Shown: in pieces, positions 1 through 64,000 of the stretch
How positions within the stretch are numbered: the first letter of the stretch is position 1
How the letters are laid out: every line of letters begins with the position of its first letter
Assembly (NCBI GenBank): GCA_022562055.1
Contig: JADFQA010000012.1
Span: 14,483 to 78,482, forward strand
From: Acidobacteriota bacterium
GTDB taxonomy: Bacteria > Actinomycetota > Acidimicrobiia > Spongiisociales > UBA5794
Direction of reading: 5' to 3'
Length of the DNA stretch: 64,000 nucleotides
Program-made: the position numbers and the translations under genes
Notes under the pieces: generated by a model
Databases searched by the model: none
The model's input: the letters and a program-made list of their open reading frames with translations, nothing else
Told to the model about the DNA's origin: nothing

Positions 1-14
1 GGGAAGATACTGGT

Positions 15-764
<750 letters not shown>

Positions 765-1057
765 TCGATGACTAGACACACCACGGTCGCGAAGGGCGCG
801 ACTGTTGGCTTCCAACGAGGAGCCGGCCGTAATTCTGCGACAAACGGTCAAGAAGAAATTTCGCTGAAATCGCTTAAGAATCTGCAACCGGACCGACAGA
901 CCCTCTGCGAACGGGTAACCCCAAATGGCGAAGCGATATGGATCCGGCTCGGCATCACCACCAATAGCCGATGATTCATTCCCTTCACAAGGAGTTCCGC
1001 TAAGGATTCTCCTCGACACGTCGCTTCGTTATGGGTTACCAGCACTTACGAGTGCAG

Positions 1058-1092
1058 AATGAGGGTGAGGCGTTAAGCCTCACCCTCATTTT
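1058..1092 (+). terminator. Rho-independent terminator hairpin (13-bp stem) followed by TTTT
   Basis: atgagggtgaggc / gcctcaccctcat inverted repeat with loop gttaa, then tttt. Confidence 0.6.
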
Positions 1093-1149
1093 CGTCACGA
1101 TCCGTCTTCCGGCCTCGAGTGGAGCGGAAGTCGCACCGCACCCGCCCTT

Positions 1150-1593
1150 TCACTGAGGTGCACATGCCTCCCAGCCGCCCACCAGCCATCCTCCAGGGGT
1201 CAGATTCGTTCTGACCGTAAGCTTCCACGATCCGAAATCGTCCAAGAATGTCGCAGCGGCCGACTCGCCTACTTTCACTATTTGGTCGAGGTCCAGATCG
1301 TGCCAGTCCTGGCGGAGGCGATAATCGCCATCGTTGGCAATCCAATCATCGACAGCCGCGGCAGGGTCGTCGAATCCGCCGCCCTCATAGACCTCAACGC
1401 TGTAGTCGAAGATGGCTGCTTCCCGCTCGCCCGTGCACCCCGGTTCGGATCGATCATCCGCGTTCGCGTCCGTAGTCGCTGTCGTTGTCGACGCGACCGC
1501 GACGGACCCATCGAGGGCTGCGCCACCGCCACAGGCGTACGCCGCCACCGTAAAGGCCGTTGCCACAATCGCCATCCTGGGCGTCAACACCAT
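1150..1593 (-). CDS. Hypothetical secreted protein or lipoprotein
   Basis: N-terminal hydrophobic signal with Cys (AAYAC); no recognisable domain. Confidence 0.45.
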   Translation of the reverse strand: MVLTPRMAIVATAFTVAAYACGGGAALDGSVAVASTTTATTDANADDRSEPGCTGEREAAIFDYSVEVYEGGGFDDPAAAVDDWIANDGDYRLRQDWHDLDLDQIVKVGESAAATFLDDFGSWKLTVRTNLTPGGWLVGGWEACAPQ

Positions 1594-1721
1594 GACGCAA
1601 TTGTATGTTCGTGTTCACAGCTTTTGCCAGCGACTTTCCGCTCTAGCTTCCTGGCATGCGGCACATCGCCAGGCGACCCGCGCGGCTAGCTCCTCCTGCT
1701 TTGGCAGGAGGGTCGGTGCAA

Positions 1722-1757
1722 CAAGTTGGGCCCCGGATTGCTCCGGGGCCCAACTTG
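1722..1757 (-). terminator. Perfect 16-bp stem hairpin downstream of groEL, with a weak U-tract (I-shaped terminator)
   Basis: caagttgggccccgga-ttgc-tccggggcccaacttg, placed right after the groEL stop. Confidence 0.55.
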
Positions 1758-1775
1758 CATGTCAACAGACATGAG

Positions 1776-3428
<1,653 letters not shown>

Positions 3429-3734
3429 CTAACCCAACACAGCAAGTACGTCACGGGCTGAGAGAATCAAGTAATCCTCACCCTCGTACTTGACTTCTGT
3501 TCCGCCGTACTTCGAGTAGAAGACGACGTCACCAACACTGACATCGAGCGGGACACGCTCTCCGTCTTCGAAGAGACCTGGGCCGACAGCGAGTACATCA
3601 CCGAGCTGTGGTTTCTCCTTTGCCGTATCTGGGATGACAATTCCGCTTGCAGTGCGCTGTTCGTCTTCCTCTCGCGGCTGCACGACGATACGATCGCCGA
3701 GAGGCTTGAGCTTCATTCCGACTTCCTCCTTCAA
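3429..3734 (-). CDS. groES: Co-chaperonin GroES
   Basis: [13 protein letters not shown]... typical GroES, 15 nt upstream of groEL. Confidence 0.95.
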
Positions 3735-3742
3735 GGCTGGAC

Positions 3743-3769
3743 TTAGCAGTCGGGTGCTTTGATTGCTAA
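3743..3769. promoter_or_regulatory. CIRCE operator (HrcA binding site) upstream of groES
   Basis: ttagcagtc-N9-gattgctaa against consensus TTAGCACTC-N9-GAGTGCTAA (2 mismatches). Confidence 0.75.
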
Positions 3770-3775
3770 CGGATC

Positions 3776-3802
3776 GTAGCAGTCTCCAGACGCGAGTGCT
3801 AA
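3776..3802. promoter_or_regulatory. Second, tandem CIRCE-like operator
   Basis: gtagcagtc-N9-gagtgctaa; the right half is a perfect consensus. Confidence 0.6.
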
Positions 3803-3829
3803 CTCGTCATGAGGGGAAAAAAGCGCGAC

Positions 3830-4842
3830 TTAGCGACCAATTTTCAGACTTGGATCAACATCGCTGGACCAGGGGGTGAACGCTCCGAGATCGTAGTGAT
3901 AACGCGCCGCCGCGGCGATCATGGCGCCGTTGTCGGTACACATCTCGGGACTCGGTAGTAGGAGATTCACCCCGCGACGGTCTGCCTCTTCCTTGAGCTT
4001 CTGACGAAGACGTCTGTTGGCAAGCACACCTCCACCGCCCGCAACGACCTCGACGCCTGTTGCTTCTACAGCGTTGAACGTCTTGGACACAATCGTGTCA
4101 ACAATTGCTTCCTGAATCGATGCGCAGACATCTTCGAGCGGAGGGACGGCGTTCTGAGCCTTTGCCTTTTCGAGGAACGTCACAACAGACGTCTTTAGGC
4201 CCGAGAAAGAGAAATCGTACGGCCGATCACGCATCGGCCGCGGGAAACGAATTGCGTCGGGGTCGCCGCCGGTGGCGTGCAGGTCGATCGCCGGCCCTCC
4301 GGGATAACCCAGGCCCATAAAGCGGGCAAGTTTGTCGAAAGCCTCGCCCGCAGCGTCGTCCAAAGTCTGTCCCATGACGTGGTAGTCCCCCCACGCACGC
4401 ATGTGCACGATCATTGAGTGACCGCCCGATACGAGCACCACGATCGCCGGCGGTTCGTAGTCGCTGTGCTCAAGTAGGGGCGCGAACAGGTGGCCTTCCA
4501 TGTGATCGACACCGATCAGCGGTTTCCCAAGCGTCCACGCCATCATCTTCCCGTACGCATAACCCACGGCAAGCGCACCGACAAGACCGGGGCCACGGGT
4601 AACGCCGATGACGTCAAGGTCGTCGTGGTGGATGCCGGCCTGGTTGAGAGCCTGGTGCACCAGGGGCCGGATCGCCTCCACATGGGCGCGTGCGGCGACC
4701 TCGGGAAGGATCCCGCCGTAACGAGCATGCTCCTCAACCTGGGTGGCCAACACGGAAGACAGCACCTCGTTGCCTGAAAGGACCGCAACCGCGGTCTCGT
4801 CGCAGCTCGTCTCGATACCAAGTATGAGCGGCTCCGTCATAC
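3830..4842 (-). CDS. tsaD: tRNA N6-adenosine threonylcarbamoyltransferase TsaD (Kae1/Gcp); likely start MTEPLILG overlapping the rimI stop (ATGA)
   Basis: LILGIETSCDETAVAV and HMEGH motifs. Confidence 0.9.
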
Positions 4843-5385
4843 GGCCTCCTCTAAGGACTCTCGTATGTCTGCAATACGGGTGGCATAATCTTGAGTGTCT
4901 ATGTCGATCGCCCACATCACAAGAGCGTCTTCGTCGCGGTAGTAGTCCTTGCGCACCCCGACGGGTGCAAAGCCAAACCGCTCATAGAGCCGACGGGCTG
5001 CGCTGTTCGACACGCGGACCTCCAACGTCAGGTGTTTCGCTCCTATGGCCAATGCGCGATCGACAAGGTCGATCATGAGGTGGGTTCCGATGCGCTTTTG
5101 TCGTGCTTGCGGGTCGACAGCGACCGTTGTGATGTGAGCGTCGTCTTCCACAATGAGCAACCCCGCATAGGCCACAATGGCGTCATCTGCCACCGCAACA
5201 ACGTAGGTGCGTGAATCAAGACCGAGTTCGTCAACGAATACCCGCATCGACCACGGCTGCGGATACACCGCTCGCTCGAGCTCGGCAACGACAGGGATGT
5301 CGGCGATGACCATCTTGCGAATCTGGACTGCGCTCACGATGGCTCCGATCCTGGCCACACACCCTCGACCCGAAACTCTTTCCAC
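4837..5385 (-). CDS. rimI: Ribosomal-protein-alanine N-acetyltransferase (GNAT); an alternative start is at 5313
   Basis: GNAT fold motifs; conserved position between tsaB and tsaD. Confidence 0.8.
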   Translation of the reverse strand: MERVSGRGCVARIGAIVSAVQIRKMVIADIPVVAELERAVYPQPWSMRVFVDELGLDSRTYVVAVADDAIVAYAGLLIVEDDAHITTVAVDPQARQKRIGTHLMIDLVDRALAIGAKHLTLEVRVSNSAARRLYERFGFAPVGVRKDYYRDEDALVMWAIDIDTQDYATRIADIRESLEEAV

Positions 5386-6053
5386 GAGATGTCGGCGTCG
5401 ACTTCACGCATGTACCGGGGACGAATGTCGTCGACCGTGGAGAACTCCCCCGACTTGGCTTGCAGATTCGCTATCTCAAACACTACGTCCGCGGATGGGT
5501 AGCGAGGTCTGCCTTGTTTTGCCCGTTGGATGCGGTCAAGAAATCCGTCCCCGATAGCACCGACGTCGCCGACGACGAGAGTCTCCGCATCGTCGCTCGA
5601 AAGCAACGTGTGGAACTCCTCAGCGGACACGACCTGGGCAGGACCATCCGCAACAACACCGCCGGGCACTGGCATGAACGCTTGAGTTGCGACCTGGCGC
5701 CTTCGCATGTCAATGACCGGCCATATGCGCCGACGCCCCGTGGCTGCTCGCCACGCGAGTGCCGTCAACGAACCGACCGGGATAATCGGGATCCCGATCG
5801 ACGCCGCAACCGCTTGGGCAGTTGCGACGCCTATCCGCAGACCGGTGTACGGACCCGGGCCAACGTTGACCGCGACTGCGTCAAGATCGCGAGCGGACCA
5901 GCCAACTTGATCGAAGAGCATGTCGATTGCAGGAGCCAGGAACGAAAGGTGGCCAACCCGGTCAACGCGGAGGCTCATCGCAAGAAGCTGGTCGCCGTCA
6001 CCAAGCGCGACAGATGAGGCCGCAGTGGCCGTGTCGATGGCGAGAATCTTCAA
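5334..6053 (-). CDS. tsaB: tRNA threonylcarbamoyladenosine biosynthesis protein TsaB (YeaZ)
   Basis: MKILAIDTATAASSVAL... inactive Kae1 paralogue. Confidence 0.85.
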   Translation of the reverse strand: MKILAIDTATAASSVALGDGDQLLAMSLRVDRVGHLSFLAPAIDMLFDQVGWSARDLDAVAVNVGPGPYTGLRIGVATAQAVAASIGIPIIPVGSLTALAWRAATGRRRIWPVIDMRRRQVATQAFMPVPGGVVADGPAQVVSAEEFHTLLSSDDAETLVVGDVGAIGDGFLDRIQRAKQGRPRYPSADVVFEIANLQAKSGEFSTVDDIRPRYMREVDADISWKEFRVEGVWPGSEPS

Positions 6054-6511
6054 GCCAGCACCTGCTCAATGTTTCGATCCTTCCATGTGCCGCAGGCCTT
6101 GAAGTGGACCGTGCGAGCAGTGTCGGATGTGTGCTCAATGTAGATAGTTAGGTGATCGTCTGGAAGACTGGACTCGACAGCCTCTCCCCACTCAATGACC
6201 AGAACACCCGGAATGTCGAGAATATCCAGATCGGCGAGTTCCGCCGTGCTGCCGAGACGGTACATGTCGGCGTGTGTCAGTTCGAGGAACCCGTGGTAGT
6301 GCTTCACGATGGTGAACGTCGGGCTTGTGATTGGCTCAGAGATCCCCAACCCCTCGGCGATGCCACCGACGAATAGTGTCTTGCCTGCGCCAAGGCGGCC
6401 GTTGAGCAAAACCACGTCACCATCGGTCAGTAGCGGCGCGAGCCGACGGCCAATCGCTAATGTCTCGTCTGGCGAAACGCTGTCTATAGAAAATGAGTTA
6501 CTTTCGTTCAA
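6050..6511 (-). CDS. tsaE: t6A biosynthesis ATPase TsaE (YjeE)
   Basis: P-loop GRLGAGKT; SPTFTIV motif. Confidence 0.85.
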   Translation of the reverse strand: MNESNSFSIDSVSPDETLAIGRRLAPLLTDGDVVLLNGRLGAGKTLFVGGIAEGLGISEPITSPTFTIVKHYHGFLELTHADMYRLGSTAELADLDILDIPGVLVIEWGEAVESSLPDDHLTIYIEHTSDTARTVHFKACGTWKDRNIEQVLA

Positions 6512-7200
6512 AAGAGATCTAGCTGCTCGGGACTGACTGATGTCGACTCTTCGACTTCGGAGGCACCGGTCGTGTTGTCAGCAGTATCGTCGAGAATGTC
6601 GCGAACGAGGGTAAAATCTTCCTGCATCGCGGCAAGCACCCTGGCAGACCCGCGCAACGCTGCGGCGGGGTGGAACGTCGGCACGAGTTTTCTCCCCCAC
6701 CACGGGTACGCGTTGCCCCGCAGTCGGGTTATGCCGACGGTGGTGTTGAGCAGCAACTTCGACGAGAAGTTGCCCAGCGTAACGACGACCTTAGGGTCTA
6801 TCAGAGAGAGCTGCTGACGCAAATACGGCTTACAGGCATCGATTTCTAACGGGCGTGGGTCGCGGTTCCCCGGCGGGCGGCACTTCACGACATTGGCGAT
6901 GTATACGTCCTCTCTTGCGAGTCCGATCTCACCGAGCAGCGTGTCAAGCAGGGCGCCCGAGCGGCCCACAAACGGTAGTCCCTGCTCGTCCTCGTTCTTG
7001 CCAGGCGCCTCTCCCACGATGACGACCGCCGCGTCCGGGTCGCCGGCGCCAAAAACGACATTTGTGCGGGTCGGGGCAAGATCGCAATTGGTGCAGACCG
7101 AGGCTTGTTCGGACAGAATTTGCAACTCGGCCGAGCGAATGGCAGCGGGCTGTTTTGTAACAGGGGACATCACCGAACGGTACCAAGCTGGAGACAACAT
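6508..7200 (-). CDS. Uracil-DNA glycosylase, family 4 (Fe-S type)
   Basis: CTNC...GEAPG...VKCRPP motifs. Confidence 0.8.
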   Translation of the reverse strand: MLSPAWYRSVMSPVTKQPAAIRSAELQILSEQASVCTNCDLAPTRTNVVFGAGDPDAAVVIVGEAPGKNEDEQGLPFVGRSGALLDTLLGEIGLAREDVYIANVVKCRPPGNRDPRPLEIDACKPYLRQQLSLIDPKVVVTLGNFSSKLLLNTTVGITRLRGNAYPWWGRKLVPTFHPAAALRGSARVLAAMQEDFTLVRDILDDTADNTTGASEVEESTSVSPEQLDLF

Positions 7201-7423
7201 TATTGCGCTTTCTACCCCAGATCTCTGCGTGGACGGGATAAGGAGAGCGAGGAGTCCCTTGCCGGCGCGATGTCCGTTCGTTAGAAGCCGAAACTGCAGA
7301 TGTCCGTGCGACCGCTGGGTTGGACAATCGATGCGGGGCGGTGGGCTGGCGATTGCAGTCCCTCACCCAAGAACCTAGTTCCCGCATCTTGCCCTGCATC
7401 TTGTTGCGATCCCCGGCTGTCAG

Positions 7424-8554
7424 TCACACTTTCGGGCCATCGGATCGACGGGGGTACCGTCTGGGGAGTCTGGCACTGAATCCACATACGACCTCATAGC
7501 TGATCGTGTCGAGGAGATCCGCCCACTCTTCCGCAGAGATTCGGTCATTGCCCTGGGGTCCCAGAAATACGACCTCATCACCAACGCTGACGTCGTCAGA
7601 ACCACAATCGATGACGACCTGGTCCATTGTTACGTTGCCTGCAAACGGGTATCTCCGTCCGTTGATGAGGACCTCGCCCCCGGCATCAGACAGCCGTCGG
7701 GGGATTCCATCGGCGTATCCGATGGGGACGGTCGCGACGGTCGACGCGACCGGTAATGGGCGCCGTCGTCCGTAACTCAAGCGCTCCCCGGCCGGGAGCG
7801 CTTGAGTCATGGAGACATGAGACACGACACGCATCGCCGGCTGGAGATCGACAATGGCCTCCTCGTCGGGGTGCGGATACATGCCATAACAACCGAGTCC
7901 CACCCGAACGAGATCAAAGCGCGCCTCTGGGAAGTTCAGAGCGCCAGCCGTGTTGCAGGCGTGAACGAGCGGCGGGTAGATGCCTGCAGTGTGCAGTCGG
8001 TCAACGAATCCATCGAACTGCTCGATCTGAATAAGGGTAAATGCGGCGTCTTCTTCGGCAACCGCAAAGTGTGTGAAGACACCACCAAGAATCAACCGAT
8101 CATCCTGCTCGATGCGAGTCACAAGCTCGAACGCGACCTCCGCCGCTGCACCGACCCGATGCATGCCGGTGTCTACCTTGACATGAACGGCGACAGGGTC
8201 AGACGACGCGTCGGTGACCGTGGCTGCGATCGACTCGACAAAATCAAGTCGATACACGGTAGGTGTGAGGCGCCATTTGACGACGACCTCCGCCAGATCA
8301 TCTGGCGGTTCTGATAGCACGAGGATCGGAGCATCGATACCCGCCTCGCGCAACCGGATTCCCTCGTTCACAAGGGCGACTGCGAGGTGGGCGGCGCCAC
8401 CGCGAAGCGCTGCCTCGGCTGCTGGAATATCGCCGTGCCCATAGCCGTCCGCCTTCACCACCGCGCAGACTGCTGCCGGCGCAACGACCGCGGCGATGGA
8501 CCGCACGTTGTGCTCGATGGCATCGAGGTCGATTTCTATCCAGCTTGGCCGCAC
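7424..8554 (-). CDS. alr: Alanine racemase
   Basis: AVVKADGYGHG PLP-lysine motif; full-length homology. Confidence 0.9.
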   Translation of the reverse strand: MRPSWIEIDLDAIEHNVRSIAAVVAPAAVCAVVKADGYGHGDIPAAEAALRGGAAHLAVALVNEGIRLREAGIDAPILVLSEPPDDLAEVVVKWRLTPTVYRLDFVESIAATVTDASSDPVAVHVKVDTGMHRVGAAAEVAFELVTRIEQDDRLILGGVFTHFAVAEEDAAFTLIQIEQFDGFVDRLHTAGIYPPLVHACNTAGALNFPEARFDLVRVGLGCYGMYPHPDEEAIVDLQPAMRVVSHVSMTQALPAGERLSYGRRRPLPVASTVATVPIGYADGIPRRLSDAGGEVLINGRRYPFAGNVTMDQVVIDCGSDDVSVGDEVVFLGPQGNDRISAEEWADLLDTISYEVVCGFSARLPRRYPRRSDGPKV

Positions 8555-8583
8555 GCCGGTCCCTTCTGTCGTTGTTGAGGACG

Positions 8584-10065
8584 CTACTCGGGTTCTATAT
8601 GGGTGGCACCTGCGAGAACCTCGCCAACGGCGTCGATGAGGTTCGCCGCCGTGACCAGACGGTTCGCTCGTTGGCGAGCACCGGCAACTCCATGCCAGTA
8701 AGCAGCGGACCGCGCTGCAACATCGGGCTCCATCCCGGCTGCAAGGAACGCCCCGATCATGCCGCTGAGCACGTCACCTGTCCCGATCGTTGCTAGCTCT
8801 GGGCCACCGGTGTTCACAACCCAGGTTTGCTGGCCATGGATGAACGTCGGGTTGCCTTTCTCGACAATCACCGCGCCATATCGAAGAGCGGTATCAGCCA
8901 CCGGTTCGGTCTCATGACTGCGCAATGACCGGAGCTCTCCAGCATGCGGAGTGAGAACAGTCGGTGCTGAACGGGCAGCGATCGCATCGGCGTCGGCAAT
9001 CGCACGCAAGGCGTCGGCGTCGATGACGGTGGGGCCGGGCCAGCGGGTCGCGATCTCGGCGAGCACTGCGTCAGACGACCTACCCGCGCCGGGTCCGAGC
9101 ACCAAGACATCGAAGCGGTCGGCGAGCGTTAACACTGGTCCAATGTCTGCTTGAGTAAAGCAGTCGCCGCCCCCGACGCTGTGAGACAGCAGGTGGGCCG
9201 GCAGCGGGCCATCGACACCGCCGGGCCGGACAACCGTGACTGCACCGGCACCGGCCGCAAGTGCTGCTTCGGCAGCCAACACCGGAGCTCCACCCATCCC
9301 TACGGAACCGCCGACCAGCGCAACCGAACCGGCCGACCACTTGTGGCTGTGTCGGGGCCGCTGTGGCAATGGAGCGTCGCGGCTCTCGCACAACAACCAG
9401 ATCGGTATTTCGCCAGAGAGACCGATGTCGACAACGACAACGTCGCCAGCGCGCTCAGCGCCGGCACCGACAAGAAGGCCGGGTTTGAGGGCGTGGAATG
9501 TCACCGTAGTGTCCGCTGTGAAAGCACGCCCACGGACTTCGCCGGTACCGGCGTCGACACCTGAAGGTATGTCAATCGACAACACGCGCGCCGAAGTCCC
9601 CGCCCAGTCGGAGAGAACATCAGGAAGCTCGCCGCTGAATCCAACACCAAAGAGGGCGTCGATCACAAAGTCTGGTGTCCAGAGATCCGTAAGTTCGTGC
9701 AACCGCACGCCCGCCGCAAGCGCCCGCTCTCGAACGTCTGACGCAAGCGAACCTTCGTTCGGGACCGCAAACTCGTGAACCTTCACACGGACGCCGCGCT
9801 TGGCGAGATGGAACGCCGCAACCCAGCCGTCACCACCGTTGTTTCCCTTGCCGGTCAGCACCGCGACCGAATCGCCGTAACCGAGCGCTGTAATACACGA
9901 CACTGCGTAACCGGCACGCTCCATCAGCGTCGCCAAAGGGACAGACGTACTCTCGTCAAGGCGCAAAGACTCTTGTGGGGTGATCACGGGCTGCACCAGA
10001 GCAGTGTACGAAGAAACCCGGCCGATGGGTGAAATCTCAAGTCTCCCGGCCGACACATGTCCCAT
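8584..10065 (-). CDS. nnr: Bifunctional NAD(P)H-hydrate repair enzyme Nnr (YjeF-N epimerase plus YjeF-C dehydratase); true start probably near 9996
   Basis: GKGNNGGDG (YjeF_N) and GTGDVLSG (YjeF_C) motifs. Confidence 0.85.
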   Translation of the reverse strand: MGHVSAGRLEISPIGRVSSYTALVQPVITPQESLRLDESTSVPLATLMERAGYAVSCITALGYGDSVAVLTGKGNNGGDGWVAAFHLAKRGVRVKVHEFAVPNEGSLASDVRERALAAGVRLHELTDLWTPDFVIDALFGVGFSGELPDVLSDWAGTSARVLSIDIPSGVDAGTGEVRGRAFTADTTVTFHALKPGLLVGAGAERAGDVVVVDIGLSGEIPIWLLCESRDAPLPQRPRHSHKWSAGSVALVGGSVGMGGAPVLAAEAALAAGAGAVTVVRPGGVDGPLPAHLLSHSVGGGDCFTQADIGPVLTLADRFDVLVLGPGAGRSSDAVLAEIATRWPGPTVIDADALRAIADADAIAARSAPTVLTPHAGELRSLRSHETEPVADTALRYGAVIVEKGNPTFIHGQQTWVVNTGGPELATIGTGDVLSGMIGAFLAAGMEPDVAARSAAYWHGVAGARQRANRLVTAANLIDAVGEVLAGATHIEPE

Positions 10066-10794
10066 GACATCTCTGAAACGCTCAGTTCAGACCTGGGCCG
10101 CGGGAGGGGCTGCAATTGGCGCGCTGTTTCTCGCCGCGGGTTGGATCGTCGGGTTCGCCCACTCCCCAGATGTGCTGTTTGCAGTAATGATTGCGGATAA
10201 ACCCGCGTTGTGGGTCGTGACATTCACACCGATCGTGCTGTCTGTCATCGGAGGGCTTCTCGGTCTTGCGTTGGCGCAGTTTGGACAAACGCAGGGTGAT
10301 GCCACCGAGCTAGCTGAGCGCGTTGCGGAGGGCACCACCGCAGCAATCCATGAACACAATGTGGAGACGGTTCGCACGGGCAGCGTCCAATCCGAATACT
10401 TTGCATCACTTTCACACGACATGCGCACACCCTTATCAGCGATCATTGGCTTTTTGCGATCGGCGAGGACAGCGAAAACATCTCACACAGCGACCTCGTC
10501 ACCTACATGGCCGAAATCGGGTCAAGTGCGAACAGCCTGCTCAGCATCATTACCGATCTTCTCGATGCGGCGAAGTTAGACAACGGGTCGGTGGAGATCC
10601 ACATCTCTGACGTCGATGGCGGCGCGGTTGCCGCGGAGGTACCCCGTCATTTCGATCATCGTCTTGGCACTACTGGCAATGTTCCGCAGCCAACTCGTGG
10701 GAACGTAGCGGCGGTCACGCCACGCGTGCACGTTACGCTGGATCTTCACCGACGGACATCGCAAACACCATGGCATCGGTGTCGGTGTGCGTGA
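10064..10794 (+). pseudogene. Sensor histidine kinase remnant (2 TM plus HisKA), frameshifted in a T5 run near 10455 and lacking an ATPase domain
   Basis: H-box SLSHDMRTPLSAIIGF in frame 2; the continuation ...NSLLSIITDLLDAAKLDNG is in frame 1; no HATPase_c motifs downstream; the 3' end overlaps acpS. Confidence 0.6.
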
Positions 10795-11116
10795 TGGTGA
10801 GCAACACATGGGAAATTCCGAGTTGTTTCGCTCGGGCCTCGGCAACACCGAAGAGGCGCACCCGCGGTGCTCCACCACCGGTGATTTCTATATCGTGCCA
10901 TGGGATCTTGCGCCAACCCCAAAAGAGACTTTTCATCACAGCTTCTTTGCCGGCGAAACGCGCCGCAAGACGCCCTGATGGGTCCTTGTAGCGGTGGGCA
11001 TACTGCCATTCGTGATCGCTGAAACAACGATCTTTGAAATGCTCCCCATAACGTTCATACAGACGCCGGACGCGTGCAATCTCAGCAAGATCGATTCCAA
11101 GGCCAATGATGCGCAA
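10733..11116 (-). CDS. acpS: Holo-[acyl-carrier-protein] synthase
   Basis: MRIIGLGIDLAEI...GKEAVMKS motifs. Confidence 0.9.
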   Translation of the reverse strand: MRIIGLGIDLAEIARVRRLYERYGEHFKDRCFSDHEWQYAHRYKDPSGRLAARFAGKEAVMKSLFWGWRKIPWHDIEITGGGAPRVRLFGVAEARAKQLGISHVLLTITHTDTDAMVFAMSVGEDPA

Positions 11117-11188
11117 TCGATTCTCCGTCCGTGCGAGCGGAGCCTACCGTCCCCCGACAACTTCGCACACACCGGTGAACCCGGCGAA

Positions 11189-13012
11189 CTACTCGACGGT
11201 GACGCTCTTTGCGAGGTTGCGAGGCTGGTCTATGTCGTGACCACGCAGACGTGCCACATGGTACGCAAGAAGCTGCAGTGGTATCGCGGCAACGATCGGA
11301 CCGATCAGATCAGGCGCCGTGGGTATCCGCAGAACCAGGTCGGCCTCCCGCTCAATGTTGGTGTCGTCGTCGTATGCAACCGCGATGACGTGTGCGCCAC
11401 GAGCCTTTACCTCGGCAACAGCAGACATTGTCTTGTCGTACACGTCTCGCTGAGTCGCGACCGCAACGACAGGGACACCCGGGGTGATAAGAGCCAGTGT
11501 GCCGTGTTTCAGCTCGCCGGCGGGTAGTGCTTCGGAATGCAGGTATGAGACCTCCTTTAGCTTCAACGACGCCTCCATGGCGACCGCAAAATCGAGACCC
11601 CGCCCGATGAAGTAGCAGTCAGAGGCGTCAACGATCTGCTCGGCGGCGGCGATTGCAACATCTTCGCGTGCAAGGGCCTCTTCAATGTACGCGGGTAGAT
11701 GTTGGAGGCCGCGACCGATCTCGGCAGCTAAGGTTTGATCAACGTTGCCGCGAGCTTGACCAAGGTGCAGCGCCAGGAGATACTCGGCAACCAGCATCGC
11801 AACATATGCCTTGGTGGACGCGACTGAGATCTCTGGTCCGGCACGCGTGTACAGAATGTCGTCCGCACCGCGAGCCAGCGTCGACCCGACCACGTTGGTA
11901 AGCGCCAACATCCGGGATCCTTGACGCTGGGCGAGTCCCGCAGCGGCGAGGGTATCGGCGGTCTCGCCCGATTGCGACACTGCAACGGTTAGCGACTCAC
12001 TGCCGACGAGGGGGTCGCTGTAACGCATCTCGTGAGCGTATTCAACGTACGTTGGGATACGAAGCAGCTTGCGGAACAGCACCCCACCGACCAGTGCAGC
12101 GTGATACGCAGTGCCACATGCGGTGAACCAGACGGACTTGATCGACTGGGCGTAATCGGTGTCGAATGCAATATCCTCAAGCCATACGGAGCCGTCCTCA
12201 TCGAGGCGCCCGGCCAGAGTTTCCGATACCACGGTGGCCTGCTCGTGGATCTCCTTGAGCATGAAATGTTCGTAACCGCCCTTCTCCGCCATGCCCGCGT
12301 CCCAGTCGACGACAAACACTTCACGGTCTACCGGGTCGCCTGAGATCGTGGTTATGTGAGCACCGTCGTCGTCGACAACCACCATCTCACCGTCTTCGAT
12401 GATCAAGAACTTCCTCGTCCGATGCAGCACGGCTGGGATGTCGGACGCGATGAACGTCTCGCCGTCGCCGAGACCGATCACCATCGGCGACACCCTGCGC
12501 ACCGCGACGATCCTGCGCGGCTCGTACTCTGTCATCACGACCAGTGCGTACGCCCCCTCGGCCATGTCGACAACCGCTCGGACCGCGACAACAAGATCGC
12601 CGTCATACGCGTTCGCTACTAGGTGGGCGAGGATCTCGGTGTCGGTCTCTGAAGTGAACACATGACCTGTTTTGCGCAGCTCATCCCGCAGGGTCTGGTG
12701 ATTTTCAATGATGCCGTTGTGAACCACGACAAACTTGCCGCTCGCATCGGTGTGCGGGTGAGCGTTTGCGTCGCTCGGCACGCCATGGGTGGCCCAGCGC
12801 GTGTGGCCAATACCCACCGAACCAACCGGGTTGGCGTCGTCGATAACCGCCTGAAGCTTGTCGATCTTTCCCTGCGCCTTGAGCACCGATATCGACCCGT
12901 TAGTTACGGCGATCCCCGCCGAGTCATAACCCCGATACTCGAGCCGGCGCAGCCCGTCGAGAAGAATTTCTGCGGCCTCTTGAGGGCCGACATATCCCAT
13001 GATCCCGCACAT
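11189..13012 (-). CDS. glmS: Glutamine--fructose-6-phosphate aminotransferase
   Basis: MCGIMGY N-terminal nucleophile; two SIS domains; terminal VTVE. Confidence 0.96.
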   Translation of the reverse strand: MCGIMGYVGPQEAAEILLDGLRRLEYRGYDSAGIAVTNGSISVLKAQGKIDKLQAVIDDANPVGSVGIGHTRWATHGVPSDANAHPHTDASGKFVVVHNGIIENHQTLRDELRKTGHVFTSETDTEILAHLVANAYDGDLVVAVRAVVDMAEGAYALVVMTEYEPRRIVAVRRVSPMVIGLGDGETFIASDIPAVLHRTRKFLIIEDGEMVVVDDDGAHITTISGDPVDREVFVVDWDAGMAEKGGYEHFMLKEIHEQATVVSETLAGRLDEDGSVWLEDIAFDTDYAQSIKSVWFTACGTAYHAALVGGVLFRKLLRIPTYVEYAHEMRYSDPLVGSESLTVAVSQSGETADTLAAAGLAQRQGSRMLALTNVVGSTLARGADDILYTRAGPEISVASTKAYVAMLVAEYLLALHLGQARGNVDQTLAAEIGRGLQHLPAYIEEALAREDVAIAAAEQIVDASDCYFIGRGLDFAVAMEASLKLKEVSYLHSEALPAGELKHGTLALITPGVPVVAVATQRDVYDKTMSAVAEVKARGAHVIAVAYDDDTNIEREADLVLRIPTAPDLIGPIVAAIPLQLLAYHVARLRGHDIDQPRNLAKSVTVE

Positions 13013-13034
13013 TGCGCGACCTCCTGTGTTCCAG

Positions 13035-13210
13035 GACTGAGTCGCCGCGCAGGGTTCCCCTGCTTCACATCGTTGCGGTCTTTGTTCCCAAAATCACTTC
13101 CAGGATATTCACCGCACCGTTTCGACCGTGAAAAGCCGAGAGAGCATCCGCCGAATCGTTCGATAACTCTCTTCCTCGTCACCTCGCCTAGGCGAGGCCT
13201 GGCGCTTCGT
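13035..13210 (-). ncRNA. glmS ribozyme (GlcN6P-responsive self-cleaving riboswitch) in the glmM-glmS intergenic region
   Basis: The minus-strand transcript carries the core blocks AGCGCC...GUGACGAGGAAGAGAGUUAUCGAA...UUCGGCGGAUGC...CGGCU...GGGAACAAAG, in the same order as the B. subtilis glmS ribozyme. Confidence 0.75.
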
Positions 13211-13270
13211 TACAGCACCGACCAGTCGTTTGAATTGTCACAGCAGTATAGGACGGCAACCGATATGTGA

Positions 13271-14608
13271 CTACCCATGTTCGGCAGCCACGACGGCAGC
13301 TACCGTCTCCGCAATCTCGTTTGCCTTACCGATTTCACCAGCCTCAACCATCACTCGAATGAGCGGTTCAGTGCCAGAGGCGCGGACAAGGATCCGACCG
13401 TCCTGTCCGAGCGCAACCTCCGCCTCGGCTACTGCCTTCGTTATGGCGTCGTTGGTGTCCCAACCGGTCTTCGACGTTACGGTGACGTTGGTGAGCACCT
13501 GAGGGTAGGAACGCATCACCTTGCGCAACTCAGAGAGCCTCAGACCAGTCGCTGCAAGAACCTCTGCAAGTCGCAGCGCGGTGCGAAGGCCATCTCCCGT
13601 CGAGCGGTCCTCCAAAATGACGTGACCTGACTGCTCACCACCCAGGACAGCTCTCGACTTACGCATGGCGTCAAGCACCGCGCGATCCCCGACATCGGTC
13701 TCAATCACTTCGACCCCCAGACCGCCCATGGCGCGCTTAAACCCGAGGTTCGCCATGACAGTGGTCACGACGACGTTCCCCTTCAGCTTCCGCCTGTCGA
13801 TGGCGTGTTTCACCAGAATGGCGAGCACCACATCGCCGTCAACTACTTCGCCGTCCTCATCAACAGCGATCAACCGGTCAGCATCACCATCGAAGCAGAA
13901 CCCGACATGGCCGTTCGCCTGCTCAGCGAGCGCCTCCGGATACATGGCCCCGCAACCGTCGTTGATGTTCATCCCGGTTGGCTCGTCGTTAAATACCTCG
14001 ACGTGGGCGCCGAGGATCTCGAAAAGCATCGGGGCAGCTTGGAAGGCTGCCCCGTGAGCCGTATCCAACGCAAACTCAAGGCCCCGCAGCGAGTACGCGA
14101 CACCGTCCTTGATGTAGTCAACGTAACGTTGCACTGAATTGGCCATCGTTGTTTGGAACCCGACACCGGCACCGGCCACGGTCGCAACGGCAGCTCGGGA
14201 GTGGTAACGCCGCTCAATGGCGCGCTCCTCAGAGTCGCTGAGCTTGGCACCGTCGCGGCCAAAGAACTTGATGCCGTTGTCGGGCGCGGGGTTGTGCGAC
14301 GCGGAAACCATGACGCCGTATCTAGCACCGACGGAGCGGACCAACCGTGACACACCGCCGACGGGGATGATGCCGAGGTCAACCGTGTCAACACCGACGC
14401 TGTTGAACCCGGCATGCAGCGCGGCAGCGATCATCGTGCCCGATCGGCGGGTATCGCGACCGATCAGAACCGGTTCAGTGGCGGTCTTGTCGGTTGCCGC
14501 ACGGGCGAGCTGTATCGCAAGCTCCACGGTGATGTCGGTGTTTGCGCGACCGCGAACTCCATCAGTCCCGAACAACTTCTCGGAGCGATCACCCATGCGT
14601 GCGGGCAC
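13271..14608 (-). CDS. glmM: Phosphoglucosamine mutase
   Basis: LFGTDGVRG and SASHNPAPDNGIK active-site motifs. Confidence 0.95.
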   Translation of the reverse strand: MPARMGDRSEKLFGTDGVRGRANTDITVELAIQLARAATDKTATEPVLIGRDTRRSGTMIAAALHAGFNSVGVDTVDLGIIPVGGVSRLVRSVGARYGVMVSASHNPAPDNGIKFFGRDGAKLSDSEERAIERRYHSRAAVATVAGAGVGFQTTMANSVQRYVDYIKDGVAYSLRGLEFALDTAHGAAFQAAPMLFEILGAHVEVFNDEPTGMNINDGCGAMYPEALAEQANGHVGFCFDGDADRLIAVDEDGEVVDGDVVLAILVKHAIDRRKLKGNVVVTTVMANLGFKRAMGGLGVEVIETDVGDRAVLDAMRKSRAVLGGEQSGHVILEDRSTGDGLRTALRLAEVLAATGLRLSELRKVMRSYPQVLTNVTVTSKTGWDTNDAITKAVAEAEVALGQDGRILVRASGTEPLIRVMVEAGEIGKANEIAETVAAVVAAEHG

Positions 14609-14617
14609 GACCGCGGA

Positions 14618-15010
14618 TTAACGCTTGGTGAACTGAGGTGCGCGGCGCGCCTTGCGCAGCCCGTACTTCTTGCGCTCAACACGACGCGAGTCGCGCGTGA
14701 GAAGGCCTTCCTTCTTCAACGCAGGACGAAGTTCTGGATCGAACTCAATAAGCGCACGCGCAATGCCGAGACGCATAGCGTCAGATTGGCCCGTGAGACC
14801 GCCGCCGTGCAAAGTGGTATCGATATCGAACTTGCCCTCAGCCTCAACAACCTTGAACGGTGCCATGACGCGGAGCTGGACCGCCGGATCGGGGAAGTAG
14901 TCCTCAAGGGTGCGGCCGTTGAGTTTCATCTCTCCGGTGCCCACGGTGAGGCGCACCCTCGCAACGGAACTCTTGCGGCGACCAGTGGCCTGAATCATTG
15001 CGTTTGCCAT
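14618..15010 (-). CDS. rpsI: 30S ribosomal protein S9
   Basis: C-terminal [14 protein letters not shown]. Confidence 0.95.
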
Positions 15011-15468
15011 TAGCGATTAACCTTTCCAAGCTCAAGCGGTTGCGGATCCTGGGCTGCATGTGGGTGCTCGGGGCCGGCATACACCTTCATTTTCTTAATC
15101 ATTTGACGGCCGAGGCGGTTTTTCGGAAGCATGCCTCTCACCGCGGACTCGATAATGCGCTGTGGGTAGGTTGCCCGTAGCGTCCCAAGGTTCACTTCGC
15201 GAAGCCCACCCGGAAAACCGGAGTGGCGGAAGTACATCTTGTCCTCTTCCTTGTTGCCGGTGACGAATACTTTGCTGGCGTTGATCACGATGACGTGGTC
15301 GCCCACATCCATGTGCGGAGCAAACATCGGCTTGTTCTTCCCGCGAAGGATCGTCGCGATCTCGGAGGCCAGACGACCAAGAGTTGCGCCGTCAGCATCA
15401 ACCACGAACCAAGAGCGATGGATGTCGCCGGGTTTAGGCGAATACGTTTTCTGAAGTTTTGGTTTCAT
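15010..15468 (-). CDS. rplM: 50S ribosomal protein L13
   Basis: Typical L13 sequence, upstream of rpsI. Confidence 0.95.
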
Positions 15469-15601
15469 GGCTCAACCCTCGAACAAAAACAGGACACAAG
15501 GATACCCCCGGGACACCGAGGACGGACACGAATTGTAAGCGAGACCGCCCGTTCGTGCCAATCCATACCGGGATGGTCCGCCATGCGTTAGCCTCCACGC
15601 C

Positions 15602-16825
15602 ATGGTCGAACGCCTCATCGTGGAAGAGATTGTCGAGGCCCGCAAGAGGGGCTCCTCGGTCGTTCTCGAAACGCCTGTGCTGCCGTCGACTTCGTTCTCC
15701 AAGCTCAGCGGACGAGACGTGATTCTTAAGGCGGAAAACCTCCAGCGCACAGGGTCGTTCAAGATTCGAGGCGCAATGAACGCCCTGTCTCTCCTCGACG
15801 ACGATCAGGCAAAACGTGGGGTCGTTGCCGCGTCGGCTGGTAACCACGCCCAAGGGATAGCGCTCGCCGCCAAGACACTCGGCATCCCCGCCACGGTCTT
15901 TATGCCCGAGGGAGCTGCCATCCCCAAGATCAACGCGACCGAGAGCTACGGTGCGACGGTCAAGATTGCAGGTGCGAACCTCGGCGAGGCTGTCGAACAC
16001 GCACGAGCGTTCGAAAGCGAGACCGGCGCACGGTTCATTCACCCTTACGATGATCGGGCCATCATTGCAGGCCAGGGAACACTTGGGCTTGAGACCCTCG
16101 AACAGGTACCCGACATGGCGACGCTTGTTCTACCAGTCGGCGGCGGCGGCCTGATCGGTGGCACATCAACCGCGATAAAAGCACTGCGCCCCGACATCAC
16201 CATCGTCGGGGTTCAATCGGCGGCGATACCGACGTATGTCGAGAGTCGTCGTCGCGGCGAACCAACCGCCGTTGAACCCCGGCCCACAATTGCTGACGGT
16301 ATCGCGTGTCATCTGCCTTCGCAGCTTGCCTTTGATTGCATCGAGCGCTGGGTAGACGACATCGTGACCGTCGACGACACAGCGATTACCAAGTCGGTGA
16401 CGCTGCTTCTCGAACGCGCAAAGTATCTCGTCGAACCGAGCGGGGCGGTAACGCTCGCCGCGTTGCTTGCCGGCAAGGTCGCCAGCGGCAACGGACCTGT
16501 GGTGTTGGTGCTGTCCGGAGGCAACATTGACCTTCTTCTCCTCGACCAGCTCGTACGCCACGGGCAGGAGGCACGCGGGCGGTTTGCGTCTTTGAAGGTG
16601 TGGGTTGCTGACAGCCCGGGCCAACTTGCCGGGGTGCTTGAGACACTCGCCGCCGGGGGCGCCAACCTGTTGTCAGTTGAGCACCACCGCGAGGGTTCCG
16701 GTCTGCCGTTTGGCATGGTGCAGATACAGCTCACGTTTGCCACCAGGTCCTGGTCCCACATTGACGAGATCGTCGCTGCCTTTGAAGACAACGGCGCCAC
16801 AATCAAATCCCGACCAACCCGATAG
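15602..16825 (+). CDS. ilvA: Threonine ammonia-lyase (threonine dehydratase) with a C-terminal regulatory domain
   Basis: PLP motif GSFKIRGA; S..GNHAQG. Confidence 0.88.
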   Translation: MVERLIVEEIVEARKRGSSVVLETPVLPSTSFSKLSGRDVILKAENLQRTGSFKIRGAMNALSLLDDDQAKRGVVAASAGNHAQGIALAAKTLGIPATVFMPEGAAIPKINATESYGATVKIAGANLGEAVEHARAFESETGARFIHPYDDRAIIAGQGTLGLETLEQVPDMATLVLPVGGGGLIGGTSTAIKALRPDITIVGVQSAAIPTYVESRRRGEPTAVEPRPTIADGIACHLPSQLAFDCIERWVDDIVTVDDTAITKSVTLLLERAKYLVEPSGAVTLAALLAGKVASGNGPVVLVLSGGNIDLLLLDQLVRHGQEARGRFASLKVWVADSPGQLAGVLETLAAGGANLLSVEHHREGSGLPFGMVQIQLTFATRSWSHIDEIVAAFEDNGATIKSRPTR

Positions 16826-16849
16826 TCCCGCAAACCCGAACACTCGCGT

Positions 16850-17581
16850 CTAGGGGTATTTCACCTCGACGAGTGTGAGACCGCGGGCCGGGGCGGCACC
16901 GTTGCCTCCGCGACGGTCTCTTGACTCGATGACCGCAGGCACATCACCCTCGGGGAGCTTTCCCCTGCCGACATCGACACACAGCGCAACAATCGAACGC
17001 ACCATCTGATGGCAAAACGACGACGCCTCGATCCTGAAGACTGTGAGCTCGCCCTCCCTGGCCCACGCTGTCGATATCACCGACCGTTCGGTTGAACGCC
17101 CAACGGCGGCACGACAAAAGGACGCAAAATCCATCGTCCCGATGAAGAGTTGAGCAACACGGTGCATCACAGCCACATCGAGATCATGGTGCACGTGCCA
17201 TACACGACCGGCGAGGAAGGGATCGGGGTGTAAACGGTCCAAGATCTGATATCGATACACCCTGCTAACGGCGTCAAACCTGGCATGAAAATCGTCGTCA
17301 ACCGGCTCAAATGACGACACCGCAATTGACGGGGCAAGCCTCTTGTTCAACGAGCGCTTTATCTTGTCTGGGATGATCTCATGATCTGTGGAGAAGCTGA
17401 CGACCTGGCCAGTTGCGTGAACTCCGGCGTCGGTCCGACCCGCGACAATCGTTTTCACATCGGGGATGTGCAGCGAAAGCTGTGCCTCCAACGCCCCCTG
17501 CACCGTGCGCACGTTTGGTTGAATTGCGTACCCTCGGAAGTCGCCCCCGTCGTAGGCGAGGTCGATCCGATAGGTCGTCAT
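16850..17581 (-). CDS. truA: tRNA pseudouridine(38-40) synthase
   Basis: AGRTDAGVHA catalytic Asp motif. Confidence 0.9.
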   Translation of the reverse strand: MTTYRIDLAYDGGDFRGYAIQPNVRTVQGALEAQLSLHIPDVKTIVAGRTDAGVHATGQVVSFSTDHEIIPDKIKRSLNKRLAPSIAVSSFEPVDDDFHARFDAVSRVYRYQILDRLHPDPFLAGRVWHVHHDLDVAVMHRVAQLFIGTMDFASFCRAAVGRSTERSVISTAWAREGELTVFRIEASSFCHQMVRSIVALCVDVGRGKLPEGDVPAVIESRDRRGGNGAAPARGLTLVEVKYP

Positions 17582-18112
17582 CTAGATGATGCCCCAACCG
17601 AGAATCTGGGCAAGCAAGTACCAGCCGACGAGTCCCAGAACGGCGGCGAAAACGGCCTTGCTCGTTTCCAGGTTCGCCTCATACACCAGGCCGCGTGCAA
17701 CGATCGCGAGCAGCCACGCTGAGCCAGTGAGTAACACGACAAACGGCGAGGAGGACAGTTCTCGCGAAATCAGCACCAACAACATCGTCGGATATGCGAA
17801 ACCGACGACTCTCAGAATCACAACATAGGCGCCGCTACCCTGGAACAGGTACTTCGAGGCACCAAAGGTGATTCCCGAGAACGCCAGCCAGAACACCAGC
17901 GCGTTGAGCATTGCCTGAAAGAAGACGTTGATCCCAGCCGAGCTTGAGATGATCGTCAGCGGCCCGATGCCAAAACCCATAAGCATGAGAAACCGTGTGA
18001 CGAGAACGAGAAGCACTGCGTCGCCCGTTGCTCGGTCGTTGAGATACATCCACACAAACGCGGAACGATCCATCCGAAGCGTCTGGGCCAATCGATGCAG
18101 AACTTCGTTCAC
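17582..18112 (-). CDS. Yip1-family integral membrane protein (hypothetical)
   Basis: About 5 TM helices, Yip1/DUF1282-like topology. Confidence 0.45.
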   Translation of the reverse strand: MNEVLHRLAQTLRMDRSAFVWMYLNDRATGDAVLLVLVTRFLMLMGFGIGPLTIISSSAGINVFFQAMLNALVFWLAFSGITFGASKYLFQGSGAYVVILRVVGFAYPTMLLVLISRELSSSPFVVLLTGSAWLLAIVARGLVYEANLETSKAVFAAVLGLVGWYLLAQILGWGII

Positions 18113-18181
18113 GAATCAACCTTCCATCGCGGGGAGCGTCACTGAGCATCCCCGAACTCTCCGGCGATGGTAGATGGGAGC

Positions 18182-18748
18182 TTACCGATTGAACGGACTG
18201 GTGACATCCATGACCATTGTGAGAAGCTTCGTTGCGGGACGCTTCACGGACTCGTCGTACTGGGCCGCGAGTACGTCGTCGAAACCGATCCACTCGGCGG
18301 CGCGGACCTCGCTCGACGGTGTCAGCCGATCTGAGGCCGCCTGGAAGGCAAACCGAACATCAAAGTGCACATGACCAGGTTGGTCTCCATGCGCCGGAAT
18401 GTCGTGGGCATCGATATCGAACAGAATTCCGGCACGCTTGGAGAGTTCCACACCGGTCTCCTCGGTCACTTCTCGACGGGCGGCAGCTTCAAGAGTTGCG
18501 TCCTCAGACTCGACATGCCCGCCGGGTTGCACCCAGATGCCAAGCTTGCCGTGGTAAATCAACAGCGTGCGACGCTGTGTCGTATCGACGACAAAACCCG
18601 ACGCAGTGATATGACCCGGCACGAGTTGCTCACCGGAAAACGGTGCATCGGTATCGGCCAACAAAGCAAGGGTGTCCTTGAGAGCTTGCTGTTCATCGAG
18701 CGACGCCGAATACGACTGCAACGAATTGATAACTTGCGGGATGTTCAT
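18182..18748 (-). CDS. NUDIX hydrolase
   Basis: Nudix box GGHVESEDATLEAAARREVTEETG. Confidence 0.8.
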   Translation of the reverse strand: MNIPQVINSLQSYSASLDEQQALKDTLALLADTDAPFSGEQLVPGHITASGFVVDTTQRRTLLIYHGKLGIWVQPGGHVESEDATLEAAARREVTEETGVELSKRAGILFDIDAHDIPAHGDQPGHVHFDVRFAFQAASDRLTPSSEVRAAEWIGFDDVLAAQYDESVKRPATKLLTMVMDVTSPFNR

Positions 18749-18864
18749 GGTGACTTCCGAAATAGGAGTGCCGTACGGGCGCTGGCGGTGCGGCCAGCCG
18801 ACCCATGCACGGTTGTAGCACGCTGGCCGTGTCAGCGGGTGGGGGTAGGACTATCGGGTGTTGG

Positions 18865-19215
18865 TTAGACCAGCTCGATGCGAGCGAGTTCGGTACCGTC
18901 GCCGCGGCGAGGCCCTAGCTTCGTGATTCGGGTGTAGCCGCCGTTGCGGTCGGCGTACCGTGGACCAATTTCGTCGAACAGTTTCGTCACAGCGTCGTTG
19001 TTCGGCAACTTTGCTAGAACAAGCCTGCGGGAATGAAGATCGCCTGCGCGAGCCTTCGTGATGAGCTTCTCAATAAACGGTCGCAACACCTTGGCCTTGG
19101 TCACGGTTGTCGTGATCCCCTCTGCCTCGATCAACGAAGCCGCGAGGTTCGAGAGAATCTTGCGCTGGTGGCTTGGACTACCGCCGAGACGTTTGCCCTT
19201 GCGGGGTGCAGGCAT
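18865..19215 (-). CDS. rplQ: 50S ribosomal protein L17
   Basis: Homology; position after rpoA. Confidence 0.95.
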
Positions 19216-20168
19216 TAGATGGTCCCTGTATCAATATCAGCAGACGCTGGAAGAGACAGGCCAAGCTCGTCGAGCTTTGCAGTGACTTCCTCAAGGCTCT
19301 TCTGCCCAAAGTTGGTGATGTTGAGCAATTCGTCTTCGGTCTTCGTCACAAGCTCGCCAACGGTCTGCACCTGCGCACGACGCAGGCAGTTACGGGGACG
19401 TTCCGAAAGGTCAAGCGCCTCGATAGGCAGATCCAAGTCTGGCGACGTCGAGTCAGCAACGACGACATCTCCGAGCGTGAGACCCGCGGTCTCCTCCATG
19501 TCGGCAAACAAACCGAGTAGGTCGCGCAGGGTTTTACCGGCGGACGACATGGCCTCGGACGGCGACATGGAACCATCGGTCTCAACATCAACAGTGAGCT
19601 TGTCAAAGTTGGTGATCTGGCCGACCTGGGTCGTGTCGACCCTGTAGGCAACTTTGGTCACCGGTGAAAAAATCGAGTCGATCGGAATCACTCCGATTAC
19701 CTCGGACTTCTTGTTGCGATCAGCGCTGCGATACCCAACACCACGCTCGGCGCCGAACTCGGCCTCAATCTTGCCGGTCTTAGACATCGTCACAAGATGC
19801 AGATCAGGGTTGAGGATCTCAACACCAGCGGGGACCTTCAAGTCTCCAGCAGTTACCTCGCCCGCACCCTTCACCGACAAGTAAAGGGTGACAGGTTCGT
19901 CAACCTCAATTTTTAAAACGACCTTCTTGAGGTTGAGGATAAAGTCGACAACGTCCTCAACAACACCTTCAACAGTTGTGAACTCGTGCTGAACACCCTC
20001 GATACGAACGGAACTGATAGCAGCACCTGGAATACGAGACAGCAGCGTCCTACGCAGGGTGTTGCCGAGTGTGTAACCAAAGCCAGGCTCAAGCGGTTGG
20101 ACCACGAACCGTGATCGATCCTCAGAGACCTCGACTTCTTCTATTTGTGGACGCTGCACAATGAGCAC
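19215..20168 (-). CDS. rpoA: DNA-directed RNA polymerase subunit alpha (GTG start at VLIVQRP; the ORF track extends to 20249)
   Basis: [21 protein letters not shown] motif. Confidence 0.95.
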
Positions 20169-20199
20169 GTTGCGCTCCTCAGGTAAGGGGGGGGTGGAC

Positions 20200-20805
20200 T
20201 TACTTTGAGTACAGCTCGACGATGAGCTGCTCTTTAATATCGGTGTCAATCTGTTCCCGTGTTGGCATCGAGTCGACTGTGATCTTGCGATCTGTCTTGT
20301 CGACTGTCATCCACTCGGGAGCTGATCGATCAATGGTGTCTATAGAGTGCTGAATCGGCAAGGTGTTACGAGAACGCTCCTTCACCGTCACAACATCTCC
20401 GGCAGAAACTTGGAAGGAAGGGATGTCAACCTTCTTGCCGTTGACCAGAAAGTGGGCGTGGTTCACCAACTGACGAGCCTGCGGGCGGGTCGCCGCCAAA
20501 CCGGCGCGGTAGACAACGTTGTCGAGACGTGTCTCAAGAATCACCATCAGGTTCTCACCCGTAATGCCGGCCTGGCGAGACGATTCGCGGTAGTACCGGC
20601 GGAACTGCTTTTCGAGAACGCCGTAGATGAACTTCAGCTTCTGCTTCTCGCGGAGCTGAACTTGGTACAGCGATTCACGGATCCGACCGCGGCCGTGCTC
20701 ACCCGGCGGGTACGGCCGACGGTCAAAGTACTTTGCCTTGTTTTCGTCGAGCAACTGTCGGGCACGACGCGAAACCTTGGTGCGTGGTCCGGTGTAACGA
20801 GCCAT
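20200..20805 (-). CDS. rpsD: 30S ribosomal protein S4
   Basis: MARYTGP... Confidence 0.95.
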   Translation of the reverse strand: MARYTGPRTKVSRRARQLLDENKAKYFDRRPYPPGEHGRGRIRESLYQVQLREKQKLKFIYGVLEKQFRRYYRESSRQAGITGENLMVILETRLDNVVYRAGLAATRPQARQLVNHAHFLVNGKKVDIPSFQVSAGDVVTVKERSRNTLPIQHSIDTIDRSAPEWMTVDKTDRKITVDSMPTREQIDTDIKEQLIVELYSK

Positions 20806-20807
20806 GC

Positions 20808-21191
20808 CTAACGGCCCTTCCGCTTCTTAGGGCGGCAACCGTTGTGCGGCGTAGGTGTCACATCACGGATGCCCGTGATGTCAACGCCACTGTTCTGGAG
20901 GGTGCGGATGGCAGTATCCCGACCCGAACCCGAACCGCGGACGATGATATCCAACTTGCGCATCCCCATCTCGGTAGCGCGACGCCCGGCCTGTTCCGCG
21001 GCGACCTGGGCGGCGTATGGCGTCGACTTGCGCGAACCCTTGAATCCGACCGAGCCACCCGAAGTCCATCCGACCGCTTGGCCAGACAGGTCTGTGAGGG
21101 TGATGATCGTGTTGTTGAACGTCGCCTTGATATGGGCTTGGCCGTGTGGGATGTTCCGCTTGGTACGACGTTTACGTGGTGCTTGAGCCAT
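20808..21191 (-). CDS. rpsK: 30S ribosomal protein S11
   Basis: Homology. Confidence 0.95.
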
Positions 21192-21193
21192 GG

Positions 21194-21571
21194 CTACTTT
21201 TGGACCTTCTTCTTCCCGGCGATTGCGACTGCCTTGCCCTTACGGGTGCGGGCGTTGGTGTGGGTGCGCTGACCGCGCACCGGCAGACCACGACGATGGC
21301 GGAGTCCCTGGTAGCAACCGATTTCGATTTTGCGCTTGATGTTCTGTGCTACCTCGCGACGAAGGTCACCTTCCACGGTGTACTGCTCACCGATGAACCG
21401 ACGGAGCTCGACAGCCTCGGTGTCGGTGAGGTCGCGGACTTTGGTGTCGGGATCGAGTTCGAGTGCCTCAAGAATCTGGAGCGACCGTGAGCGTCCAATC
21501 CCAAAGACGTAGGTCAACCCGATTTCGATTCGTTTATCTCTCGGGAGATCAGTCCCTGCAATTCGTGCCAT
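21194..21571 (-). CDS. rpsM: 30S ribosomal protein S13 (start at MARIAG)
   Basis: [10 protein letters not shown]... Confidence 0.93.
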
Positions 21572-21579
21572 CTGTTCAA

Positions 21580-21693
21580 CTACCCCTGGCGCTGCTTGTG
21601 TCGCGGATTCGGGCAGATGACACGCACGCGACCGTGGCGCCGGATAACCCGGCACTTGTCACACATCTTTTTTGCTGATGCTGAAACCTTCAT
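21580..21693 (-). CDS. rpmJ: 50S ribosomal protein L36
   Basis: [37 protein letters not shown]. Confidence 0.93.
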
Positions 21694-21911
21694 CGGTACC
21701 TGTACGTGATTCTGCCTCGGTCGAGGTCGTACGGTGACATTGCCAAACGTACCCTGTCGCCCGGAAGGATACGGATGTAGTGCATCCGCATCTTGCCCGA
21801 GATGTGGCACAGCACCTCATGCTCATTGTCAAGCTTCACCCGAAACATTGCGTTCGGGAGAGGCGTCACAACAGTACCCTCGACCTCAATTACATCGTCT
21901 TTTTTCGCCAC
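21690..21911 (-). CDS. infA: Translation initiation factor IF-1
   Basis: [14 protein letters not shown]... Confidence 0.95.
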
Positions 21912-22049
21912 AAGAAATTCCCGACCCGGACATGGGCCGGAGCGATACTATAGGGACGGCCCGAAAGGACCACAAATTAGCAAGCGTAACAAAGCCGCCC
22001 ACACAATGAAGCCGAACGGACTCGGCCCACCGAGACGTCAGCACTGTGC

Positions 22050-22763
22050 CTACAAGATTACACGAGACTGTATCACGGGTCCAATTATCCACACCGCTGG
22101 CGACTCGACATACGCCTCCCCGCGAGCAACCTCTCCAAGCGTCGCGATGACCACTAACTCAGTGTCCTTTGTGGCGTTCTCAACAAATGCCACGGGTTCC
22201 GACTCGGACCGACCACGATTGATGAGTGAACGCGCGATTCTTCGTCGGTTGGCAACGCCCATCAAGACGACGAGCGTATCAGCCTGGGCGCAGCGATCCC
22301 AGGAGTCCTCGGCGTCGGTGATCGTGTGACCGGTGACCACCGTAAAAGACCGCGCAACACCGCGTAGGGTCAGTGGGATACCCGCAATCGGACCGGCGGC
22401 GAGCGCCGACGACACCCCGGGAACGGTGACAACATCGATCCCGGCGGCTACAAATGCCTGCCACTCCTCGATCCCCCTGCCGAACACAAACGGGTCTCCA
22501 CCCTTGAGTCGGACAACGTGGGATCCACGCTGCGCCCTGTCGATCGCGGTCGAAACGATGAGCGCTTGGATCTCATCTTCGTGACCGGGCCGCTTGCCGA
22601 CATCGATGATCTCAGCCGATGGCCGAGCCCAACCAAGCGCGCGTTTATCGACCAGACGGTCGTGCAGGATCACATCTGCGGTCTCGATCGCCCGTCTTCC
22701 TCTCACTGTGATGAGATCCGGGTCGCCGGGGCCAGCCCCGACGAGCGTCACGACACCGCTCAT
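22050..22763 (-). CDS. cobA: Uroporphyrinogen-III C-methyltransferase (SUMT)
   Basis: [13 protein letters not shown]...VVRLKGGDP motifs. Confidence 0.85.
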
Positions 22764-23443
22764 TCTGCAGTCACCCTAATGTGGAGGCCGCATTCGACCT
22801 TCCGACCGTTCCAGCGTCCGTCGCGGGAATCACCCGCTCCAAATGTCGGTACGGTGCATGGTGCACAGCCGACACTTGAGTACCCCTCCGCATAGAGAGG
22901 GTGCTCGGGGATGTCGTGCTCACGTGTGTAGGTCGCGATGTCGTCGAACGTCCACTCCACGAGAGGGTTTACCTTGTACAGCGTGTGGGTGTCGCTCTGC
23001 TCATACCGTTCTACCTTCGGCGTATCGTGCCGAGAGGCCGACTGACCGCGTCGCAGCGCTGTGAACCACACCGAGTAATCGGCGAGCGCCTCACGTAACA
23101 CCTCCACCTTGCGTTCGTTGCAGCAAGCATCAGGGTTTGTCTCATACACCATCCCGCGAACGGTCTCCAGCTCCTGGCGAGACACCCGCGGCCGTAAGGT
23201 GATGAGGTTGAGGCTCCACCTTGCCGCCAGCTCATCACGGAACTCAAGCGTCTCCTGGAAGTGGTACCCCGTGTCAAGGAATAACACCGCGATATCCACC
23301 TTGATCTGGAGGATCTGGTGGAGCAGAACGAGTCCACCCCGCTGGGTGGATATTGAAATGGCCAGCGTCCCTTCTCGGCCCAGACCCCACGAAATGACGT
23401 CCTCCGTCAACCACCGAGCGTCGTCTCTTACAAGCGTCGTCAT
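22760..23443 (-). CDS. cysH: Adenylylsulfate/phosphoadenylylsulfate reductase (thioredoxin-dependent, Fe-S type)
   Basis: CCNERKVE...SVGCAPCT cysteine motifs. Confidence 0.85.
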
Positions 23444-24117
23444 CCTGACACTCCCTCTGTCGTTACGAGCCCGATGGCGTGACTGATTGTTGTCGCCGCC
23501 CCGTCGTGGTCGCCCGCCTGAAACCTGGCGTGTGCTTCGGAGTCGACGATGCGGTACCAGGCATCTCGCCTTTCCTCGTACGTTCCGAAGGACGCCTTCA
23601 CCATTGGTCTGAATTGCCGCAAGAACGTCAACCAGGAACCCTGCCCGTGGCCGACCATGGCCGCGATCCGATCCCGCAGCCGTGTCGCCACGGCCGGAGC
23701 CGCGCCACCAGTTGAGATAGCGACCACAAGATCACCGTCTCGATGCACCGCAGGCAGCATGAAGGAACAGTGGGCGGGATCGTCGGCGCCGTTGGCAAGG
23801 ATGGAACGCTCGTTTGCCGCCTCCCATACGGCCCGGGCGACGTCGGGATCGTTCACAGCCGAGATCACCAGCACCGCACCGTCGAGGTCTTGCGGCTCGA
23901 AAGGTTTCTGCCGCCAGGACAAAACTCCCTCGCTGTCGAGAGCGCGTACAGCAGCGGTGGCCTCGGGAGAAACCACCTCGATAACAGCCCCGCCCGCCAC
24001 AAGAGCTCGAAGCTTCTGCGCGCCGACCGAGCCGCCGCCAACGACGACCACGCGGCGTTCAGTCAGGTCGATCAACACGGGATACAACTCGGGCGGTCCG
24101 GTGTGACCTACGCGCAT
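23440..24117 (-). CDS. Siroheme synthase N-terminal-type enzyme (precorrin-2 dehydrogenase / sirohydrochlorin ferrochelatase)
   Basis: Rossmann motif VVVVGGGSVGAQK; CysG-N/SirC-like. Confidence 0.7.
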   Translation of the reverse strand: MRVGHTGPPELYPVLIDLTERRVVVVGGGSVGAQKLRALVAGGAVIEVVSPEATAAVRALDSEGVLSWRQKPFEPQDLDGAVLVISAVNDPDVARAVWEAANERSILANGADDPAHCSFMLPAVHRDGDLVVAISTGGAAPAVATRLRDRIAAMVGHGQGSWLTFLRQFRPMVKASFGTYEERRDAWYRIVDSEAHARFQAGDHDGAATTISHAIGLVTTEGVSG

Positions 24118-25889
24118 TCTGACTCTCCCAACGTCACCGCAAAGGGAACGGACTCGTCGAAATCCGTGTAGAACTCCGGAGCCTCGGCTGGCGAGGCGAC
24201 CACCGTGAGATCCTCAACCGAGGCGCGCAGAACAGCGATACCACCGGCCCGGTCGATCCACGCCGCGAACGTCTCGCCTGCATCACGCGCGTTTGAAAAT
24301 GCCCCGACAAGGCGTACGACGACCGCCGGTACGTTCTTCGCCGGAAGCCGACAGACCCGCTGAGCAAACTCGATCCGCTCGTCGCCCACGTAGCCGCCGA
24401 CCAGCATCTGATACCCGGGCACGGACTCACCATGGCTGCGACGTTCAACACCGTGGAAGCCGATATCGGCGACGTGATGGTGACCGCACGAGTTCGTGCA
24501 CCCCGAGATGTTGATCCGGATGCCGCCAACCTCGGCCAGGGCCGCATCTTCAAGTGCGGCATCGATCGCCTTGGCAAGGCCACGCGACTGGGTGATAGCA
24601 AGGTTGCAGGTGTCGGCGCCAGGGCAGGCCACAACATCTCGTGCGAACTCTGCACCGGGGCTGGCCATGCCGATCTCGACGAGCGCGGCGTGCACTGAAC
24701 CCAGCCGGTCGGCATCGATGCCACGGAACACCACATTTTGGCGATTCGTGATCCGCACGTCGGCATCGACGGCGCGCTGGATCCCGGCAAGACCACGAAA
24801 TTGGTCGCCTGTGATGTCTCCGAGGAACGCATGGGCGTAGACGGATACCGTCGCGTCGCGAACACCACGGACAACGTTCGTCGACGACCAGCGGTCAAAC
24901 GGCGACACGCCCCTGATCTGCACAGGAGTACCCTGACCGAGCGTGGTGATCTCGCCGACCGCGATCCCGGCGGCAGGCTCGTCGCCGAACTCGTGGACCT
25001 GGTGCGGGATACCTCCCGGATACGATGACGACGCGGGAAGCAACCGACGGACCTCCATCACGCGGCGTTGCACCTCATCGAACCCGATAGTGTCGACGAG
25101 CCACTTCATCCGGGCACGAAGTTTGTTCTCCCGATTACCCGCCTGGTCGAACACACGCAGGATCGCCTCGAGTGTCGGCAGTAGATCCTCACGGGTCGTG
25201 AACGGCTCTAGGGCCAACGCGGGATGCGGGTTAGCGCCGAGACCCCCGGCGACGTATACCCGGAAACCAACCTGTGTGGCGCCTGACTCGTCTGTTGTGG
25301 CAACCGCGATAACGCCGATGTCGTTGAACATTGCCTGTCCGCAGTCGGTTGCACAACCCGAGAAGTTCACCTTGAACTTTCGCGGGAGCCGTTGAGCGAT
25401 CGGATTCCGCAGAAACAGCCGATACGCTGCCTCGGCCCACTGGGTGATGTCAAGTATCTCAACGGGGCACGCTCCAGCGAGGTGACAGCCCTGAACATTG
25501 CGTACGACATCGCCGCACGCCTCACGAGTCGTCAACCCAACAGATGCCAGGAGCCGGAGAACTTCCGGCACAGCGTCCAGGTGGACGAAGTGAAACTGGA
25601 TGTTCTGCCGGCTCGTGATGTGGCCGAAACCGCGAGAATGCGACTCGACGAGATCGCCGAGAAGGTCGAGCTGTTCCGGGGTCAACGAGCCGTAAGGCAC
25701 TTTGACCCGGATCATCTGGTTGTCATTCCCCTGCCGCTGACCGTAGACGCCGTTGGAGAGCCTGAACGAGCGGAAGACGTCCTCGTCTACGTCACCGGCC
25801 CGGTACCGGGCGAGCATGTCTTCAAATTTCGTTATGTCGGTTAGAAGGGCTCGGTCGAGGTCGTTGTCGGAAATGGCGCGTACGGTCAT
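24108..25889 (-). CDS. sir: Ferredoxin-dependent sulfite (or nitrite) reductase, siroheme-[4Fe-4S]
   Basis: CTNSCGHHH... siroheme/Fe-S cysteine cluster; NIR_SIR repeats. Confidence 0.85.
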   Translation of the reverse strand: MTVRAISDNDLDRALLTDITKFEDMLARYRAGDVDEDVFRSFRLSNGVYGQRQGNDNQMIRVKVPYGSLTPEQLDLLGDLVESHSRGFGHITSRQNIQFHFVHLDAVPEVLRLLASVGLTTREACGDVVRNVQGCHLAGACPVEILDITQWAEAAYRLFLRNPIAQRLPRKFKVNFSGCATDCGQAMFNDIGVIAVATTDESGATQVGFRVYVAGGLGANPHPALALEPFTTREDLLPTLEAILRVFDQAGNRENKLRARMKWLVDTIGFDEVQRRVMEVRRLLPASSSYPGGIPHQVHEFGDEPAAGIAVGEITTLGQGTPVQIRGVSPFDRWSSTNVVRGVRDATVSVYAHAFLGDITGDQFRGLAGIQRAVDADVRITNRQNVVFRGIDADRLGSVHAALVEIGMASPGAEFARDVVACPGADTCNLAITQSRGLAKAIDAALEDAALAEVGGIRINISGCTNSCGHHHVADIGFHGVERRSHGESVPGYQMLVGGYVGDERIEFAQRVCRLPAKNVPAVVVRLVGAFSNARDAGETFAAWIDRAGGIAVLRASVEDLTVVASPAEAPEFYTDFDESVPFAVTLGESECA

Positions 25890-26061
25890 GTGTTTGTCCT
25901 AAGAATATTGTGGGGACGGTCGAGAATGCAGTGGTTGGCGAGCTGTTTACAGCGTCTCGCCGACATCGCATTCGCATACACATGGTCGTCTTCACCTTCA
26001 TCGGGAGTCACCGCGCCCACCAAGGGCATGATCCAGGTCTTCGATCAAGTCAGCAACGTCC

Positions 26062-27219
26062 TCAAGACCGATCGACAGCCGAATGGTCCCCGTCATGCAG
26101 ACCGACATCTGAACGCTCCTCAGGGGTGAGCATGCGGTGCGTCGTCGTCCCTGGGTGCGTCACAAGGCTCTTGGTGTCGCCAAGGTTGTTCGAGATGTCG
26201 AACACTGTGAGAGGGTCGATAATTTCGAATGCGCGGGATGTCGATCCTTCCACAGTGAACGTCACAACGGTGCCACCCGTCGACATCTGCTCCTGCGCAA
26301 GCGAGCGCTGGGGATGCGAAGCGAGGAACGGGTAGAGAACCGTGGCGACCGCCGCGTGACCCTCAAGCCACTCCGCAACCGCTAACGCCGAAACTGACTG
26401 CGCACGGACACGAAGGTCAAGCGTTTCGAGACCCTTCAGAGCCACCCACGCGTTGAAAGGACTCATCGCTGGTCCAGTGTGCCGATAGAACAACTGGAGA
26501 TGCTCATCAATGAACTGTTCGGACGCCAGCACCGCTCCACCCAGTGTCCTGCCCTGGCCGTCAATGTGCTTAGTGGTCGAGTACACGACGACGTCGGCAC
26601 CGAAAGCGAGCGGACTCTGCACCACCGGCGACGCGAAGACGTTGTCCACAACAACCGTCGCACCACCGCAATGAGCGATCTTGCTGACCGCGGCGATATC
26701 GATGATCTCAAGTGTCGGGTTTGAGGGTGATTCGAAAAACACCGCGGTTGTTGGGACACTTAGCTCGCGCTCCCACGCGTCGAGTTCCGTCCCATCAATG
26801 AGCACCGTCTCGATGCTCCATCGAGGCAAGATCTGGGAGATTATCACTTTGCACGAACCAAAAAGTGCCCGCGACGCAGCGACTCGATCGCCAGCTTGAA
26901 GCTGCGACGCAAGCGCCGCGAATACTGCGGCCATGCCGGTCCCTGTGGCCTTGCAAACCTCTGCACCCTCAATGAGTCTCAGCCGCTCCTCGAAAACAGC
27001 AACAGTCGGGTTGCCGTAGCGAGAATAGATGTACCGGTCGATGTCGCCTTCGAAGGCGGCCTTTGTTTCGGCGGCCGACCCGTATACATATCCTGAGGTG
27101 AGGAACATACCCTCGGACGTTTCGCCGAACGGAGTGCGATTGAGGCCACCACGCACCTGCAACGTGGCAGGTCTCCAGGAGCGGTTATTTTGTGAAACGG
27201 CGGGCGAAGATGAGGACAT
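26062..27219 (-). CDS. metY: O-acetyl/O-succinyl-homoserine sulfhydrylase (MetY/MetZ, PLP). A +1 frameshift in a G4 run near 26087-26090 moves the conserved C-terminus (...TIRLSIGLEDVADLIEDLDHAL) into another frame. Start at MSSSS, which has a GGAG RBS.
   Basis: YSTTKHIDGQG PLP-Lys motif; the canonical C-terminus is read only after shifting frame at catgacGGGGacc. Confidence 0.8.
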   Translation of the reverse strand: MSSSSPAVSQNNRSWRPATLQVRGGLNRTPFGETSEGMFLTSGYVYGSAAETKAAFEGDIDRYIYSRYGNPTVAVFEERLRLIEGAEVCKATGTGMAAVFAALASQLQAGDRVAASRALFGSCKVIISQILPRWSIETVLIDGTELDAWERELSVPTTAVFFESPSNPTLEIIDIAAVSKIAHCGGATVVVDNVFASPVVQSPLAFGADVVVYSTTKHIDGQGRTLGGAVLASEQFIDEHLQLFYRHTGPAMSPFNAWVALKGLETLDLRVRAQSVSALAVAEWLEGHAAVATVLYPFLASHPQRSLAQEQMSTGGTVVTFTVEGSTSRAFEIIDPLTVFDISNNLGDTKSLVTHPGTTTHRMLTPEERSDVGLHDGDHSAVDRS

Positions 27220-27588
27220 GGGGAAAACTCCGGGGACAGGTGTGCTCAGTGAACAGATTGTCAGGACAACCGCCGTCAAGCGAAATTACCCTCGGGTGGC
27301 GGTGACGGCGTTAGGAGTACGACCTGCATGCGCATGCCGCACTCGGGTTAACCACCCGAGAGCTACACATCAAGCACATACACATCAGCGTCTTCATACC
27401 CGAGAAGGTAGCGCACCGGACGCCGACGTCAAACTCGCGATCGAGTCGCACCCGGGTCCACAGACGAGCAGCATCAGCCTCGGATTATTCACCCACGCCG
27501 GCTCGTGCACTTCCGCACCAGGCCAGTCAGGGCGTAAGAGGTAAACCTGTCATCGCGGAGACCCCGACAACGTCCCCGGTTGTCACAA
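27220..27588 (-). promoter_or_regulatory. Long (about 370 nt) structured 5' leader of metY; candidate cis-regulatory RNA, class not identified
   Basis: Multiple nested inverted repeats (CUCGGGUGG/CCACCCGAG, GCCGUCA/UGACGGCG, GCAUGCGCAUGC); SAM-I and SAM-IV cores not matched. Confidence 0.3.
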
Positions 27589-28368
27589 CTAGGCGACCTG
27601 CTTGGGCTCCGGGAGAGTGAACACGAACGAGCCGTCCGGGGTGAGGGCGACGGTGTGTTCCCAGTGAGCCGACAAGGTCCCATCTGCGGTAACGACCGAC
27701 CAATCGTCGTCAAGCACAGCAGTATCGCCGGATCCAAGGTTGAACATCGGTTCGATTGCAAGCGCCATGCCCTCGCGTAACTTGAAACCGCGCCGAGGAC
27801 GGCCGTAGTTCGGCACGCTGGGGACTTCATGCATGGACTGTCCAATACCGTGGCCCGTGTATCCACGGACCACGCCATACCCGTGCGGTCGCGCGGTAGC
27901 CGACACAGCAGCGCCGATGTCACCGATTCGGTTGCCCGACTTCGCCTGCGCAAGACCTTCCCACAGGCCCCGTTCAGTCACATCAATAAGCTTTTGGGCC
28001 TCGGCTGAGATCTCACCAACCCCCGTGGTGAACGCCGCGTCGCCGTGCCAGCCCTCATAGATGGCACCGGCATCGATCGAGATGATGTCGCCCTCCCTCA
28101 GGATGTAGTCGTCGGGTATGCCGTGCACGATGACCGAGTTTGGCGACGCGCAGATCGTCGCCGGATAGGTGCCGTTGTAGCCCAGAAACGACGGACGACA
28201 GTTGTTTGCGCGCACTACACGCTCTCCGATTTCGTCCAGGGAGCGCAGCGAGACACCGGGTTTGATCGCGGCACGAATCTCGTCGAGGAGCTCGGCGACG
28301 ACACGCCCCGCGATCTGCATCTTTGCGAAATCGCCCACCGTTTTGATAGAGAGCAACCCCGAACTCAT
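27589..28368 (-). CDS. map: Methionine aminopeptidase type I
   Basis: Homology; position after adk. Confidence 0.93.
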   Translation of the reverse strand: MSSGLLSIKTVGDFAKMQIAGRVVAELLDEIRAAIKPGVSLRSLDEIGERVVRANNCRPSFLGYNGTYPATICASPNSVIVHGIPDDYILREGDIISIDAGAIYEGWHGDAAFTTGVGEISAEAQKLIDVTERGLWEGLAQAKSGNRIGDIGAAVSATARPHGYGVVRGYTGHGIGQSMHEVPSVPNYGRPRRGFKLREGMALAIEPMFNLGSGDTAVLDDDWSVVTADGTLSAHWEHTVALTPDGSFVFTLPEPKQVA

Positions 28369-28937
28369 CGCTCGGTGGCGAGCGCCATCACTATTCGCGA
28401 AAACACGTCTTCAACGGACCCTGAACCGTCGACGGTCACGGTCGGTACACCGTGTTCCGGATAGTACTTGAGGAGCGGTTCGGTTTCTGACCGAAACACT
28501 TCGAGGCGACGCACGATTGTCTCTTCGCTGTCATCGGATCGACCGGCGATAACCGCCCGTTGCATAATGCGGTGGACAAGCTCGTCATCGTCGACAGTCA
28601 ACAGCACCACAATCCCAATCGCGTTGCTTCCGACAGATCGATCGAGCGCGTCGGCCTGCTCCAGGTTTCTAGGAAAGCCATCGAGAAGAAACCCGCAAGC
28701 AGCGTCGTCCTTCGCAAGACGTTGCGCAACCATTGCTACTACAAGATCGTCCGGCACGAGATCGCCGGTGGTCATCAAAGCGCCCGCCTGCTTCCCAAGT
28801 TCGGTGCCTTCGGCAACCGCCTCGCGCAACATGTCGCCCGAAGATATATGTGGCACACCGAGAGTACGCGAGAGCAGCGCTGCTTGCGTACCTTTGCCGG
28901 CCCCGGGAGGGCCGATAAAAAGAATTCGACGCCCCAT
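28365..28937 (-). CDS. adk: Adenylate kinase
   Basis: P-loop GPPGAGKGTQA. Confidence 0.95.
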   Translation of the reverse strand: MGRRILFIGPPGAGKGTQAALLSRTLGVPHISSGDMLREAVAEGTELGKQAGALMTTGDLVPDDLVVAMVAQRLAKDDAACGFLLDGFPRNLEQADALDRSVGSNAIGIVVLLTVDDDELVHRIMQRAVIAGRSDDSEETIVRRLEVFRSETEPLLKYYPEHGVPTVTVDGSGSVEDVFSRIVMALATER

Positions 28938-30242
28938 CTAGGCCAAAAATCCGTCGTAGTTGCGCATCATGAGCTGGCTCTCAATCTGTTTCATGGTCTC
29001 CAGCGCCACACCGGTAACGATGAGGATCGAAACCCCGGACAACCCGACCGGCACATGGTACAGCCAACCGAGCAGGGATGGCGCCACGGCGACGACAGCG
29101 AGATACAGAGAACCTGGCAGGGTGATGCGTGACAGGACGTTTTCGAGGTAGCGCACCGTGGCGCGGCCGGGTCTGATACCCGGAATGAACCCACCCTGAC
29201 GCTGGATGCGGTCGGCCTGTTGCACCGGGTCGAACTGAATAGCGGTGTAGAAATACGTAAACCCAACCACCAGCAAAGCAAGCATTGCAATATACGGCAG
29301 CGTGGGAGACAAACCACCCTGCCCAGATTGCAGCAGGTTGTCGTTGATCCAACTACGCACCGTTTGTCCCCATCCGGTAGCCGGAAGGGTCGATCCGATA
29401 AGGACTGGGAAATACATAACCGAGGTCGCGAAGATCACCGGGATGACGCCGGCCATGTTCACCTTCAACGGGATGTACGTCGATCCTCCCCCGAGCACCT
29501 TGCGGCCGCGAACTCGCCTGGAGAACTGAATTGGTATCCGGCGCTGCCCCTGGTCGACAAAGATAATTCCAACCGTCAGCACAGCCATAAGGGCCACGAT
29601 TGTCCAGAACTGGTACGCCTGCGAACTGGCTTTGAGTATCCCGAATTGGCTCGGGAGCTGACTCACGATGCTGATGAAAATGATCAGCGACATACCGTTG
29701 CCGACACCGCGTTGCGTTATCAACTCACCAAGCCACATGATCAACGCCGTACCGGCGGTCCATGTGACGATGACAAGGACCACATTTCGCAGGGTGAAGT
29801 CGGGAATCAGGTCGATCCCGCCGAATGAGCCGCGGTGCAAGAGCTGAGTGAACGATGCCGACTGCACGAGCGCGAGACCCACCGTGATGTAGCGGGCCCA
29901 CTGGGTGATTGTCTTCTGACCAGACTCGCCCTCTTCCTGAAGTGCTTGCAGCTTCGGGATGACCACCGTGAGAAGCTGCATAATGATTGTCGCGGTGATG
30001 TATGGGGTGATACCGAGCGCAAACACCGACATCCGACCAAGCGCACCGCCCGAAAACAGGTTCAGGAGGCCGAGGAAACCCTGGTCGTTTGCGGAGTCGG
30101 CAAAGGCTCCAACAGCATTGAGGTCTACACCAGGAACTGGAATTGAAGTACCCAGACGGTACAGCGCCAAGACGGCGAGCGTAAAGAAGATCTTCGCGCG
30201 CAGATCGCGAATCTTGAACATGTTGCGAAAAACGGAAAGCAT
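28938..30242 (-). CDS. secY: Preprotein translocase subunit SecY
   Basis: 10 TM helices; homology. Confidence 0.95.
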   Translation of the reverse strand: MLSVFRNMFKIRDLRAKIFFTLAVLALYRLGTSIPVPGVDLNAVGAFADSANDQGFLGLLNLFSGGALGRMSVFALGITPYITATIIMQLLTVVIPKLQALQEEGESGQKTITQWARYITVGLALVQSASFTQLLHRGSFGGIDLIPDFTLRNVVLVIVTWTAGTALIMWLGELITQRGVGNGMSLIIFISIVSQLPSQFGILKASSQAYQFWTIVALMAVLTVGIIFVDQGQRRIPIQFSRRVRGRKVLGGGSTYIPLKVNMAGVIPVIFATSVMYFPVLIGSTLPATGWGQTVRSWINDNLLQSGQGGLSPTLPYIAMLALLVVGFTYFYTAIQFDPVQQADRIQRQGGFIPGIRPGRATVRYLENVLSRITLPGSLYLAVVAVAPSLLGWLYHVPVGLSGVSILIVTGVALETMKQIESQLMMRNYDGFLA

Positions 30243-30312
30243 AGGTTTTGACTACTCCTCTGGCTGCATCACACCGGCAACGCCGCCAATGTAGCGCGTT
30301 GGCGGACCAACA

Positions 30313-30750
30313 CTATTCGACGACTTCCACCGAGCCGCCGGCTGCTTTGATCTTCTCGATAGCACTGTTGCTGAAACGATGGGCGTGGACCGTGAGTGCG
30401 CGGTCGATTTCGCCCTCGCCGAGCACCTTGATCCGCCCGCGGTGTTTCACCATGCCCGACGCCCGAAGAGTCTCAACCGTGACATCGGTGCCGGCGTCGA
30501 ACTCGTTCAGCCTCTCCACATTGATAACGGCAAATATCTCTTTGTTACGGCTTTTGAAACCGCGCAGTTTTGGCAACCGACGCTGCAGTGGTGTCTGCCC
30601 ACCCTCAAAACCCGGTCTGACCTTGCTGCGGGCCTTGGTGCCCTTGGTACCACGACCGGCGGTTTTTCCGCGACGTCCCGCTTCACCGCGTCCAACCCGA
30701 ATCTTGCGTTTCTTCGACCCCGGAGCGGGGCGCAAGTGGTGCAGTTTCAT
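30313..30750 (-). CDS. rplO: 50S ribosomal protein L15
   Basis: Homology. Confidence 0.93.
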   Translation of the reverse strand: MKLHHLRPAPGSKKRKIRVGRGEAGRRGKTAGRGTKGTKARSKVRPGFEGGQTPLQRRLPKLRGFKSRNKEIFAVINVERLNEFDAGTDVTVETLRASGMVKHRGRIKVLGEGEIDRALTVHAHRFSNSAIEKIKAAGGSVEVVE

Positions 30751-30932
30751 GAAATTTCCTCAACATCCAACAGGTGCTTGGCGCGGAACACCATTCCACG
30801 CACGTCTGGTGTGTCTGGTCGCTCAACCGTGGAATTAATCTTGCGCAAGCCCAGACTTTCGATCGTCGCTCGGGTCTTAGGCCTCTCGCCTATGAGACTC
30901 TTCTTGAGCGTTATCTTGAGTGTCTTGGCCAC
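30747..30932 (-). CDS. rpmD: 50S ribosomal protein L30
   Basis: Homology. Confidence 0.9.
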   Translation of the reverse strand: MAKTLKITLKKSLIGERPKTRATIESLGLRKINSTVERPDTPDVRGMVFRAKHLLDVEEIS

Positions 30933-31522
30933 TAGCGCCCGCCTATCTCAGCACGCGCCAACTCGGTGGAGTTATAGGCAGCGATCAAAGCCGGCGGGAA
31001 CAACTCCTCGGGTCTACGACCCCGAGCGCGCGCAACGACATCGGGACGATCTTGAGACATCAGAGCAATCATGGTCGCCTTTGCGACGTTCAGCGGTGTG
31101 GCGGAACCCAGCGACTTTGCCAGGATGTCAGACACGCCGGCCGCCTCGAGGATCTGTCTCGTAGCGCCACCTGCAATGACACCGGTACCGGGCGAAGCCG
31201 GACGTAGCAACACGCGCGATGCGCCGAGAACGCCGATAGACTTGTGGATGATGGTCTGCCCCGCCATAGGAATGTATTTCATATCCTTGCGAGCGAGTTC
31301 CATGGCCTTCTGGATGGCCGTCGGGACCTCTTTGGCCTTTCCGTAGCCAATGCCAACCTTGCCTTTGCCGTTTCCGACCGCGACAAGTGCGGTGAAGGAG
31401 AACCGGCGCCCGCCCCTGACCACCTTTGATACGCGATTGATCGTGATAACCCGCTCGTCAAACTCGGGTTCACGGTCTCGACCGCCGCCTCTTCTGTTTC
31501 TGTCGTTACGATTTCGATTCAT
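30932..31522 (-). CDS. rpsE: 30S ribosomal protein S5
   Basis: Homology. Confidence 0.95.
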
Positions 31523-31533
31523 ACAGCCAGCTC

Positions 31534-31887
31534 CTAAAACTTAAGTCCGGCGTCGCGGGCGGCGTCGGCGAGCGCTTTGATGCGGCCGTGGAATGCGTTC
31601 CCGCCGCGGTCGAACACAACTTCGCTAACACCTGCTTCGGCTGCGCGGCTCGCAATGAGTCGGCCAACCTTAGAAGCGGTGTCTGTCGTAAGACGTTCGC
31701 CTGAAAGCGATGCCTCGCGCGATGAGGCACTCGCCAAAGTGCGCGCCGCATCGTCGTCGATGACTTGCGTGTAAATGTACTTGTTTGACCGGTAGACGGA
31801 AAGACGCGGACGCTGCGCCGTCCCGCGAAGGTTTTTTCTGACGCGATGGTGGCGGCGACGCCGTGCGGTTATGCGTGTCGATTTCAT
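31534..31887 (-). CDS. rplR: 50S ribosomal protein L18
   Basis: Homology. Confidence 0.95.
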
Positions 31888-32423
31888 CAGGCTCCTGCCT
31901 TGCCGGCCTTGCGACGAACGTGCTCGCCGACGTACCGGATGCCCTTGCCCTTGTACGGCTCTGGCGGACGGACACGACGGATGTTTGCGGCGACCTGACC
32001 AACAAGCTCCTTGTTAATACCGGACACAATGATCTTGGTCGGTTCTGGGACCTCGAATGTGATGCCATCGGGTGCCTCGAGAAACACCGGATGCGAAAAC
32101 CCAACCGAAAGCTCAAGCTTGTTGCCCTTGAGCAGCGCGCGATACCCCACACCGCGAGCCTCGAGTTCCTTTTTGTAACCCTCGGATACTCCGATCACCA
32201 TGTTGTTGAGAAGCGCTCGGCTGAGGCCGTGAAGAGCCCGAACGTCACGGTCATCGTTGGCGCGCGTCACGGTGACTACACCGTCTGTTAAATCGAAGCT
32301 GATAGCGGAGTTGAAACTACGCGTGAGTTCACCCTTGGATCCCTTCACCACGACTTCAGAACCGTTGATGGTCACATCAACGCCATCGGGCAAAGTGATG
32401 GGGGCTTTACCTATTCGGCTCAT
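31887..32423 (-). CDS. rplF: 50S ribosomal protein L6
   Basis: Homology. Confidence 0.95.
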
Positions 32424-32426
32424 CTG

Positions 32427-32822
32427 CTACCAAACCTCACAGAGAACTTCGCCGCCGATGGAGCGCTTGCGAGCGGCCCGGTCAGTGAGAAGGCCTTCAG
32501 AAGTTGAGACAATTGCGATGCCGAGACCGCCGCGAACCCGACGAATGTCGACGGAAGACTTGTACACGCGCAGACCCGGCTTCGAAATCCGGTTGATCGC
32601 CGACAACACGCGGCTGCGGTCTTCGTTGTATCGCAACCTGATCGTAAGAGTTTTTCCGGGGTTGGCATCTTCGATGCGGTAGCTATCAGCGTAACCCTCG
32701 GCAACAAGAACCTTGGCAATCGCTTCTTTCATCTTCGATGACGGCATAGAAGTCTCAGGATGCAACGCCTGATTGGCGTTACGAATCCTGGTGAGCATGT
32801 CTGCAATGGGATCTGTGTACAT
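32427..32822 (-). CDS. rpsH: 30S ribosomal protein S8
   Basis: [14 protein letters not shown]. Confidence 0.95.
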
Positions 32823-32824
32823 TC

Positions 32825-33130
32825 CTACCACGAGGCCTTTCGTACGCCGGGAAGTTCGCCGCGGTGCGCAAGTTCGCGCAACGTGATGCGCGAAACCCCG
32901 AACTTGCGGTAGTAGCCACGTGGGCGCCCGGTCTGGCCGCAGCGGTTGCGATACCGCGTCGCCGAAGCATCGCGCGGCATCTTTGCGATCGCTTGATACG
33001 CGACCCGCTTAGCTTCATAACTTGCGTTCGGATCCTTGATGACCACGACAAGTTCAGCGCGCCGGTCCGCGTAACGTTCGACTATGGCCTTGCGGCGTTT
33101 GTTCTTTTCGATCATTGATGTTTTCGCCAT
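32825..33130 (-). CDS. rpsN: 30S ribosomal protein S14 (long, non-zinc type)
   Basis: 101 aa, no CxxC motifs. Confidence 0.93.
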
Positions 33131-33688
33131 TTACACACCTGCCTGTTGCTGGCGGAACGGGAAGCCGAAAGCGGCAAGCAGGGCACGGCCCTCTTCGTCC
33201 GTCCTGGCCGTAGTTACAAGAGTTATGTCCATACCGCGTACCTTGACAACCTTGTCGTAGTCGATCTCGGGGAACATGAGCTGTTCCTTCACACCAAAGG
33301 TGTAGTTGCCGTTGCCGTCAAAACCCTTCGGGTTAAGACCGCGAAAGTCGCGGATACGGGGAATTGCGAGCGTCACGAGACGATCGAAAAACTCCCACAT
33401 CCGGTCACCGCGCAGCGTCACCGATGCTCCGATTGCTTGCCCCTCGCGCAGTTTGAAGTTTGAAATCGACTTTTTGGCCCGGTTCACCTTCGGCTGCTGA
33501 CCGGTAATGACGCGTAAATCCTCCACCGCAGCGTTGACCAACTTGGAGTCGCCGGTTGCGTCGCCAACCCCCATGTTGACAACGATTTTTTGCATACGAG
33601 GCGTCTGCATGACGTTCTCGAGTCCAAGCTCCTCGCGAAGTTTGGTCGCAATCGAGTCGCCATACATGGTTTTTAAACGAGGAATCAC
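33131..33688 (-). CDS. rplE: 50S ribosomal protein L5
   Basis: Homology. Confidence 0.95.
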
Positions 33689-33993
33689 TTGAGATCACTC
33701 CCACACTTGCGACATATCCGCAGCTTGGCGCCGCCGTCGTCAAAACGGTACCCAATCTTGGTGGGACCACAATCGGGGCACACGATCATCACGTTCGATA
33801 CCGCAATGGGCTGATCCATGTCAATGATGCCGCCCTGCATTGCGTCACCCTGGGGACGGGTGTGCCGCTTGGCGGTAGCGACGCCCTCGACAACGATGCG
33901 ATCGCGCTTTTTGTAGACATGGGTGATCTTCGCTTCGACACCCTTGTCCTTGCCCGCAATAACCCGAACGTTGTCACCGACTCGTAACTTCAT
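33685..33993 (-). CDS. rplX: 50S ribosomal protein L24
   Basis: Homology. Confidence 0.95.
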
Positions 33994-34361
33994 CAGATCA
34001 CCTCTGGGGCGAGCGAGACGATGCGCATAAACTTCTTGTCGCGCAACTCACGAGCGACGGGACCGAAAATACGGGTGCCACGGAGCTGGCTGTTGTCGTC
34101 GATAATCACACAGGCGTTGTCGTCGAACCGAATATAGGTGCCATCGCTACGGCGGCGCTCCTTGCGCGTACGCACAACGACAGCCTTAACGACTTCGCCC
34201 TTCTTGACGTTGCCACCGGGTGTTGCATCCTTGACCGTACAGACAATGACGTCACCAACGAACGCGTATCGACGCCCGGACCCACCGAGCACGCGGATAC
34301 ACAGCACCTCTCGGGCACCCGAGTTATCGGCGACTTTGAGTCTGCTCTCTTGTTGGATCAT
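33993..34361 (-). CDS. rplN: 50S ribosomal protein L14
   Basis: [16 protein letters not shown]. Confidence 0.96.
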
Positions 34362-34612
34362 CGGGCTCGCTCCACAATTTCTGATACGCGCCAGCGCTTG
34401 GTCTTAGACAACGGACGTGTCTCGACAATGCGGACGGTGTCACCCATACGAGCGTCATTGTTCTCGTCGTGGGCATGGAATCGCTTCCGAACAGGGATCG
34501 TCTTGGAGTAACGACGATGCTGCTTGGAGTCTCTAACCTCAACGGTAACCGTTTTATCGCGGGCATCCGAAACGACGGTGCCAGTGCGGACCTTGCGGCG
34601 TCCTCGTTCCAT
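34358..34612 (-). CDS. rpsQ: 30S ribosomal protein S17
   Basis: Homology. Confidence 0.93.
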
Positions 34613-34830
34613 TAGTTGTCCTCCTGCTGGCGTTGCCATGCGTCAAGTTCTTGCTGAGCCATCACCGTACGAATTCGGGCGATGTCTTTCTTCACCTGAC
34701 CCATGCGGGTGGTGTTGTCAAGCTGATTGGTAGCGAGTTGAAAACGGAGATTGAAGAGTTCCTCTTTGGACTCTCCGAGTTTCTCACCGAGTTCGTCGTA
34801 TGTGAGGTCCGTAAGTTCGGCGATTTTCAT
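34612..34830 (-). CDS. rpmC: 50S ribosomal protein L29
   Basis: Homology. Confidence 0.93.
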
Positions 34831-35240
34831 ATGAGCTCCCGCTTCACAAACTTGGTCTTCATAGGAAGCTTATGGGCAGCAAGCCGCAGCGCCTCGCGGG
34901 CACGCTCCTCGGAGATCCCCGCCATCTCAAACATGACCCGCCCCGGCTTGATGACAGCAACCCAGTACTCGGGGTTGCCTTTTCCCGATCCCATACGGGT
35001 CTCCGCCGGTTTTTCGGTAATCGGTTTGTCTGGAAACACGTTTATCCAAACTTTTCCGTCGCGCTTCACCGACCTGGTCATCGCAATACGCGCCGCCTCT
35101 ATTTGGCGAGCGGTCAGCCATCCACGTTCCTGCGCTTGGAGACCAAACTCACCAAACGACACGGTCGAGCCACCCTTGGTGGACCCCTTCATCCTGCCTT
35201 TTTGGACCTTGCGGTACTTTGTGCGCTTAGGCATCAACAT
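34827..35240 (-). CDS. rplP: 50S ribosomal protein L16
   Basis: Homology. Confidence 0.96.
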
Positions 35241-35242
35241 GA

Positions 35243-36448
35243 CTAGGCACCCTTGCCGTCAGAGTCAGGGGCCCCGCTAGCGTCAGCAGCCTCGTCAGCG
35301 TCAGCGGCCCCGTCGGCAGCGGCATCCTCAGACGTGTCGCCTTCGGCAACTGCCTCTGGAGTAGCGCCGTCGTCGGATGAGGTGTCACTGTCAGACGCGT
35401 CATCGACGTCTACGGCCTCGGTCGTCGAACTCTCTGAAGAGTCTTGGGTGACGTCAATGGCATCTGTCTGAGACTCGGTCTTTGTCTCCACGTCGCTCGT
35501 GGACGTTTGCTCGCTCGAGACATCCGCGGCCACGTCGGTGGCCGTGGTGCCGTCGACAGCGCCGCGTGCATCGTCAAGCTCTTCCTTAACATCGGCGGCC
35601 GACACTGTGGGTGTGTCTTCGTGCTTTGGACGACGTTTACCGCCGCCGGCCTCAACAAGACGTTTGCCGCCGCCGGCCTCGATGATCTTGCGTGGGCCGG
35701 TAGGACCACCGCCTTTTGCGGCTGCCTCGGCACGAGACTTCGCCGGGCGACGGCGATTCGACGGACCACCTGCAGCGAGCCGAGCCTCGGCCGCAATCTT
35801 GTCTGCGCGCCCGAGCAGTGATGGTGAAACATCACCCTTGTACACCCACACCTTGATGCCGATCGTTCCGACGGTGGTGTGCGCGGTGGCGACGCCGTAG
35901 TCAATGTCGGCGCGCAGGGTGTGCAATGGCACACGACCTTCGAGGTACCACTCTCGACGACCCATGTCAGCGCCGCCGAGACGACCAGACGCCTGCACAC
36001 GGACACCCTCAGCACCTGCCTTGAGCGCGGTTGCGACAGTGCGCTTCATAGCTCGCCGGAAAGACACCCGACCCTCAAGCTGGTCAGCGACCGAACGGGC
36101 GAGCAGCGTCGCATCGAGCTCGGCGTTCTGGACCTCTATGACGTTGAACTTCACAATGAGACCGGTGAGTTTCTCAAGCCCGCGGCGCATCCGCTCGGCC
36201 TCAGAACCTGCGCGACCAATCACAACACCAGGTCGCCCCGTGTGGATATCGATCTGGACCTTCTTGTCACCGATTCGTTCGATGTCTATCCGCGAGATTG
36301 CACCGCGCGATAGTTCAGTCGTGAGATACGTGCGGATATCGGCGTCTTGGTTGACCTGGAACGCGTAGTCCTTTTCGGAGTACCAGCGTGACTTCCAGTC
36401 CGTGACGATGCCCAGACGGAGTCCGTACGGATGTATTTTCTGTCCCAC
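35243..36448 (-). CDS. rpsC: 30S ribosomal protein S3 with a roughly 150-170 aa acidic, S/T/A/D/E-rich C-terminal extension (GTG start overlapping the rplV stop)
   Basis: N-terminal [12 protein letters not shown]; KH and S3-C domains, then a low-complexity tail ...[25 protein letters not shown]...[19 protein letters not shown]. Confidence 0.9.
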
Positions 36449-36789
36449 TACGCCTCCTCTCTTTCGGATACAACGATGGTGATGTGACAGGTGCGCTTGC
36501 GAATCTTGGTTGCGCGGCCACGAGCACGTGGGCGCCAACGTTTCAGCGTCGGACCTTCGTCGGCGTATGCCTCAGAAATGAACAACTCATCTGCGTCGAG
36601 AGCATGGTTGTGCTCAGCGTTTGCGACGGCGGAATCGAGGACCTTCAGGATGGTGTCAGCCGCTCTGCGATTGGTAAACCTCAACACATCGCTGGCTTCG
36701 TCGACCGGAAGTTCGCGAACCAAATCGAGAACTCGACGGACCTTATACGGTGACTGACGGATGTACTTCGCCTGCGCTTTGACGTTCAT
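36448..36789 (-). CDS. rplV: 50S ribosomal protein L22
   Basis: Homology. Confidence 0.95.
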
Positions 36790-37064
36790 CGGCGCCTCGA
36801 TGACTTGTCAGCAACGTGGCCGCGGAAGGTGCGCGTTGGTGCGAACTCGCCAAGCTTGTGCCCCACCATGGACTCGCTGATGTAGACGGGCACATGCTTG
36901 CGCCCGTCATGCACTGCAATCGTGTGCCCGACCATGTCGGGAATGATGGTGGAGCGGCGGCTCCAAGTGCGGATAACACGCTTTTCGCCACGCTCGTTTG
37001 CGCCTTCGATCTTCCGCAGAAGGTGCTCATCGACGAACGGGCCCTTTTTGAGACTTCTCGCCAT
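36786..37064 (-). CDS. rpsS: 30S ribosomal protein S19
   Basis: Homology. Confidence 0.96.
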
Positions 37065-37067
37065 GGG

Positions 37068-37901
37068 CTACCTCTTTCCCTTCTTCGTACGACGACGCAC
37101 GATGTACTTGTCAGATGTCTTATTTGCTTTGCGGGTTCGACCCTCTGGTTTACCCCACGGACTCACCGGGTGACGACCGCCAGAACTACGACCCTCACCA
37201 CCACCGAGCGGGTGATCGACAGGGTTCATGGCAACACCGCGCGATTGCGGGCGGATGCCCTTCCAACGGTTTCTGCCGGCCTTGCCGATCTTGATGAGTT
37301 CAGCGTCGGTGTTACCAACCTGGCCGATGGTGGCGCGACAGTCGAGCAATACCTGACGCGTCTCGCCAGACGGGAGACGCAACAGAGCAAGCTTCTTCTC
37401 TTTGGACATCAGTTGGACAGCAGTGCCCGCCGCGCGGGCCATCTTGGCTCCGCCTCCGGGACGAAGCTCCACCCCGTGGACCATGGTCCCGGTCGGGATG
37501 TTGCGAAGCGGCAAGCAATTCCCTGGCCGAATGTCAGCCCCCGAACCCGACTCGAGCATGTCGCCAACCTTGATCTGCAGGGGCGCAAGGATGTACCGCT
37601 TCTCACCATCGACATAGTGCAGTAGCGCAATGCGAGCGTTGCGGTTGGGGTCGTATTCAATGGACGCAACCTTGGCCGGAATACCGTCCTTGTTGCGCCG
37701 GAAGTCGATGATCCGGTAGCGGCGTTTGTGACCGCCACCGCGATGGCGCGAAGTGATTCGGCCATAGCTGTTGCGGCCCGAAGAACGCTTCTGCTTGACA
37801 AGCAAAGACTTTTCAGGTTTCGAAGTTGTGATTTCGCCGAAGTCGGAGACGGTTTGGAACCGCCGGCCCGGCGACGTTGGTTTACGTTTCTTGACTGCCA
37901 T
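37068..37901 (-). CDS. rplB: 50S ribosomal protein L2
   Basis: Homology. Confidence 0.96.
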
Positions 37902-37903
37902 CG

Positions 37904-38191
37904 TTAAACCTCGAAGATGTCGATCGACTCGTCGGGGGCGAGCGTTACCAGCGCACGCTTTTGGTCCGAACGTTTCCCGATCGTGTAGCCGGTGCGCTTG
38001 CGCTTGCCTTTGCGGTTGATCGTGTTCACGGAGATCACCTTGACATCAAAGATCTTCTGAATCGCTTGTTTGATCTCGGTCTTGTTGGTCCGCGGGTGCA
38101 CGAGAAATGTGTACGTGTTGAAGTCTTCGACCAGTTGGTACGACTTTTCGGAGACAACCGGGGAAAGGATTACGTCGCGGGCGTCCTTCAT
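37904..38191 (-). CDS. rplW: 50S ribosomal protein L23
   Basis: Homology. Confidence 0.93.
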
Positions 38192-38910
38192 GCGTCGTCA
38201 CCCCCCGAAGATTCTGCGCTGTCGCTCGCAGCGGCGTCGCCTTGTGCAGCAGCGACCTGAGCAGCATGCTCGGATGAACCACGCGGCACGTTCTGCCCCA
38301 ACTCGAGCGTTCCTTTGCTCATCACGATCGTATCGGCCCACAGCACGTCGTACGTGTTCGCCTGTCCGACGTTGCTTGCAATCACACGCTTGATGTTGCG
38401 GAACGACTTGATCGCAATTCGTTCGTGGTCCTCAGCCAACAAGAGAACCTTGCCGGTTACACCCATGGCGTCGAGCAACTTGACTGCATTTTTCGTCTTG
38501 GGACCGTCCCAATCGAACTCTGCAACAACTTTGATCTGCTGCTCGGCTGCGCGAATCGACAGCGCCGAACGCAGCGCAAGACGACGCATCTTCTTTGGCG
38601 TCCGCTGCGTGTAGTCACGAGGTTTTGGCCCATGGGCAATACCACCGCCTATCCACTGCGGAGAACGGATCGATCCGTGTCGTGCACGACCGAGACCCTT
38701 CTGACGCCATGGTTTGCGCCCACCACCACGCACCTCAGCGCGGGTCTTGGTGGAGTGCGTTCCTTGACGGGCAGCGGCGAGCTGTGCTGTGACGACCTGA
38801 TGCATCACGTCCTTGTTTGGCTCGATACCAAAGATGTCCGCGTTCAGCTCGACCTGACCGTGTGGGGTTCCGTCGGCGCTGTAGAGGTCGGCAGTGATCT
38901 TGCTAGCCAT
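38188..38910 (-). CDS. rplD: 50S ribosomal protein L4 (short acidic C-terminal tail)
   Basis: Homology; tail ...[20 protein letters not shown]. Confidence 0.94.
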
Positions 38911-39541
38911 GTGCCTTCACCGCCTCGCGAATGATGACAAGGCCGCGTTTGTTGCCGGGCACTGCGCCTCTGACCATCAATAGGCCCCGATCAGCATCGA
39001 TCTTTGCAATCGTGAGGTTCATAGCTGTGCGTGTGTTACCACCCATGCGACCAGGCATACGCTTCCCCTTGTGGACACGGGCAGGTGTTGCACAGGCGCC
39101 GATCGACCCTGGTGCTCGGTGAACCCGATGTGCCCCATGGGAGGCGGGCATGCCCTTGAAGTTGTGGCGTTTCATCACCCCGGCAAATCCCTTGCCCTTG
39201 GTGACACCCGCAACGTCGATCTTCTGACCGACCTCGAACAGATCGGTGATCGATATCTCCTGACCGAGTGAGTACTGCGAAACGTCGTCGACACGAATTT
39301 CGACAATGTGCTTCGCCGGCGCAACACCCGACTTTGCGAAGTGGCCTGCTGTTGGGCGATTGACGTGACGCTCTGGCAACTCTTTGTATGCGATCTGGAT
39401 CGCCTCATACCCGTCGTTGTCCTGCGTTTTGATTTGTGTGACGTGAACGGGACCAGCCTTGATGATGGTCACCGGAATTACCCGGTTCTCATCATCGAAG
39501 ATCTGAGTCATGCCCAGCTTTTCGCCAAGAATCGCTTTCAC
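38903..39541 (-). CDS. rplC: 50S ribosomal protein L3
   Basis: Homology. Confidence 0.95.
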
Positions 39542-39849
39542 GTCTTGATCTCCACTTCAACCCCGGCGGGCAGATCGAGACGCATGAGAGCGTCCACTGT
39601 CTTTGGCGTCGGATCAAGAATGTCAATCAAACGCTTGTGGATACGTATCTCGAAGTGCTCGCGGCTCGTCTTATCGACATGCGGGCCACGGATGACGCAG
39701 TACCGGTGGATACGGGTCGGCAACGGAATCGGGCCCTTGATCTTCGCTTGGGTACGAATCACCGTTTCTGCAATTTTGCGCGCCGACTCATCAACCACTG
39801 AGTGGTCGTAGGCCTTGAGTCTGATCCGGATCCTGTGTTCGTTAGCCAT
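39538..39849 (-). CDS. rpsJ: 30S ribosomal protein S10
   Basis: Homology; 20 nt downstream of tuf. Confidence 0.96.
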
Positions 39850-39869
39850 GGTTCAGTAACTCCCAGTCC

Positions 39870-41060
39870 CTACTTGATGATTTTGGTGACTCGGCCGGCA
39901 CCAACAGTCCGCCCACCCTCACGAATAGCGAACCGCAACCCCTCATCCATAGCAATCGGATTAATCAACTCAACCGTCATCTCAGTGTTATCACCAGGCA
40001 TCACCATCTCCGTACCCTCAGGCAACGACACCGAACCAGTCACATCCGTCGTCCGAAAATAAAACTGCGGACGATACCCATCAAAAAACGGGTTCTGACG
40101 CCCACCCTCATTACGCGTCAACACATACACCTGAGCCTCAAACAACGTATGAGGAGTAATCGAACCCGGCGCCGCAATCACCTGACCACGCTCCACATCC
40201 TCCTTACCCGTCCCCCGCAACAACAACCCAACATTGTCACCAGCATGAGCCTCATCCAACAACTTACGAAACATCTCCACCCCAGTAACCGTCGTCTTCT
40301 GCAACGCCCGAATACCAACAATGTCAACCTCAGACGCAATCTTCAACCATCACTGCTCAACCCGCCCAGTCACCACAGTCCCCCGCCCAGTAATCGAAAA
40401 CACATCCTCAATCGGCATCAAAAACGGCTTATCCATATCCCGCTCAGGCAACAAAATGTACTCATCAACAGCCGCCATCAACTCCAAAACCTGAGCCGAA
40501 GCACCCTCATCACCCTCCAACGCCAACAACGCCGAACCACGAATCACCGGAACCTCATCACCCGGGAACTCATACTCCGACAACAACTCCCGAACCTCCA
40601 ACTCAACAAGATCCAACAACTCCTCATCATCCACCATGTCAACCTTATTCAAAAAGACAACAATCCGAGGAACCCCAACCTGCAACGCCAACAACACATG
40701 CTCACGCGTCTGCGGCATCGGACCATCAGCAGCCGACACCACCAAAATCGCACCATCAATCTGCGCAGCACCCGTAATCATATTCTTCACATAATCAGCA
40801 TGACCCGGCATATCAACATGCGCATAATGACGATTCACCGTCTCATACTCCACATGAGAAATCGCAATCGTAATACCACGCTCACGCTCCTCAGGAGCAT
40901 TATCAATCTCATCAAAAGCAGTGAACTGCGTCACCCCACCAACAGTCTCAGCCAACACCCGCGTAATCGCAGCAGTCAACGTCGTCTTCCCATGATCAAT
41001 ATGACCCATCGTCCCAACATTCACATGCGGCTTCACCCGCTCAAACTTCTCCTTAGCCAT
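39870..41060 (-). pseudogene. tuf: Elongation factor Tu, copy 1 (str operon position), interrupted by an in-frame TGA at 40350-40352; highly atypical codon usage
   Basis: The ORF track splits EF-Tu into 40350..41060 and 39870..40346. Copy 2 reads ...[15 protein letters not shown] where copy 1 reads ...[14 protein letters not shown]. Third codon positions are almost exclusively G or T. Confidence 0.85.
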
Positions 41061-41074
41061 AACGGCGACTCCTT

Positions 41075-43177
41075 CTATTCGCCACGAACCTTGGCAACAA
41101 TTTCTTGCGCCACGGTGCTCGGGACTTCTTGGTACGAATGAAACTGCATGCTGTAGCTGGCGCGACCTTTGGTTCGAGAACGAAGATCGCTCACGTAGCC
41201 AAACATCTCTGCCAGCGGCGTCAATGCATTGATGATTTTGATGGGTCCACGGGAATCCATGGACTCAACCTTTCCACGACGAGCGGAGATATCACCGATG
41301 ACATCTCCCAAGTGCTCTTCTGGTGTGACTACCTCGACCTCCATTATGGGTTCGAGAAGTTTTATGCCCGCCCGCTCGGCAGCCGCTTTGAGGGCCATTG
41401 AACCGGCGATTCGGAACGCCATCTCGTTCGAGTCCACGTTATGGCTCGAGCCGTCGATCAGCGTTGCCTTTAGGTCGACAAGCGGGAATCCCGCGAGAAC
41501 ACCGGCTTCGAGAACGTCGCGCATTCCTTTTTCTGCAGCGGGGATAAACTCGCGTGGAACGGACCCACCCTTGATTTTGTCGATGAATTCGAATCCTGAC
41601 CCCGGCGCACCTGGTTCAAGGTTGATAACGACGTGGCCGTACATACCGGAGCCACCGGTCTGCTTCTTCAGCTTGCCGTCAATCTTGGTAACTGCCCTTT
41701 TGATCGTCTCGCGATACGCGACCTGAGGCCGACCGACATCAGCCTCGACCTTGAACTCGCGTCGCAAACGGTCGACAAGGATATCGAGGTGCAGTTCGCC
41801 CATGCCTGCAATGATCGTCTGACCTGTCTCCTCGTCGGTGTGGACCACAAACGTCGGGTCTTCTTCGGCAAGACGCATGAGGCCTTCGCCGAGTTTGTCC
41901 TGAGCGGCCTTGTTCTTCGGCTCAATCGCCACCGAAATCACAGGATCGGGGAAGGTCATCGACTCGAGTTGGATCGGTGCGTCCTGAGCGGACAGGGTGT
42001 GCCCGGTCTTCGTTGCTTTCAACCCAACCGCCGCCACAATGTCACCGGTGCGAACCTCGTCAATATCCTCTTGCGTGTTTGCATGCATGCGCAGCAAACG
42101 TCCGAACCGCTCGCGCTTTCCGGTGGTCGCGTTCACGACGGTGTCGCCCCTCTTGGCCCACCCCGAGTACACGCGGAAGTAGGTGAGTTTCCCAACATAG
42201 GGATCGGACATGATCTTGAATGCCAACGCCGAGAATGGCTCGTCATCGCTCGGCTTGCGCTCGAGTATCTCGTCCTCTTTTCCTGGTCTGAAACCGGTCA
42301 TCGGGGGAACATCGAGCGGGCTTGGAAGATACATCACCACGCCGTCGAGGAGACCCTGGACGCCCTTGTTTTTGAGGGCAGATCCGAGAAGTACCGGTAC
42401 GAAATCGTGGTTGATGGTGCCTTTACGAATGGCCGCACGCAGCTCATCGGGGGTGATTTCCTCGTCAGAGAGATATTTCTCAAGGAGGTCGGCGTCCTCT
42501 GCCGCAACAATGTCGAGCAGCTTTGCGCGATACTCATCGGCCTGCTCCTGGAGCTCGGCCGGGATGTCTACAACGTCCCACTCTTTGCCGTCGTCGGTTT
42601 TGCCGTCGTCGGTGTCCCGATACACGATTGCTTTCATATCGACGAGGTCGATGGCGCCGGAAAAGTCACCCTCAACTCCCACCGGAATCTGAACGGCGAC
42701 TGGGTTACCACCGAGGCGATCGACAATCGAATCGATAGCGGCAAAGTAGTCTGCGCCGATCCGATCCATCTTGTTGATGAAGCAGATGCGGGGGACCCCG
42801 TACTTGTCGGCTTGACGCCATACAGTCTCTGACTGCGGCTCAACACCTGAGACCGCATCGAAAACCGCAACCGCGCCATCGAGAACACGAAGCGACCGCT
42901 CGACCTCGACCGTGAAATCGACGTGCCCAGGCGTATCAATAATGTTGATGGTGTGATCATCCCAAAGGCACGTGGTGGCGGCAGACGTAATAGTGATGCC
43001 GCGTTCCTGCTCCTGCTCCATCCAGTCCATGACAGCAGACCCCTCGTGGACCTCACCGATCTTGTACGTGCGACCGGTGTAGTAGAGGATCCGCTCTGTC
43101 ACTGTCGTCTTACCGGCATCGATGTGAGCCATGATGCCGATATTGCGAACCGTTTCGAGTTTCATACTGCGTGCCAT
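41075..43177 (-). CDS. fusA: Elongation factor G
   Basis: [10 protein letters not shown]-domain; 700 aa. Confidence 0.97.
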
Positions 43178-43182
43178 ATGAT

Positions 43183-43650
43183 TTACCAGCGATAGTGCGC
43201 AAAAGCCCTGTTGGACTCAGCCATCTTGTGAATATCTTCGCGACGTTTCACGGCAGCGCCGCTTCGTCGTGACGCGTCGAGAATCTCGTTGGCGAGACGC
43301 TCAGACATGGTGCTTTCCTTGCGCTTGCGAGCGAACTCCACGAGCCAGCGAACGGCGAGAGTCTGGGAACGGCGCGGCCGTACCTCGACAGGCACCTGGT
43401 ACGACGCACCGCCGACTCGACGGGAGCGAACCTCAAGAGTCGGACGAACATTTTCGATCGCGCGCGTCAGCACAGGCAACGGATCGCCGCCGGTGCGGCG
43501 TTCAACCGTGTCCATGGCCCCGTAGACAATACGACGGGCGGCGCCCTTCTTGCCTTTCAACAAAACCTTGTTGATGACCTGAGTAACCAACGTCGAGTCG
43601 TAGATCGGATCGGCCTCAAGAACGCGGACTTCCGCGGGAGCTCTGCGCAT
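43183..43650 (-). CDS. rpsG: 30S ribosomal protein S7
   Basis: Homology. Confidence 0.95.
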
Positions 43651-43652
43651 GG

Positions 43653-44024
43653 CTACTGACCCTTCTTCGTGCCGTAGCGGGACCGGGACTGCTTGCGGCC
43701 ATCGACTCCGGAAGCATCAAGTGCGCCGCGGATGACTTTGTAACGAACGCCAGGGAGATCCTTCACACGACCGCCACGCACGAGAACAATGCTGTGCTCC
43801 TGGAGGTTGTGTCCTTCACCAGGGATGTAGGCGGTAACTTCCATCCCCGAGGTCAGGCGAACGCGACATACCTTGCGGAGCGCCGAGTTCGGCTTTTTTG
43901 GCGTGACTGTGTACACGCGCGTGCACACGCCACGTCGCTGAGGTGACCCGGCGAGACCGAGCGTTTTCGACTTCTTCACCTTTGGCTTCCGCCCTTGGCG
44001 GACTAACTGCTGCACAGTCGGCAC
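43653..44024 (-). CDS. rpsL: 30S ribosomal protein S12 (GTG start at VPTVQQL; ORF track 44060)
   Basis: [12 protein letters not shown]... Confidence 0.95.
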
Positions 44025-44311
44025 AGTTGCTCTTCTCTCTCTTTGGCGCACCCGTCCCATGTCATCCAGGGCGGGTTCTTACAAGCGAAAATCGGCGCCA
44101 TCACCTTTGTGATGGTGCCGACCCCGATACAGTCACTCCGTTACAACAGCGCCCGAGGGCGCTTCCGGGTAGCCGGGGACTGTGGGTGTAAACCGGTGGG
44201 TAATTATAAACACGCGTTTTCACGCGCGCAAAACAGAAGCCCGTACAGTTTCTTGTCTCACTGGCCGGTCACGCTTCGCGATACACGACAACTAGCTGTA
44301 CTCAGTTTCTC

Positions 44312-45085
44312 TCACGGTTCGGGCCACCCGGACGATGTTTCGTCAGAGGTGTCTGATGACTCGCTGCGACCGTCCGGTGGCGCCTCGATCAGGGGCTGCG
44401 GGGACCGCATGCGTCGATAAGGGTTGGGCGCAAGAATCCCCTGTATCGCGATGATCATGATGAATATCTGAATGGTCTGAGCGCCCGGGAGCAGAACCCG
44501 GGCTGCATATACGGTCGCGACAACCGCAACCACGGAGATACCACGCGCTACGGCGTACGCTTTGGCGGGATCCACCCTGAGCGCGAGGGCGTGGAAAGTC
44601 ATGTAGCCGCCGTCGAGCGGGAGCATCGGCACCCAGTTGAACAGGCCCCAAAAGAACGCTGAGAGCACGAATCCACTGATGAGGAACCGCAGATCACCAC
44701 TCGGGATCGAGATCGCGCCGGTCACCATCGCCCAATGCAGTGGACCCGCAACGACGATTCCAACGGCCGACCCCGCGCCCGAAATGAGAAACCGGCGTCC
44801 GTGACTCATCTCACCTGGGAGAAACGTCGTAGCTCCACCAAACACCATCATCGAAATCCGCACGTCGCGAGCACCAAAACGAGTTGCCAAAACAGCATGT
44901 CCGAGTTCGTGAAGCAGGATCGCAACCAGGAAGCCGGTGGCCCACCAGATGGCGCCGGTCATTCCGATTTGACCGGCAAGGAACGCAACAATCACCAACA
45001 CGGACCAGTGGATGGTGACCGGTATTGCCCCCACAGTGAAGGACAGTCTCCCCTTGCTGGTTTGGCCGACGGGTGTCGGTATCAC
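44312..45085 (-). CDS. Site-2 protease family (M50) membrane metalloprotease
   Basis: HELGHA zinc motif within TM helices. Confidence 0.75.
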   Translation of the reverse strand: MIPTPVGQTSKGRLSFTVGAIPVTIHWSVLVIVAFLAGQIGMTGAIWWATGFLVAILLHELGHAVLATRFGARDVRISMMVFGGATTFLPGEMSHGRRFLISGAGSAVGIVVAGPLHWAMVTGAISIPSGDLRFLISGFVLSAFFWGLFNWVPMLPLDGGYMTFHALALRVDPAKAYAVARGISVVAVVATVYAARVLLPGAQTIQIFIMIIAIQGILAPNPYRRMRSPQPLIEAPPDGRSESSDTSDETSSGWPEP

Positions 45086-45140
45086 ATGCGCCCCTGCAAG
45101 AATTGACTGCTAAAGCTGAATCAACAGTAGCGTCTGTGCA

Positions 45141-46487
45141 ATGCAAGGCGGGATCCGAAACATCTTGCGGCTCGGTACCACTGCGATCGTCGTATCGATT
45201 GGGTTGGCTAGCGCTGTCGTTGCGCAGCCACCGACCGTGCTCCAGGAACGCTTCGATACCCAAGGTTGGCACGACTCGTGGATCGACTGGCGTCCGGGAG
45301 ACGATCTCACCACCTACGCCAACAAAGGATATCGCACCACAGGACTCGGCGTTACCATTTCACCAGGCCAACGACGCGGGACCGGGGCGCACTACCGAAT
45401 CGATGGTATCGTCGACGAAGCCTGGTTTCGCTACTACTTACGGCTCGATAACTTCGTACCTATCTCCTCAGGGAAGTTTCCAGGGTTCGCGGGCATGCCG
45501 TCGTACACGGCAAGGGGCTGCCTCCCATCGACCCCGTCCGCGCCTGGCTGGTCCGCTCGAACAATGTTCACCGAGGCGGGCACCGGAGGGGCAGCGGCGG
45601 ACCAGATCAGACTCGGAACGTACCTATACCATCTCGGCCAAGCCGGAACCTGCGGCGACAAACTGCTGTGGGACGCCGAAGTGGCGACGCTCGATCAGAA
45701 CCGCTGGTACTGCATTGAAGGCCACATATCGCTCAACACACCGGGATTCGGCAATGGCGTGGTCGAAGGTTGGGTCGACGGTACGCGGGCGTACTTTCGT
45801 GACGACGTTGAGTTCCGCCGCGCCGATGAAACCGACCTCGATATCCGCACGCTGTGGCTCAACGTCTATTTCGGCGGCGCCACTGTCGTGAACGACCGCG
45901 ACCTTTCGCTTACCCTGGACGAGCTTGTCATTTCGACTGTGGATCAGGTTGGTTGTGTGGCCCCGTTCTGGGACTCCCTTGCGAGTCAACACCGATCGGC
46001 GATCGAGTCGTTGGCCTACGCAGGGGTCATCCAGGGATGCGCCTACGGGAAGTTCTGTCCCGATGACTTACTGACACGCGCAGAAACGCTGACTCTTATC
46101 GACAGAATGATTCAAGCCCCCGCACAGCCTGACGATGCGTTCGACGACGACGAAGGTCACTGGGCAGAGGCGGTGTTGAATCGGCTTGCGCCCCTCGGAA
46201 TTGTCACGGGGTGCGGCCCCCGCCTTATCTGCCCTGATGCCGCGGTCACGCGTGGTCAGTTCGCCGCTTTTATCACGAGGGCATTTGATCTTCCGGCGCC
46301 GACGAACGACTTCTTCCACGACGACAATCAATCGCTGTTCGAGTACTCGATCAACCAGATCGCATCGATCGGCCTCACGCGCGGCTGCGGAGCCGGTGCA
46401 GAAGACTATTGCCCCAACGATCCTCTGACCAGAGCGCAGGCGGCGACGCTTCTATACCGACTGCTCACCTGGCTGGAAGACCGGTGA
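45141..46487 (+). CDS. Secreted protein with an N-terminal beta-jelly-roll-like domain (possible polysaccharide lyase/hydrolase-like) and three C-terminal SLH (S-layer homology) repeats
   Basis: Signal peptide, then three repeats of the type LAYAGVIQGCAYGKFCPDDLLTRAETLTLI / ...GIVTGCG...VTRGQFAAFI / ...GLTRGCG...LTRAQAATLL. Confidence 0.6.
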   Translation: MQGGIRNILRLGTTAIVVSIGLASAVVAQPPTVLQERFDTQGWHDSWIDWRPGDDLTTYANKGYRTTGLGVTISPGQRRGTGAHYRIDGIVDEAWFRYYLRLDNFVPISSGKFPGFAGMPSYTARGCLPSTPSAPGWSARTMFTEAGTGGAAADQIRLGTYLYHLGQAGTCGDKLLWDAEVATLDQNRWYCIEGHISLNTPGFGNGVVEGWVDGTRAYFRDDVEFRRADETDLDIRTLWLNVYFGGATVVNDRDLSLTLDELVISTVDQVGCVAPFWDSLASQHRSAIESLAYAGVIQGCAYGKFCPDDLLTRAETLTLIDRMIQAPAQPDDAFDDDEGHWAEAVLNRLAPLGIVTGCGPRLICPDAAVTRGQFAAFITRAFDLPAPTNDFFHDDNQSLFEYSINQIASIGLTRGCGAGAEDYCPNDPLTRAQAATLLYRLLTWLEDR

Positions 46488-46507
46488 CGCCACAACTGGT
46501 ACGTGGA

Positions 46508-46548
46508 TCGAGATAACGAAAGTGGGGCGACCCCAGGGGCCGCCCCAC
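46508..46548 (-). terminator. rpoC terminator: GC hairpin (8-bp stem with structured loop) followed by a U-rich tract on the minus-strand transcript
   Basis: gtggggcg-accccaggggc-cgccccac; revcomp of the flank is tttcgttatctcg. Confidence 0.55.
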
Positions 46549-46583
46549 TCGCGCATTACCGCAGCGGCTCGCACCGCTTCGGT

Positions 46584-49500
46584 TTATTCGTCTGAACTGT
46601 CTGAAGAATCTGAACCGTCCGAAGATGCGGCAGCCTCGGCAGGCTCTGTCGTCTGCGCACCGAGACTCGCCAGCCACTCAGCGGGGTTCGCCGGCAGGGA
46701 ATCGTCAACGCTTTCGGGAATGTCCTCGCCGAAGATGCCAAGGGCAGTCATCACAGACGCCTCCGGCACATGCGGTTGAATGGTCTGGTACTTCGGGAAT
46801 CCGGTCCCGGCAGGGATCAACTTCCCGATGATGACGTTCTCCTTGAGACCGCGCATAAAGTCAGACTTCGCCTGGAGCGATGCCTCTGTGAGCACGCGTG
46901 TGGTCTCTTGGAACGAAGCCGCGGATAACCACGAGTCAGTCGCCAGAGACGCCTTGGTAATCCCCATCAATTCTGGGCGACCCTCGGCCGGTTGTTTCCC
47001 TTCTTCAACCAATTCCTTATTCGTTGCACGGAACTTCTGAACGGCAATGAGGTCTGCCGGCAAGAAAGACGAATCGCCGCTCGCAACGATCCGTACCCTG
47101 CGCAGCATTTGGCTCACGATGATTTCGATGTGCTTGTCAGCAATGTCCACACCCTGGCTCCGGTACACCTCTTGTACCTGATCAACGAGGTACATCTGCG
47201 CAGCTCGCACGCCGCGAATCTCCAGTACCTCCTTCGGATCGAGAGGACCCTCGGTGAGTTGCTCACCAGGTTCGACAATGTCGCCATCAGCAACCCGCAG
47301 TCGGGTCCGTCTGGTCACCGGATACTCGGTTTCGACATCCTTCTCGGAAACGACGATCCGGCGCCCGTCTTCATCTTCGACAATCCGGACCGCACCGCCG
47401 TGTACAGCGAGGATGGCCTTTCCCTTTGGCGCACGCGCTTCGAAAAGTTCGACAACGCGCGGGAGTCCGTGGGTGATGTCGATGCCTGCCACACCGCCGG
47501 TGTGGAAGGTCCGCATCGTGAGCTGAGTCCCAGGCTCGCCAATTGATTGAGCGGCCATGATCCCGACTGCTTCGCCGATCTCGACCATCTTCCCGGTCGC
47601 CAGGCTCAGCCCGTATGACATCTGAGAGATGCCGTACTCTGACTGATCGGTCAGCGGCGACCGAACCCGGATGGAGAGGATCTCTTCTGCCTCGGACAGG
47701 CCGTACATCGCATCGCGATCGATCATTTCGCCGGCGCGTAACTTGCGCCCGTCCCCGAACGTGAACAGCTTTGCACCGATCTTGACATCTTCGGCCAGAA
47801 TTCGGCCGTATATGCGGTTTCGCAGACTGCGAATTGGCTTGCCGTCCTCGCGAATGGGGATCACAAGACCGATGTCATCGGACTCGTCTGCGTGGACGAT
47901 GACCTCTTGAGCGACGTCTACGAGACGACGGGTCAGATAGCCAGAGTCAGCAGTGCGCAGCGCGGTATCGGCAAGACCCTTGCGAGCTCCGTGAGTCGAG
48001 ATGAAGTACTCCAGCACGGACAATCCTTCGCGGAAGTTCGCCTTGATCGGCTGGGGAATGATGTCACCCTTCGGGTTGGCGACCAGCCCACGCATGCCGG
48101 CAATCTGTCGAAGCTGCTGCATGTTCCCCCGAGCACCGGAACGCACCATCATGTCGATCGGATTGAACCGGTCGGACTCAAGCGTCTCCTGCATCGCCTC
48201 CTTCACTTCATCTGTCGCTTCGGTCCAGATTTCAATGAGTTCAGCGCGGCGCTCATCGTTTGTGATGATGCCCTTTGAGAACTGCTTCTCGACCTTTTCG
48301 GCGCGCTTGTCATAACCCGCAATGATCTTCTTTTTCGAGCTTGGGGTTTTGACGTCCTCAAGCCCGATCGTCAGACCAGCCCGGGTCGCGTACTCGAATC
48401 CGATCTCCTTGATGGAGTCGAGGGTGTGCGCAACAGCCGGTTTGTCATAAATAGCGATGATCTCCTCGATGATTGCGCGCAGATCTGACTTGATCACGGA
48501 CGTGTTTACATAGGGGAAATCGTCGGGGAATACGCTGTTCAGGATCGCCTTGCCGATTGTGGTGTCGAGCAGGATGTCCCCATCGACAGGTTCGTCGGTG
48601 ATGAGATACCCGATGCTGCGCTTCAACGCAGCATGCTGCTCGGAGCTGCCCGCTAGTGATCCGACTCGAATCCTGACGGGGGCATGCAACGAAATGTCAC
48701 TCATGTCGTACGCCATCATTGCTTCGTTCACGCTTGAAAACGCACGTCCGGCTCCCTTGGCATCTTCAACAATCATCGACAGGTAGTACATGCCGATGAC
48801 CATGTCCTGTGCCGGCGTCGCAATTGGTCGGCCGGATGCAGGAGAGAGAAGGTTGTTTGTTGAAAGCATCAGAACCCGAGCTTCCGCCTGCGCCTCTGCA
48901 GACAACGGAAGGTGGACAGCCATCTGATCGCCGTCGAAGTCGGCGTTAAACGCTTCACACACAAGTGGATGGAGCTGGATTGTCTTGCCCTCGACCAAGA
49001 CCGGCTCAAAGGCTTGAATCCCGAGACGGTGAAGAGTCGGAGCCCGGTTGAGAAGCACCGGGTGTTCCTCAATCACGTCGCCCAACACATCCCACACCTG
49101 AGCACGGCGACGCTCAACCATACGCTTTGCGGCCTTGATATTTTGTGCGAGGTCCAGATCGACAAGCCGCTTCATCACGAACGGCTTGAACAATTCAAGG
49201 GCCATCAGCTTGGGCAGACCGCACTGATGCAACAGAAGCTGCGGACCTACAACGATGACAGAACGACCTGAGTAGTCGACACGCTTGCCAAGCAAGTTTT
49301 GTCGGAATCGCCCCTGTTTACCTTTCAGCATGTCCGACAGCGACTTCAACGGACGGTTGCCTGGCCCAGTTACCGCGCGGCCGCGACGGCCGTTGTCGAA
49401 CAAGGCATCAACAGCTTCCTGCAGCATGCGCTTTTCATTGTTGACGATGATTTCGGGGGCACCAAGGTCAAGAAGCCGTTTCAGCCGGTTGTTGCGGTTA

Positions 49501-50537
49501 ATGACACGCCGGTACAGGTCGTTCAGGTCTGAGGTTGCAAACCTACCCCCGTCGAGCTGAACCATCGGACGCAGGTCGGGAGGCAACACGGGTACAGCGG
49601 TAAGCACCATGTCGCGGGGGTCGTTCTTCCCGTCAGCAAACGGCGTGACAACCTTGAGCCGTTTCATTGCACGTTGGCGACGTTGCTGTGACTTGGCATC
49701 GAGATCGGCACGCAGAGACTCGATCTCAGCGTGGAGGTCCATCCTGCCGATGATGTCCTTCACCCATTCAGCCCCCATGCCACCGTCGTAGTAGTCGCCG
49801 TAGCGATCGATGAGCTCACGCCACAACTGCTCGGACTCGATGAGCTGTTTCGGCTTCAGCGTCCTGAACGTGTCGAACGCCTCGCGCAGAAGACCGCTCT
49901 CGACCTTGGCCCGCTCTTCGCGGTCCTGGATGTCACGGGTTACTTCTTTACGGCGTTGATTGATTTCCTGTGCAGGAGCGTCTGCGTCTTCCATCCCAGA
50001 AAGCTCAAGCTCAAGACGTTCGAGACGCGCCTCTTTCCATTCGACGAACTCGTCCTCGATGAGCGCCAGCTCGTGATGGGTCGCCTCTTCAAGCTCACCC
50101 AAGTCCTGGGCGCGGCGATCCTCGTCAACATGGGTGATGAGATAGGCCGCAAAGTAGATGACCTTCTCGAGTTCCTTCGGGGACATGTCCAGTAGGTAGC
50201 CGAGACGCGACGGGACACCTTTGAAGAACCAAATGTGTGTGACCGGCGCCGCCAACTCGATGTGACCCATGCGTTCGCGACGCACTTTGGCGCGGGTTAC
50301 CTCAACGCCACAGCGTTCGCATACAACGCCGCGGAATCGAACTCGCTTGTACTTACCGCAGCTACATTCCCAGTCCCTCGATGGGCCAAAGATACGTTCG
50401 TCGAAAAGACCTTCCTTCTCCGGCTTTAGGGTCCGGTAGTTGATGGTCTCTGGCTTTTTCACTTCTCCAAAGGACCATGCGCGGATCTGATCACCGCTAG
50501 CAAGGCCGATTCGGACTTCGTCAAACGTTACTGGCAT
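46584..50537 (-). CDS. rpoC: DNA-directed RNA polymerase subunit beta' (acidic S/D-rich C-terminal tail)
   Basis: 1317 aa, NADFDGD catalytic motif; tail ...[13 protein letters not shown]. Confidence 0.98.
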
Positions 50538-50608
50538 GTTTTAGACCTCGGTCCGGAAGGCTGGGTACTTCGAATGTGCTGTTGTGCTCGGGGGTGCAGG
50601 AAAGTGGA

Positions 50609-53600
50609 TCATACAATTGGCTCCATCTCTGGGCGCTCTGGTCGTGTGATATCAATGCCCAACGAAGCCGCCGTTCGGAAAATGTCTTCGTCGAGATCCG
50701 TCAGGTCAACCTCCTCACCGGCAGAGAGCATCTCAACGTTGAGACATAGGCTCTGCATCTCCTTCACGAGCACCTTGAAGGACTCGGGGATTCCCGGTTC
50801 GGGGATGTTCTCACCCTTGACAATCGCCTCGTACACCTTGACGCGGCCCCGGACGTCATCGGATTTGATGGTCAGGATCTCTTGCAGTGCGTACGCAGCA
50901 CCGTATGCCTCCAACGCCCACACCTCCATCTCGCCAAAGCGCTGACCACCAAACTGCGCTTTACCACCAAGCGGCTGCTGGGTGATCATGGAGTACGGCC
51001 CCGTGGAACGGGCGTGGATCTTGTCATCGACGAGGTGGATGAGCTTGAGCACGTAGATGTACCCAACGGTGATACGCGAGTCGAATGGCAGACCCGTTCG
51101 GCCGTTGAAAAGCTGCGCTTTCCCCTCACCATCAACAAGACGGTCGCCGTCCCGGTTTGGTGTGGCGTGCCTCAACATCGTGAGGATCTCGTCTTCGTGG
51201 GCCCCGTCAAACACCGGCGACGCTACGGTCTGCCAGGGCTCGGCCCCGGTCGACGCTGCACTCTCGACATCGGAGAACTCGCCCCAACCCTGAGCGGCCG
51301 CCCACCCGAGGTGGGTTTCGAGGATCTGTCCGAGGTTCATACGCGAGGGGACACCTAGTGGCGACAGGATGATATCGACAGGTGTTCCGTCGGCCATGAA
51401 CGGCATGTCCTCTTCCGGAAGAATCTTTGAAATGACACCCTTGTTTCCGTGACGACCGGCAAGCTTGTCGCCAGCGGAGATCTTCCTCATTTTGGCCACG
51501 TACACACGGACCAGTTCGTTCATCCCCGGTGGGAGGTCGAACCCGTCTTCGCGGCGGAACTCCTTCACTGCAATCGCCTTACCGACTTCGCCGTGCGGAA
51601 CCTTGAGCGACACGTCACGAACCTCGCGGGCCTTCTCACCAAAGATTGCACGCAACAGACGCTCTTCGGGCGTAAGCTCGGTTTCGCCTTTTGGTGTGAC
51701 TTTCCCGACGAGATAGTCACCGGCGGCAACGTCGGCGCCGATTCGAATGATGCCGCGATCGTCCAGGTCGTGCAGCACCTCCTCGGCGACGTTGGGGATG
51801 TCCCGAGTGATTTCTTCGGAGCCCAGCTTGGTGTCGCGGGCATCGATTTCGTGTTCGTCGATGTGAATTGACGTGAGGACATCGTCTTTGACAAGGCGCT
51901 CCGACAGGATGATGGCATCCTCGAAGTTGAGGCCTTCCCATGGCATGAAGGCGACGAGAAGGTTGCGACCAAGGGCCAGCTCACCGTTGTCGGTAGAAGG
52001 ACCGTCGGCGAGCACACGCCCGACTTTCACCTTTTCGCCTTCTTTGACAAGCGCACGCTGGTTAATGCACGTCCCCTGATTCGAGCGCGTGAACTTGCGC
52101 AGATGATACGTATGCTTCTTGTTGGTGGCTGTCTCTTTGACGACGATCTGATCGCCGGTCACCTCCACGATCTCGCCGGTGACACCCGAAATGATCACAT
52201 CGCCCGAGTCTTCGGCGGCGCGAGCCTCGACACCGGTACCAACGAGAGGGGCCTCGGCGCGCAACAAAGGCACGGCCTGGCGTTGCATGTTGGAACCCAT
52301 CAGGGCACGGTTGGCATCGTCATGCTCGAGGAACGGAATCAACGAAGTAGCAACCGAAACGACCTGTTTCGGAGAAACATCCATGTAGTCGACAAGGTTC
52401 TTGTCGACGGTGTCAACTTCACCACCGGTCATACGAACCAGGACACGATCATTACGGAACGTGCCATCGGAATTCAACGGCGCGTTCGCCTGCGCAATGA
52501 TGTGGCCTTGCTCTTCTGACGCAGTGAGGTAGTCAAGCTGATTCGATACCTTGGCGTTTTTCACCCGGCGGTACGGAGTCTCTATGAAGCCGTATCGGTT
52601 GACTTTGGCGTACGTCGCGAGCGAACCGATAAGCCCGATGTTGGGACCCTCGGGTGTCTCGATTGGACACATCCGCCCGTAGTGGGACGGGTGTACATCG
52701 CGCACCTCGAACCCGGCGCGTTCGCGTGACAGACCACCGGGGCCGAGCGCAGAGAGACGTCGTCGATGGGTGATCCCCGCAAGCGGGTTCGGCTGATCCA
52801 TAAACTGGCTGAGCTGGCTGGTTCCGAAAAACTCCTTGATCGAAGCAACTACCGGGCGGATGTTTATCAGGCTCTGCGGTGTGATCGCTTCAGGATCCTG
52901 GGTTGTCATACGCTCGCGAACGACACGCTCGAGACGGCTGAGTCCGACACGGATCTGATTCTGAATCAGCTCACCGACGGTGCGAACGCGCCGGTTGGCG
53001 AAGTTATCGATATCGTCGATGAAATAGCCCTCCTGGTTTTCAGAAAGAGCGATCAGATATCGAATTGTGTCGAGCATGTCCTCTTCGGACAGCAGACCGT
53101 GAGTCGTCCCGTCGTAGTTCTCAAGATCAATACCGGGCCTACCAAACTTCTGGTCGAGCTTGTAACGACCGACGCGGGTGAGGTCGTATCGCTTTGCGTT
53201 GAGGAACAGCGTCTTGATCAGACCGCGTGCAGACTCGACTGTCGTGAGCTCACCTGGTCGGAGCTTGCGATAGAGATCAAGCAGAGCCTCGTCACGGGTC
53301 GTCGTGGTGTCCTTGGCGAGAGTCTCGCGAATCATCTCGTTCCCATCGAAGAGTTCGAGAATTTCTTCGTCGGTTTCGGCAAACCCGAGCGCACGGATAA
53401 AGGTCGTCACGTACTGGCGGCGTTTGCGGTCGACACGCACACCAACCGTGCCCTTCTTGTCGGTGTCGAACTCAAGCCAAGCGCCGCGACCGGGGATCAC
53501 CTTTGCAGCGTGGAGTACCTTGTCTGAGGTCTTGTCCTGCGCAGCGTTGAAATACACCCCGGGAGAACGCACGAGCTGACTCACCACAACACGTTCGGTG

Positions 53601-53992
53601 CCATTGATGATGAACGTGCCGTTCGGTGTCATCATCGGGAAGTCGCCGAGGAACACCTGCTGCTCCTTGATTTCACCGGTTTCGCGGTTTAGGAATCGGG
53701 CGGTAACGAAAAGCGGCTTTGAGAAGTTGGAGTCTTGCTCCTTCGCCTCTTCAATGGTGAGAGGGGCATCGCCGAAACGATGGTCGGTGAGTTCCAAAGC
53801 AAGGTTGCCCGTGAAGTCCTCGATCGGCGAGGCTTCGGCGAAAATACGTTGCAATCCGTGGTCAAGAAACCACGAGAAAGATTCATGTTGGATTTCGATC
53901 AAGTTCGGGAGAGGCTGGGTCTCCGGAATCTTTGCAAACGACAATCTCTTGCGCGCACGAGCCAAGGTGATCTCCTCTACCGAGATGGACAA
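50609..53992 (-). CDS. rpoB: DNA-directed RNA polymerase subunit beta
   Basis: 1127 aa; full-length homology. Confidence 0.98.
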
Positions 53993-54163
53993 AAGGGACG
54001 GGTCTGAACTTTTAGCAACTCAGGACGACCGAAAAACCAGGATAGCACATAGCTAACCTGGTCTTTCCAGATGGGAGACGTCGAGAACTTGTTCAATTGC
54101 TTACCCGAACGATACAACGACATTGCACCGCGCGTCAAGGGTATATCTCGGAACCGCTCACCA

Positions 54164-54206
54164 CGGACTACACAAGAATTGGGGCGAGATCGTGACAGTC
54201 TCGCCC
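54164..54206 (-). terminator. rplL-rpoB intergenic attenuator/partial terminator hairpin
   Basis: gggcgaga-tcgtgacag-tctcgccc; on the transcript it is followed by CAAUUCUUGUGU. Confidence 0.45.
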
Positions 54207-54232
54207 TAATTCTCTTGGGCCTCAGTTGACCG

Positions 54233-54616
54233 CTACTTGATCTCGACAGATGCCCCGGCACCCTCGAGGGCCTCTTTTGCCTTGTCGGCAGCCGCCTGAT
54301 CGACACCTTCGAGCACGGGACCCGGGGCGTTGTCGACAACACCCTTGGCCTCTTTGAGCCCCAGGCTGGTGAGTTCGCGAACGACCTTGATCACCTGGAT
54401 CTTCTTGTCGCCGATCGCTGAGAGCAGCACGTCGAACTCGGTCTGCTCTTCCACGGCAGCACTGTCACCGCCGTCGGTTGCAACGGCTGCCACCGCGACC
54501 GGTGCGGCCGCGGTCACCTCAAACTTGTCTTCGAATGCCTTGAGGAATTCGGAGAGTTCAAGTACGGACATTTCCTCAAAGACTGTGAGCAAGTCTTCTG
54601 TCGTCTTTTTTGCCAT
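54233..54616 (-). CDS. rplL: 50S ribosomal protein L7/L12
   Basis: Homology. Confidence 0.96.
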
Positions 54617-54618
54617 GG

Positions 54619-55380
54619 TTATTCCTCCTCGGCTTTGTCAGCCGGTTCTTCTTGTTCTTGGGAAACGTTTTCGCTTGCTACGTCCGCGGTCTCGTTAGCT
54701 ACCGCGTCATCGTCGGCAGTGTCACTGCCTGCAGCCTCATCAGCGACCGTGTCGTCGGCTGACAGCTCAGACGACGTGTCGTCGTCGACCGCTTCGTCGA
54801 CTGCGCTATCGTCAGCAGCGACCGGTTCGGCCGGCTCGTCGACTGCGCCGGTGGTATCACCGGCAGCTTCCTTCTTCTCAATGAGCTGCTGCATCATCGA
54901 GGCTACGTTGCGCGGCAACGCAGCAAGCAGACCGGCCATATTCGACATCGGCGCACGCATGGTGCCGAGCAACTTGGCAAGTAACTCGTCGCGGCTGGGC
55001 AACTTCGCTAGATCGGCGACCCGTTCGGGAGTCAGGAGTTCGACCCCGAGGACCGCTCCTTTGATCGTGAACGCGTCGTTCTCAGCCGCAAAGGTAGCAA
55101 GCACCTTTGCGGCCGCTGCTGGGTCAGCATCGGCGAACGCCAAACCGGTTGGACCGACAAGAAGGTCTTCAAGACCCTCTATATCGAGACCGGCAGTGGC
55201 GAGACGCGTCAAAGTCATCTTGGCGACCTTGAACTCCGCGCCGGACTCGCGCAGTCCGCGCCGCAACTCCTGCTGCGACTTTACGGACAGCCCTGCGTAC
55301 TCGGCAAGGAACACCGCTTGTGCTCCCTCGAAGCGCTCTTGTAGCTCGGCTACAGCCTTGACCTTGTCTGGTCGTGGCAT
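54619..55380 (-). CDS. rplJ: 50S ribosomal protein L10 with a roughly 80 aa acidic C-terminal extension (start MPRPDK; ORF track 55437)
   Basis: Homology; tail ...[30 protein letters not shown]...[10 protein letters not shown]. Confidence 0.93.
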
Positions 55381-55980
55381 GTGTCCTCCTTTGTCTACTT
55401 CGGATGCAACACCCCGCTGCACATGGCGACAGTTCACAAGACATCCATCTCGTAGAAAAAGCCCCCGACCATCGGCACGAGGACTATCTGAGAAACGAAT
55501 CTTCAGGAAGAACCTGCGCTGGCGTCTATCGACTTATGCCCTGGGGCGCCCGCGGTCTTTGGTCGCAGTATGAGTTTTGCGGACGTCAGCGTATGCGCAC
55601 GCGACAAGAACGTCAAAACGAGTGATTGGCTGGCAGCTTGACTCGGTGTCGCAGCTCGCAAGAAAGGTCGTACGGGTACGGAGATGTCGGCGCGGCGCTT
55701 TTCGACCTACCGAGGATTTGGGCAGACGGCGGGCCAGGATGCCATCCAATCGCCCCACTCCTATGTCACGTCAGGGTAGGGACTGACGATGTGACCAGAT
55801 CGGCCGAAGCTCTCCAGGGCGATGGTGGACCGCCCATGCTTCGAGTCGTCCATACCCGTACGGCGCCATACTGGCCTATGCCACCTCCGTTGTCCACCCG
55901 AGCCAACAAGCGGCCACCGACCCGCCACAGATGGCCCGAGATGGACTACTCAAATGTGCGACCCGGATCAGCGTACGGTC
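55381..55980 (-). promoter_or_regulatory. Long (about 600 nt) rplJ leader; the expected location of the autoregulatory L10(L12)4-binding leader, not verified structurally
   Basis: Intergenic region with no credible ORF between rplA and rplJ. Confidence 0.3.
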
Positions 55981-56691
55981 TTAATCTTTGACTGCATCCA
56001 TGAGCGCAGCGATGTCGACGCGGACGCCGGGTCCCATCGTCGAAGAGATCGAGATCTTCTTCATGTAGAAGCCCTTTGCCGAAGCAGGCCTGGCACGCTG
56101 CACTTCGTCGGCAAGTTTTATGAGGTTTTCCAGAAGCTGCTCTTCGGAAAATGACACTCGACCGATCCCCACATGCACGTTGCCATAACGGTCGTTGCGA
56201 TACTCAACACGACCCGCCTTGAACTCGGCAACCGCGGTCGCCACATCGGTTGTCACCGTTCCGGACTTTGGGTTCGGCATCAATCCACGCGGTCCAAGAA
56301 GTTGGCCCAACTTTCCAACAACCGGCATCATGTCTGGCGTTGCAATGGTGACGTCAAAATCGAGCGGGCGACCTTTGGAAAACTCCGTGGCAAGCACGGC
56401 CCCGCCCACGATGTCAGCGCCGGCCTTTTCTGCCGCCTCGGCGTTTTCGCCTGTTGCGAAAACACATATCCGCACGTTCTTGCCGGTACCATGCGGCAAG
56501 CTGACGGTCCCACGGACAATCTGGTCGGCCTGGCGTGGGTCGATACCCAACAGGAACACCGCGTCAACGCTCTCGTCAAACGAAGCGTACGCGAGGCTCT
56601 TGACTGTCGCTACCGCGTCTTGCGGTGCGTGTAACTGAGAACTGTCGTACTTGCGCCGCACCGCGGCCTTTTTCTTGGCTTCTTTTGCCAT
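55981..56691 (-). CDS. rplA: 50S ribosomal protein L1
   Basis: Homology. Confidence 0.96.
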
Positions 56692-56775
56692 GTTTTTTTC
56701 TCCTAGTGGTACGGCGGCCTACGGCCTCCCACGGATGGTGCGAGTGCGACCCGCGGTGATCGATTGAGGTATTCG

Positions 56776-57204
56776 CTAACCGTCGACGAGCAGACCCATC
56801 GACCGGGCAGTGCCCTCGATAATCAGCATTGCGGCATCGACATCGTTGGCGTTGAGATCTCGCATCTTGGTTTCGGCAATGTCACGCACCTGGTCACGAG
56901 TGACTGTCCCCACCTTGACCTTGAGCGGCTCTGACGAACCCTTCTCGATCTTCGCCGCTTGACGCAGCAGGACCGCCGCCGGAGGGGTCTTTGTCACAAA
57001 CGTGAACGTCCGGTCCTCGTACACCGAAATCTCAACAGGGACGATCGTCCCGGCCTGGCTCGCGGTGGCGTCGTTGTACGCCTTGACGAAGTCCATGATG
57101 TTGACACTGTGCTGACCGAGCGCCGGTCCGACCGGTGGAGCGGGGGACGCCTGTCCAGCAGGAATCTGGAGCTTTATAACTGTCACGAGCTTCTTGCGGC
57201 CCAT
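56776..57204 (-). CDS. rplK: 50S ribosomal protein L11
   Basis: Homology. Confidence 0.96.
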
Positions 57205-57222
57205 TGGTAACCTCGCTTGGTG

Positions 57223-57867
57223 TTAGAACTTAACAATCTGGTCGAAGCTGAGTTCGACAGGCGTTTCACGGCCGAAGATATCGACAAGGACTCGCACCTT
57301 CGACTGGTCGACGTTGATGTCTTCGACGATGCCGTTGAAATCGGCGAAAGGCCCTTCGACAACACGCACTGTCTCGCCAACCTCCCAGGCCGGCTTGAAC
57401 CGCGGCTTCTCTTTTTCGATCTCGTCCTTTCGGACGCCGAGGATTCGCTCAACTTCGCGCCTTGACAGTGGTGTTGGCTTGGTGCCAGAGCCCACGAAGC
57501 CGGTAACACCCGGGGTGTTGCGAACCGCATACCAGGCGTCATCATCGAGGTACAACCTGCACAAGATGTATCCAGGAAACTTCTTGCGCTGAACGGTGAC
57601 CTTCTTACCACCCTTGAACTCGATGACGTCCTCCATCGGAATCACGACATCGAAAATCTTGTCCTCAAGATGCATTGACTTCACACGAGTTTTAAGGTTC
57701 GCCTTTACTTTGTTCTCGTACCCGGAGTACGAATGGATGACATACCACGAACCGGAGAGGTCGTACGGACTCTCTGGTTCAGGCTCGACGTATGGCGCGG
57801 AGGCGGCGTCCTCTTCGTCGACGACTTCGTCGGTCTCCGTTTCGAGAGCTTGTGTCACGTCATTCAT
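57223..57867 (-). CDS. nusG: Transcription termination/antitermination factor NusG (acidic N-terminal extension)
   Basis: NGN and KOW domains; N-terminus DEVVDEEDAASAPYVEPEPE. Confidence 0.95.
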   Translation of the reverse strand: MNDVTQALETETDEVVDEEDAASAPYVEPEPESPYDLSGSWYVIHSYSGYENKVKANLKTRVKSMHLEDKIFDVVIPMEDVIEFKGGKKVTVQRKKFPGYILCRLYLDDDAWYAVRNTPGVTGFVGSGTKPTPLSRREVERILGVRKDEIEKEKPRFKPAWEVGETVRVVEGPFADFNGIVEDINVDQSKVRVLVDIFGRETPVELSFDQIVKF

Positions 57868-57871
57868 TTCG

Positions 57872-58135
57872 TTACACCCCCAACAACTTCAGGAACACCT
57901 TCTGCAGGCCCCAGTCGAGGCCAAAGGTCATCCCGGTCAATGCAGTTGCGGTGATGAACACGACGAGAGTGAACGTCGTGAGTTCTTTTCTTCCTGGCCA
58001 CGCGACCTTCTTGAGTTCTTGACGGACCTCGCGAAAGAACTGCTGGAAGCTGGCACGATCGCGTTTGCGCGGGGCTGGACCCTGCTTGCGTCGTTGCTTG
58101 GCGCGCTCTTCCTCCTTGGCCTGGAGGCGTCGCAT
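57872..58135 (-). CDS. secE: Preprotein translocase subunit SecE (start MRRLQAKEE; ORF track 58195 would overlap the tRNA)
   Basis: Single C-terminal TM, motif FFREVRQELKKVAWP. Confidence 0.9.
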   Translation of the reverse strand: MRRLQAKEEERAKQRRKQGPAPRKRDRASFQQFFREVRQELKKVAWPGRKELTTFTLVVFITATALTGMTFGLDWGLQKVFLKLLGV

Positions 58136-58167
58136 CTCTCGATTCACATGCAATCCTTCCTCGATGG

Positions 58168-58241
58168 GCAGGGGCGGTGGGATTCGAACCCACAACCTCT
58201 GGTTTTGGAGACCAGCGCTCTAGCCGTTAGAGCTACACCCC
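58168..58241 (-). tRNA. trnW: tRNA-Trp (anticodon CCA); 3' CCA not encoded
   Basis: AGGGGUGUAGCUCUAACGGCUAGAGCGCUGGUCUCCAAAACCAGAGGUUGUGGGUUCGAAUCCCACCGCCCCUG; cloverleaf with anticodon loop CUCCAAA. Confidence 0.9.
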
Positions 58242-58324
58242 TCTACGACTCGGAGCCGACGGGAGAGTATATGTTGCTTTGCCCGAAAGTGTAAAACCCT
58301 GGTTTGGCGTGCGGGAAACCTCTG

Positions 58325-58663
58325 TCAGACAGAGTGTACATACCGTCGCCGGATAACAGCGGCGGCACCGAGCGCAACGGCCGTGGCCCCGGCAACTGCA
58401 ATCGCTGCGACATACCCCTTTGTCGGAGCCTCGGCGGTGGCTACGCCTTCGGCAATGGCGACCCCGACCACGGCCACAAGCCCCGCCGGGGCAAGGTCGG
58501 TGATGGATCCAAGTGCAGACAACTCGCGCTGGAGGCGACCGTATTTCGACATCTCCGCCTGACATCCGATGCATGACTCAAGGTGCGCTTGCAGACCGGG
58601 AGTCGGCGGTGCATCAATAAACGCCGGCATCCACAGCTTCGCAAGCGAGCAGGTGACCTTCAC
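58325..58663 (-). CDS. Anti-sigma factor, zinc-finger (zf-HC2/RsrA-ChrR-like) with a C-terminal TM segment
   Basis: HLESCIGCQAE motif; 4-bp overlap with the upstream ECF sigma gene. Confidence 0.7.
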   Translation of the reverse strand: MKVTCSLAKLWMPAFIDAPPTPGLQAHLESCIGCQAEMSKYGRLQRELSALGSITDLAPAGLVAVVGVAIAEGVATAEAPTKGYVAAIAVAGATAVALGAAAVIRRRYVHSV

Positions 58664-59235
58664 TTGTCTTCCCCGTATTCATCCCAGAGTTGGGTTTTGA
58701 GCTGTTTGTGACCACGATGAAGGCGCACCTTGGCGGCTGTCACGGATATCTCCAAATGTTCAGCGATCTGGCCGTGCGACCAATCATAAATGTCTCGCAA
58801 CACAACAACGGCTCGAACGGACGGTGAAAGGGTGTCGAGGGCTTTCAGCAACCGAGGGCGCATTGCTGCGCTTTCGGCAGCCCGCGCCGGCCCAATACTG
58901 ACAAGGTCGGGCTGGGCGTTCGCTAACTCGTCGAGGCTGGCAATAGCGTGTCGTTTTGTCTTGCGACGATACGACCACGCAGCGTTGACGGTGATACGGT
59001 GGAGCCAGGTGGAAAACTTCGATTCGCCGCGGAACTTCTCCAGGTGGCGCCACGCACGCACGAAAGCTTCCTGCGAAACGTCAGCAGCTTGATCTCGATT
59101 CCCGACAAGGCGGAGCGCCAAAGTGAACACCTCGTGTTGATGTCGTCGCACTAGCTCAGAAAACGCGGACTGATCTCCGCTTTGCGCAGCGGTGATCAGT
59201 TCCTCTTCACTGTCTCTGACCGCGTCGGGTTGCAT
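58660..59235 (-). CDS. ECF-family RNA polymerase sigma-70 factor
   Basis: Region 2 (FVRAWRHLEKF) and region 4 (WSHGQIAEHLEISVTAAKVRLHRG) motifs. Confidence 0.88.
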   Translation of the reverse strand: MQPDAVRDSEEELITAAQSGDQSAFSELVRRHQHEVFTLALRLVGNRDQAADVSQEAFVRAWRHLEKFRGESKFSTWLHRITVNAAWSYRRKTKRHAIASLDELANAQPDLVSIGPARAAESAAMRPRLLKALDTLSPSVRAVVVLRDIYDWSHGQIAEHLEISVTAAKVRLHRGHKQLKTQLWDEYGEDK

Positions 59236-59239
59236 CGGG

Positions 59240-60091
59240 TTACTCGCCGGCTTGCAGAGTCGCCTGGCAGGTCACCAGTGTTGTTTCGCCGCCGGTAAGA
59301 CTCAACGTCACCCGAGGGCCGCCGTCAGTGTTCGTGCGCGTGCCTGATACCGCCGCCTGATCACCGGGAAACAACGGGTTCTTAAATCGTAAACGGGCAT
59401 CGGCCAGCGGGGAGTCGCCGGCTGTGGCCGCGGCCGCGATCTGGAGCAGCCACGACGACATCAACAGTCCGTGAACAACAATTCCCGCAAGACCAGACCG
59501 AACCGCCGCGTCATGATCGAGATGCACGGGGTTAAAGTCGCCACTCACCCCAGCGTATCTGACGAGGTCAAGGCGGCTTGCGGATTTCGCAATGGGACCA
59601 ATCTCGGTACCGGTCATGACCCCCGGTGCCGGCTCGTTCTTGGCGGACATGTCGACGGCAGGCTCTGCCTGCCCGGCAACGTCCGCAGTGCCGGCCTCGT
59701 CACCCATCAAGAACACAGACGTCGATTTCACGGAGGAACCATTGTCTCCCGCGGCACTAGCTTCGAGCGTCACGAAGTTCATTGCACCACGCGAGCGAAC
59801 CGAAACAACACGCGCTGACACTGTCCAAACCGAACCGTGGGTAAGCGGCCCTGACCACGCAAAACGCTGATCAGAGTGGACCAGAACCTTTGTGAACGGA
59901 GCTACATCGGGGTCGCTGAGAAACTGGGGTGCAATGGCGAACAGGAGCGCTGCCGCAAAGGATGGCGGAGCGGCGGTCACCCAACGCGAGGCGTCATCTC
60001 CAGTGGTCTCAACAAACTGGCGCGCAAGCGTCTCTGACAGATGGAGAGTTGTCGGACCGTAGGCACGGCCTTCAACGGACGAGAGTGACAT
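59240..60091 (-). CDS. MaoC-like (R)-hydratase/dehydratase, double hot-dog fold (ORF track 60145)
   Basis: C-terminal hot-dog motif GVSGDFNPVHLDHDAA...HGLL. Confidence 0.7.
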   Translation of the reverse strand: MSLSSVEGRAYGPTTLHLSETLARQFVETTGDDASRWVTAAPPSFAAALLFAIAPQFLSDPDVAPFTKVLVHSDQRFAWSGPLTHGSVWTVSARVVSVRSRGAMNFVTLEASAAGDNGSSVKSTSVFLMGDEAGTADVAGQAEPAVDMSAKNEPAPGVMTGTEIGPIAKSASRLDLVRYAGVSGDFNPVHLDHDAAVRSGLAGIVVHGLLMSSWLLQIAAAATAGDSPLADARLRFKNPLFPGDQAAVSGTRTNTDGGPRVTLSLTGGETTLVTCQATLQAGE

Positions 60092-60172
60092 TTCGCGAGC
60101 ATACCGTTGGATGCCGCTTCCAGTCGAACGAATGCTGCGGCACATGCGCCATACGCAGGTACGATTCGCCCC

Positions 60173-61486
60173 ATGGTCTCACGTCGCCTCTTCGGCACCC
60201 TGATTGGTGCGGCGTTCGTCGTTGCCGCCTGCACCGGACAGTCAGCCGACCGGTCCTCGCTCACCACATTGGCACCGCTCGCGACCACCACCAGTGCGGC
60301 AACGACAACGAGTACGTCGACGACCACCACATCGACGACGACCACCACAACGGTCCCACTCTTCTCAGCAACCGGGGTGGTTACGAATGCGCAGGGGGCG
60401 GCGCTTGGCGGTGTCACGATTCAGTCGGGCGGCGTACAAACGACTTCGTTTCCCGACGGTTCGTTCATTCTCGAGGATGCACCGCTAGGTGTTGTGGTCG
60501 CGTCGCGACCGGCATGGCTCACCGCGCAGCTTGTCTGGAATGGGGAATCGACGCTGACCATCGTGATGGAGCCGAGAATCGTCCGAGCCATCCGGGTGTC
60601 GCGGGCTGTGGCAGCAGATCCGGCAGCGTTCGAGCGCATCCTCACCATTGCCGACACGACGACGGTGAATGCGCTCGTGTTCGACACAAAAGATGAGTCG
60701 GGGTATCTGCTCTACAACTCCGAGGTCGCAAAAGCTTCCGAGATCGGGTCGAACCGCGACGTCTATGACCCGGCAGCGTACATTCAACGGGCCAAAGACC
60801 ACGACCTCTACACCATCACTCGTATCGTCACATTCGAAGACGCTGTTTGGGCGAAGGGTGATCCGTCCGCTGTGGGGGCCGGGTCGTGGATCAACGCGAC
60901 CGACGAATCGACGTGGGAGTATCCACTCGCACTCGCCGCCGAGGCTTGCGAGCTCGGATTCGACGAAATCCAATTCGACTACGTACGTTTCCCATCGGGG
61001 AGAACCGCGACTCGCCTGCGCCAGACCATGCCGACCACTCAGGACCTGCGCGTCACAACCATAGAATCGTTTCTTTCGCAGGCCCAAACATTGCTCCACG
61101 CAATGGGTTGCGCAATCTCGGCCGATATCTTTGGGATCGTGATGACGTCGCCAACCGACGAGGGCATCGGGCAGCGCCCCGAGGAGCTATCAGCCGTAAC
61201 CGACGCGCTCAGCCCGATGTTGTACCCGAGTCATTTTGGACCGGGCTGGATAGGCTTCGACGACCCGAACGACTTCCCCGGCCCCGTCGTGGCACACTCG
61301 CTCGATCTGGGAATACCGAGGCTGACTGGCACCGCGGTCGTACGGCCGTGGCTTCAAGGGTTCTACTACAACGCCGCCCAAGTGCGTATCCAGATCGAAG
61401 AAGCCGAAAATCGGGGACTCGGCTGGATTGTGTGGAATGCCAACGGCAACTACGACACCGACTGGTTCCCGACCGAGACCGAATGA
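60173..61486 (+). CDS. Lipoprotein with Thr-rich linker and a TIM-barrel glycoside-hydrolase-like (DUF4015-type) domain (ORF track start 60107)
   Basis: Lipobox VVAAC; TTTSAATTTSTSTTTTSTTTTTT linker; DEIQFDYVRFP motif. Confidence 0.5.
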   Translation: MVSRRLFGTLIGAAFVVAACTGQSADRSSLTTLAPLATTTSAATTTSTSTTTTSTTTTTTVPLFSATGVVTNAQGAALGGVTIQSGGVQTTSFPDGSFILEDAPLGVVVASRPAWLTAQLVWNGESTLTIVMEPRIVRAIRVSRAVAADPAAFERILTIADTTTVNALVFDTKDESGYLLYNSEVAKASEIGSNRDVYDPAAYIQRAKDHDLYTITRIVTFEDAVWAKGDPSAVGAGSWINATDESTWEYPLALAAEACELGFDEIQFDYVRFPSGRTATRLRQTMPTTQDLRVTTIESFLSQAQTLLHAMGCAISADIFGIVMTSPTDEGIGQRPEELSAVTDALSPMLYPSHFGPGWIGFDDPNDFPGPVVAHSLDLGIPRLTGTAVVRPWLQGFYYNAAQVRIQIEEAENRGLGWIVWNANGNYDTDWFPTETE

Positions 61487-61487
61487 C

Positions 61488-62750
61488 CGTTCTTGCGTCC
61501 AATAGTGCAGGATCCTGCGGTGGTCTCAAGTGGTGTGCGCGACGGGGTGACCTTTTTGAGGTGATTTTATGTCTCGTCCAAAGACCCCTTGGCGGGTAGC
61601 GCGGGTAGCGCTGTTTGAGTTGGCGAGGGGGGCGTCCATTGATGATGCTGCAACGGTGGCGGGGGTGTCTGCGCGTATGGTTGACCGGTTTGTCAACGAG
61701 TATGGGCGGATGACTATACGTGAAACAAAACCACGAGCTAACGCACTCACTTTCGGGGAACGCGAAGAGATATGGATGGGTATCCAACGTGGGGAGTCAA
61801 ACACTGTGCTGGCGCAACGGTTGGGAAGGTCCCGTTCAACAATCTGGCGGGAGATCACTAACAATGGTGGCCGTGAAGGCTATCGCATGTCCCGCGCCCA
61901 GGATCGTGCCCATCGACAGGGACGGCGCCAGCGTCCAACGTGGGTTGAGACTAGGCCGTGGCTGTGGGATGTCGTGGTTGGGTTGTTGCTTTACGAGAAG
62001 TGGTCACCCGAGCAGATCGCTCACCGGCTTCGCATAGAGCACCCCAATGATTCATCATGGTGGGTGTCACACGAAACGATTTATCAAGCTATCTACGTCC
62101 AAGCCAGAGGCGGGTTACGTGAAGAACTCATGGCCTGTCTGCGTAGCGGGCGCACGGCACGTAAACCGCAGCGTCGTGGAGTGACCACTGGGGGCAGGAT
62201 TACTTCAAAGGTGATGATCTCTCAACGACCTAGCGAGGTTGCTGATCGGGCTGTGCCCGGGCACTGGGAAGGAGACCTCATAGTTGGCAAAGGAAACAAA
62301 AGTTACGTTGCGACACTGGTGGAACGCACCACCCGGTTAGGGATACTCATCAAAATTGACTCCAAGGACGCCGGGCATGTTGCTCAACGCCTGAGTGAAC
62401 ATGTTCAGACACTCCCTACCCAGCTCTTCAAGACCCTCACCTGGGACCAGGGAACCGAACTTGCTGACCATGCCGTGTTCACTATCCGGACCGGGGTCCC
62501 TGTGTTCTTTTGTGACCCTCGTTCGCCGTGGCAACGCGGCTCTAACGAGAATTTCAACGGCCTCGTGAGGCAATTCCTCCCCAAAGGAACCGACCTCTCC
62601 CAACACTCCCAAGCCGACCTTGATGAATACGCCCGACTACTCAACAACCGACCACGTAAAACGCTTAACTGGGACAAACCAGCAGAGCAATACAACCAAC
62701 TCGTCGCGGCCACAGCTTGAAACCACCTGCACTATTGGACGCAAGAACGG
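61488..62750 (+). mobile_element. IS30-family insertion sequence with perfect 25-bp terminal inverted repeats
   Basis: IRL ccgttcttgcgtccaatagtgcagg (61488-61512) = revcomp of IRR (62726-62750); single transposase ORF inside. Confidence 0.9.
61569..62720 (+). CDS. IS30-family transposase (DDE)
   Basis: HTH N-terminus; HWEGD...integrase core; typical IS30 length (383 aa). Confidence 0.9.
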   Translation: MSRPKTPWRVARVALFELARGASIDDAATVAGVSARMVDRFVNEYGRMTIRETKPRANALTFGEREEIWMGIQRGESNTVLAQRLGRSRSTIWREITNNGGREGYRMSRAQDRAHRQGRRQRPTWVETRPWLWDVVVGLLLYEKWSPEQIAHRLRIEHPNDSSWWVSHETIYQAIYVQARGGLREELMACLRSGRTARKPQRRGVTTGGRITSKVMISQRPSEVADRAVPGHWEGDLIVGKGNKSYVATLVERTTRLGILIKIDSKDAGHVAQRLSEHVQTLPTQLFKTLTWDQGTELADHAVFTIRTGVPVFFCDPRSPWQRGSNENFNGLVRQFLPKGTDLSQHSQADLDEYARLLNNRPRKTLNWDKPAEQYNQLVAATA

Positions 62751-62758
62751 GGGCTTTG

Positions 62759-62920
62759 CTAGCGGGTCTCCTTGTGCATCACATGTTCGCGACACCACTT
62801 GCAGAACTTCTTGAGCTCAATACGCTCACGCGTGTTGGTCTTGTTCTTCGTTGTCACGTAGTTACGACGCTTGCATTTCTCGCAAGCCAAAGTAATCGGC
62901 GGTCTCTTGGCGGAGGCCAT
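62759..62920 (-). CDS. rpmG: 50S ribosomal protein L33 (53 aa; absent from the ORF track because under 60 aa)
   Basis: Manual translation: [53 protein letters not shown]; GAGAGGAA RBS. Confidence 0.85.
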
Positions 62921-63013
62921 TGTCATTTCCTCTCAGTGGTAGCGCGAGCCCGGAGATTCCGGGACAGCGTCACCCTCAGTCTTCTTCCAGAACGTGTCTG
63001 AAGGTTGTCGTCC

Positions 63014-64000
63014 CTACTTGATGATTTTGGTGACTCGGCCGGCACCAACAGTCCGCCCACCCTCACGAATAGCGAACCGCAACCCCTCATCCATAGCAAT
63101 CGGATTAATCAACTCAACCGTCATCTCAGTGTTATCACCAGGCATCACCATCTCCGTACCCTCAGGCAACGACACCGAACCAGTCACATCCGTCGTCCGA
63201 AAATAAAACTGCGGACGATACCCATCAAAAAACGGGTTCTGACGCCCACCCTCATTACGCGTCAACACATACACCTGAGCCTCAAACAACGTATGAGGAG
63301 TAATCGAACCCGGCGCCGCAATCACCTGACCACGCTCCACATCCTCCTTACCCGTCCCCCGCAACAACAACCCAACATTGTCACCAGCATGAGCCTCATC
63401 CAACAACTTACGAAACATCTCCACCCCAGTAACCGTCGTCTTCTGCAACGCCCGAATACCAACAATGTCAACCTCAGACCCAATCTTCAACAACCCCTGC
63501 TCAACCCGCCCAGTCACCACAGTCCCCCGCCCAGTAATCGAAAACACATCCTCAATCGGCATCAAAAACGGCTTATCCATATCCCGCTCAGGCAACAAAA
63601 TATATTCATCAACAGCCGCCATCAACTCCAAAACCTGAGCCGAAGCACCCTCATCACCCTCCAACGCCAACAACGCCGAACCACGAATCACCGGAACCTC
63701 ATCACCCGGGAACTCATACTCCGACAACAACTCCCGAACCTCCAACTCAACAAGATCCAACAACTCCTCATCATCCACCATGTCAACCTTATTCAAAAAG
63801 ACAACAATCCGAGGAACCCCAACCTGCAACGCCAACAACACATGCTCACGCGTCTGCGGCATCGGACCATCAGCAGCCGACACCACCAAAATCGCACCAT
63901 CAATCTGCGCAGCACCCGTAATCATATTCTTCACATAATCAGCATGACCCGGCATATCAACATGCGCATAATGACGATTCACCGTCTCATACTCCACATG
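63014..64000 (-). CDS. tuf: Elongation factor Tu, copy 2 (intact over the visible part; 5' end beyond the window); nearly identical at DNA level to copy 1 and with the same atypical codon usage
   Basis: 63014..63997 ORF; DNA identical to 39870..40333 and onward apart from the 4-nt cluster and 2 synonymous sites. Confidence 0.9.

Follow-up and report, generated by a model that had tools for sequence, protein, structure and literature searches.

The 258-nt spacer between glmM and glmS (13270-13013, minus strand) of the 64-kb window, the whole stretch of DNA analyzed here, contains what is, with hardly any room for doubt, a glmS ribozyme, and the ribozyme is flanked by two further structures. 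One is a hairpin downstream of it, H2, which is predicted to sequester the Shine-Dalgarno (SD) sequence of glmS. The other is a long-range helix, P0, in which the RNA upstream of the cleavage site pairs with the anti-SD arm of that hairpin. Both are very probably real conserved structures. A first-pass annotation had placed glmS under metabolite-dependent mRNA self-cleavage and had regarded the remaining spacer as inert, which does not hold, as the remainder includes the conserved SD-sequestering hairpin and the co-varying helix spanning the cleavage site. A conserved H2 with a co-varying P0 suggests that more than mRNA self-cleavage is at work. We propose that self-cleavage detaches an anti-sequestor and thereby shuts off translation. 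This complete explanation, in which the ribozyme gates a translational switch by cleavage, could in our estimate as well be right as wrong.

All features described below are on the minus strand. The regulated gene is a bona fide glmS (11189..13012; 607 aa), scoring 767.3 bits with TIGR01135 at a cutoff of 418. Its upstream neighbor on the same strand is glmM (13271..14608; 445 aa; TIGR01455, 486.8 bits), and the pair is preceded in the window by rplM and rpsI. Of about 34 related loci with sufficient upstream sequence, 33 have glmM in this same-strand position ahead of glmS. In Bacillus, too, glmM is the upstream neighbor of glmS. A recent horizontal transfer of glmS together with the ribozyme is disfavored, because the rplM-rpsI-glmM-glmS synteny is native and is located inside a core ribosomal and RNAP region. 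The closest GlmS relatives, in a candidate list biased by the peptide patterns used to collect it, come from metagenome-assembled genomes of Acidimicrobiia or Actinomycetota with 64-83% identity. By these nearest relatives, the deep-branching actinobacterial lineage suggested by the first-pass annotation is supported and is of Acidimicrobiia type. Its description of the genome as high-GC is only partly apt, since the GC content is raised but moderate (~59%).

The ribozyme assignment is based on a full-model match. When the whole window was scanned with Rfam cmscan, RF00234 matched at 13217-13062 with 96.8 bits and E = 2.5e-21, far over the gathering score of 37, and model positions 1-167 of 167 were covered without truncation. 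The ribozyme proposed earlier for this spacer is thus found upstream of a bona fide glmS, and the core blocks quoted for it, AAGCGCCAGG, GUGACGAGGAAGAGAGUUAUCGAACGAUUCGGCGGAUGCUCUCUCGGCU, and UUUUGGGAACAAAGACCGCAAC, are all present on the minus strand of the spacer. P1, P2, and P2.1, whose folding had been brought up for a check, are all able to form, and so are P2.2, P3, P3.1, P4, and P4a. The functional body from G1 to P3.1 occupies 13205-13064, and the 3′ end of the ribozyme is 50 nt ahead of the glmS ATG. In the order of their 5′ strands, the helices are P2.1 (13204-13199 with 13153-13149), P1 (13198-13192 with 13187-13181), P2.2 (13178-13176 with 13163-13161), P2 (13172-13167 with 13144-13139), P3 (13138-13134 with 13127-13123), P3.1, which joins the P3 loop with the 3′ tail (UUCAC at 13132-13128 with GUGAA at 13068-13064), P4 (13119-13112 with 13078-13071), and P4a with a GUGA cap (13104-13098 with 13093-13087).

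This fold is supported by compensatory changes among 43 leaders of the clade. Over 46 pairs including the pseudoknots, 95.3% of the cells are paired, compared with 34-46% in slid controls, and both sides are changed at 23 pairs. Covarying pairs number four in P1, seven in P4, seven in P4a, and one in P3. P3.1 is paired in 97.7% of the cells with both-sided changes at three of its five pairs, as in UUCAC:GUGAA, CUCAC:GUGAG, and CCCAC:GUGGG. P2 is paired at 100%, but was fixed by the pattern used for the clade search, which also fixed P2.2 and the 3′ strand of P2.1, so that these helices are invariant by construction. The double pseudoknot is complementary at 100% in P2.1 (CGCC.G:CGGCG) and at 98.4% in P2.2 (CGA:UCG), without covariation because the positions are invariant; the 5′ strand of P2.1 was outside the search pattern, but the required AGCGCC spans most of it.

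One could suppose that the element is a decaying relic without function. With the full-model match, the invariant core, the compensatory changes in P1, P3, P3.1, P4, and P4a, and the conserved position and synteny, this supposition retains a negligible probability, and the covariation effectively refutes it. We infer that the predicted ribozyme is cleaved in a GlcN6P-dependent manner.

Within the Acidimicrobiia clade, the ribozyme is the rule rather than the exception. It is located upstream of glmS in all five full-length Acidimicrobiia loci (L001-L005), and a ribozyme core of the clade type was found on 41 metagenome contigs, 39 of which have a glmS start at most ~170 nt downstream. It had been called sporadic in Actinobacteria, which is reasonable, although these five loci and the Rubrobacter entry in the 2007 alignment show it to be less rare than this implies. 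In that GlcN6P alignment, Rubrobacter xylanophilus is included along with Chloroflexus, Deinococcus, and Fusobacterium (PMC2258182 supplement). Our literature search for a glmS ribozyme in Acidimicrobiia found no paper.

The ribozyme would reside in the 5′ UTR of a glmS transcript made from a promoter of its own immediately after glmM, with read-through from glmM as a possible additional source of transcription. A consensus scan (TAGTCA-17-TATACT) gave a -10-like box TATACT at 13245..13250 and a -35-like TAGTCA at 13273-13268 that shares nucleotides with the glmM stop codon. Transcription is predicted to start at ~13239-13237. The TAnnnT box is position-specific in the clade, as 29 of the 47 occurrences between -90 and -1 of the cleavage site end at -45 to -36, and 30 of 41 leaders have such a box. 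The 5′ strand of P0 is downstream of this position-conserved box.

From this predicted start to the cleavage site, the 5′ leader, which would become the 5′ cleavage fragment, is ACAAUUCAAACGACUGGUCGGUGCUGUAACGAA (13206..13238; ~33 nt). When folded alone, it is unstructured with an MFE of -1.0 kcal/mol (z = +1.8). According to the RF00234 consensus and the curated 2007 structure alignment, cleavage is predicted in AAGCGCC (13205..13206) between A(-1) at 13206 and G(+1) at 13205, and the cleavage motif A/GCGCC is followed by P1 (AAGCGCCAG at 13207-13199). All 43 clade leaders have AGCGCC unchanged, partly by construction because leaders were kept only if they had AGCGCC within 60 nt upstream of the core. 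Two other arrangements were considered and rejected; an upstream ORF from the leader GGAGAUG has a spacing of only 0-1 nt and its motif is absent from the window, and a terminator-type platform would need a terminator-like site, which the spacer lacks.

Downstream of the ribozyme, MFE folds have two hairpins. H1 (GCAGGG-GAA-CCCUGC, 13049..13063) follows the ribozyme immediately, and nearly all clade leaders have a hairpin there, with varying sequences, mostly UGGGG-AAA-CCCA. H2 (13014..13048) consists of a 5′ anti-SD arm (GCG.CGACU...UCCUG, 13048-13032), a loop (13031-13027), and a 3′ arm (CAGGA-GGUCG-CGC, 13026-13014). The 3′ arm includes the SD sequence AGGAGG (13020..13025), 7 nt upstream of the glmS ATG (13012-13010). 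In the window, H2 alone is folded at -18.7 kcal/mol (z = -4.16), and H1 and H2 together at -29.0 kcal/mol (z = -4.81).

The sequestration is predicted throughout the clade. In 39 of 41 clade leaders, the MFE structure has the SD core paired, and the arms of H2 vary yet stay paired, as in UCCUG:CAGGA, UCUCC:GGAGA, CCUCC:GGAGG, and UCUCCCU:AGGGAGA. SD accessibility was scored on a 4-nt core. In the 3′ cleavage product, the predicted probability of unpaired SD is 0.01 for the window and 0.002 for the clade median, compared with 0.28 for 59 other genes of the same genomes. It is below 0.02 in 71% of the leaders and in 17% of the 59 background genes (MWU p = 7e-6). Because they counted the unpaired AA before GGAG, two cruder metrics of SD accessibility failed to tell clade leaders apart from those of the outgroup or from background genes.

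P0 connects the two flanks of the ribozyme. Its 5′ strand, the proposed anti-sequestor (UUCA..GACUG-GUCG.UGC, 13215..13234), pairs with its 3′ strand at 13030..13048, which is made of the nucleotides of the anti-SD arm of H2. The window duplex was calculated with RNAduplex at -20.8 to -21.0 kcal/mol with z = -2.5 to -2.9 against dinucleotide shuffles, and about 11.2 leader:arm base pairs are expected in a constrained ensemble. The duplex segments were restricted, as longer ones gave noisy RNAduplex extensions into promoter DNA. Cognate leaders and arms form duplexes of -21.0 kcal/mol on average, compared with -15.4 kcal/mol for non-cognate combinations. In a permutation test on 26 leader clusters with one representative each, the mean was -20.8 kcal/mol versus -16.3 ± 0.7 kcal/mol, and none of 20,000 permutations reached the observed value. 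Compensatory pairs are exemplified by GACCGGAG:CUCCGGUC versus GACCGGGGAA:UUCCCCGGUC, by CAGCAC:GUGCUG, and by GAGAUCGGCAC:GUGCCGGUCUC.

The leader is specific to this target. With the anti-SD arm as target, its median z is -3.4; the other targets give +0.08 (ribozyme body), -0.6 (SD arm), +0.12 (coding sequence), and 0.0 (upstream DNA). With 16 outgroup leaders, mostly from Bacillota, the median z for P0 is +0.38 and only one of them is significant (MWU p = 4.5e-5).

The complementarity could be trivial if both strands merely resembled or complemented an SD. The leader would then be of a STAB-SD type, in which a 5′ SD-like sequence holds a 30S subunit and blocks RNase J until it is lost on cleavage. 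Many Bacillota glmS leaders do have AGAAAGGAG 25-45 nt upstream of the cleavage site, and GGAGAU is present in the leader of part of the clade. However, the window leader has no SD-like motif (GGAGG or AAGGAG), many P0 strands in the clade, such as GAGACGCGUGAUGCG, CCGACCGGGU, and that of the third compensatory example above, are not SD-like, and the complementarity extends 8-14 bp past any SD core and co-varies. We regard this interpretation as very improbable.

The case for P0 is not uniform. P0 is not convincing in about six of the 26 leader clusters (L004, L005, L086, L094, L104, and L106), and its column-wise covariation is modest; in the best-aligned subgroup, a single pair clearly covaries, there are two registers, and 78% of the cells are paired. 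RNAalifold did not recover P0 from a ribozyme-excised alignment, in which it returned only H1 and an artefactual GCGC:GCGC helix. Nor did it recover P0 from 11 full-length leaders, where H2 was chosen and leader GAUGC was paired with GUAUC of the ribozyme core. This leader:core pairing was rejected, because leaders are not generally complementary to the ribozyme body (median z = 0.08). A 4-bp helix between leader and start codon was also rejected, as its apparent covariation stems from alignment columns.

Because the 3′ strand of P0 consists of anti-SD arm nucleotides, P0 and H2 are mutually exclusive. P0 also uses 11 of the 13 nt of the H2 5′ arm in the window, and a median of 8 of 12 nt in the clade. 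In 34 of 41 leaders, the P0 footprint takes in at least three of the four partners of the SD core. P0 is slightly stabler than H2, with median stabilities of -21.2 and -16.3 kcal/mol, respectively.

The ribozyme in Acidimicrobiia would thus be embedded in a translational switch of three strands. In intact RNA, 13234-13215 would pair across the whole ribozyme with 13048-13030, and with P0 formed, the SD would be accessible for glmS to be translated. When GlcN6P is abundant, the RNA would be cut between A13206 and G13205, which would leave the 5′ strand of P0 on a separate fragment of ~33 nt. Upon displacement or degradation of this fragment, the anti-SD arm would fold onto the SD to form H2, and initiation would stop. 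Decay of the 5′-OH product by an RNase J-type enzyme may be an added effect.

Switching was modeled by comparing full-length RNA with the 3′ cleavage product. The median predicted probability of unpaired SD is 0.34 in the former and 0.002 in the latter, and in the window it falls from 0.31 to 0.01 with cleavage. SD accessibility is higher by more than 0.2 in the full-length RNA in 20 of 42 leaders and lower in two (Wilcoxon p = 8e-8, or 7.5e-6 with one leader per cluster). Even so, the modeled SD in full-length RNA is only partly open (0.3-0.6). An earlier thermodynamic test with a -36 start, a 6-nt SD window, and pseudoknot bases free to mispair was weak (p = 0.017); the later set-up is stricter. 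At about -21 kcal/mol, P0 would not be released spontaneously after cleavage, and its release would therefore require a nuclease, a helicase, or displacement of the strand by the SD arm.

This stability fits an alternative in which only the canonical ribozyme acts, and its 5′-OH product is destroyed by an RNase J-type 5′-3′ exonuclease as in Bacillus subtilis. H2 and P0 would be real but uncoupled from cleavage, H2 as a constitutive damper of translation, and P0 as a clamp that aids ribozyme folding or prevents the GC-rich flanks from mispairing with the core. The preference of RNAalifold for H2 over P0 is in line with it, and this is the sole mechanism described for the glmS family (PMC3997798, PMC10810187, PMC10907184). 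RNase J is general in Actinobacteria, the mycobacterial enzyme being cited in PMC3997798 (see also PMC12096830 and PMC6582357). Among the 18 ORFs annotated in the 64-kb window, no RNase J gene was identified. On the other hand, the canonical ribozyme alone leaves it unexplained why the specific co-varying partner of the leader is the anti-SD arm rather than another flank, why P0 and H2 compete for the same nucleotides in as many as 34 of 41 leaders, and why the partner strand belongs to the part that cleavage takes away. A constitutive sequestor combined with a constitutive anti-sequestor would also be redundant. We consider this alternative rather unlikely, yet it deserves serious attention.

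P0 could instead be a stability element that shields the 5′ end of the uncleaved mRNA. Cleavage would remove the shield, and regulation would proceed via decay and not via ribosome access. P0 indeed encloses the ribozyme and uses the 5′-proximal 20-30 nt, and an interaction between the 5′ and 3′ UTRs is known to control RNase action in B. subtilis hbs (reference 24 of PMC10810187). A clamp, however, needs neither the anti-SD arm as partner nor an SD that is almost fully buried without the leader, and the predicted 5′-terminal 5-10 nt are outside P0. We find such a shield improbable.

If the cleavage-gated switch is correct, it would be the first natural self-cleaving ribozyme to control translation initiation directly, independently of RNase J, by cutting off an anti-sequestor. 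For this stronger claim, we are slightly more doubtful than evenly divided. The same three-part logic seems to be found again, in an AT-rich version, in some Clostridia (L036, L042, and L047), where an SD-mimic upstream of the cleavage site and an anti-SD located past the ribozyme would be combined with the true SD.

The ribozyme alone is a routine finding, an ordinary new member for which Rfam-based annotation suffices and which adds Acidimicrobiia to the host range. Its flanks weigh more, because a helix that co-varies, bridges the cleavage site, and competes with an SD hairpin points to a simple mechanism that needs no RNase J, and repression of glmS by cleavage has scarcely been studied beyond the Bacillus paradigm. 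In published descriptions, the glmS family lacks an expression platform and acts solely via mRNA decay (PMC12667848, PMC10810187, PMC10907184). We found no expression platform described for glmS in the literature searched; an earlier description may exist elsewhere. If the switch is real, the family gains a true expression platform, engineered SD switches of hammerhead and twister ribozymes gain a natural counterpart, and drug design that presumes ribozyme activation to work via mRNA decay only would be affected. If the recurrence in Clostridia is also real, an overlooked platform may be widespread in a family reviewed as having none.

Compared with the known RF00234 ribozymes of Bacillus subtilis, B. 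anthracis, and Thermoanaerobacter tengcongensis, the window has the same core of A/GCGCC, GACGAGGA, UAUCGA, UCGGCGGAUG, and ACAAAG. A GNRA-capped P4a, nested helices, three pseudoknots, and the position in the glmS 5′ UTR are also common to them. It differs in its GC-rich helices, in a short P1 with a 4-nt loop, and in being flanked by the co-varying P0 and the SD-sequestering H2. The glmS ribozyme of Rubrobacter xylanophilus likewise belongs to a deep-branching, high-GC actinobacterial lineage (PMC2258182), but to Rubrobacteria rather than Acidimicrobiia, and it was compared by a ribozyme alignment without flanking sequence.

Translational control has been reported to be the prevalent mode of riboswitches in Actinobacteria (PMC2258182, PMC12667848). 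As in translational riboswitches, an SD, an anti-SD, and a competitor of the anti-SD are found in the window, and two mutually exclusive helices would decide ribosome access. In those riboswitches, ligand-induced folding of the aptamer selects the helix, whereas here the competitor would be removed covalently and irreversibly, and the ribozyme fold does not overlap the platform.

Synthetic hammerhead and twister switches in E. coli (PMC5052635) resemble our proposal in that self-cleavage alters SD accessibility and not the mRNA level. They are engineered, however, with the SD and anti-SD placed within a ribozyme stem, and cleavage frees the SD to switch translation on. The proposed switch is natural, its SD hairpin is not part of the ribozyme, and translation would be switched off as cleavage takes the anti-sequestor away. 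Finally, with a natural ligand-controlled splicing ribozyme, the RNA product also differs from its precursor in the context of the ribosome-binding site, but that ribozyme is of an unrelated RNA family, and its splicing creates a ribosome-binding site to turn expression on.

The 258-nt spacer between ORFs at 13271-14608 and 11189-13012 contains, all on its minus strand, the core blocks that the first-pass annotation had quoted for a glmS ribozyme. An Rfam scan of the whole window returned two matches above the gathering score, RF00234 (glmS ribozyme) and a single tRNA-Trp (CCA; 58167-58242 (-), 67.4 bits). The RF00234 match at 13217-13062 (-) spans model positions 1-167 and scores 96.8 bits against a gathering score of 37 (E = 2.5e-21). 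The score is far over the threshold and the P1, P2 and P2.1 pairings can form, the two points on which the annotation had staked its reading. The spacer is flanked by GlmM (phosphoglucosamine mutase) and GlmS, each over its equivalog cut-off, with rplM and rpsI preceding them. The element is almost certainly a glmS ribozyme, and the annotation's observation and interpretation, a glmS ribozyme ahead of glmS in a deep-branching actinobacterial lineage, stand. Cleavage is predicted between A13206 and G13205.

The fold was examined on 43 distinct, aligned leaders, onto which a reference structure including pseudoknots was mapped (curated Stockholm file of Barrick & Breaker 2007, PMC2258182 supplement). 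Standard pairs occupy 95.3% of 1,952 cells, a value that falls to 34-46% once the partners are shifted by 1-3 columns, and both sides change in 23 of the 46 ribozyme pairs. None of 500 shuffles matched the observed pairing values. P3.1, which is outside what the Rfam model can represent, is 97.7% paired and covarying (UUCAC:GUGAA in the window, CUCAC:GUGAG and CCCAC:GUGGG in other leaders). Because P2, P2.2 and the P2.1 3′ strand were set by the search pattern, and most of the P2.1 5′ strand by the AGCGCC filter, fully independent evidence for the fold comes from P1, P3, P3.1, P4 and P4a only.

The ribozyme lies among core housekeeping genes of the minus strand (rpoB, rpoC, fusA, rpsC, secY, truA, rplM, rpsI, glmM, glmS, alr, tsaD, groEL and tRNA-Trp) of a window with ~59% GC. 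Within this otherwise ribosomal and RNAP gene region is a sulfur/nitrogen assimilation block at 22050-27279 (-), including a sulfite/nitrite-reductase-like hemoprotein (24108-25889 (-)) and an O-succinylhomoserine sulfhydrylase (26062-27279 (-)). The 431-aa ribosomal protein S3 ORF (35243-36538 (-)) matches the S3 model with residues 32-238 only; it may have a ~190-aa C-terminal extension, or the ORF call may overrun the true gene boundaries. At 40001-42000, which takes in the end of fusA (EF-G) and sequence beyond it, and at 62001-64000, GC goes down to 0.54, GC skew is strongly negative (-0.26) and AT skew is positive; codon bias in highly expressed genes of the minus strand may account for this.

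With one genome per species, the top GlmS relatives are Acidimicrobiia / Actinomycetota MAGs (64-83% identity; Acidimicrobiia is a class within Actinomycetota), followed by a tier of Armatimonadota and Bacillota (≤57%), in a list skewed by the peptide patterns used in gathering it. Two glmS loci carry other RNAs: a group II intron fragment just 3′ of glmS in a Paenibacillaceae MAG (RF02001, L019:5064-5114, truncated by the locus edge), and, in a Eubacterium MAG, a 6S RNA gene close to glmS (L060:6279-6457). RF00234 occurs at the same position in all five full-length Acidimicrobiia loci (83-95 bits), and a core pattern search found 41 further metagenome contigs with the clade-specific ribozyme core. 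The glmS start (xTG-TGY-GG) follows the core by 116-166 nt in 39 of these 41, and of ~34 loci having sufficient sequence, 33 have glmM upstream in the same orientation. The glmM-ribozyme gap is ~0.9-1.1 kb in L001, L004, L097, L111 and L120, as opposed to 0.1-0.25 kb elsewhere, so these five loci seem to hold an extra gene there; in L003, L091 and L112, glmM is absent within 2-3.7 kb upstream. Despite the altered spacing or absence of glmM, the promoter-like box, leader and ribozyme are retained in the aligned leaders (L091 is not among them).

A 2007 alignment includes Rubrobacter xylanophilus (Actinobacteria) along with Chloroflexus, two Deinococcus, Fusobacterium and many Firmicutes (PMC2258182), so the family was already known from a deep-branching actinobacterium. 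Our literature search found no mention of one in Acidimicrobiia. The ribozyme itself is an ordinary further member of the known family, in Acidimicrobiia, and what is gained beyond it is a conserved, co-varying architecture around it.

Downstream of the ribozyme are two hairpins. H1 (13063-13049 (-)) is short and directly follows the P3.1 3′ strand. H2 (13048-13014 (-)) pairs UCCUG and CGACU with CAGGA-GGUCG, burying the Shine-Dalgarno (SD) sequence AGGAGG (13025-13020 (-)) of glmS. In the window, H1 and H2 together fold with -29.0 kcal/mol (z = -4.8), and H2 alone with -18.7 kcal/mol (z = -4.2). The two-hairpin layout is found across the clade with differing arms (UCUCC:GGAGA, CCUCC:GGAGG and UCUCCCU:AGGGAGA). 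H1 is conserved at the level of structure, as a short GC hairpin abutting the P3.1 3′ strand in nearly all clade leaders (UGGGG-AAA-CCCA in most), and might shield P3.1 from the platform. MFE structures pair the SD core in 39 of 41 leaders. For the 3′ cleavage product, modelling gives the 4-nt SD core a median unpaired probability of 0.002, with 71% of leaders under 0.02; the corresponding values for 59 other genes with a GGAG SD in the same genomes are 0.28 and 17% (MWU p = 7e-6).

Leader sequence ahead of the cleavage site is also conserved, and a segment at about -24 to -10 relative to that site complements the 5′ (anti-SD) arm of H2. Here ‘P0’ refers to the proposed long-range helix between them, which in the window would pair 13234-13215 with 13048-13030 (-), with UUCA..GACUG-GUCG.UGC as its 5′ strand and -20.8 to -21.0 kcal/mol. 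Cognate leader/arm duplexes average -21.0 kcal/mol, non-cognate ones -15.4 kcal/mol. When each of the 26 leader clusters is represented once, the mean is -20.8, which none of 20,000 permutations reached (mean -16.3, sd 0.7), so leader and arm co-vary. Against dinucleotide shuffles, leader complementarity is specific to the arm, which has a median z of -3.4; other segments give +0.08 (ribozyme body), -0.6 (SD arm), +0.12 (coding sequence) and 0.0 (upstream DNA). The complementarity is also specific to the clade: among 16 outgroup RF00234 leaders, mostly of Bacillota, the median z is +0.38 and one is significant (MWU p = 4.5e-5). The two helices compete for nucleotides. In the H2 arm, a median of 8 of 12 nucleotides are common to P0 and H2, and at least three of the four SD-core partners fall inside the P0 footprint in 34 of 41 leaders. 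The window leader is unstructured when folded alone.

P0 was not recovered by RNAalifold, column-wise counts in the best-aligned subgroup gave one clearly covarying pair only, with two registers, and a convincing P0 is absent in ~6 of the 26 clusters. On computational evidence, P0 and H2 are quite probably real conserved structures.

A TAnnnT box, present in 30 of 41 leaders, is sharply localised at -45 to -36 (29 of 47 occurrences), which puts the transcription start predicted from sequence 5′ of P0, at about -35 to -29. At this predicted start, 6-8 nt past the box and outside the P0 core, most clade leaders (L001-L003, L082-L121) conserve ACAAC(U/A)GAAC (ACAAUUCAAA in the window, 13238-13229), which could act as an initial transcribed sequence or as an RNA element.

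We conceived that cleavage could gate the SD. In intact RNA, P0 would hold the anti-SD arm, leaving the SD available. Upon cleavage, the P0 5′ strand would end up on a separate fragment of ~33 nt, and once this fragment is lost, H2 would shut over the SD. Decay of the 5′-OH product may contribute too. Release of the fragment would need strand displacement, a nuclease or a helicase, because a -21 kcal/mol duplex does not dissociate spontaneously. When modelled with nested ribozyme helices enforced and pseudoknot bases blocked, the SD core is unpaired with a median probability of 0.34 in full-length RNA (0.31 in the window) versus 0.002 (0.01) in the 3′ product. The full-length value is higher by >0.2 in 20 of 42 leaders and lower in 2 (Wilcoxon p = 8e-8, or 7.5e-6 with one leader per cluster). 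P0 is slightly stronger than H2 (medians of -21.2 versus -16.3 kcal/mol), as expected for a default-ON state, and the logic that high GlcN6P turns expression off matches known biology. A cleavage-gated SD switch formed by P0 and H2 is the best explanation of the conserved architecture, and we give this model about an even chance.

In many Bacillota glmS leaders, an SD-like AGAAAGGAG precedes the cleavage site by 25-45 nt (L036, L042 and L047 of Clostridia / Oscillospiraceae; L032, L030, L024, L029 (Veillonella), L037 and L014). The three Clostridia loci show an AT-rich counterpart of the P0, anti-SD and SD strands. Past the ribozyme they have an anti-SD (UUCCUUUUUU or GGUCCUUU) whose partner is the true SD and which also complements the upstream element (duplex z = -4.2 in L036). 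Judged by complementarity, these loci could follow the same cleavage-gated logic. Alternatively, the upstream element in Bacillota could be a STAB-SD-type stabiliser that cleavage removes. This does not fit the window, whose leader is without an SD-like motif.

In the reviews and primary papers covered, the described regulation of glmS consists solely of cleavage followed by RNase J1 decay (PMC3997798; PMC10810187; PMC11477304). A 2025 preprint sought terminator-type platforms after the glmS aptamer, did not find covarying overlap, and left the sequence upstream of the cleavage site out of consideration (PMC12667848). No other mechanism was found in the literature covered, although coverage was partial and an earlier description is possible. 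The proposed glmS switch most resembles hammerhead and twister switches engineered to gate the SD (PMC5052635), which have the opposite polarity.

Follow-up and report, generated by a model that had tools for sequence, protein, structure and literature searches.

Near-exclusive G/T-ending codon usage in duplicated tuf genes of several bacterial phyla and its possible origin in keto-biased gene conversion

Codon usage of the two tuf copies

The two tuf genes of the analyzed genome are written almost exclusively in codons ending in G or T, and comparable tuf genes were found in several phyla; the bias is natural, heritable and recurrent. We suggest that it may be driven by a strand-asymmetric, keto-biased gene conversion between the two tuf copies, an explanation to which we give about an even chance. 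The features of the window (the whole 64-kb stretch of DNA that was analyzed) on which this description is based are as follows.

39870..41060, minus strand: str-operon copy of tuf (copy 1; order fusA-tuf-rpsJ), encoding EF-Tu in 396 codons followed by TAG; assigned by translation, GT3 0.95
39900..41057, minus strand: codons 2-387 of copy 1, forming the keto-biased tract; nearly all third positions G/T, Leu = TTG
39870..39899, minus strand: native 3' tail of copy 1 (codons 388-396 and the stop codon), in which C/A-ending codons are kept
63014..64000, minus strand: tuf copy 2, codons 69-396 plus stop, upstream of rpmG, with the 5' part beyond the window end
39866..41076, minus strand: repeat unit common to copies 1 and 2, made up of the CDS with 16 nt of the 5' UTR (RBS included) and 4 nt past the stop
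41075..43177, minus strand: fusA, directly upstream of copy 1; ordinary codons, GT3 0.49
39538..39849, minus strand: rpsJ, 20 nt downstream of copy 1; ordinary codons, GT3 0.55
62759..62920, minus strand: rpmG, downstream of copy 2; ordinary codons, GT3 0.60

The identity of the gene product is supported by the presence of the Pfam domains GTP_EFTU, EFTU_D2 and EFTU_D3 (PF00009, PF03144, PF03143) in the identical protein P0001, and by 85-88% identity to the EF-Tu proteins of Acidimicrobiia. The third positions of copy 1 comprise 209 G, 169 T, 16 C and 3 A residues (fraction of G or T, GT3, of 0.95). Copy 2, located between a gene for an M48 peptidase (at some distance) and rpmG, is 99.4% identical to copy 1; it is intact, has the same GT3 (0.95) and terminates in the same native tail (63014..63043). 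Its full-length form is present in L002.

An earlier reading, made from the sequence alone (the sequence-only reading), had claimed this near-exclusive use of G/T-ending codons for both copies and had proposed a comparison with fusA, rpoB and the ribosomal protein genes. The comparison placed tuf far outside their range: the GT3 of the 46 other long ORFs of the window is 0.40-0.62 (mean 0.513, sd 0.039), from which tuf departs with z≈11 (binomial P≈4e-85). The claim that leucine is encoded by TTG was likewise borne out (TTG 33, CTT 1, CTG 0); in fusA, rpoB and the ribosomal protein genes this amino acid is encoded mostly by CTC.

In both copies the biased tract starts at codon 2 and halts nine codons before the stop codon, precisely where the sequence-only reading had set its limits. 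With the exception of a TGA at codon 237 (see below), the body of copy 1 contains only 10 codons that do not end in G or T. All of them end in C, and approximately six, as read from the alignment, sit at the same positions in L006, a 94% identical relative. The tail of copy 1 is composed of almost the same codons as the tails of unbiased orthologues (e.g. L084). Assemblies are interrupted by this repeat right at the limits of tuf. Two contigs containing solely tuf (L003 and L004; 1,211 nt) terminate exactly at the ends of the repeat unit.

Antisense ORF, in-frame TGA and IS element

Two further features were recorded within or across copy 1.

40149..41141, plus strand: antisense ORF of 330 aa, a by-product of the NNK sense codons according to a frame calculation from the coordinates
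40336..40352, minus strand: substitution cluster of copy 1, four substitutions (G237*, L238W, G242A) including an in-frame TGA

Sense codons of the NNK type are read as MNN on the opposite strand, and a stop codon is therefore impossible in the codon-aligned antisense frame. The long antisense ORF, rightly called spurious in the sequence-only reading, is thus a by-product of this frame, and its interpretation as a functional gene was rejected on this ground.

The TGA, overlooked in that reading, is codon 237 of copy 1 (40350..40352). This triplet and three more substitutions, all within 17 nt, make up the four differences, and the only ones, in a 7,191-nt comparison with the independent assembly L001, in which both tuf copies are intact. 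The cluster is probably an assembly or strain blemish. Alignment with a conserved glycine suggested that TGA might be recoded to Gly (code 25). This was rejected, because copy 2 and the independent assembly carry GGG at this position and nothing but the cluster differs across 7.2 kb.

An IS element present in the window, as a further DNA of the repeat type, also displays an end-polar keto skew at third positions, which would agree with a conversion bias. A look-up of its transposase matched only the same insertion site.

Natural origin of the biased genes

The NNK-like codon set, the TAG stop codon and the sharp borders of the tract give the gene a designed appearance, and the sequence-only reading had listed among its candidates a synthetic or recoded CDS, as well as a horizontal exchange of the tuf body with that of an extremely keto-skewed donor. 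We consider both of these, and an assembly artefact, to be refuted, with only a negligible chance left to them. The same biased sequence was recovered in independent short- and long-read assemblies originating from different samples, and the gene has diverged naturally: L006, the nearest other lineage (GT3 0.94), differs from it in 8.6% of nucleotides (91.4% identity). Natural variants, diverged relatives, a native tail and conserved exceptions are not the properties of a synthetic NNK gene. As regards a donor, the encoded protein nests among the EF-Tu proteins of Acidimicrobiia, its 88% relatives being encoded by ordinary C/G-ending codons.

Among the 66 synonymous differences between the source genome and L006, 43 are exchanges between G and T, and in a Deinococcota-type pair 28 G<->T differences were found vs 9 C<->T. 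Substitutions in the biased lineages thus turn over within {G,T}. The copies of L001/L002 are 100% identical to each other.

Recurrence in several phyla

A scan with the K-degenerate pattern, covering the genomes of 185,579 species, matched 76 loci, nearly all of which have a gene-wide GT3 of 0.72-1.00 (most >0.84; approximately 75 biased tuf genes). They originate from Acidimicrobiia, Trueperaceae, an alphaproteobacterium, WOR-3 and Desulfobacterota-type MAGs. In the loci checked the neighboring genes are normal, none having such a usage. Leucine is encoded nearly exclusively by TTG in all of the biased tuf genes, and T is used freely in those of lower-GC genomes. The GT3 of ordinary tuf genes is 0.35-0.69 in a background set of 47, a sample from a FusA metagenome scan that was aimed at the str operons of close unbiased relatives and returned only relatives at ≤69% identity, and 0.50 in the tuf of E. 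coli.

In each phylum the biased EF-Tu proteins are typical of that phylum, which also speaks against a keto-skewed donor. The spread of a single cassette between phyla by horizontal transfer was rejected on the basis of protein lengths and identities. The literature library searched contained no description of a G/T bias of tuf, and no report of a compositional or strand bias of tuf conversion.

Association of the bias with duplication and with the repeat borders

The bias is associated with the possession of two tuf copies. Two biased copies are present in 14 of the 15 complete chromosomes carrying biased tuf (the complete chromosomes include OZ242375, OZ241369, CP070705 and OY762464); in the remaining one (WOR-3) there was one match only. 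Among the 86-88% relatives, the lineages with two identical copies are all biased (3/3) and those with a single place, represented by 8 genomes, are all unbiased (5/5; Fisher p=0.018), where "single copy" denotes one place encoding the exact protein, so that a divergent second copy is possible, and where the lineages are few and phylogenetically clustered and the unbiased relatives are also higher in GC. In a FusA protein search, long contigs with unbiased tuf were absent from the matches listed. Duplication is not sufficient, since E. coli has duplicated tuf genes without the bias, as does Thermus.

The copies behave as expected of a pair evolving in concert, in that they occupy different contexts and paralogues are more alike than orthologues. 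Identity between them stops 16 nt before the CDS and 4 nt after it, and the differences between copies are concentrated at the repeat edges (24 of 39 vs 4.3 expected; p=4e-14).

The bias is confined to this inter-copy repeat, including the shared UTRs: G and T constitute 69% of the shared 5' UTRs vs 44% of the non-homologous flanks. It is also polar, being strongest at the 5' end. In the biased lineages it fades across the last 4-25 codons, in which ancestral codons survive, and the longer the 3' homology, the shorter is this unbiased tail (Spearman rho -0.60, p=0.006). In L089/L090, with 157 nt of 3' homology, the bias extends up to the stop codon and past it. In the mosaic gene L064, GT3 is 1.0 over approximately 240 codons and then falls to 0. 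In some lineages a tract composed only of A and C directly follows the stop codon, such non-coding tracts being specific to one clade. The A/C-rich tail was considered as a skew of opposite polarity, which was rejected, as its coding part consists of ancestral C-ending codons.

The force acts on nucleotides and not on wobble decoding. First codon positions are shifted (K1 0.62 vs 0.53), amino-acid replacements proceed toward G/T-richer codons in 20-24 cases vs 3-5 away from them, and the start codon of L008/L009 is GTG. These observations bear directly on a possible selection at the level of translation, in which G/U-ending codons would be favored in EF-Tu synthesis through the tRNA and wobble repertoire or through autoregulation. 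Such selection would account for a bias that is clearest at third positions and begins at codon 2. It is largely refuted and we regard it as very improbable: the ribosomal protein genes, fusA and rpoB draw on the same tRNA pool but have the opposite codons, TTG is preferred to CTG and CTT, which likewise have G or T at the third position, the bias includes the shared UTRs, which are not translated, the shift extends to first and second positions, and the final codons are exempt.

Mutation as a possible source of the bias

A strand-specific mutational footprint was also considered, in which C->T and A->G deamination would affect the exposed non-template strand (in transcription bubbles, R-loops or the displaced strand of a D-loop), with purifying selection filtering the changes and conversion spreading them. 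A deaminase-like footprint had been suggested in the sequence-only reading, and with respect to direction the suggestion holds, as the coding strand has changed exactly from A/C to G/T. One would also expect tuf to be transcribed more than any other gene; moreover, exposure in a D-loop would depend on two copies and would not extend past the homology, as observed.

The part of the suggestion that did not hold is a one-off event. At four-fold sites with ancestral C, 43 changes to G were found vs 59 to T (although long-term G<->T turnover could blur this ratio), G<->T transversions are ongoing, and the tract does not leave the inter-copy repeat and is tied to the presence of two copies, points that the sequence-only reading had left out of account. 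Furthermore, the co-transcribed fusA and rpsJ are untouched, as that reading had pointed out, which rules out operon-wide transcription-coupled mutation as the cause. Equally expressed single-copy orthologues are unbiased and the native 3' tail is likewise transcribed. If mutation pressure were the sole cause, it would need to run 20- to 100-fold above the reverse rate, and only within a tract of 1.2 kb. We therefore consider this explanation improbable.

Proposed keto-biased gene conversion and possible selection on the mRNA

In the explanation that we favor, keto-biased conversion, the str-operon copy and the rpmG-proximal copy would evolve in concert, with variants carrying G or T on the coding strand spreading to both copies and those carrying A or C being lost. 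Over time, all free positions in the efficiently converted part of the repeat would become G or T, that is third positions, first positions of leucine codons, bases of the shared UTRs and, in extreme lineages, tolerated amino-acid positions, while G and T would remain interchangeable. The last 20-60 nt before the end of the 3' homology would seldom be converted and would keep their ancestral codons.

Since G or T is preferred on one strand, the process requires strand asymmetry. This might arise if heteroduplexes form mainly with one strand polarity, for example by template switching or nascent-strand gap repair copied from the coding strand. The G/T, G/G and T/T mismatches may then be recognized, and rejected or corrected, by repair of the NucS/EndoMS type (a candidate), with A/C, A/A and C/C mismatches escaping repair and segregating. 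Weak translational selection in slow-growing uncultured lineages could let such a drive win. The preference of RecA for GT-rich single-stranded DNA was set aside as the driver, because in standard models the RecA-coated strand is that of the recipient, and G/T would thus be disfavored.

The candidate role of NucS/EndoMS-type discrimination of keto/keto mismatches is suggested by the class of the bias, as the bases favored on one strand are precisely G and T, which replace each other freely. The mismatches cut by EndoMS/NucS are limited to G/T, G/G and T/T (PMC6159521). Among bacteria the enzyme is confined to Actinobacteria (Acidimicrobiia among them) and Deinococcus-Thermus, where it prevents homeologous recombination (PMC5290159). 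The most extreme bias was found in precisely these two phyla. This range covers the Acidimicrobiia and Trueperaceae. It does not extend to the alphaproteobacterium, WOR-3 and the Desulfobacterota-type MAGs, in which NucS is not known to occur (PMC5290159), and the NucS sub-model therefore cannot be general.

The conversion bias itself we infer from the tuf sequences. To produce a GT3 of 0.95-1.0 it would need to be near-absolute (approximately 90% or more). The bias reaches the 5' border of homology without a margin, for which a polar mechanism would be needed.

The G/T-rich UTRs and the amino-acid shifts would equally be predicted by selection on the composition of the tuf mRNA or DNA, with conversion merely keeping the copies identical. 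A transcript poor in C and A and rich in G and U could avoid Rho loading (rut) sites, endonucleases acting at C or A/C motifs, or folding. The biased mRNA contains 14% C vs 33% in unbiased orthologues (C/G ratio 0.37 vs 0.97) and its predicted folding is weaker (-43 vs -58 kcal per 150 nt); NNK coding removes every trinucleotide composed only of A and C, e.g. ACA, and CTG is replaced by TTG. Selection would lead one to expect convergence in several phyla, and the A/C-only tract that follows the stop codon in some lineages could be a Rho loading site.

Such selection gives no reason why the equally abundant ribosomal protein and fusA mRNAs on the same transcript are spared, and it leaves unexplained the link with two copies, the unbiased single-copy orthologues and the exemption of the last 4-25 codons unless the 3' homology is long. 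Selection on a bulk property should show diminishing returns, so that a GT3 of 0.99-1.00 and overridden conserved EF-Tu residues are not expected. Avoidance of Rho would favor G over T, yet T is common in lower-GC genomes. We consider selection on the mRNA unlikely, albeit with a real chance of being correct.

Keto-biased conversion may have a wider meaning. We propose tentatively, and at somewhat less than an even chance, that it represents an unrecognized recombination drive of bacteria, in which unequal recognition of keto/keto and amino/amino mismatches rewrites duplicated genes and other repeats in a strand-asymmetric manner. The drive would depend on NucS/EndoMS in Actinomycetota and Deinococcota, and elsewhere perhaps on a weaker preference of MutS for G/T over A/C, and would be strong enough to alter a start codon and conserved EF-Tu residues.

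Were conversion indeed the driver, a new evolutionary force would act on bacterial repeats, distinct from GC-biased gene conversion (gBGC) and with a signature readable from genomes, and the biochemical specificity of the non-canonical mismatch repair enzyme would be tied to a genome-scale outcome. A highly conserved and highly expressed gene would have been pushed off its preferred codons non-adaptively, even to the point of amino-acid change, and the biased tuf genes would preserve a natural record of how conversion is oriented in vivo and how far its tracts extend. Should the bias be adaptive at the RNA level instead, it would point to an unknown vulnerability of the tuf mRNA. There are also practical consequences: tuf often serves as a marker in phylogenetics and barcoding, and convergent composition across phyla will mislead nucleotide trees and binning, while expression predictors based on codon usage will misjudge tuf in biased lineages.

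Comparison with known systems

Concerted evolution of tufA and tufB by gene conversion is known (Lathe & Bork 2001; Abdulkarim & Hughes 1996; PMC5485169; PMC6053082); six phyla provide documented examples, Actinobacteria and Deinococcus-Thermus among them. The genes analyzed here resemble these systems in having two copies in the classical contexts (the str operon and the rpmG/secE-nusG side), with near-identity over the CDS only and differences at the edges. They differ in codon usage, as the described genes keep the normal (optimal) usage of their genomes, that of E. coli being an example.

Keto-biased conversion would share with gBGC the character of a non-adaptive, recombination-tied drive that generates synonymous changes, extreme composition and forced amino-acid changes. 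In contrast to gBGC, which favors G:C on either strand, tuf favors G or T on one strand (keto vs amino), and there is no strand-symmetric rise in G+C, the GC3 of tuf (0.57) being lower than that of its neighbors (0.61-0.74).

The skews linked with replication and transcription (the keto-rich leading strand; the heavy strand of vertebrate mtDNA, with the G/T-rich codons of ND6) have the same chemical direction, with C->T and A->G changes on the exposed or less-repaired strand. Such skews extend over replichores, transcription units or entire genomes, with a modest amplitude in bacteria, whereas that of tuf is limited to 1.2 kb, near-saturating and absent from the neighbors. Transcription-associated asymmetry is not what was found, given the normal fusA, rpsJ and single-copy orthologues and the native state of the transcribed 3' tail.

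The substrate range of NucS/EndoMS (G/T, G/G, T/T) is the keto/keto class, and the enzyme suppresses homeologous recombination (PMC6159521, PMC5290159). It has no described role in biased conversion, and the weaker cases of the bias occur in phyla without known NucS.

Finally, in the repeat-induced point mutation (RIP) of fungi, as in tuf, duplicated DNA is rewritten by directional changes limited to the repeat. RIP introduces C->T changes on both strands, which make the DNA AT-rich and inactivate the genes, whereas the change in tuf is strand-specific, includes A->G and C->G, raises G as well as T, and leaves the ORF intact and the protein conserved.

Codon usage of the tuf genes

The gene order in the window (58.6% G+C) is Actinobacteria-like: groEL, alr, glmS, glmM, truA, rpoA, the spc and S10 operons, rpsJ, tuf and fusA, followed by rpsG, rpsL, rpoC, rpoB, rplL, rplJ, rplA, rplK, nusG, secE, an IS element, rpmG and a second tuf gene. 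The relevant features are:

39870..41060, minus strand: tuf copy 1 (third positions G 209, T 169, C 16, A 3)
63014..64000: tuf copy 2, its 5′ part beyond the window end; 99.4% identical to copy 1 and equally biased
61487..62750: IS30-like element bounded by perfect terminal inverted repeats of 25 nt; its insertion site separates a DUF4015 gene from rpmG
61569..62720, plus strand: transposase ORF of this element (HTH_38 and rve)
13062..13217, minus strand: glmS ribozyme (Rfam RF00234, 96.8 bits), upstream of glmS (11189..13012)
58167..58242, minus strand: tRNA-Trp (CCA), upstream of secE/nusG; the sole tRNA gene in the 64 kb

The preference for G/T-ending codons in tuf, described in a sequence-only reading, proved to be real. 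The G/T fraction at third codon positions (GT3) lies approximately 11 sd from that of 46 other ORFs of the window (0.40–0.62, mean 0.513, sd 0.039; binomial P≈4e-85). All two-fold codon families have moved to the G or T codon, and Leu is encoded by TTG (33 codons) and CTT (1), with CTG absent (0). As that reading had also stated, the bias extends in both copies from codon 2 to 9 codons before the stop and is not shared by the neighbours: fusA, rpoB and twelve ribosomal protein genes use mostly CTC for Leu, and the ribosomal protein genes of the window are without special codon bias. The antisense ORF, which it had considered spurious, is a by-product of the reading frame, and an antisense-gene explanation was rejected on this ground.

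In tuf copy 1, four substitutions within 17 nt (40336..40352) create an in-frame TGA at codon 237 (G237*, L238W, G242A). Over 7,191 nt, nothing else distinguishes this sequence from that of the same population assembled independently, in which both tuf copies are intact; the cluster therefore probably reflects an error made in assembling the repeat, or a variant carried by a minor strain, and TGA recoding was rejected. The EF-Tu of the window (39870..41060) lacks cysteine altogether: Met stands in place of the widely conserved Cys in the DCPGH motif, and Val in place of that in NKCD.

Natural origin and recurrence of the bias

The exact EF-Tu of the window is present in public databases as a MAG protein, and its biased DNA was recovered in no fewer than four further assemblies of other samples, which led us to reject an assembly artefact. 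Among these are 1,211-nt tuf-only contigs whose ends coincide exactly with the repeat borders, which is the signature of a collapsed repeat. Given these separate assemblies and a diverged natural relative, an EF-Tu from a hydrothermal-vent metagenome (94% identical, GT3 0.94), the synthetic or recoded gene envisaged in the sequence-only reading had to be abandoned.

We scanned one genome per species (185,579 species) for the motif GHADY(V/I)KNMITGAAQ encoded by G/T-ending codons. Matches were obtained at 76 loci, in all but one of which the gene-wide GT3 was 0.72–1.00 (most >0.84); a background set of 47 ordinary tuf genes, taken from str operons in metagenomes, spans 0.35–0.69, and the E. coli gene, which uses CTG for Leu, has a GT3 of 0.50. 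The matches comprised many Acidimicrobiia (including Ca. Spongiisociaceae), Trueperaceae, one complete alphaproteobacterial chromosome, WOR-3, and MAGs of Desulfobacterota type and of Syntrophomonadaceae. Leu is TTG almost exclusively in every biased lineage, even at 69% G+C, and the genes adjoining tuf have normal usage in the loci examined.

EF-Tu comprises 405 aa in Trueperaceae and 399–403 aa elsewhere, and these proteins share 65–79% identity with that of the window. These phylum-typical lengths and identities indicate that the bias arose repeatedly, and its convergence across phyla is well supported. For the same reason, and because an Acidimicrobiia relative at 88% identity is unbiased (GT3 0.44), the proposed horizontal replacement of the tuf body was dismissed. 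The biased tuf is thus real, natural and more general than was apparent from the window.

Some taxonomic labels look unreliable (those of the window EF-Tu and of loci L069 and L065): the source of the former is named 'Acidobacteria bacterium', yet its relatives are all Acidimicrobiia, and L069, a 4.4-kb contig labelled Kiloniellales with an Acidimicrobiia-like FusA tail, is probably a mis-binned Acidimicrobiia contig.

Repeat borders and polarity

The inter-copy repeat consists of the CDS with 0–33 nt upstream and usually 0–15 nt downstream. Short-read assemblies are routinely broken at duplicated tuf: contigs start or end exactly at the repeat borders in L003, L004, L006, L012, L020, L034, L040, L047, L048 and L075, and L005 is a chimeric join of the copy-2 upstream flank and the copy-1 downstream flank. 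Of 39 differences between copies, 24 lie within the first 30 or last 100 nt, where 4.3 would be expected (p=4e-14).

Non-G/T codons are concentrated in the last 4–25 codons of the biased genes, and these 3′ tails match unbiased orthologues almost codon for codon and are therefore ancestral sequence. The longer the 3′ homology, the fewer of the last 25 codons fall outside G/T (Spearman rho -0.60, p=0.006; the lineages are not independent). In L089/L090, where homology reaches 157 nt beyond the stop, the bias continues as far as the stop codon, beyond which G/T makes up 29 of the first 38 non-coding bases, as counted from the sequence. Shared 5′ UTR segments are 69% G/T vs 44% for non-homologous flanks. 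Weaker cases have a strong 5′ bias fading 3′-ward, and in the mosaic gene L064 GT3 is 1.0 over ~240 codons and then decays to 0. That the bias is polar and bounded by the repeat is therefore well supported.

The window contains only one further stretch of repeat-type DNA, the IS30-like element. Its third-position G/T content is 0.82 over the first 40–50 codons and 0.20 over the last 60; neither value falls within the span of 0.25–0.775 observed for 42 ordinary genes (1,222 windows), a hint of repeat-linked keto bias.

In one Acidimicrobiia clade (L012, L015, L018, L041, L058) the tuf stop is directly followed by a 13–25 nt A/C-only tract (e.g. ccaccacacaacaaa), partly common to both copies, which may serve in Rho loading or as a translation enhancer of the next gene, or may represent a skew of opposite polarity.

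Link to gene duplication

Two biased tuf copies were present in 14 of the 15 complete chromosomes matched by the motif scan, the exception being one WOR-3 chromosome with a single match. Among EF-Tu relatives at 86–88% identity on long contigs, three lineages with two loci for the protein (fusA-tuf and M48...tuf-rpmG) are biased (0.95, 0.96, 0.91), and five lineages (eight genomes) encoding it at one place, beside rpmG, are unbiased (0.41–0.47; Fisher p=0.018, with lineages few and related). 'One place' reflects an exact-protein look-up, compatible with a divergent second copy, and the unbiased one-place genomes are higher in G+C. In E. coli, tuf is duplicated yet unbiased.

Selection for a C/A-poor tuf mRNA would fit the composition (C 14% in biased genes vs 33% in unbiased orthologues; C/G 0.37 vs 0.97), the weaker folding of the biased mRNA and the biased UTRs, but it explains neither the restriction to tuf and the link with copy number nor the homology-dependent tail and the saturation.

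Substitution pattern

Between the two biased lineages of the window and of its 94% relative, third-position G<->T transversions account for 43 of the 66 synonymous codon differences and transitions for only 14; a Deinococcota-type pair gave 28 G<->T vs 9 C<->T. The sites keep changing yet remain within {G,T}, and the bias is thus an ongoing constraint, not a one-off footprint. At four-fold sites, comparison with the unbiased relative revealed 59 C->T and 43 C->G changes. The deaminase-like footprint suggested in the sequence-only reading, i.e. deamination of single-stranded DNA, predicts the direction of change correctly, but fails on the C->G changes, the unaffected co-transcribed neighbours and the unbiased single-copy orthologues.

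The G/T content is also raised at first (0.62 vs 0.53 in unbiased genes) and second positions (0.50 vs 0.47), and in the most extreme clade 20–24 amino acid replacements relative to the unbiased consensus lead to G/T-richer codons and 3–5 away. In the most extreme lineages (L008/L009 and relatives) the N-terminus MAKEKFER has become VGKVRFER, the start codon is GTG and the 5′ UTR spacer is purely G/T (gggggtgtttggtt). These shifts, together with the TTG preference and the biased non-coding UTRs, exclude a wobble/tRNA explanation, and a translation-level reading was rejected; action of the force at the nucleotide level is well supported.

Biased gene conversion as a possible mechanism

The simplest and best-supported account is biased, strand-asymmetric gene conversion between the copies, to which we give an even chance of being correct. 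Full-text literature searches for G/T-ending tuf genes or keto-biased conversion returned no description of either. With two copies, G/T-ward fixation would exceed fixation in the A/C direction by a factor of (1+b)/(1-b), b being the strength of the conversion bias, so that a GT3 of 0.95–1.0 would need b of ~0.9 or more.

A candidate for so sharp a discriminator, and a testable lead, is NucS/EndoMS, which cleaves DNA at mismatches of the G/T, G/G and T/T types, leaves A/C, A/A and C/C uncut (PMC6159521), and suppresses homeologous recombination (PMC5290159). Bacterial NucS/EndoMS is found only in Actinobacteria, one Acidimicrobiia species among them, and in Deinococcus-Thermus (PMC5290159), the same two groups in which the tuf bias is strongest. 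The model supposes that, in the heteroduplex, the coding strand of the resident copy is mainly paired with a complementary strand from the donor, as would result e.g. from template switching or gap repair of a nascent strand copied from the coding strand (the lagging strand, if the gene is co-oriented with replication). A resident G/T opposite a donor A/C allele would then give a keto/keto mismatch, which would be removed, and a resident A/C opposite a donor G/T allele would give an amino/amino mismatch, which would pass unseen and segregate; in both situations G/T would prevail on the coding strand. The invading strand, if it enters at the 3′ end of the gene, would have to run through some homology before switching, hence the 3′ margin, and coverage rising 5′-ward would produce the gradient.

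The NucS model leaves the alphaproteobacterial, WOR-3 and Desulfobacterota-type cases unexplained; for these, a weaker asymmetry of MutS (better recognition of G/T than of A/C) would be needed. Nor does it account for the unaffected E. coli, unless strong translational selection opposes the drive there.

The tuf paralogues are a classic case of bacterial concerted evolution, known from six phyla, two of which are Actinobacteria and Deinococcus-Thermus (PMC6053082). The tuf conversion tracts of Salmonella are bounded by the gene (PMC5485169).

Follow-up and report, generated by a model that had tools for sequence, protein, structure and literature searches.

An in-frame stop codon in one of two tuf genes is most likely an assembly artefact, within a gene pair that falls under the published definition of GRINS

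In the window (the whole 64,000-nt stretch of DNA analysed here) the str-operon copy of tuf is interrupted by an in-frame TGA. The most likely cause of this lesion is an error of assembly; at most, it represents a rare and recent mutation. For the stop codon itself, we regard an assembly or consensus error as the most likely source, if by no means a secure one, and not a biological property of tuf. The artefact is ranked first because the lesion is private to this assembly, has a non-biological look and lies at a site where assemblers fail. The two tuf copies fall under the published operational definition of gene-conversion-linked repeats of intense nucleotide skew (GRINS), and this is more interesting than the stop codon.

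Results

On the minus strand, tuf copy 1 reads GAG CAG TGA TGG TTG AAG ATT GCG TCT, and copy 2 reads GAG CAG GGG TTG TTG AAG ATT GGG TCT at the equivalent site (Table 1). The four-substitution cluster that a sequence-only reading had reported here is present as described; it spans 17 nt, three of its four changes are indeed transversions, and all four are non-synonymous. The gene is interrupted at codon 237 as claimed, but comprises 396 codons and not about 397. Apart from codons 237-242, copy 1 translates into an ordinary EF-Tu. With the three altered codons repaired, its product is 100% identical to protein P0001 (NCBI MCH7668744.1), which comprises the Pfam domains GTP_EFTU (PF00009), D2 (PF03144) and D3 (PF03143). 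A homologue search returned at least 8000 matches at E<=1e-100, as expected of an EF-Tu gene. The broken gene is predicted to yield products of 236 aa and 158 aa, and exact protein look-up returned no record for either.

The affected residues are strongly conserved. Gly237 does not vary among 120 full-length homologues (GGN at the codon in 120/120); position 238 is occupied by L, V, I, T, M, K, H or Q and never by W, and position 242 by G (111) or N (9) and never by A. The mutant residues W238 and A242 (WLKIA) were absent among the homologues listed as well, a weak negative since that list consists mostly of fragments and lacks P0001 itself. An exact-pattern scan of genome and metagenome contig collections gave 0 matches for either allele of the site and says nothing further on the lesion.

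Table 1. Features of the two tuf loci, in window coordinates
Feature	Position	Strand	Remarks
rpsJ (S10)	39538..39849	-	20 nt downstream of tuf copy 1
Repeat unit, copy 1, 1211 nt	39866..41076	-	16 nt before ATG to 4 nt past stop; self-BLAST and matches to L003/L004
tuf copy 1 (EF-Tu, 396 codons)	39870..41060	-	str-operon position, broken at codon 237; ORF list and translation
Last 9 sense codons of tuf	39873..39899	-	normal C/A-ending usage, unlike the rest of the gene
G-run-rich, G4-like stretch, gene nt 694-726	40335..40367	-	loops of 1, 7 and 12 nt; regex scan
Cluster of four substitutions (40352, 40350, 40348, 40336)	40336..40352	-	G237stop, L238W, G242A
In-frame TGA in place of Gly237 (GGG)	40350..40352	-	sequence and translation
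Substitution 1, gene nt 709	40352		G>T
Substitution 2, gene nt 711	40350		G>A
Substitution 3, gene nt 713	40348		T>G
Substitution 4, gene nt 725	40336		G>C
fusA (EF-G)	41075..43177	-	directly upstream of tuf copy 1, 14-nt gap; Pfam EF-G domains
rpmG (L33)	62759..62920	-	downstream of tuf copy 2; Pfam Ribosomal_L33, mapped from L002 3206-3367
tuf copy 2, rpmG-linked	repeat unit 63010..64000; gene 64000..63014	-	cut by window end at gene nt 205
Copy-2-specific synonymous differences (gene nt 600 G>A, 603 C>T)	63602..63605	-	window 63605 and 63602

As had been stated, the interrupted copy is the one in the str operon, after fusA and 20 nt before rpsJ. Neither a promoter-like nor a terminator-like site was found between tuf copy 1 and rpsJ. 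The statement that the rpmG-linked copy is intact holds over the 987 coding nt visible before the window end cuts the gene, and a whole intact copy is present in the corresponding locus of another assembly (L002, see below). Between the two copies lie rpoB, rpoC, rplKAJL, nusG, secE, rpsL, rpsG and fusA. The record of P0001, whose gene lies on an 80,266-nt contig, is labelled 'MAG: Acidobacteria bacterium'; since the next-nearest EF-Tu sequences (85-88% identity) stem mostly from Acidimicrobiia MAGs, this label is probably wrong at the phylum level.

Across the 987 nt that they share, the two copies differ at six positions (gene nt 600, 603, 709, 711, 713 and 725). The first two, about 106 nt upstream of the cluster, are synonymous, and the flanking several hundred nucleotides are thus not fully identical between the copies, contrary to what had been claimed. 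This pair was found again in a contig of a different sample (L005), which is why we take it for a real population variant.

We then compared the window with other assemblies. ENA ERZ23499143:scaffold_13 (79,675 nt, sample SAMN16252661), assembled independently from the same population, encodes P0001 twice. Both of its tuf genes are intact (396 aa) and laid out as in the window, one as fusA-tuf-rpsJ (L001) and the other as M48 peptidase-tuf-rpmG-IS30 (L002); identity of the window to these loci is 99.94-99.95%, without indels. Outside the cluster, 13 differences were counted in 32,178 nt, 10 of them synonymous and 3 conservative (N>K, S>A, T>S), and by this pattern they appear to be real strain polymorphism under purifying selection. 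The rplF S176A protein of the window was found in two other samples; a search via this rplF variant returned only short contigs of other samples. At the background rate given by these 13 differences in 32,178 nt between the window and the independent assembly, about 3e-6 windows of 17 nt with at least four differences are expected by chance. The four changes must hence share an origin, as one event or one artefact, and independent events are ruled out.

The intact GGG TTG..GGG was present in L001, L002, L003 (three samples), L004, L005, L011 and L012. None of these carries the four-change cluster, which was seen in window copy 1 only, and the lesion is thus not reproduced in independent assemblies or strains. 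In addition, copy 1 matches the functional allele of L001 to L003 at every position outside the cluster, without any further non-synonymous change or indel, and no added relaxation of constraint was found in it. In the resolved chromosomes of two related genomes, the tuf paralogues show 100% identity throughout a repeat of as much as 1214 nt, whose flanks are unrelated; overall, tuf identity is 79-94% between lineages versus 99.4-100% within a genome.

The 1211-nt unit that contains tuf is the sole repeat in the window. Its two copies are direct repeats, 23 kb apart and 99.4% identical over the 991 nt visible. Other assemblies mishandle this same repeat: L003, L004 and L006 are collapsed contigs of 1211-1214 nt that comprise nothing but the repeat, L005 and L012 link the fusA flank to the rpmG flank (fusA-tuf-rpmG), and L011 links the M48 flank to rpsJ-rplC (M48-tuf-rpsJ). 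Since an M48-tuf-rpsJ junction would remove rpoBC and other essential genes, we interpret the flank-swapped contigs as assembler chimeras. Many GTDB contigs terminate inside tuf, and the protein collection holds chimeric EF-Tu, i.e. fragments with duplicated segments.

The ENA label ZHOU22-1_SAMN1625266x, the sole link between the two, makes PMC8938466 the likely source study of the window, with PRJNA635214 as the probable BioProject. In that study, reads of several sediment layers were merged per site, libraries of 350- or 550-bp insert were sequenced 2x300 or 2x150, and assembly was performed with SPAdes 3.13 in isolate mode (--careful, k 21 to 127). If the window stems from this study, as the label suggests, the repeat of 1211 nt exceeds both its reads and its inserts of 350 or 550 bp.

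The cluster coincides with a G-run-rich stretch (Table 1). Every G4-like motif found in the gene by regex scan lies in nt 673-726, and three of the four substitutions break up the final two G-runs in the nt 694-726 stretch. Such motifs increase Illumina mismatch errors (PMC10519405), and G-run and non-B motifs increase real substitution rates (PMC7897504). Since the G4 context raises sequencing errors and real substitutions alike, it was rejected as a discriminator. Two candidate sources of the four bases were rejected as well. A candidate donor, by ectopic conversion or through a chimeric join, was the 13-mer GAGCAGTGATGGT, which recurs at 35813-35825 (+). This match does not extend; about 0.03 such matches are expected by chance, and it is probably a coincidence. 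A template switch at a quasi-palindrome or hairpin was discarded, the mutant and wild-type segments folding no better than shuffled sequence.

Both tuf copies show a pronounced codon skew, with 53% G, 43% T, 4% C and 1% A at third positions. For fusA and seven ribosomal protein genes, C makes up 32-46% of third positions, and among the other ORFs of 100 codons or more in the window, none has a G+T fraction above 0.70 there. Leu is encoded by TTG in 33 of 34 cases, and Asp, His, Ile, Asn, Tyr and Phe by T-ending codons. The skew stops short of the 3' end of the gene (Table 1). The G/T-ended tuf genes of other lineages share this tail, and in all of them the last 9-14 codons are back to normal usage.

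The G/T-ended trait is common to L005 and L006 (a hydrothermal-vent metagenome contig, 91% nucleotide identity) and absent in relatives at 88% protein identity. Scanning GTDB with a G/T-degenerate pattern over the conserved GH[IV]... EF-Tu motif, we found such tuf genes in at least 120 species, including Acidimicrobiia, Trueperaceae, Gemmatimonadales and Candidatus Spongiisociaceae. Many of these genes have a gene-wide third-position G+T of 0.90-0.99 and a GC content about 5-12 points under that of their flanks. Complete genomes with such a tuf include OZ242375.1, OZ246890.1 and OZ253564.1. Their EF-Tu is 71-83% identical to that of the window and their lengths are lineage-specific, and horizontal transfer of one allele was rejected on these grounds; the G/T-ended tuf genes are native. 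When two G/T-ended lineages are compared, G<>T exchanges at third positions make up 47 of about 70 synonymous differences, and the G/T-ended state is thus maintained and not a relic; a one-off hypermutation was rejected on the same count. Translational selection for G/T codons was likewise dismissed, given the normal usage of fusA and the ribosomal protein genes of the same operons. Minimal mRNA structure proved insufficient as an explanation (-407 kcal/mol for the real gene, -455 for a host-typical version, -270 to -284 for A/C- or A/T-ended ones). Leakage of the skew into amino-acid composition was set aside, being confounded by genome GC content.

The main text of the 2021 paper on GRINS (PMC8256042) defines them by duplicates of >500 bp with >80% DNA identity and by mean absolute GC and TA skews of >0.15, computed in windows of 150 nt with a 30-nt step. 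The tuf repeat, with its 1211 nt and 99.4% identity over the 991 nt visible, is such a duplicate. GC skew amounts to 0.459 and 0.481 and TA skew to 0.297 and 0.325 in the two tuf copies, and the skews of the remainder of the window are 0.080 and 0.124. Both skews are positive on the coding strand and concentrated at third positions. The identity values within genomes and between lineages given above are those of concerted evolution and point to gene conversion. That is, the tuf pair falls within the published operational definition of GRINS.

Discussion

The assembly or consensus error that the sequence-only reading had listed among its options, without choosing one, is the best supported of these. 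The lesion is confined to this assembly, the repeat is demonstrably mishandled elsewhere, and the cluster is unlike the surrounding polymorphism: the background consists of 10 synonymous and 3 conservative changes, whereas the cluster is non-synonymous in 4/4 positions and hits an unvarying Gly. All this agrees with the errors that repeats induce in short-read de Bruijn assembly. The lesion lies within a 1211-nt repeat longer than the library inserts, this very repeat was collapsed (L003, L004, L006) or flank-swapped (L005, L011, L012), the four changes fit within a single k-mer, and the variant is missing elsewhere. It differs from the usual case in one respect, as the mismatches of such errors mostly come from the other copy and the bases found here do not.

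As to the mechanism, the two tuf genes form a near-exact direct repeat beyond the reach of short-read inserts, and both copies would share a single path in the assembly graph. A rare branch, which would stem either from a library molecule that was damaged or mis-copied or from a variant at very low frequency, may have been threaded into one copy during repeat resolution. Falling within less than one k-mer, the four changes would behave as a single bubble and travel together. We infer this route of the branch into the contig.

Three points hold our confidence in an artefact down. In SPAdes, a branch carrying four errors is normally kept through error correction and bulge removal only if several reads support it, and this need favours real molecules that carry the variant. 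The two copies in scaffold_13 may be identical only through one collapsed edge that was walked twice; scaffold_13 shows the majority allele and not copy 1 specifically. Finally, a cell with two tuf genes could dispense with one.

The last point leads to the strongest contender, which we consider somewhat less probable than an artefact but well worth weighing: a real, very recent multi-nucleotide mutation that renders the str-operon tuf null in a minority strain or sub-population of the co-assembly. Such a cell would live on the rpmG-linked copy. The 236-aa product would be a G domain without domains 2 and 3, unable to carry aminoacyl-tRNA. This is plausible because model bacteria with two tuf copies can do without one of them, and a second, intact copy is present here. 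Moreover, the deposited sequence does have the lesion, and the window represents a distinct strain consensus whose other private SNPs were confirmed in other samples. A mutational origin would fit the G-run context, which increases real substitution rates (PMC7897504), and a gene that is a conversion-prone GRINS. The case resembles multi-nucleotide mutation at G-run or non-B DNA in that several substitutions fall within 17 nt, three of them at G-runs; it differs in that four changes per event are unusual. In addition, 0/4 substitutions are of the C>T or A>G type expected from the process shaping the gene, the lesion is missing from all other assemblies of the population, and signs of relaxed constraint are otherwise absent from copy 1.

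A null allele must also be reconciled with the downstream genes. With no promoter-like rpsJ site past the stop, a nonsense codon risks polarity on an essential operon. Rho prefers C-rich RNA. The 480-nt tail past the stop has 15% C and 37% G, and 78-nt windows with more C than G number 0 of 1113 in tuf (versus 600 of 2025 in fusA and 354 of 869 in rpsJ-rplC). Since the tail is C-poor and lacks such windows, Rho-dependent polarity on the S10 operon might be weak. Given the 100% identical paralogues of the relatives, conversion would soon erase the lesion, and any lesion that survives must be very recent.

Recombination-associated synthesis can be error-prone. A more specific version of the mutational reading, which we regard as improbable and put forward tentatively, is that the cluster arose in a single event, by error-prone synthesis during tuf-to-tuf conversion at the G-run/G4-like site. 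If so, it would be a fresh footprint of the mutagenic process that makes and maintains GRINS-type skew in tuf, tolerated for now as the other copy is intact and the C-poor tail gives Rho no loading site.

The remaining explanations carry far less weight. A change made to the finished assembly, whether through faulty editing or processing or through intentional modification of the record or the window, is a very unlikely source of the lesion: the changes do look non-biological, but the window otherwise acts as a genuine alternative assembly with private SNPs that recur in other samples, and no positive sign of tampering was seen.

A stable pseudogene that has become fixed in the species and persists despite gene conversion is less probable still and is contradicted by the data; the sequence-only reading had listed a pseudogenisation maintained in this way among its options. 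The stop in this window, a genuine disruption of the sequence at codon 237, is all that speaks for it. All other assemblies are intact, including the same locus in L001, copy 1 otherwise equals the functional allele, and concerted evolution is strong in the relatives, whose paralogues are 100% identical. Moreover, a fixed lesion would place the TGA branch in about half of the collapsed-repeat contigs, and it was observed in 0/7. The comparison with related genomes that had been called for thus found the lesion in neither the same nor related strains.

Programmed recoding (UGA as Gly under code 25, as Trp under code 4, as selenocysteine, or by readthrough) is rejected, with the in-frame position of the TGA in its favour and against it that TGA terminates 15/42 called genes (homologous loci), that the only candidate tRNA in the 64,000-nt window is a lone tRNA-Trp with anticodon CCA (reading UGG) and no tRNA-Sec was seen there, that folding (no better than shuffled sequence) and Rfam revealed no stable hairpin downstream and no SECIS or other RNA element at the site, that 120/120 relatives have GGN at this codon, and that L238W and G242A would be left unexplained; the doubt already voiced about TGA as Gly was well placed.

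On balance, the stop codon has little biological weight. It is neither conserved nor recoded and would at most be a transient null allele of a redundant gene. It does illustrate that duplicated tuf is a systematic weak point of short-read metagenome assemblies, giving rise to collapse, flank-swapped joins and chimeric proteins, and tuf 'pseudogenes' from such data are untrustworthy without flank-anchored reads.

Duplication of tuf with concerted evolution driven by gene conversion is classical in Salmonella and E. coli (tufA/tufB). As there, one of the two copies follows fusA in the str operon and one lies elsewhere, the copies are far more similar to each other (99.4% here, 100% in relatives) than those of different lineages (79-94%), and either is presumably dispensable singly. 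The present pair differs in that its copies are direct repeats 23 kb apart that flank rpoBC, in that the second copy is linked to rpmG and not to tRNA genes, and in a coding strand that is nearly devoid of C and A at synonymous sites.

With the GRINS described in the main text of PMC8256042, the tuf pair shares the association with gene conversion and the preservation of a functional protein. The GRINS presented there lie in PKS genes, transposases and recombination genes, and this main text makes no mention of tuf or EF-Tu. Later papers that cite it have PKS or NRPS genes as their subject, and our literature search on tuf codon skew returned nothing specific apart from GRINS. In tuf, by contrast, a single housekeeping gene is skewed along its whole length up to a point 9-14 codons short of the end, and the pattern recurs by convergence in several phyla. 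With GRINS in tuf, the phenomenon would reach beyond PKS genes and transposases into a housekeeping gene that is universal, essential and highly expressed. The convergent cases across phyla can be aligned, form a graded series and have a common sharp 3' boundary, which makes them a good system for studying how GRINS originate.

Codon usage of the tuf pair

Third codon positions of both copies of the EF-Tu gene tuf comprised 53% G, 43% T, 4% C and 1% A; the copies had a GC skew of 0.46 and a TA skew of 0.30. Codon usage is normal in fusA and in the ribosomal protein genes next to them. The tuf pair falls within the published criteria for GRINS (gene-conversion-linked repeats of intense nucleotide skew, PMC8256042), and tuf is not mentioned in that paper's text.

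Among GTDB representative genomes, tuf genes of this G/T-only type were found in at least 120 species of several phyla (loci L013-L132). The matches listed include Acidimicrobiia, Trueperaceae, Gemmatimonadales, Ca. Spongiisociaceae and others (for example L015/L025, L037, L045, L071, L082, L087, L105 and L109); among them, third-position G+T reached 0.99 and the GC content of the genes was 5-12 points below that of their flanks. Where two copies were resolved, they were 100% identical. G/T-only tuf genes look native to their hosts and convergent across lineages.

In all lineages examined, the G/T-only regime ended 9-14 codons ahead of the stop codon, and the remaining 3' tail used normal C/A-ending codons (the window, L015, L037, L071, L087 and others). 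This sharp boundary argues against simple transcription-linked mutation.

An open frame of 330 codons runs antisense to tuf. Its product is of low complexity, and we rejected it as a gene: the antisense strand holds few T or G and therefore few stop codons, making the frame a by-product of the skew.

Features of the window and of contigs from related samples
Feature	Sequence	Positions	Strand	Remarks
tuf copy 1	window	39866-41076	minus	third-position C/A nearly absent
tuf copy 2	window	63010-64000	minus	third-position C/A nearly absent
3' tail of tuf copy 1	window	39873-39899	minus	normal usage
Antisense frame	window	40149-41141	plus	rejected as gene
rpsC (ribosomal protein S3)	window	35243-36538	minus	~400 aa
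GAGCAGTGATGGT match	window	35813-35825	plus	antisense to rpsC
glmS ribozyme/riboswitch	window	13062-13217	minus	Rfam RF00234, 96.8 bits
IS30-family transposase	window	61569-62720	plus	HTH_38 + rve
tuf repeat, swapped flanks	L005	1-2964		fusA-tuf-rpmG
tuf repeat, swapped flanks	L012	1-2235		fusA-tuf-rpmG
tuf repeat, swapped flanks	L011	1-3573		M48-tuf-rpsJ

Assembly and taxonomic assignment

The three contigs with swapped flanks are assembler chimeras, because an M48-tuf-rpsJ junction would remove rpoBC and other essential genes. In the protein collection, the EF-Tu fragments P0121, P0122, P0123 and P0127 contain internal segments that are duplicated or spliced from different organisms; these are chimeric metagenome assemblies inside tuf.

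At NCBI, the source MAG, whose intact EF-Tu is MCH7668744.1, carries the label 'Acidobacteria bacterium'. This label is probably wrong, as the protein has its nearest relatives in Acidimicrobiia (Actinomycetota) MAGs.

Other elements

The 13-mer GAGCAGTGATGGT of the mutant tuf segment recurs on the strand opposite rpsC, but the match extends no further than 13 nt and is probably a coincidence. The IS30-family transposase lies directly downstream of rpmG, separating the tuf-rpmG unit from the secE-nusG cluster, and is likewise carried by an independent assembly of the same population (ERZ23499143 scaffold_13). S3 bears a long C-terminal extension, Ala/Gly/Lys-rich and then strongly acidic, and L4 has an acidic tail too.

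Follow-up and report, generated by a model that had tools for sequence, protein, structure and literature searches.

The stretch of DNA analysed here (the window, 64,000 nucleotides) carries on its minus strand a ribosomal supercluster containing two tuf genes, each encoding elongation factor Tu (EF-Tu). The supercluster begins with one of them (copy 2) and rpmG, followed by an IS30-type transposase gene on the opposite strand, a DUF4015 gene and genes for a MaoC-type dehydratase and a sigma factor. It continues with tRNA-Trp, secE, nusG, rplK, rplA, rplJ, rplL, rpoB and rpoC, and ends with two inserted genes, rpsL, rpsG, fusA, the other tuf gene (copy 1), rpsJ and the S10/spc/alpha genes. The host is an uncultured actinobacterium of the Acidimicrobiia type, and the EF-Tu proteins closest to its own bear names such as Acidimicrobiia bacterium. 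The sole database entry identical to the window EF-Tu, MCH7668744.1, is labelled Acidobacteria, probably wrongly.

Copy 1 (39870..41060, minus strand) closes the str operon, rpsL-rpsG-fusA-tuf, and in this assembly contains an in-frame TGA at 40350-40352. Directly upstream, across a gap of 14 nt, lies fusA, encoding EF-G (41075..43177, minus strand), and 20 nt downstream lies rpsJ, encoding S10 (39538..39849, minus strand), so that the immediate order is fusA-tuf-rpsJ. Both neighbours use ordinary codons, with third-position C (C3) at 0.38 in fusA.

Copy 2 (63014..64000, minus strand) is truncated by the end of the window, which holds its last 328 codons and its stop codon (63014-63016, minus strand) and yields an intact EF-Tu C-terminal translation; the first 68 codons and three tRNA genes lie past base 64000. 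These are tRNA-Tyr, tRNA-Thr and tRNA-Met (positions 1557-1879 of locus L010, fetched from the databases), the last of which ends 42 nt before the ATG. On the other side, rpmG (ribosomal protein L33, 53 aa; 62759..62920, minus strand; Pfam Ribosomal_L33) starts 93 nt past the copy 2 stop. The intervening spacer includes a small G+C hairpin (62948..62965, minus strand), read from the sequence; a sister species keeps a hairpin at the equivalent place that differs in the sequence of both loop and stem. The IS30-family transposase gene (61569..62720, plus strand; Pfam HTH_38 and rve) separates rpmG from the DUF4015 gene. Its insertion varies by sample: it is found in L001, L004 and L008 and is missing from L002, L003 and L006, where DUF4015 adjoins rpmG directly. 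Farther downstream are tRNA-Trp(CCA) (58167..58242, minus strand), secE (57872-58147) and nusG (57223-57867). The full order, tRNA-Tyr, tRNA-Thr, tRNA-Met, tuf, rpmG ... tRNA-Trp, secE, nusG, occurs likewise in other species and bears out the original prediction that the second tuf gene sits in a tufB-like position. Rfam models detect only tRNAs around copy 2, and a crude consensus scan found no promoter in the tRNA-Met/tuf2 spacer and no terminator in the tuf2/rpmG spacer. This arrangement makes it plausible that copy 2 shares a transcript with the upstream tRNAs, as its counterpart does in the E. coli tufB operon, and both tuf copies are presumably expressed.

An ungapped comparison of 63010-64000 with 39866-40856, a pair also retrieved by a repeat search, gives 985 equal bases out of 991. 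Both copies are on the minus strand, at a spacing of 23,144 nt. Their six differences consist of a cluster of four substitutions and two synonymous sites, just as first listed. The common 3' flank, initially put at 6 nt, is shorter: it comprises the 4 nt GGAC in the sense direction (63010..63013, minus strand), and beyond +4 the copies part ways, the next six bases reading CTCCCA versus GTTGTC. The 5' border of identity, which the original prediction sought past base 64000, lies 16 nt before the ATG when the upstream regions of both loci on a scaffold from a second sample (scaffold_13, described below) are compared. The full unit of homology, and putatively of conversion, at locus 1 (39866..41076, minus strand) is thus 1211 nt long, made up of 16 nt upstream, the open reading frame and 4 nt downstream. 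The 16-nt 5' flank, AGAAGGAGTCGCCGTT, is mostly Shine-Dalgarno region, with borders taken from fetched locus L009 against L010. The intact copy 2 at L010:1922-3112 encodes 396 aa (Pfam GTP_EFTU/D2/D3), and the intact copy 1 at L009:10001-11191, on an ENA scaffold, is identical to it. The identity in non-coding flank had been taken to indicate a recent duplication or active gene conversion; at 16 nt on the 5' side and 4 nt on the 3' side (0 nt downstream in the sister species) it is tiny, and it marks the end of homology rather than duplication age.

The same species was recovered from a second sample by a look-up with the L33 protein. The resulting scaffold, ZHOU22-1_SAMN16252661 scaffold_13 (ENA; 79,675 nt), differs from the window by 5 mismatches in 11,242 bases and carries both loci, with tuf genes that are intact and 100% identical. 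The window species therefore has two full-length EF-Tu genes per genome, both intact on a single scaffold.

Public assemblies clearly mishandle this repeat. Other assemblies contain the 1211-nt unit on its own as a contig (L011 and L012), contigs from the fusA side break off 123 nt into tuf (in k=141 assemblies), and contigs from the rpmG side break off about 150 nt upstream of rpmG. Three contigs (L005, L007 and L218, the last being NCBI BDTL01000275.1) join fusA-tuf-rpmG, an order that would delete rpoB and rpoC and so cannot represent a real genome; L099 and L152, which have the same order, are probably mis-joins of this kind. Such behaviour might suggest that a single tuf locus was placed twice in the window, or that a repeat was collapsed or expanded by the assembler, the artefact against which the original prediction had cautioned. 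The stand-alone units and broken flank contigs are, however, the product of a true, exact two-copy repeat in a de Bruijn graph. Moreover, each copy in the window has unique and biologically sensible flanks on both sides, and both pairs of junctions recur in independent samples, in four species and on Mb-scale contigs, including contigs of 1.9 and 3.7 Mb. An assembly artefact is thus hardly credible. The practical consequence is that an exact 1.2-kb repeat breaks or mis-joins metagenome assemblies, and that chimeric fusA-tuf-rpmG contigs in public metagenome-assembled genomes silently lose about 23 kb, including rpoB and rpoC.

The cluster of four substitutions (40336..40352, minus strand; codons 237, 238 and 242) is private to window copy 1. 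With the copy 1 base given first, the sites are G/C at 40336/63480, C/A at 40348/63492, T/C at 40350/63494 and A/C at 40352/63496, and together they turn GGG TTG ... GGG into TGA TGG ... GCG. The cluster is absent from all fetched loci, and both copies are intact in the sister sample (scaffold_13). A templated origin was considered and rejected: no second copy of the 27-nt variant segment occurs in the window, even with 3 mismatches allowed, and none of the fetched loci contains it. The truncated 236-aa product of copy 1 has no match in the protein collection. The TGA is either a very recent lesion made tolerable by copy 2 or an error of the consensus, the repeat being one that short reads are unable to phase. 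The two synonymous sites (63602..63605, minus strand; positions 40458/63602 and 40461/63605), at which copy 2 reads GAA TAT and copy 1 GAG TAC, are of another kind. The GAA TAT variants recur in L005, which comes from another sample, and they therefore represent a real standing polymorphism.

Both loci are found together in three further species. On NODE_64 of ERZ1742238 (106 kb), from a sister species whose EF-Tu is deposited as 'bacterium BMS3Bbin02', the two copies agree at 100% of the 1191 nt of the open reading frame, and the identity continues for 17 nt on the 5' side and 0 nt on the 3' side. In the other two species, identical copies likewise occupy both loci, on ctg124777 of ERZ28763718 (1.9 Mb) and on contig_2 of ERZ25071379 (3.69 Mb), where they are 73.6 kb apart. 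Within-genome tuf identity is accordingly 100% in each of four species, the window species being represented by scaffold_13. The window species and its sister share 91.7% identity in tuf, against 79-83% in fusA, rpsJ, rplC, rpsG, nusG and rplK. Copies that are identical within genomes and diverged between them indicate concerted evolution by gene conversion.

The wider distribution of the loci was surveyed by scanning GTDB genomes with the EF-Tu protein, with gene contexts and codon statistics taken among the matches listed, where the window species is absent. The order tRNA-Tyr/Thr/Met-tuf-rpmG is kept in relatives at 75-88% EF-Tu identity. The starting premise that Actinobacteria carry a single tuf gene, in the str operon, does not hold for this class, in which the locus upstream of rpmG is the one widely shared. 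Some Acidimicrobiia have only one tuf locus detected. For the relatives with ordinary tuf codons we also looked for the str operon: their EF-G is absent from the best 120 EF-G homologues, and a look-up with the S12 protein returned the window species only.

These comparisons bear on whether tuf and its ribosome-binding site were copied into the tRNA-Met/rpmG spacer by a segmental duplication shortly before sampling. Copies that are 99.4-100% identical, in a unit that forms a neat gene-sized cassette of 1211 nt, are what such an event would leave. Yet tuf occupies the same insertion point in the relatives at 75-88% EF-Tu identity, which have ordinary codons, and three other species have both loci although their flanking genes are about 20% diverged from those of the window species. 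Independent insertions into one spacer in every lineage would be far less parsimonious, and we consider a recent duplication very improbable. Of the two origins first proposed for the identity, recent duplication or active gene conversion, only conversion survives. At least one sister species had not yet split off when the two-locus state arose, and the tRNA-tuf-rpmG locus dates back further.

We conclude that this organism very probably keeps two old tuf loci whose near-identity is held by recurrent intrachromosomal gene conversion over the interval from -16 to +4. The two loci, their borders, the identity within four species and the divergence between species are direct observations; the pattern in these sequences points to recombinational conversion as the homogenising process. 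All of the evidence is comparative, and it was drawn from metagenome assemblies, where the tuf repeat itself can cause mis-joins. Short-read assemblers may copy one consensus into both loci and so overstate identity; two of the four genomes are on contigs of 1.9-3.7 Mb. In the window assembly the copies differ at six sites, and homogenisation is thus not perfect at every moment.

Two EF-Tu genes kept identical by copying are an old and known arrangement. The tuf duplication has been described as ancient, with subsequent differential loss and gene conversion (Lathe and Bork 2001, as cited in PMC8046335), and the Acidimicrobiia with one locus would fit the differential loss ascribed to that work. 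In the ancestors of Proteobacteria and Firmicutes, tufB lay upstream of (rpmG-)secE (PMC8046335, PMC6735719). Conversion between tufA and tufB is reported as demonstrated in Salmonella and as RecA-dependent (Abdulkarim and Hughes 1996; Hughes 2000; Paulsson 2017; as summarised in PMC6735719 and PMC8046335). As in Salmonella enterica and Escherichia coli, one tuf gene of the window organism ends the str operon after fusA and the other stands behind a tRNA cluster, upstream of secE-nusG; again as there, the copies are closer within a genome than orthologues are between species, and homology stops at the gene borders. The reconstructed ancestral cluster, tufB-(rpmG)-secE-rpoBC-str-S10, matches the window order, rpmG and tRNA-Trp being counted as part of the secE unit.

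The differences are equally clear. In Salmonella it is possible to make an inversion between the two tuf genes that survives (PMC6735719), whereas the window copies are direct repeats 23 kb apart in an uninterrupted ribosomal supercluster. Unlike in the tufA/tufB system, rpmG and tRNA-Trp lie between the window tuf gene and secE, and the upstream tRNAs are Tyr-Thr-Met rather than the Thr-Tyr-Gly-Thr of Salmonella and E. coli. The window tract has an extreme bias towards G/T-ending codons, whereas the two-copy tuf genes of Burkholderia have ordinary third positions. The host, moreover, is an actinobacterium, from a phylum generally without MutS/MutL. The two papers cited above (PMC8046335 and PMC6735719) treat Proteobacteria, Acidobacteria and Firmicutes, and Actinobacteria are unmentioned in them.

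Streptomyces, too, is an actinobacterium with more than one EF-Tu gene (tuf1, tuf2 and tuf3). Its paralogues have diverged strongly, both in sequence and in role, and are not known to be homogenised, whereas the window copies encode the same protein.

The anomalous codon usage first noticed in both copies is fully borne out: almost throughout, their codons end in G or T. Third positions in both copies are A3 0.01, C3 0.04, G3 0.53 and T3 0.43, so that about 5% of all codons end in A or C; of the 33 Leu codons, 32 are TTG, and the sense strand as a whole contains 14% C and 38% G. C3 is 0.32-0.39 in fusA, rpoB, rpoC, the rps and rpl genes, nusG and groEL of the same window, and in a keto-skew scan of the window the two tuf copies alone stand out. 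The last nine tuf codons in the window are ordinary. Biased tuf genes also occur in the sister species, in more distant Acidimicrobiia and, by a motif scan, in at least 120 metagenome or environmental contigs. Across 34 full-length biased tuf genes, the bias sets in with the first codons and holds evenly until about 10 codons before the stop, and the flanks are unskewed. Relatives nearer in EF-Tu sequence (88% identity) than those distant Acidimicrobiia have ordinary codons, which shows the bias to be evolutionarily labile. Third-position differences between species are mostly exchanges of G and T (49 of 67), as are many within-species variants, and this dominance indicates that the restriction to G and T is actively maintained.

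The bias is present in all four genomes with two identical copies, which are few and belong to related lineages, and relatives in which one tuf copy is detected use ordinary codons, at a C3 of 0.55-0.57. In two normal-coded lineages, on contigs of 0.3-3.7 Mb, the exact protein is encoded at one place only, though these lineages may have a diverged second copy elsewhere. Extent also varies with homology. Where homology ends 0-4 nt past the stop codon, the last 9-25 codons are exempt from the bias; in the one genome with homology up to 38 nt beyond the stop, the bias extends as far as the final codon, and G+T makes up 76% of the 38 non-coding nt that the copies share (binomial p = 0.0008). The codon bias may therefore track the homology tract, which would link it to the duplication.

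Several candidate causes were examined and set aside. Horizontal spread of one biased allele is not supported, as four-fold-degenerate sites match at 0.44-0.66 versus 0.38-0.47 expected, much like pairs with ordinary codons; this near-composition match between biased lineages implies that the bias is maintained or convergent and does not reflect recently shared sequence. One-off C-to-T hypermutation fails since the C sites of relatives become T only about half of the time and otherwise G, and since Leu CTC has become TTG. Selection for hidden ('ambush') stops was considered because off-frame stops rise from 1-9 to 26-51, yet T is avoided before A, which marks the additional off-frame stops as a by-product. 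Minimal mRNA structure is likewise rejected: the predicted value is -33.2 kcal/mol per 120 nt, as against -36.7 for codons typical of the genome, and the biased tuf mRNA is predicted to be no less structured than its own synonymous shuffles. Pressure on amino-acid composition need not be invoked, because the switch of Leu from CTN to TTG would by itself lower C at codon positions 1 and 2 by about the amount seen. Finally, the 330-aa open reading frame opposite copy 1 (40149-41141) does not indicate an antisense gene; it is the automatic result of the absence of TTA, CTA and TCA codons.

One explanation that may account for the confinement of the bias to the tract is that G/T-ending codons are the footprint of a strand-asymmetric biased gene conversion, arising from the narrow mismatch specificity of NucS/EndoMS; we offer this tentatively. 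Actinobacteria generally lack MutS/MutL and use NucS/EndoMS, which acts on G-T, G-G and T-T mismatches and hardly on others, notably not on A-C, and which suppresses homeologous recombination (PMC8228993). NucS has been reported in Ilumatobacter coccineus, a member, like the host, of the class Acidimicrobiia (PMC5290159). When single-stranded DNA is annealed to the lagging-strand template in M. smegmatis, sites forming G-G, G-T or T-T mismatches are lost in a patch of about 6 nt, and neighbouring mismatches of other kinds are retained (PMC11551744).

Briefly, the antisense strand of the donor copy would anneal mainly to the exposed sense strand of the recipient copy, which would be the lagging-strand template if, as assumed, the gene is co-oriented with replication. 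Where the recipient has G or T and the donor A or C (in the sense direction), a G/T, G/G or T/T mismatch would form, and NucS would correct the short patch to the template. In the opposite case, with A or C in the recipient and G or T in the donor, the mismatch would be A/C, C/C or A/A; NucS would ignore it, and the conversion would stand. Differences between G and T would produce G/A or T/C mismatches, also ignored by NucS, and hence would be neutral. The net effect would be a drive towards G and T on the sense strand at selection-free sites, inside the homology tract only and weaker near its 3' edge, with G-T transversions as the dominant neutral polymorphism. Outside tuf, the minus strand of the window is slightly G-rich. 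No NucS was found among the open reading frames scanned in the first part of the window (1-30 kb). Built on a correlation across few genomes, an assumed strand polarity and a putative host nucS, the NucS model is possible rather than probable.

The bias could instead be unrelated to the duplication and reflect selection on the EF-Tu mRNA or transcription-associated deamination of the non-template strand, a reading that we also regard as rather doubtful. In its mRNA-selection form, a C-poor message would possibly be protected from actinobacterial RNase E, whose cuts fall 5' of cytidines, or from Rho, for which C-rich, G-poor RNA is the loading site. The tuf sense strand is indeed C-poor and G-rich, and mycobacterial RNase E prefers to cleave immediately upstream of C (PMC10641625). 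The exempt last ten or so codons fit the Rho version, in which late rut sites would be harmless, and the predominance of G-T differences between species and strains is what an actively maintained constraint would produce. Against the Rho version, T is preferred before C, which creates the YC dinucleotides that Rho binds; against an effect through mRNA structure, the predicted change is only about 10%. Simple C-to-T deamination is insufficient because about half of the C sites of relatives are G here. Both selection on the mRNA and deamination have further difficulties: the highly expressed groEL, rplL, rpsJ, rplK and fusA are unbiased (C3 0.32-0.38 versus 0.04 in tuf), co-transcribed flanks show no skew, and relatives with one detected copy are ordinary (C3 0.55-0.57) despite an equal need for EF-Tu. 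Expression level alone is an unlikely cause, because groEL and the ribosomal protein genes are unaffected.

The conversion-based proposal has a familiar counterpart. GC-biased gene conversion is a drive on base composition that arises from a bias of repair in recombining tracts. Like it, the anomaly in tuf is confined to the converting tract, independent of codon optimality and fading near the tract edge. Unlike it, the bias sets keto bases (G+T) against amino bases (A+C), rather than GC against AT, and is strand-asymmetric, and the repair system proposed here is NucS/EndoMS, not MutS/MutL.

Taken together, these results extend the concerted evolution of tufA and tufB, and the ancestral tufB-rpmG-secE order, to the Acidimicrobiia. 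They also describe a natural gene family written almost wholly in G/T-ending codons, and this tract-limited codon usage, which may be tied to the duplicated state, is the point most worth specialist attention. If selection on the mRNA proves to be the cause, tuf would exhibit an unusually strong and gene-specific constraint on synonymous sites. If the bias is instead linked to conversion and NucS, a compositional drive could for the first time be ascribed to the non-canonical mismatch repair of Actinobacteria. Such a drive would be the keto-biased counterpart of GC-biased gene conversion, and it would allow the strand polarity of conversion in bacteria to be read from the sequence by itself.

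The two tuf genes of the window, the str-operon copy (39870-41060, minus strand) and the tufB-like copy upstream of rpmG (63014-64000, minus strand, cut by the window end), both display extreme third-position usage, with an A3 of 0.01, a C3 of 0.04 and nearly all codons ending in G or T. Leucine is encoded by TTG in 32 of 33 cases, and only the final nine or so codons are free of the bias. Codon usage is ordinary in all remaining genes of the window, groEL and those for ribosomal proteins among them. The same G/T-ending pattern recurs in the tuf genes of other retrieved loci (L013, L016, L085, L216/217, L225/226 and L232/233) and in 34 metagenome loci, and a motif scan detected at least 120 environmental contigs that carry it. 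A milder third-position excess of G over C (G3 0.60-0.70, C3 0.23-0.34) occurs in several tuf genes from outside the Actinobacteria, namely those of a Gemmatimonadota MAG (L094) and of L041, L034 and L078.

Because TTA, CTA and TCA codons are missing from tuf copy 1, a codon-aligned frame of 330 amino acids lies open on its antisense strand (40149-41141, plus strand); as an automatic outcome of this absence, the open frame does not argue for a gene. Within the str-operon tuf itself, four substitutions in 17 nt (40336-40352) create an in-frame TGA. This cluster was seen only in the window's assembly, and the str-operon tuf is intact in a scaffold differing at 5 of 11,242 bases. The cluster represents either a real, young pseudogene or else a consensus error.

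The spacer between the second tuf copy and rpmG contains a short G+C hairpin upstream of rpmG (CCCGGA...TCCGGG, 62948-62965). The sister species (contig ERZ1742238 NODE_64) carries a hairpin at the equivalent place (L216, about 9240-9260) that differs in the sequence of both loop and stem. The element has no match in Rfam; its possible roles include RNA processing and service as a leader for L33. Between rpmG and a DUF4015 gene lies an IS30-family transposase gene (61569-62720, plus strand). Some samples of the species carry it (L001, L004, L008) and others lack it (L002, L003, L006), which makes it an insertion polymorphism within the ribosomal supercluster.

Elsewhere in the supercluster, two non-ribosomal genes separate rpoC from rpsL (44312-46487), one of which, on the opposite strand, encodes a polysaccharide lyase 14/SLH protein and the other an M50-like membrane protein; both are conserved at the equivalent place in the sister species (L217). 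Ribosomal protein S3 (35243-36538, minus strand) is unusually long, with 401 amino acids as called in L009, the str-operon locus of a near-identical ENA scaffold, and 382 in the sister species.

The sole database entry identical to the window EF-Tu, MCH7668744.1, is labelled 'Acidobacteria bacterium'. Judging from its named relatives, which mostly bear Acidimicrobiia or Actinomycetota labels and whose gene order agrees, this label is probably wrong.

Five public contigs, L218 (NCBI BDTL01000275.1), L005, L007, L099 and L152, present the order fusA-tuf-rpmG. They are joined at the exact tuf repeat and give no sign that the approximately 23 kb between the copies, which holds rplKAJL, rpoB, rpoC, rpsL and rpsG, is missing. 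L218, L005 and L007 were compared with resolved assemblies; L099 and L152, which share the gene order, are probably mis-joins of this kind. Mis-joins across the tuf repeat are a trap for analyses of MAG completeness and synteny.
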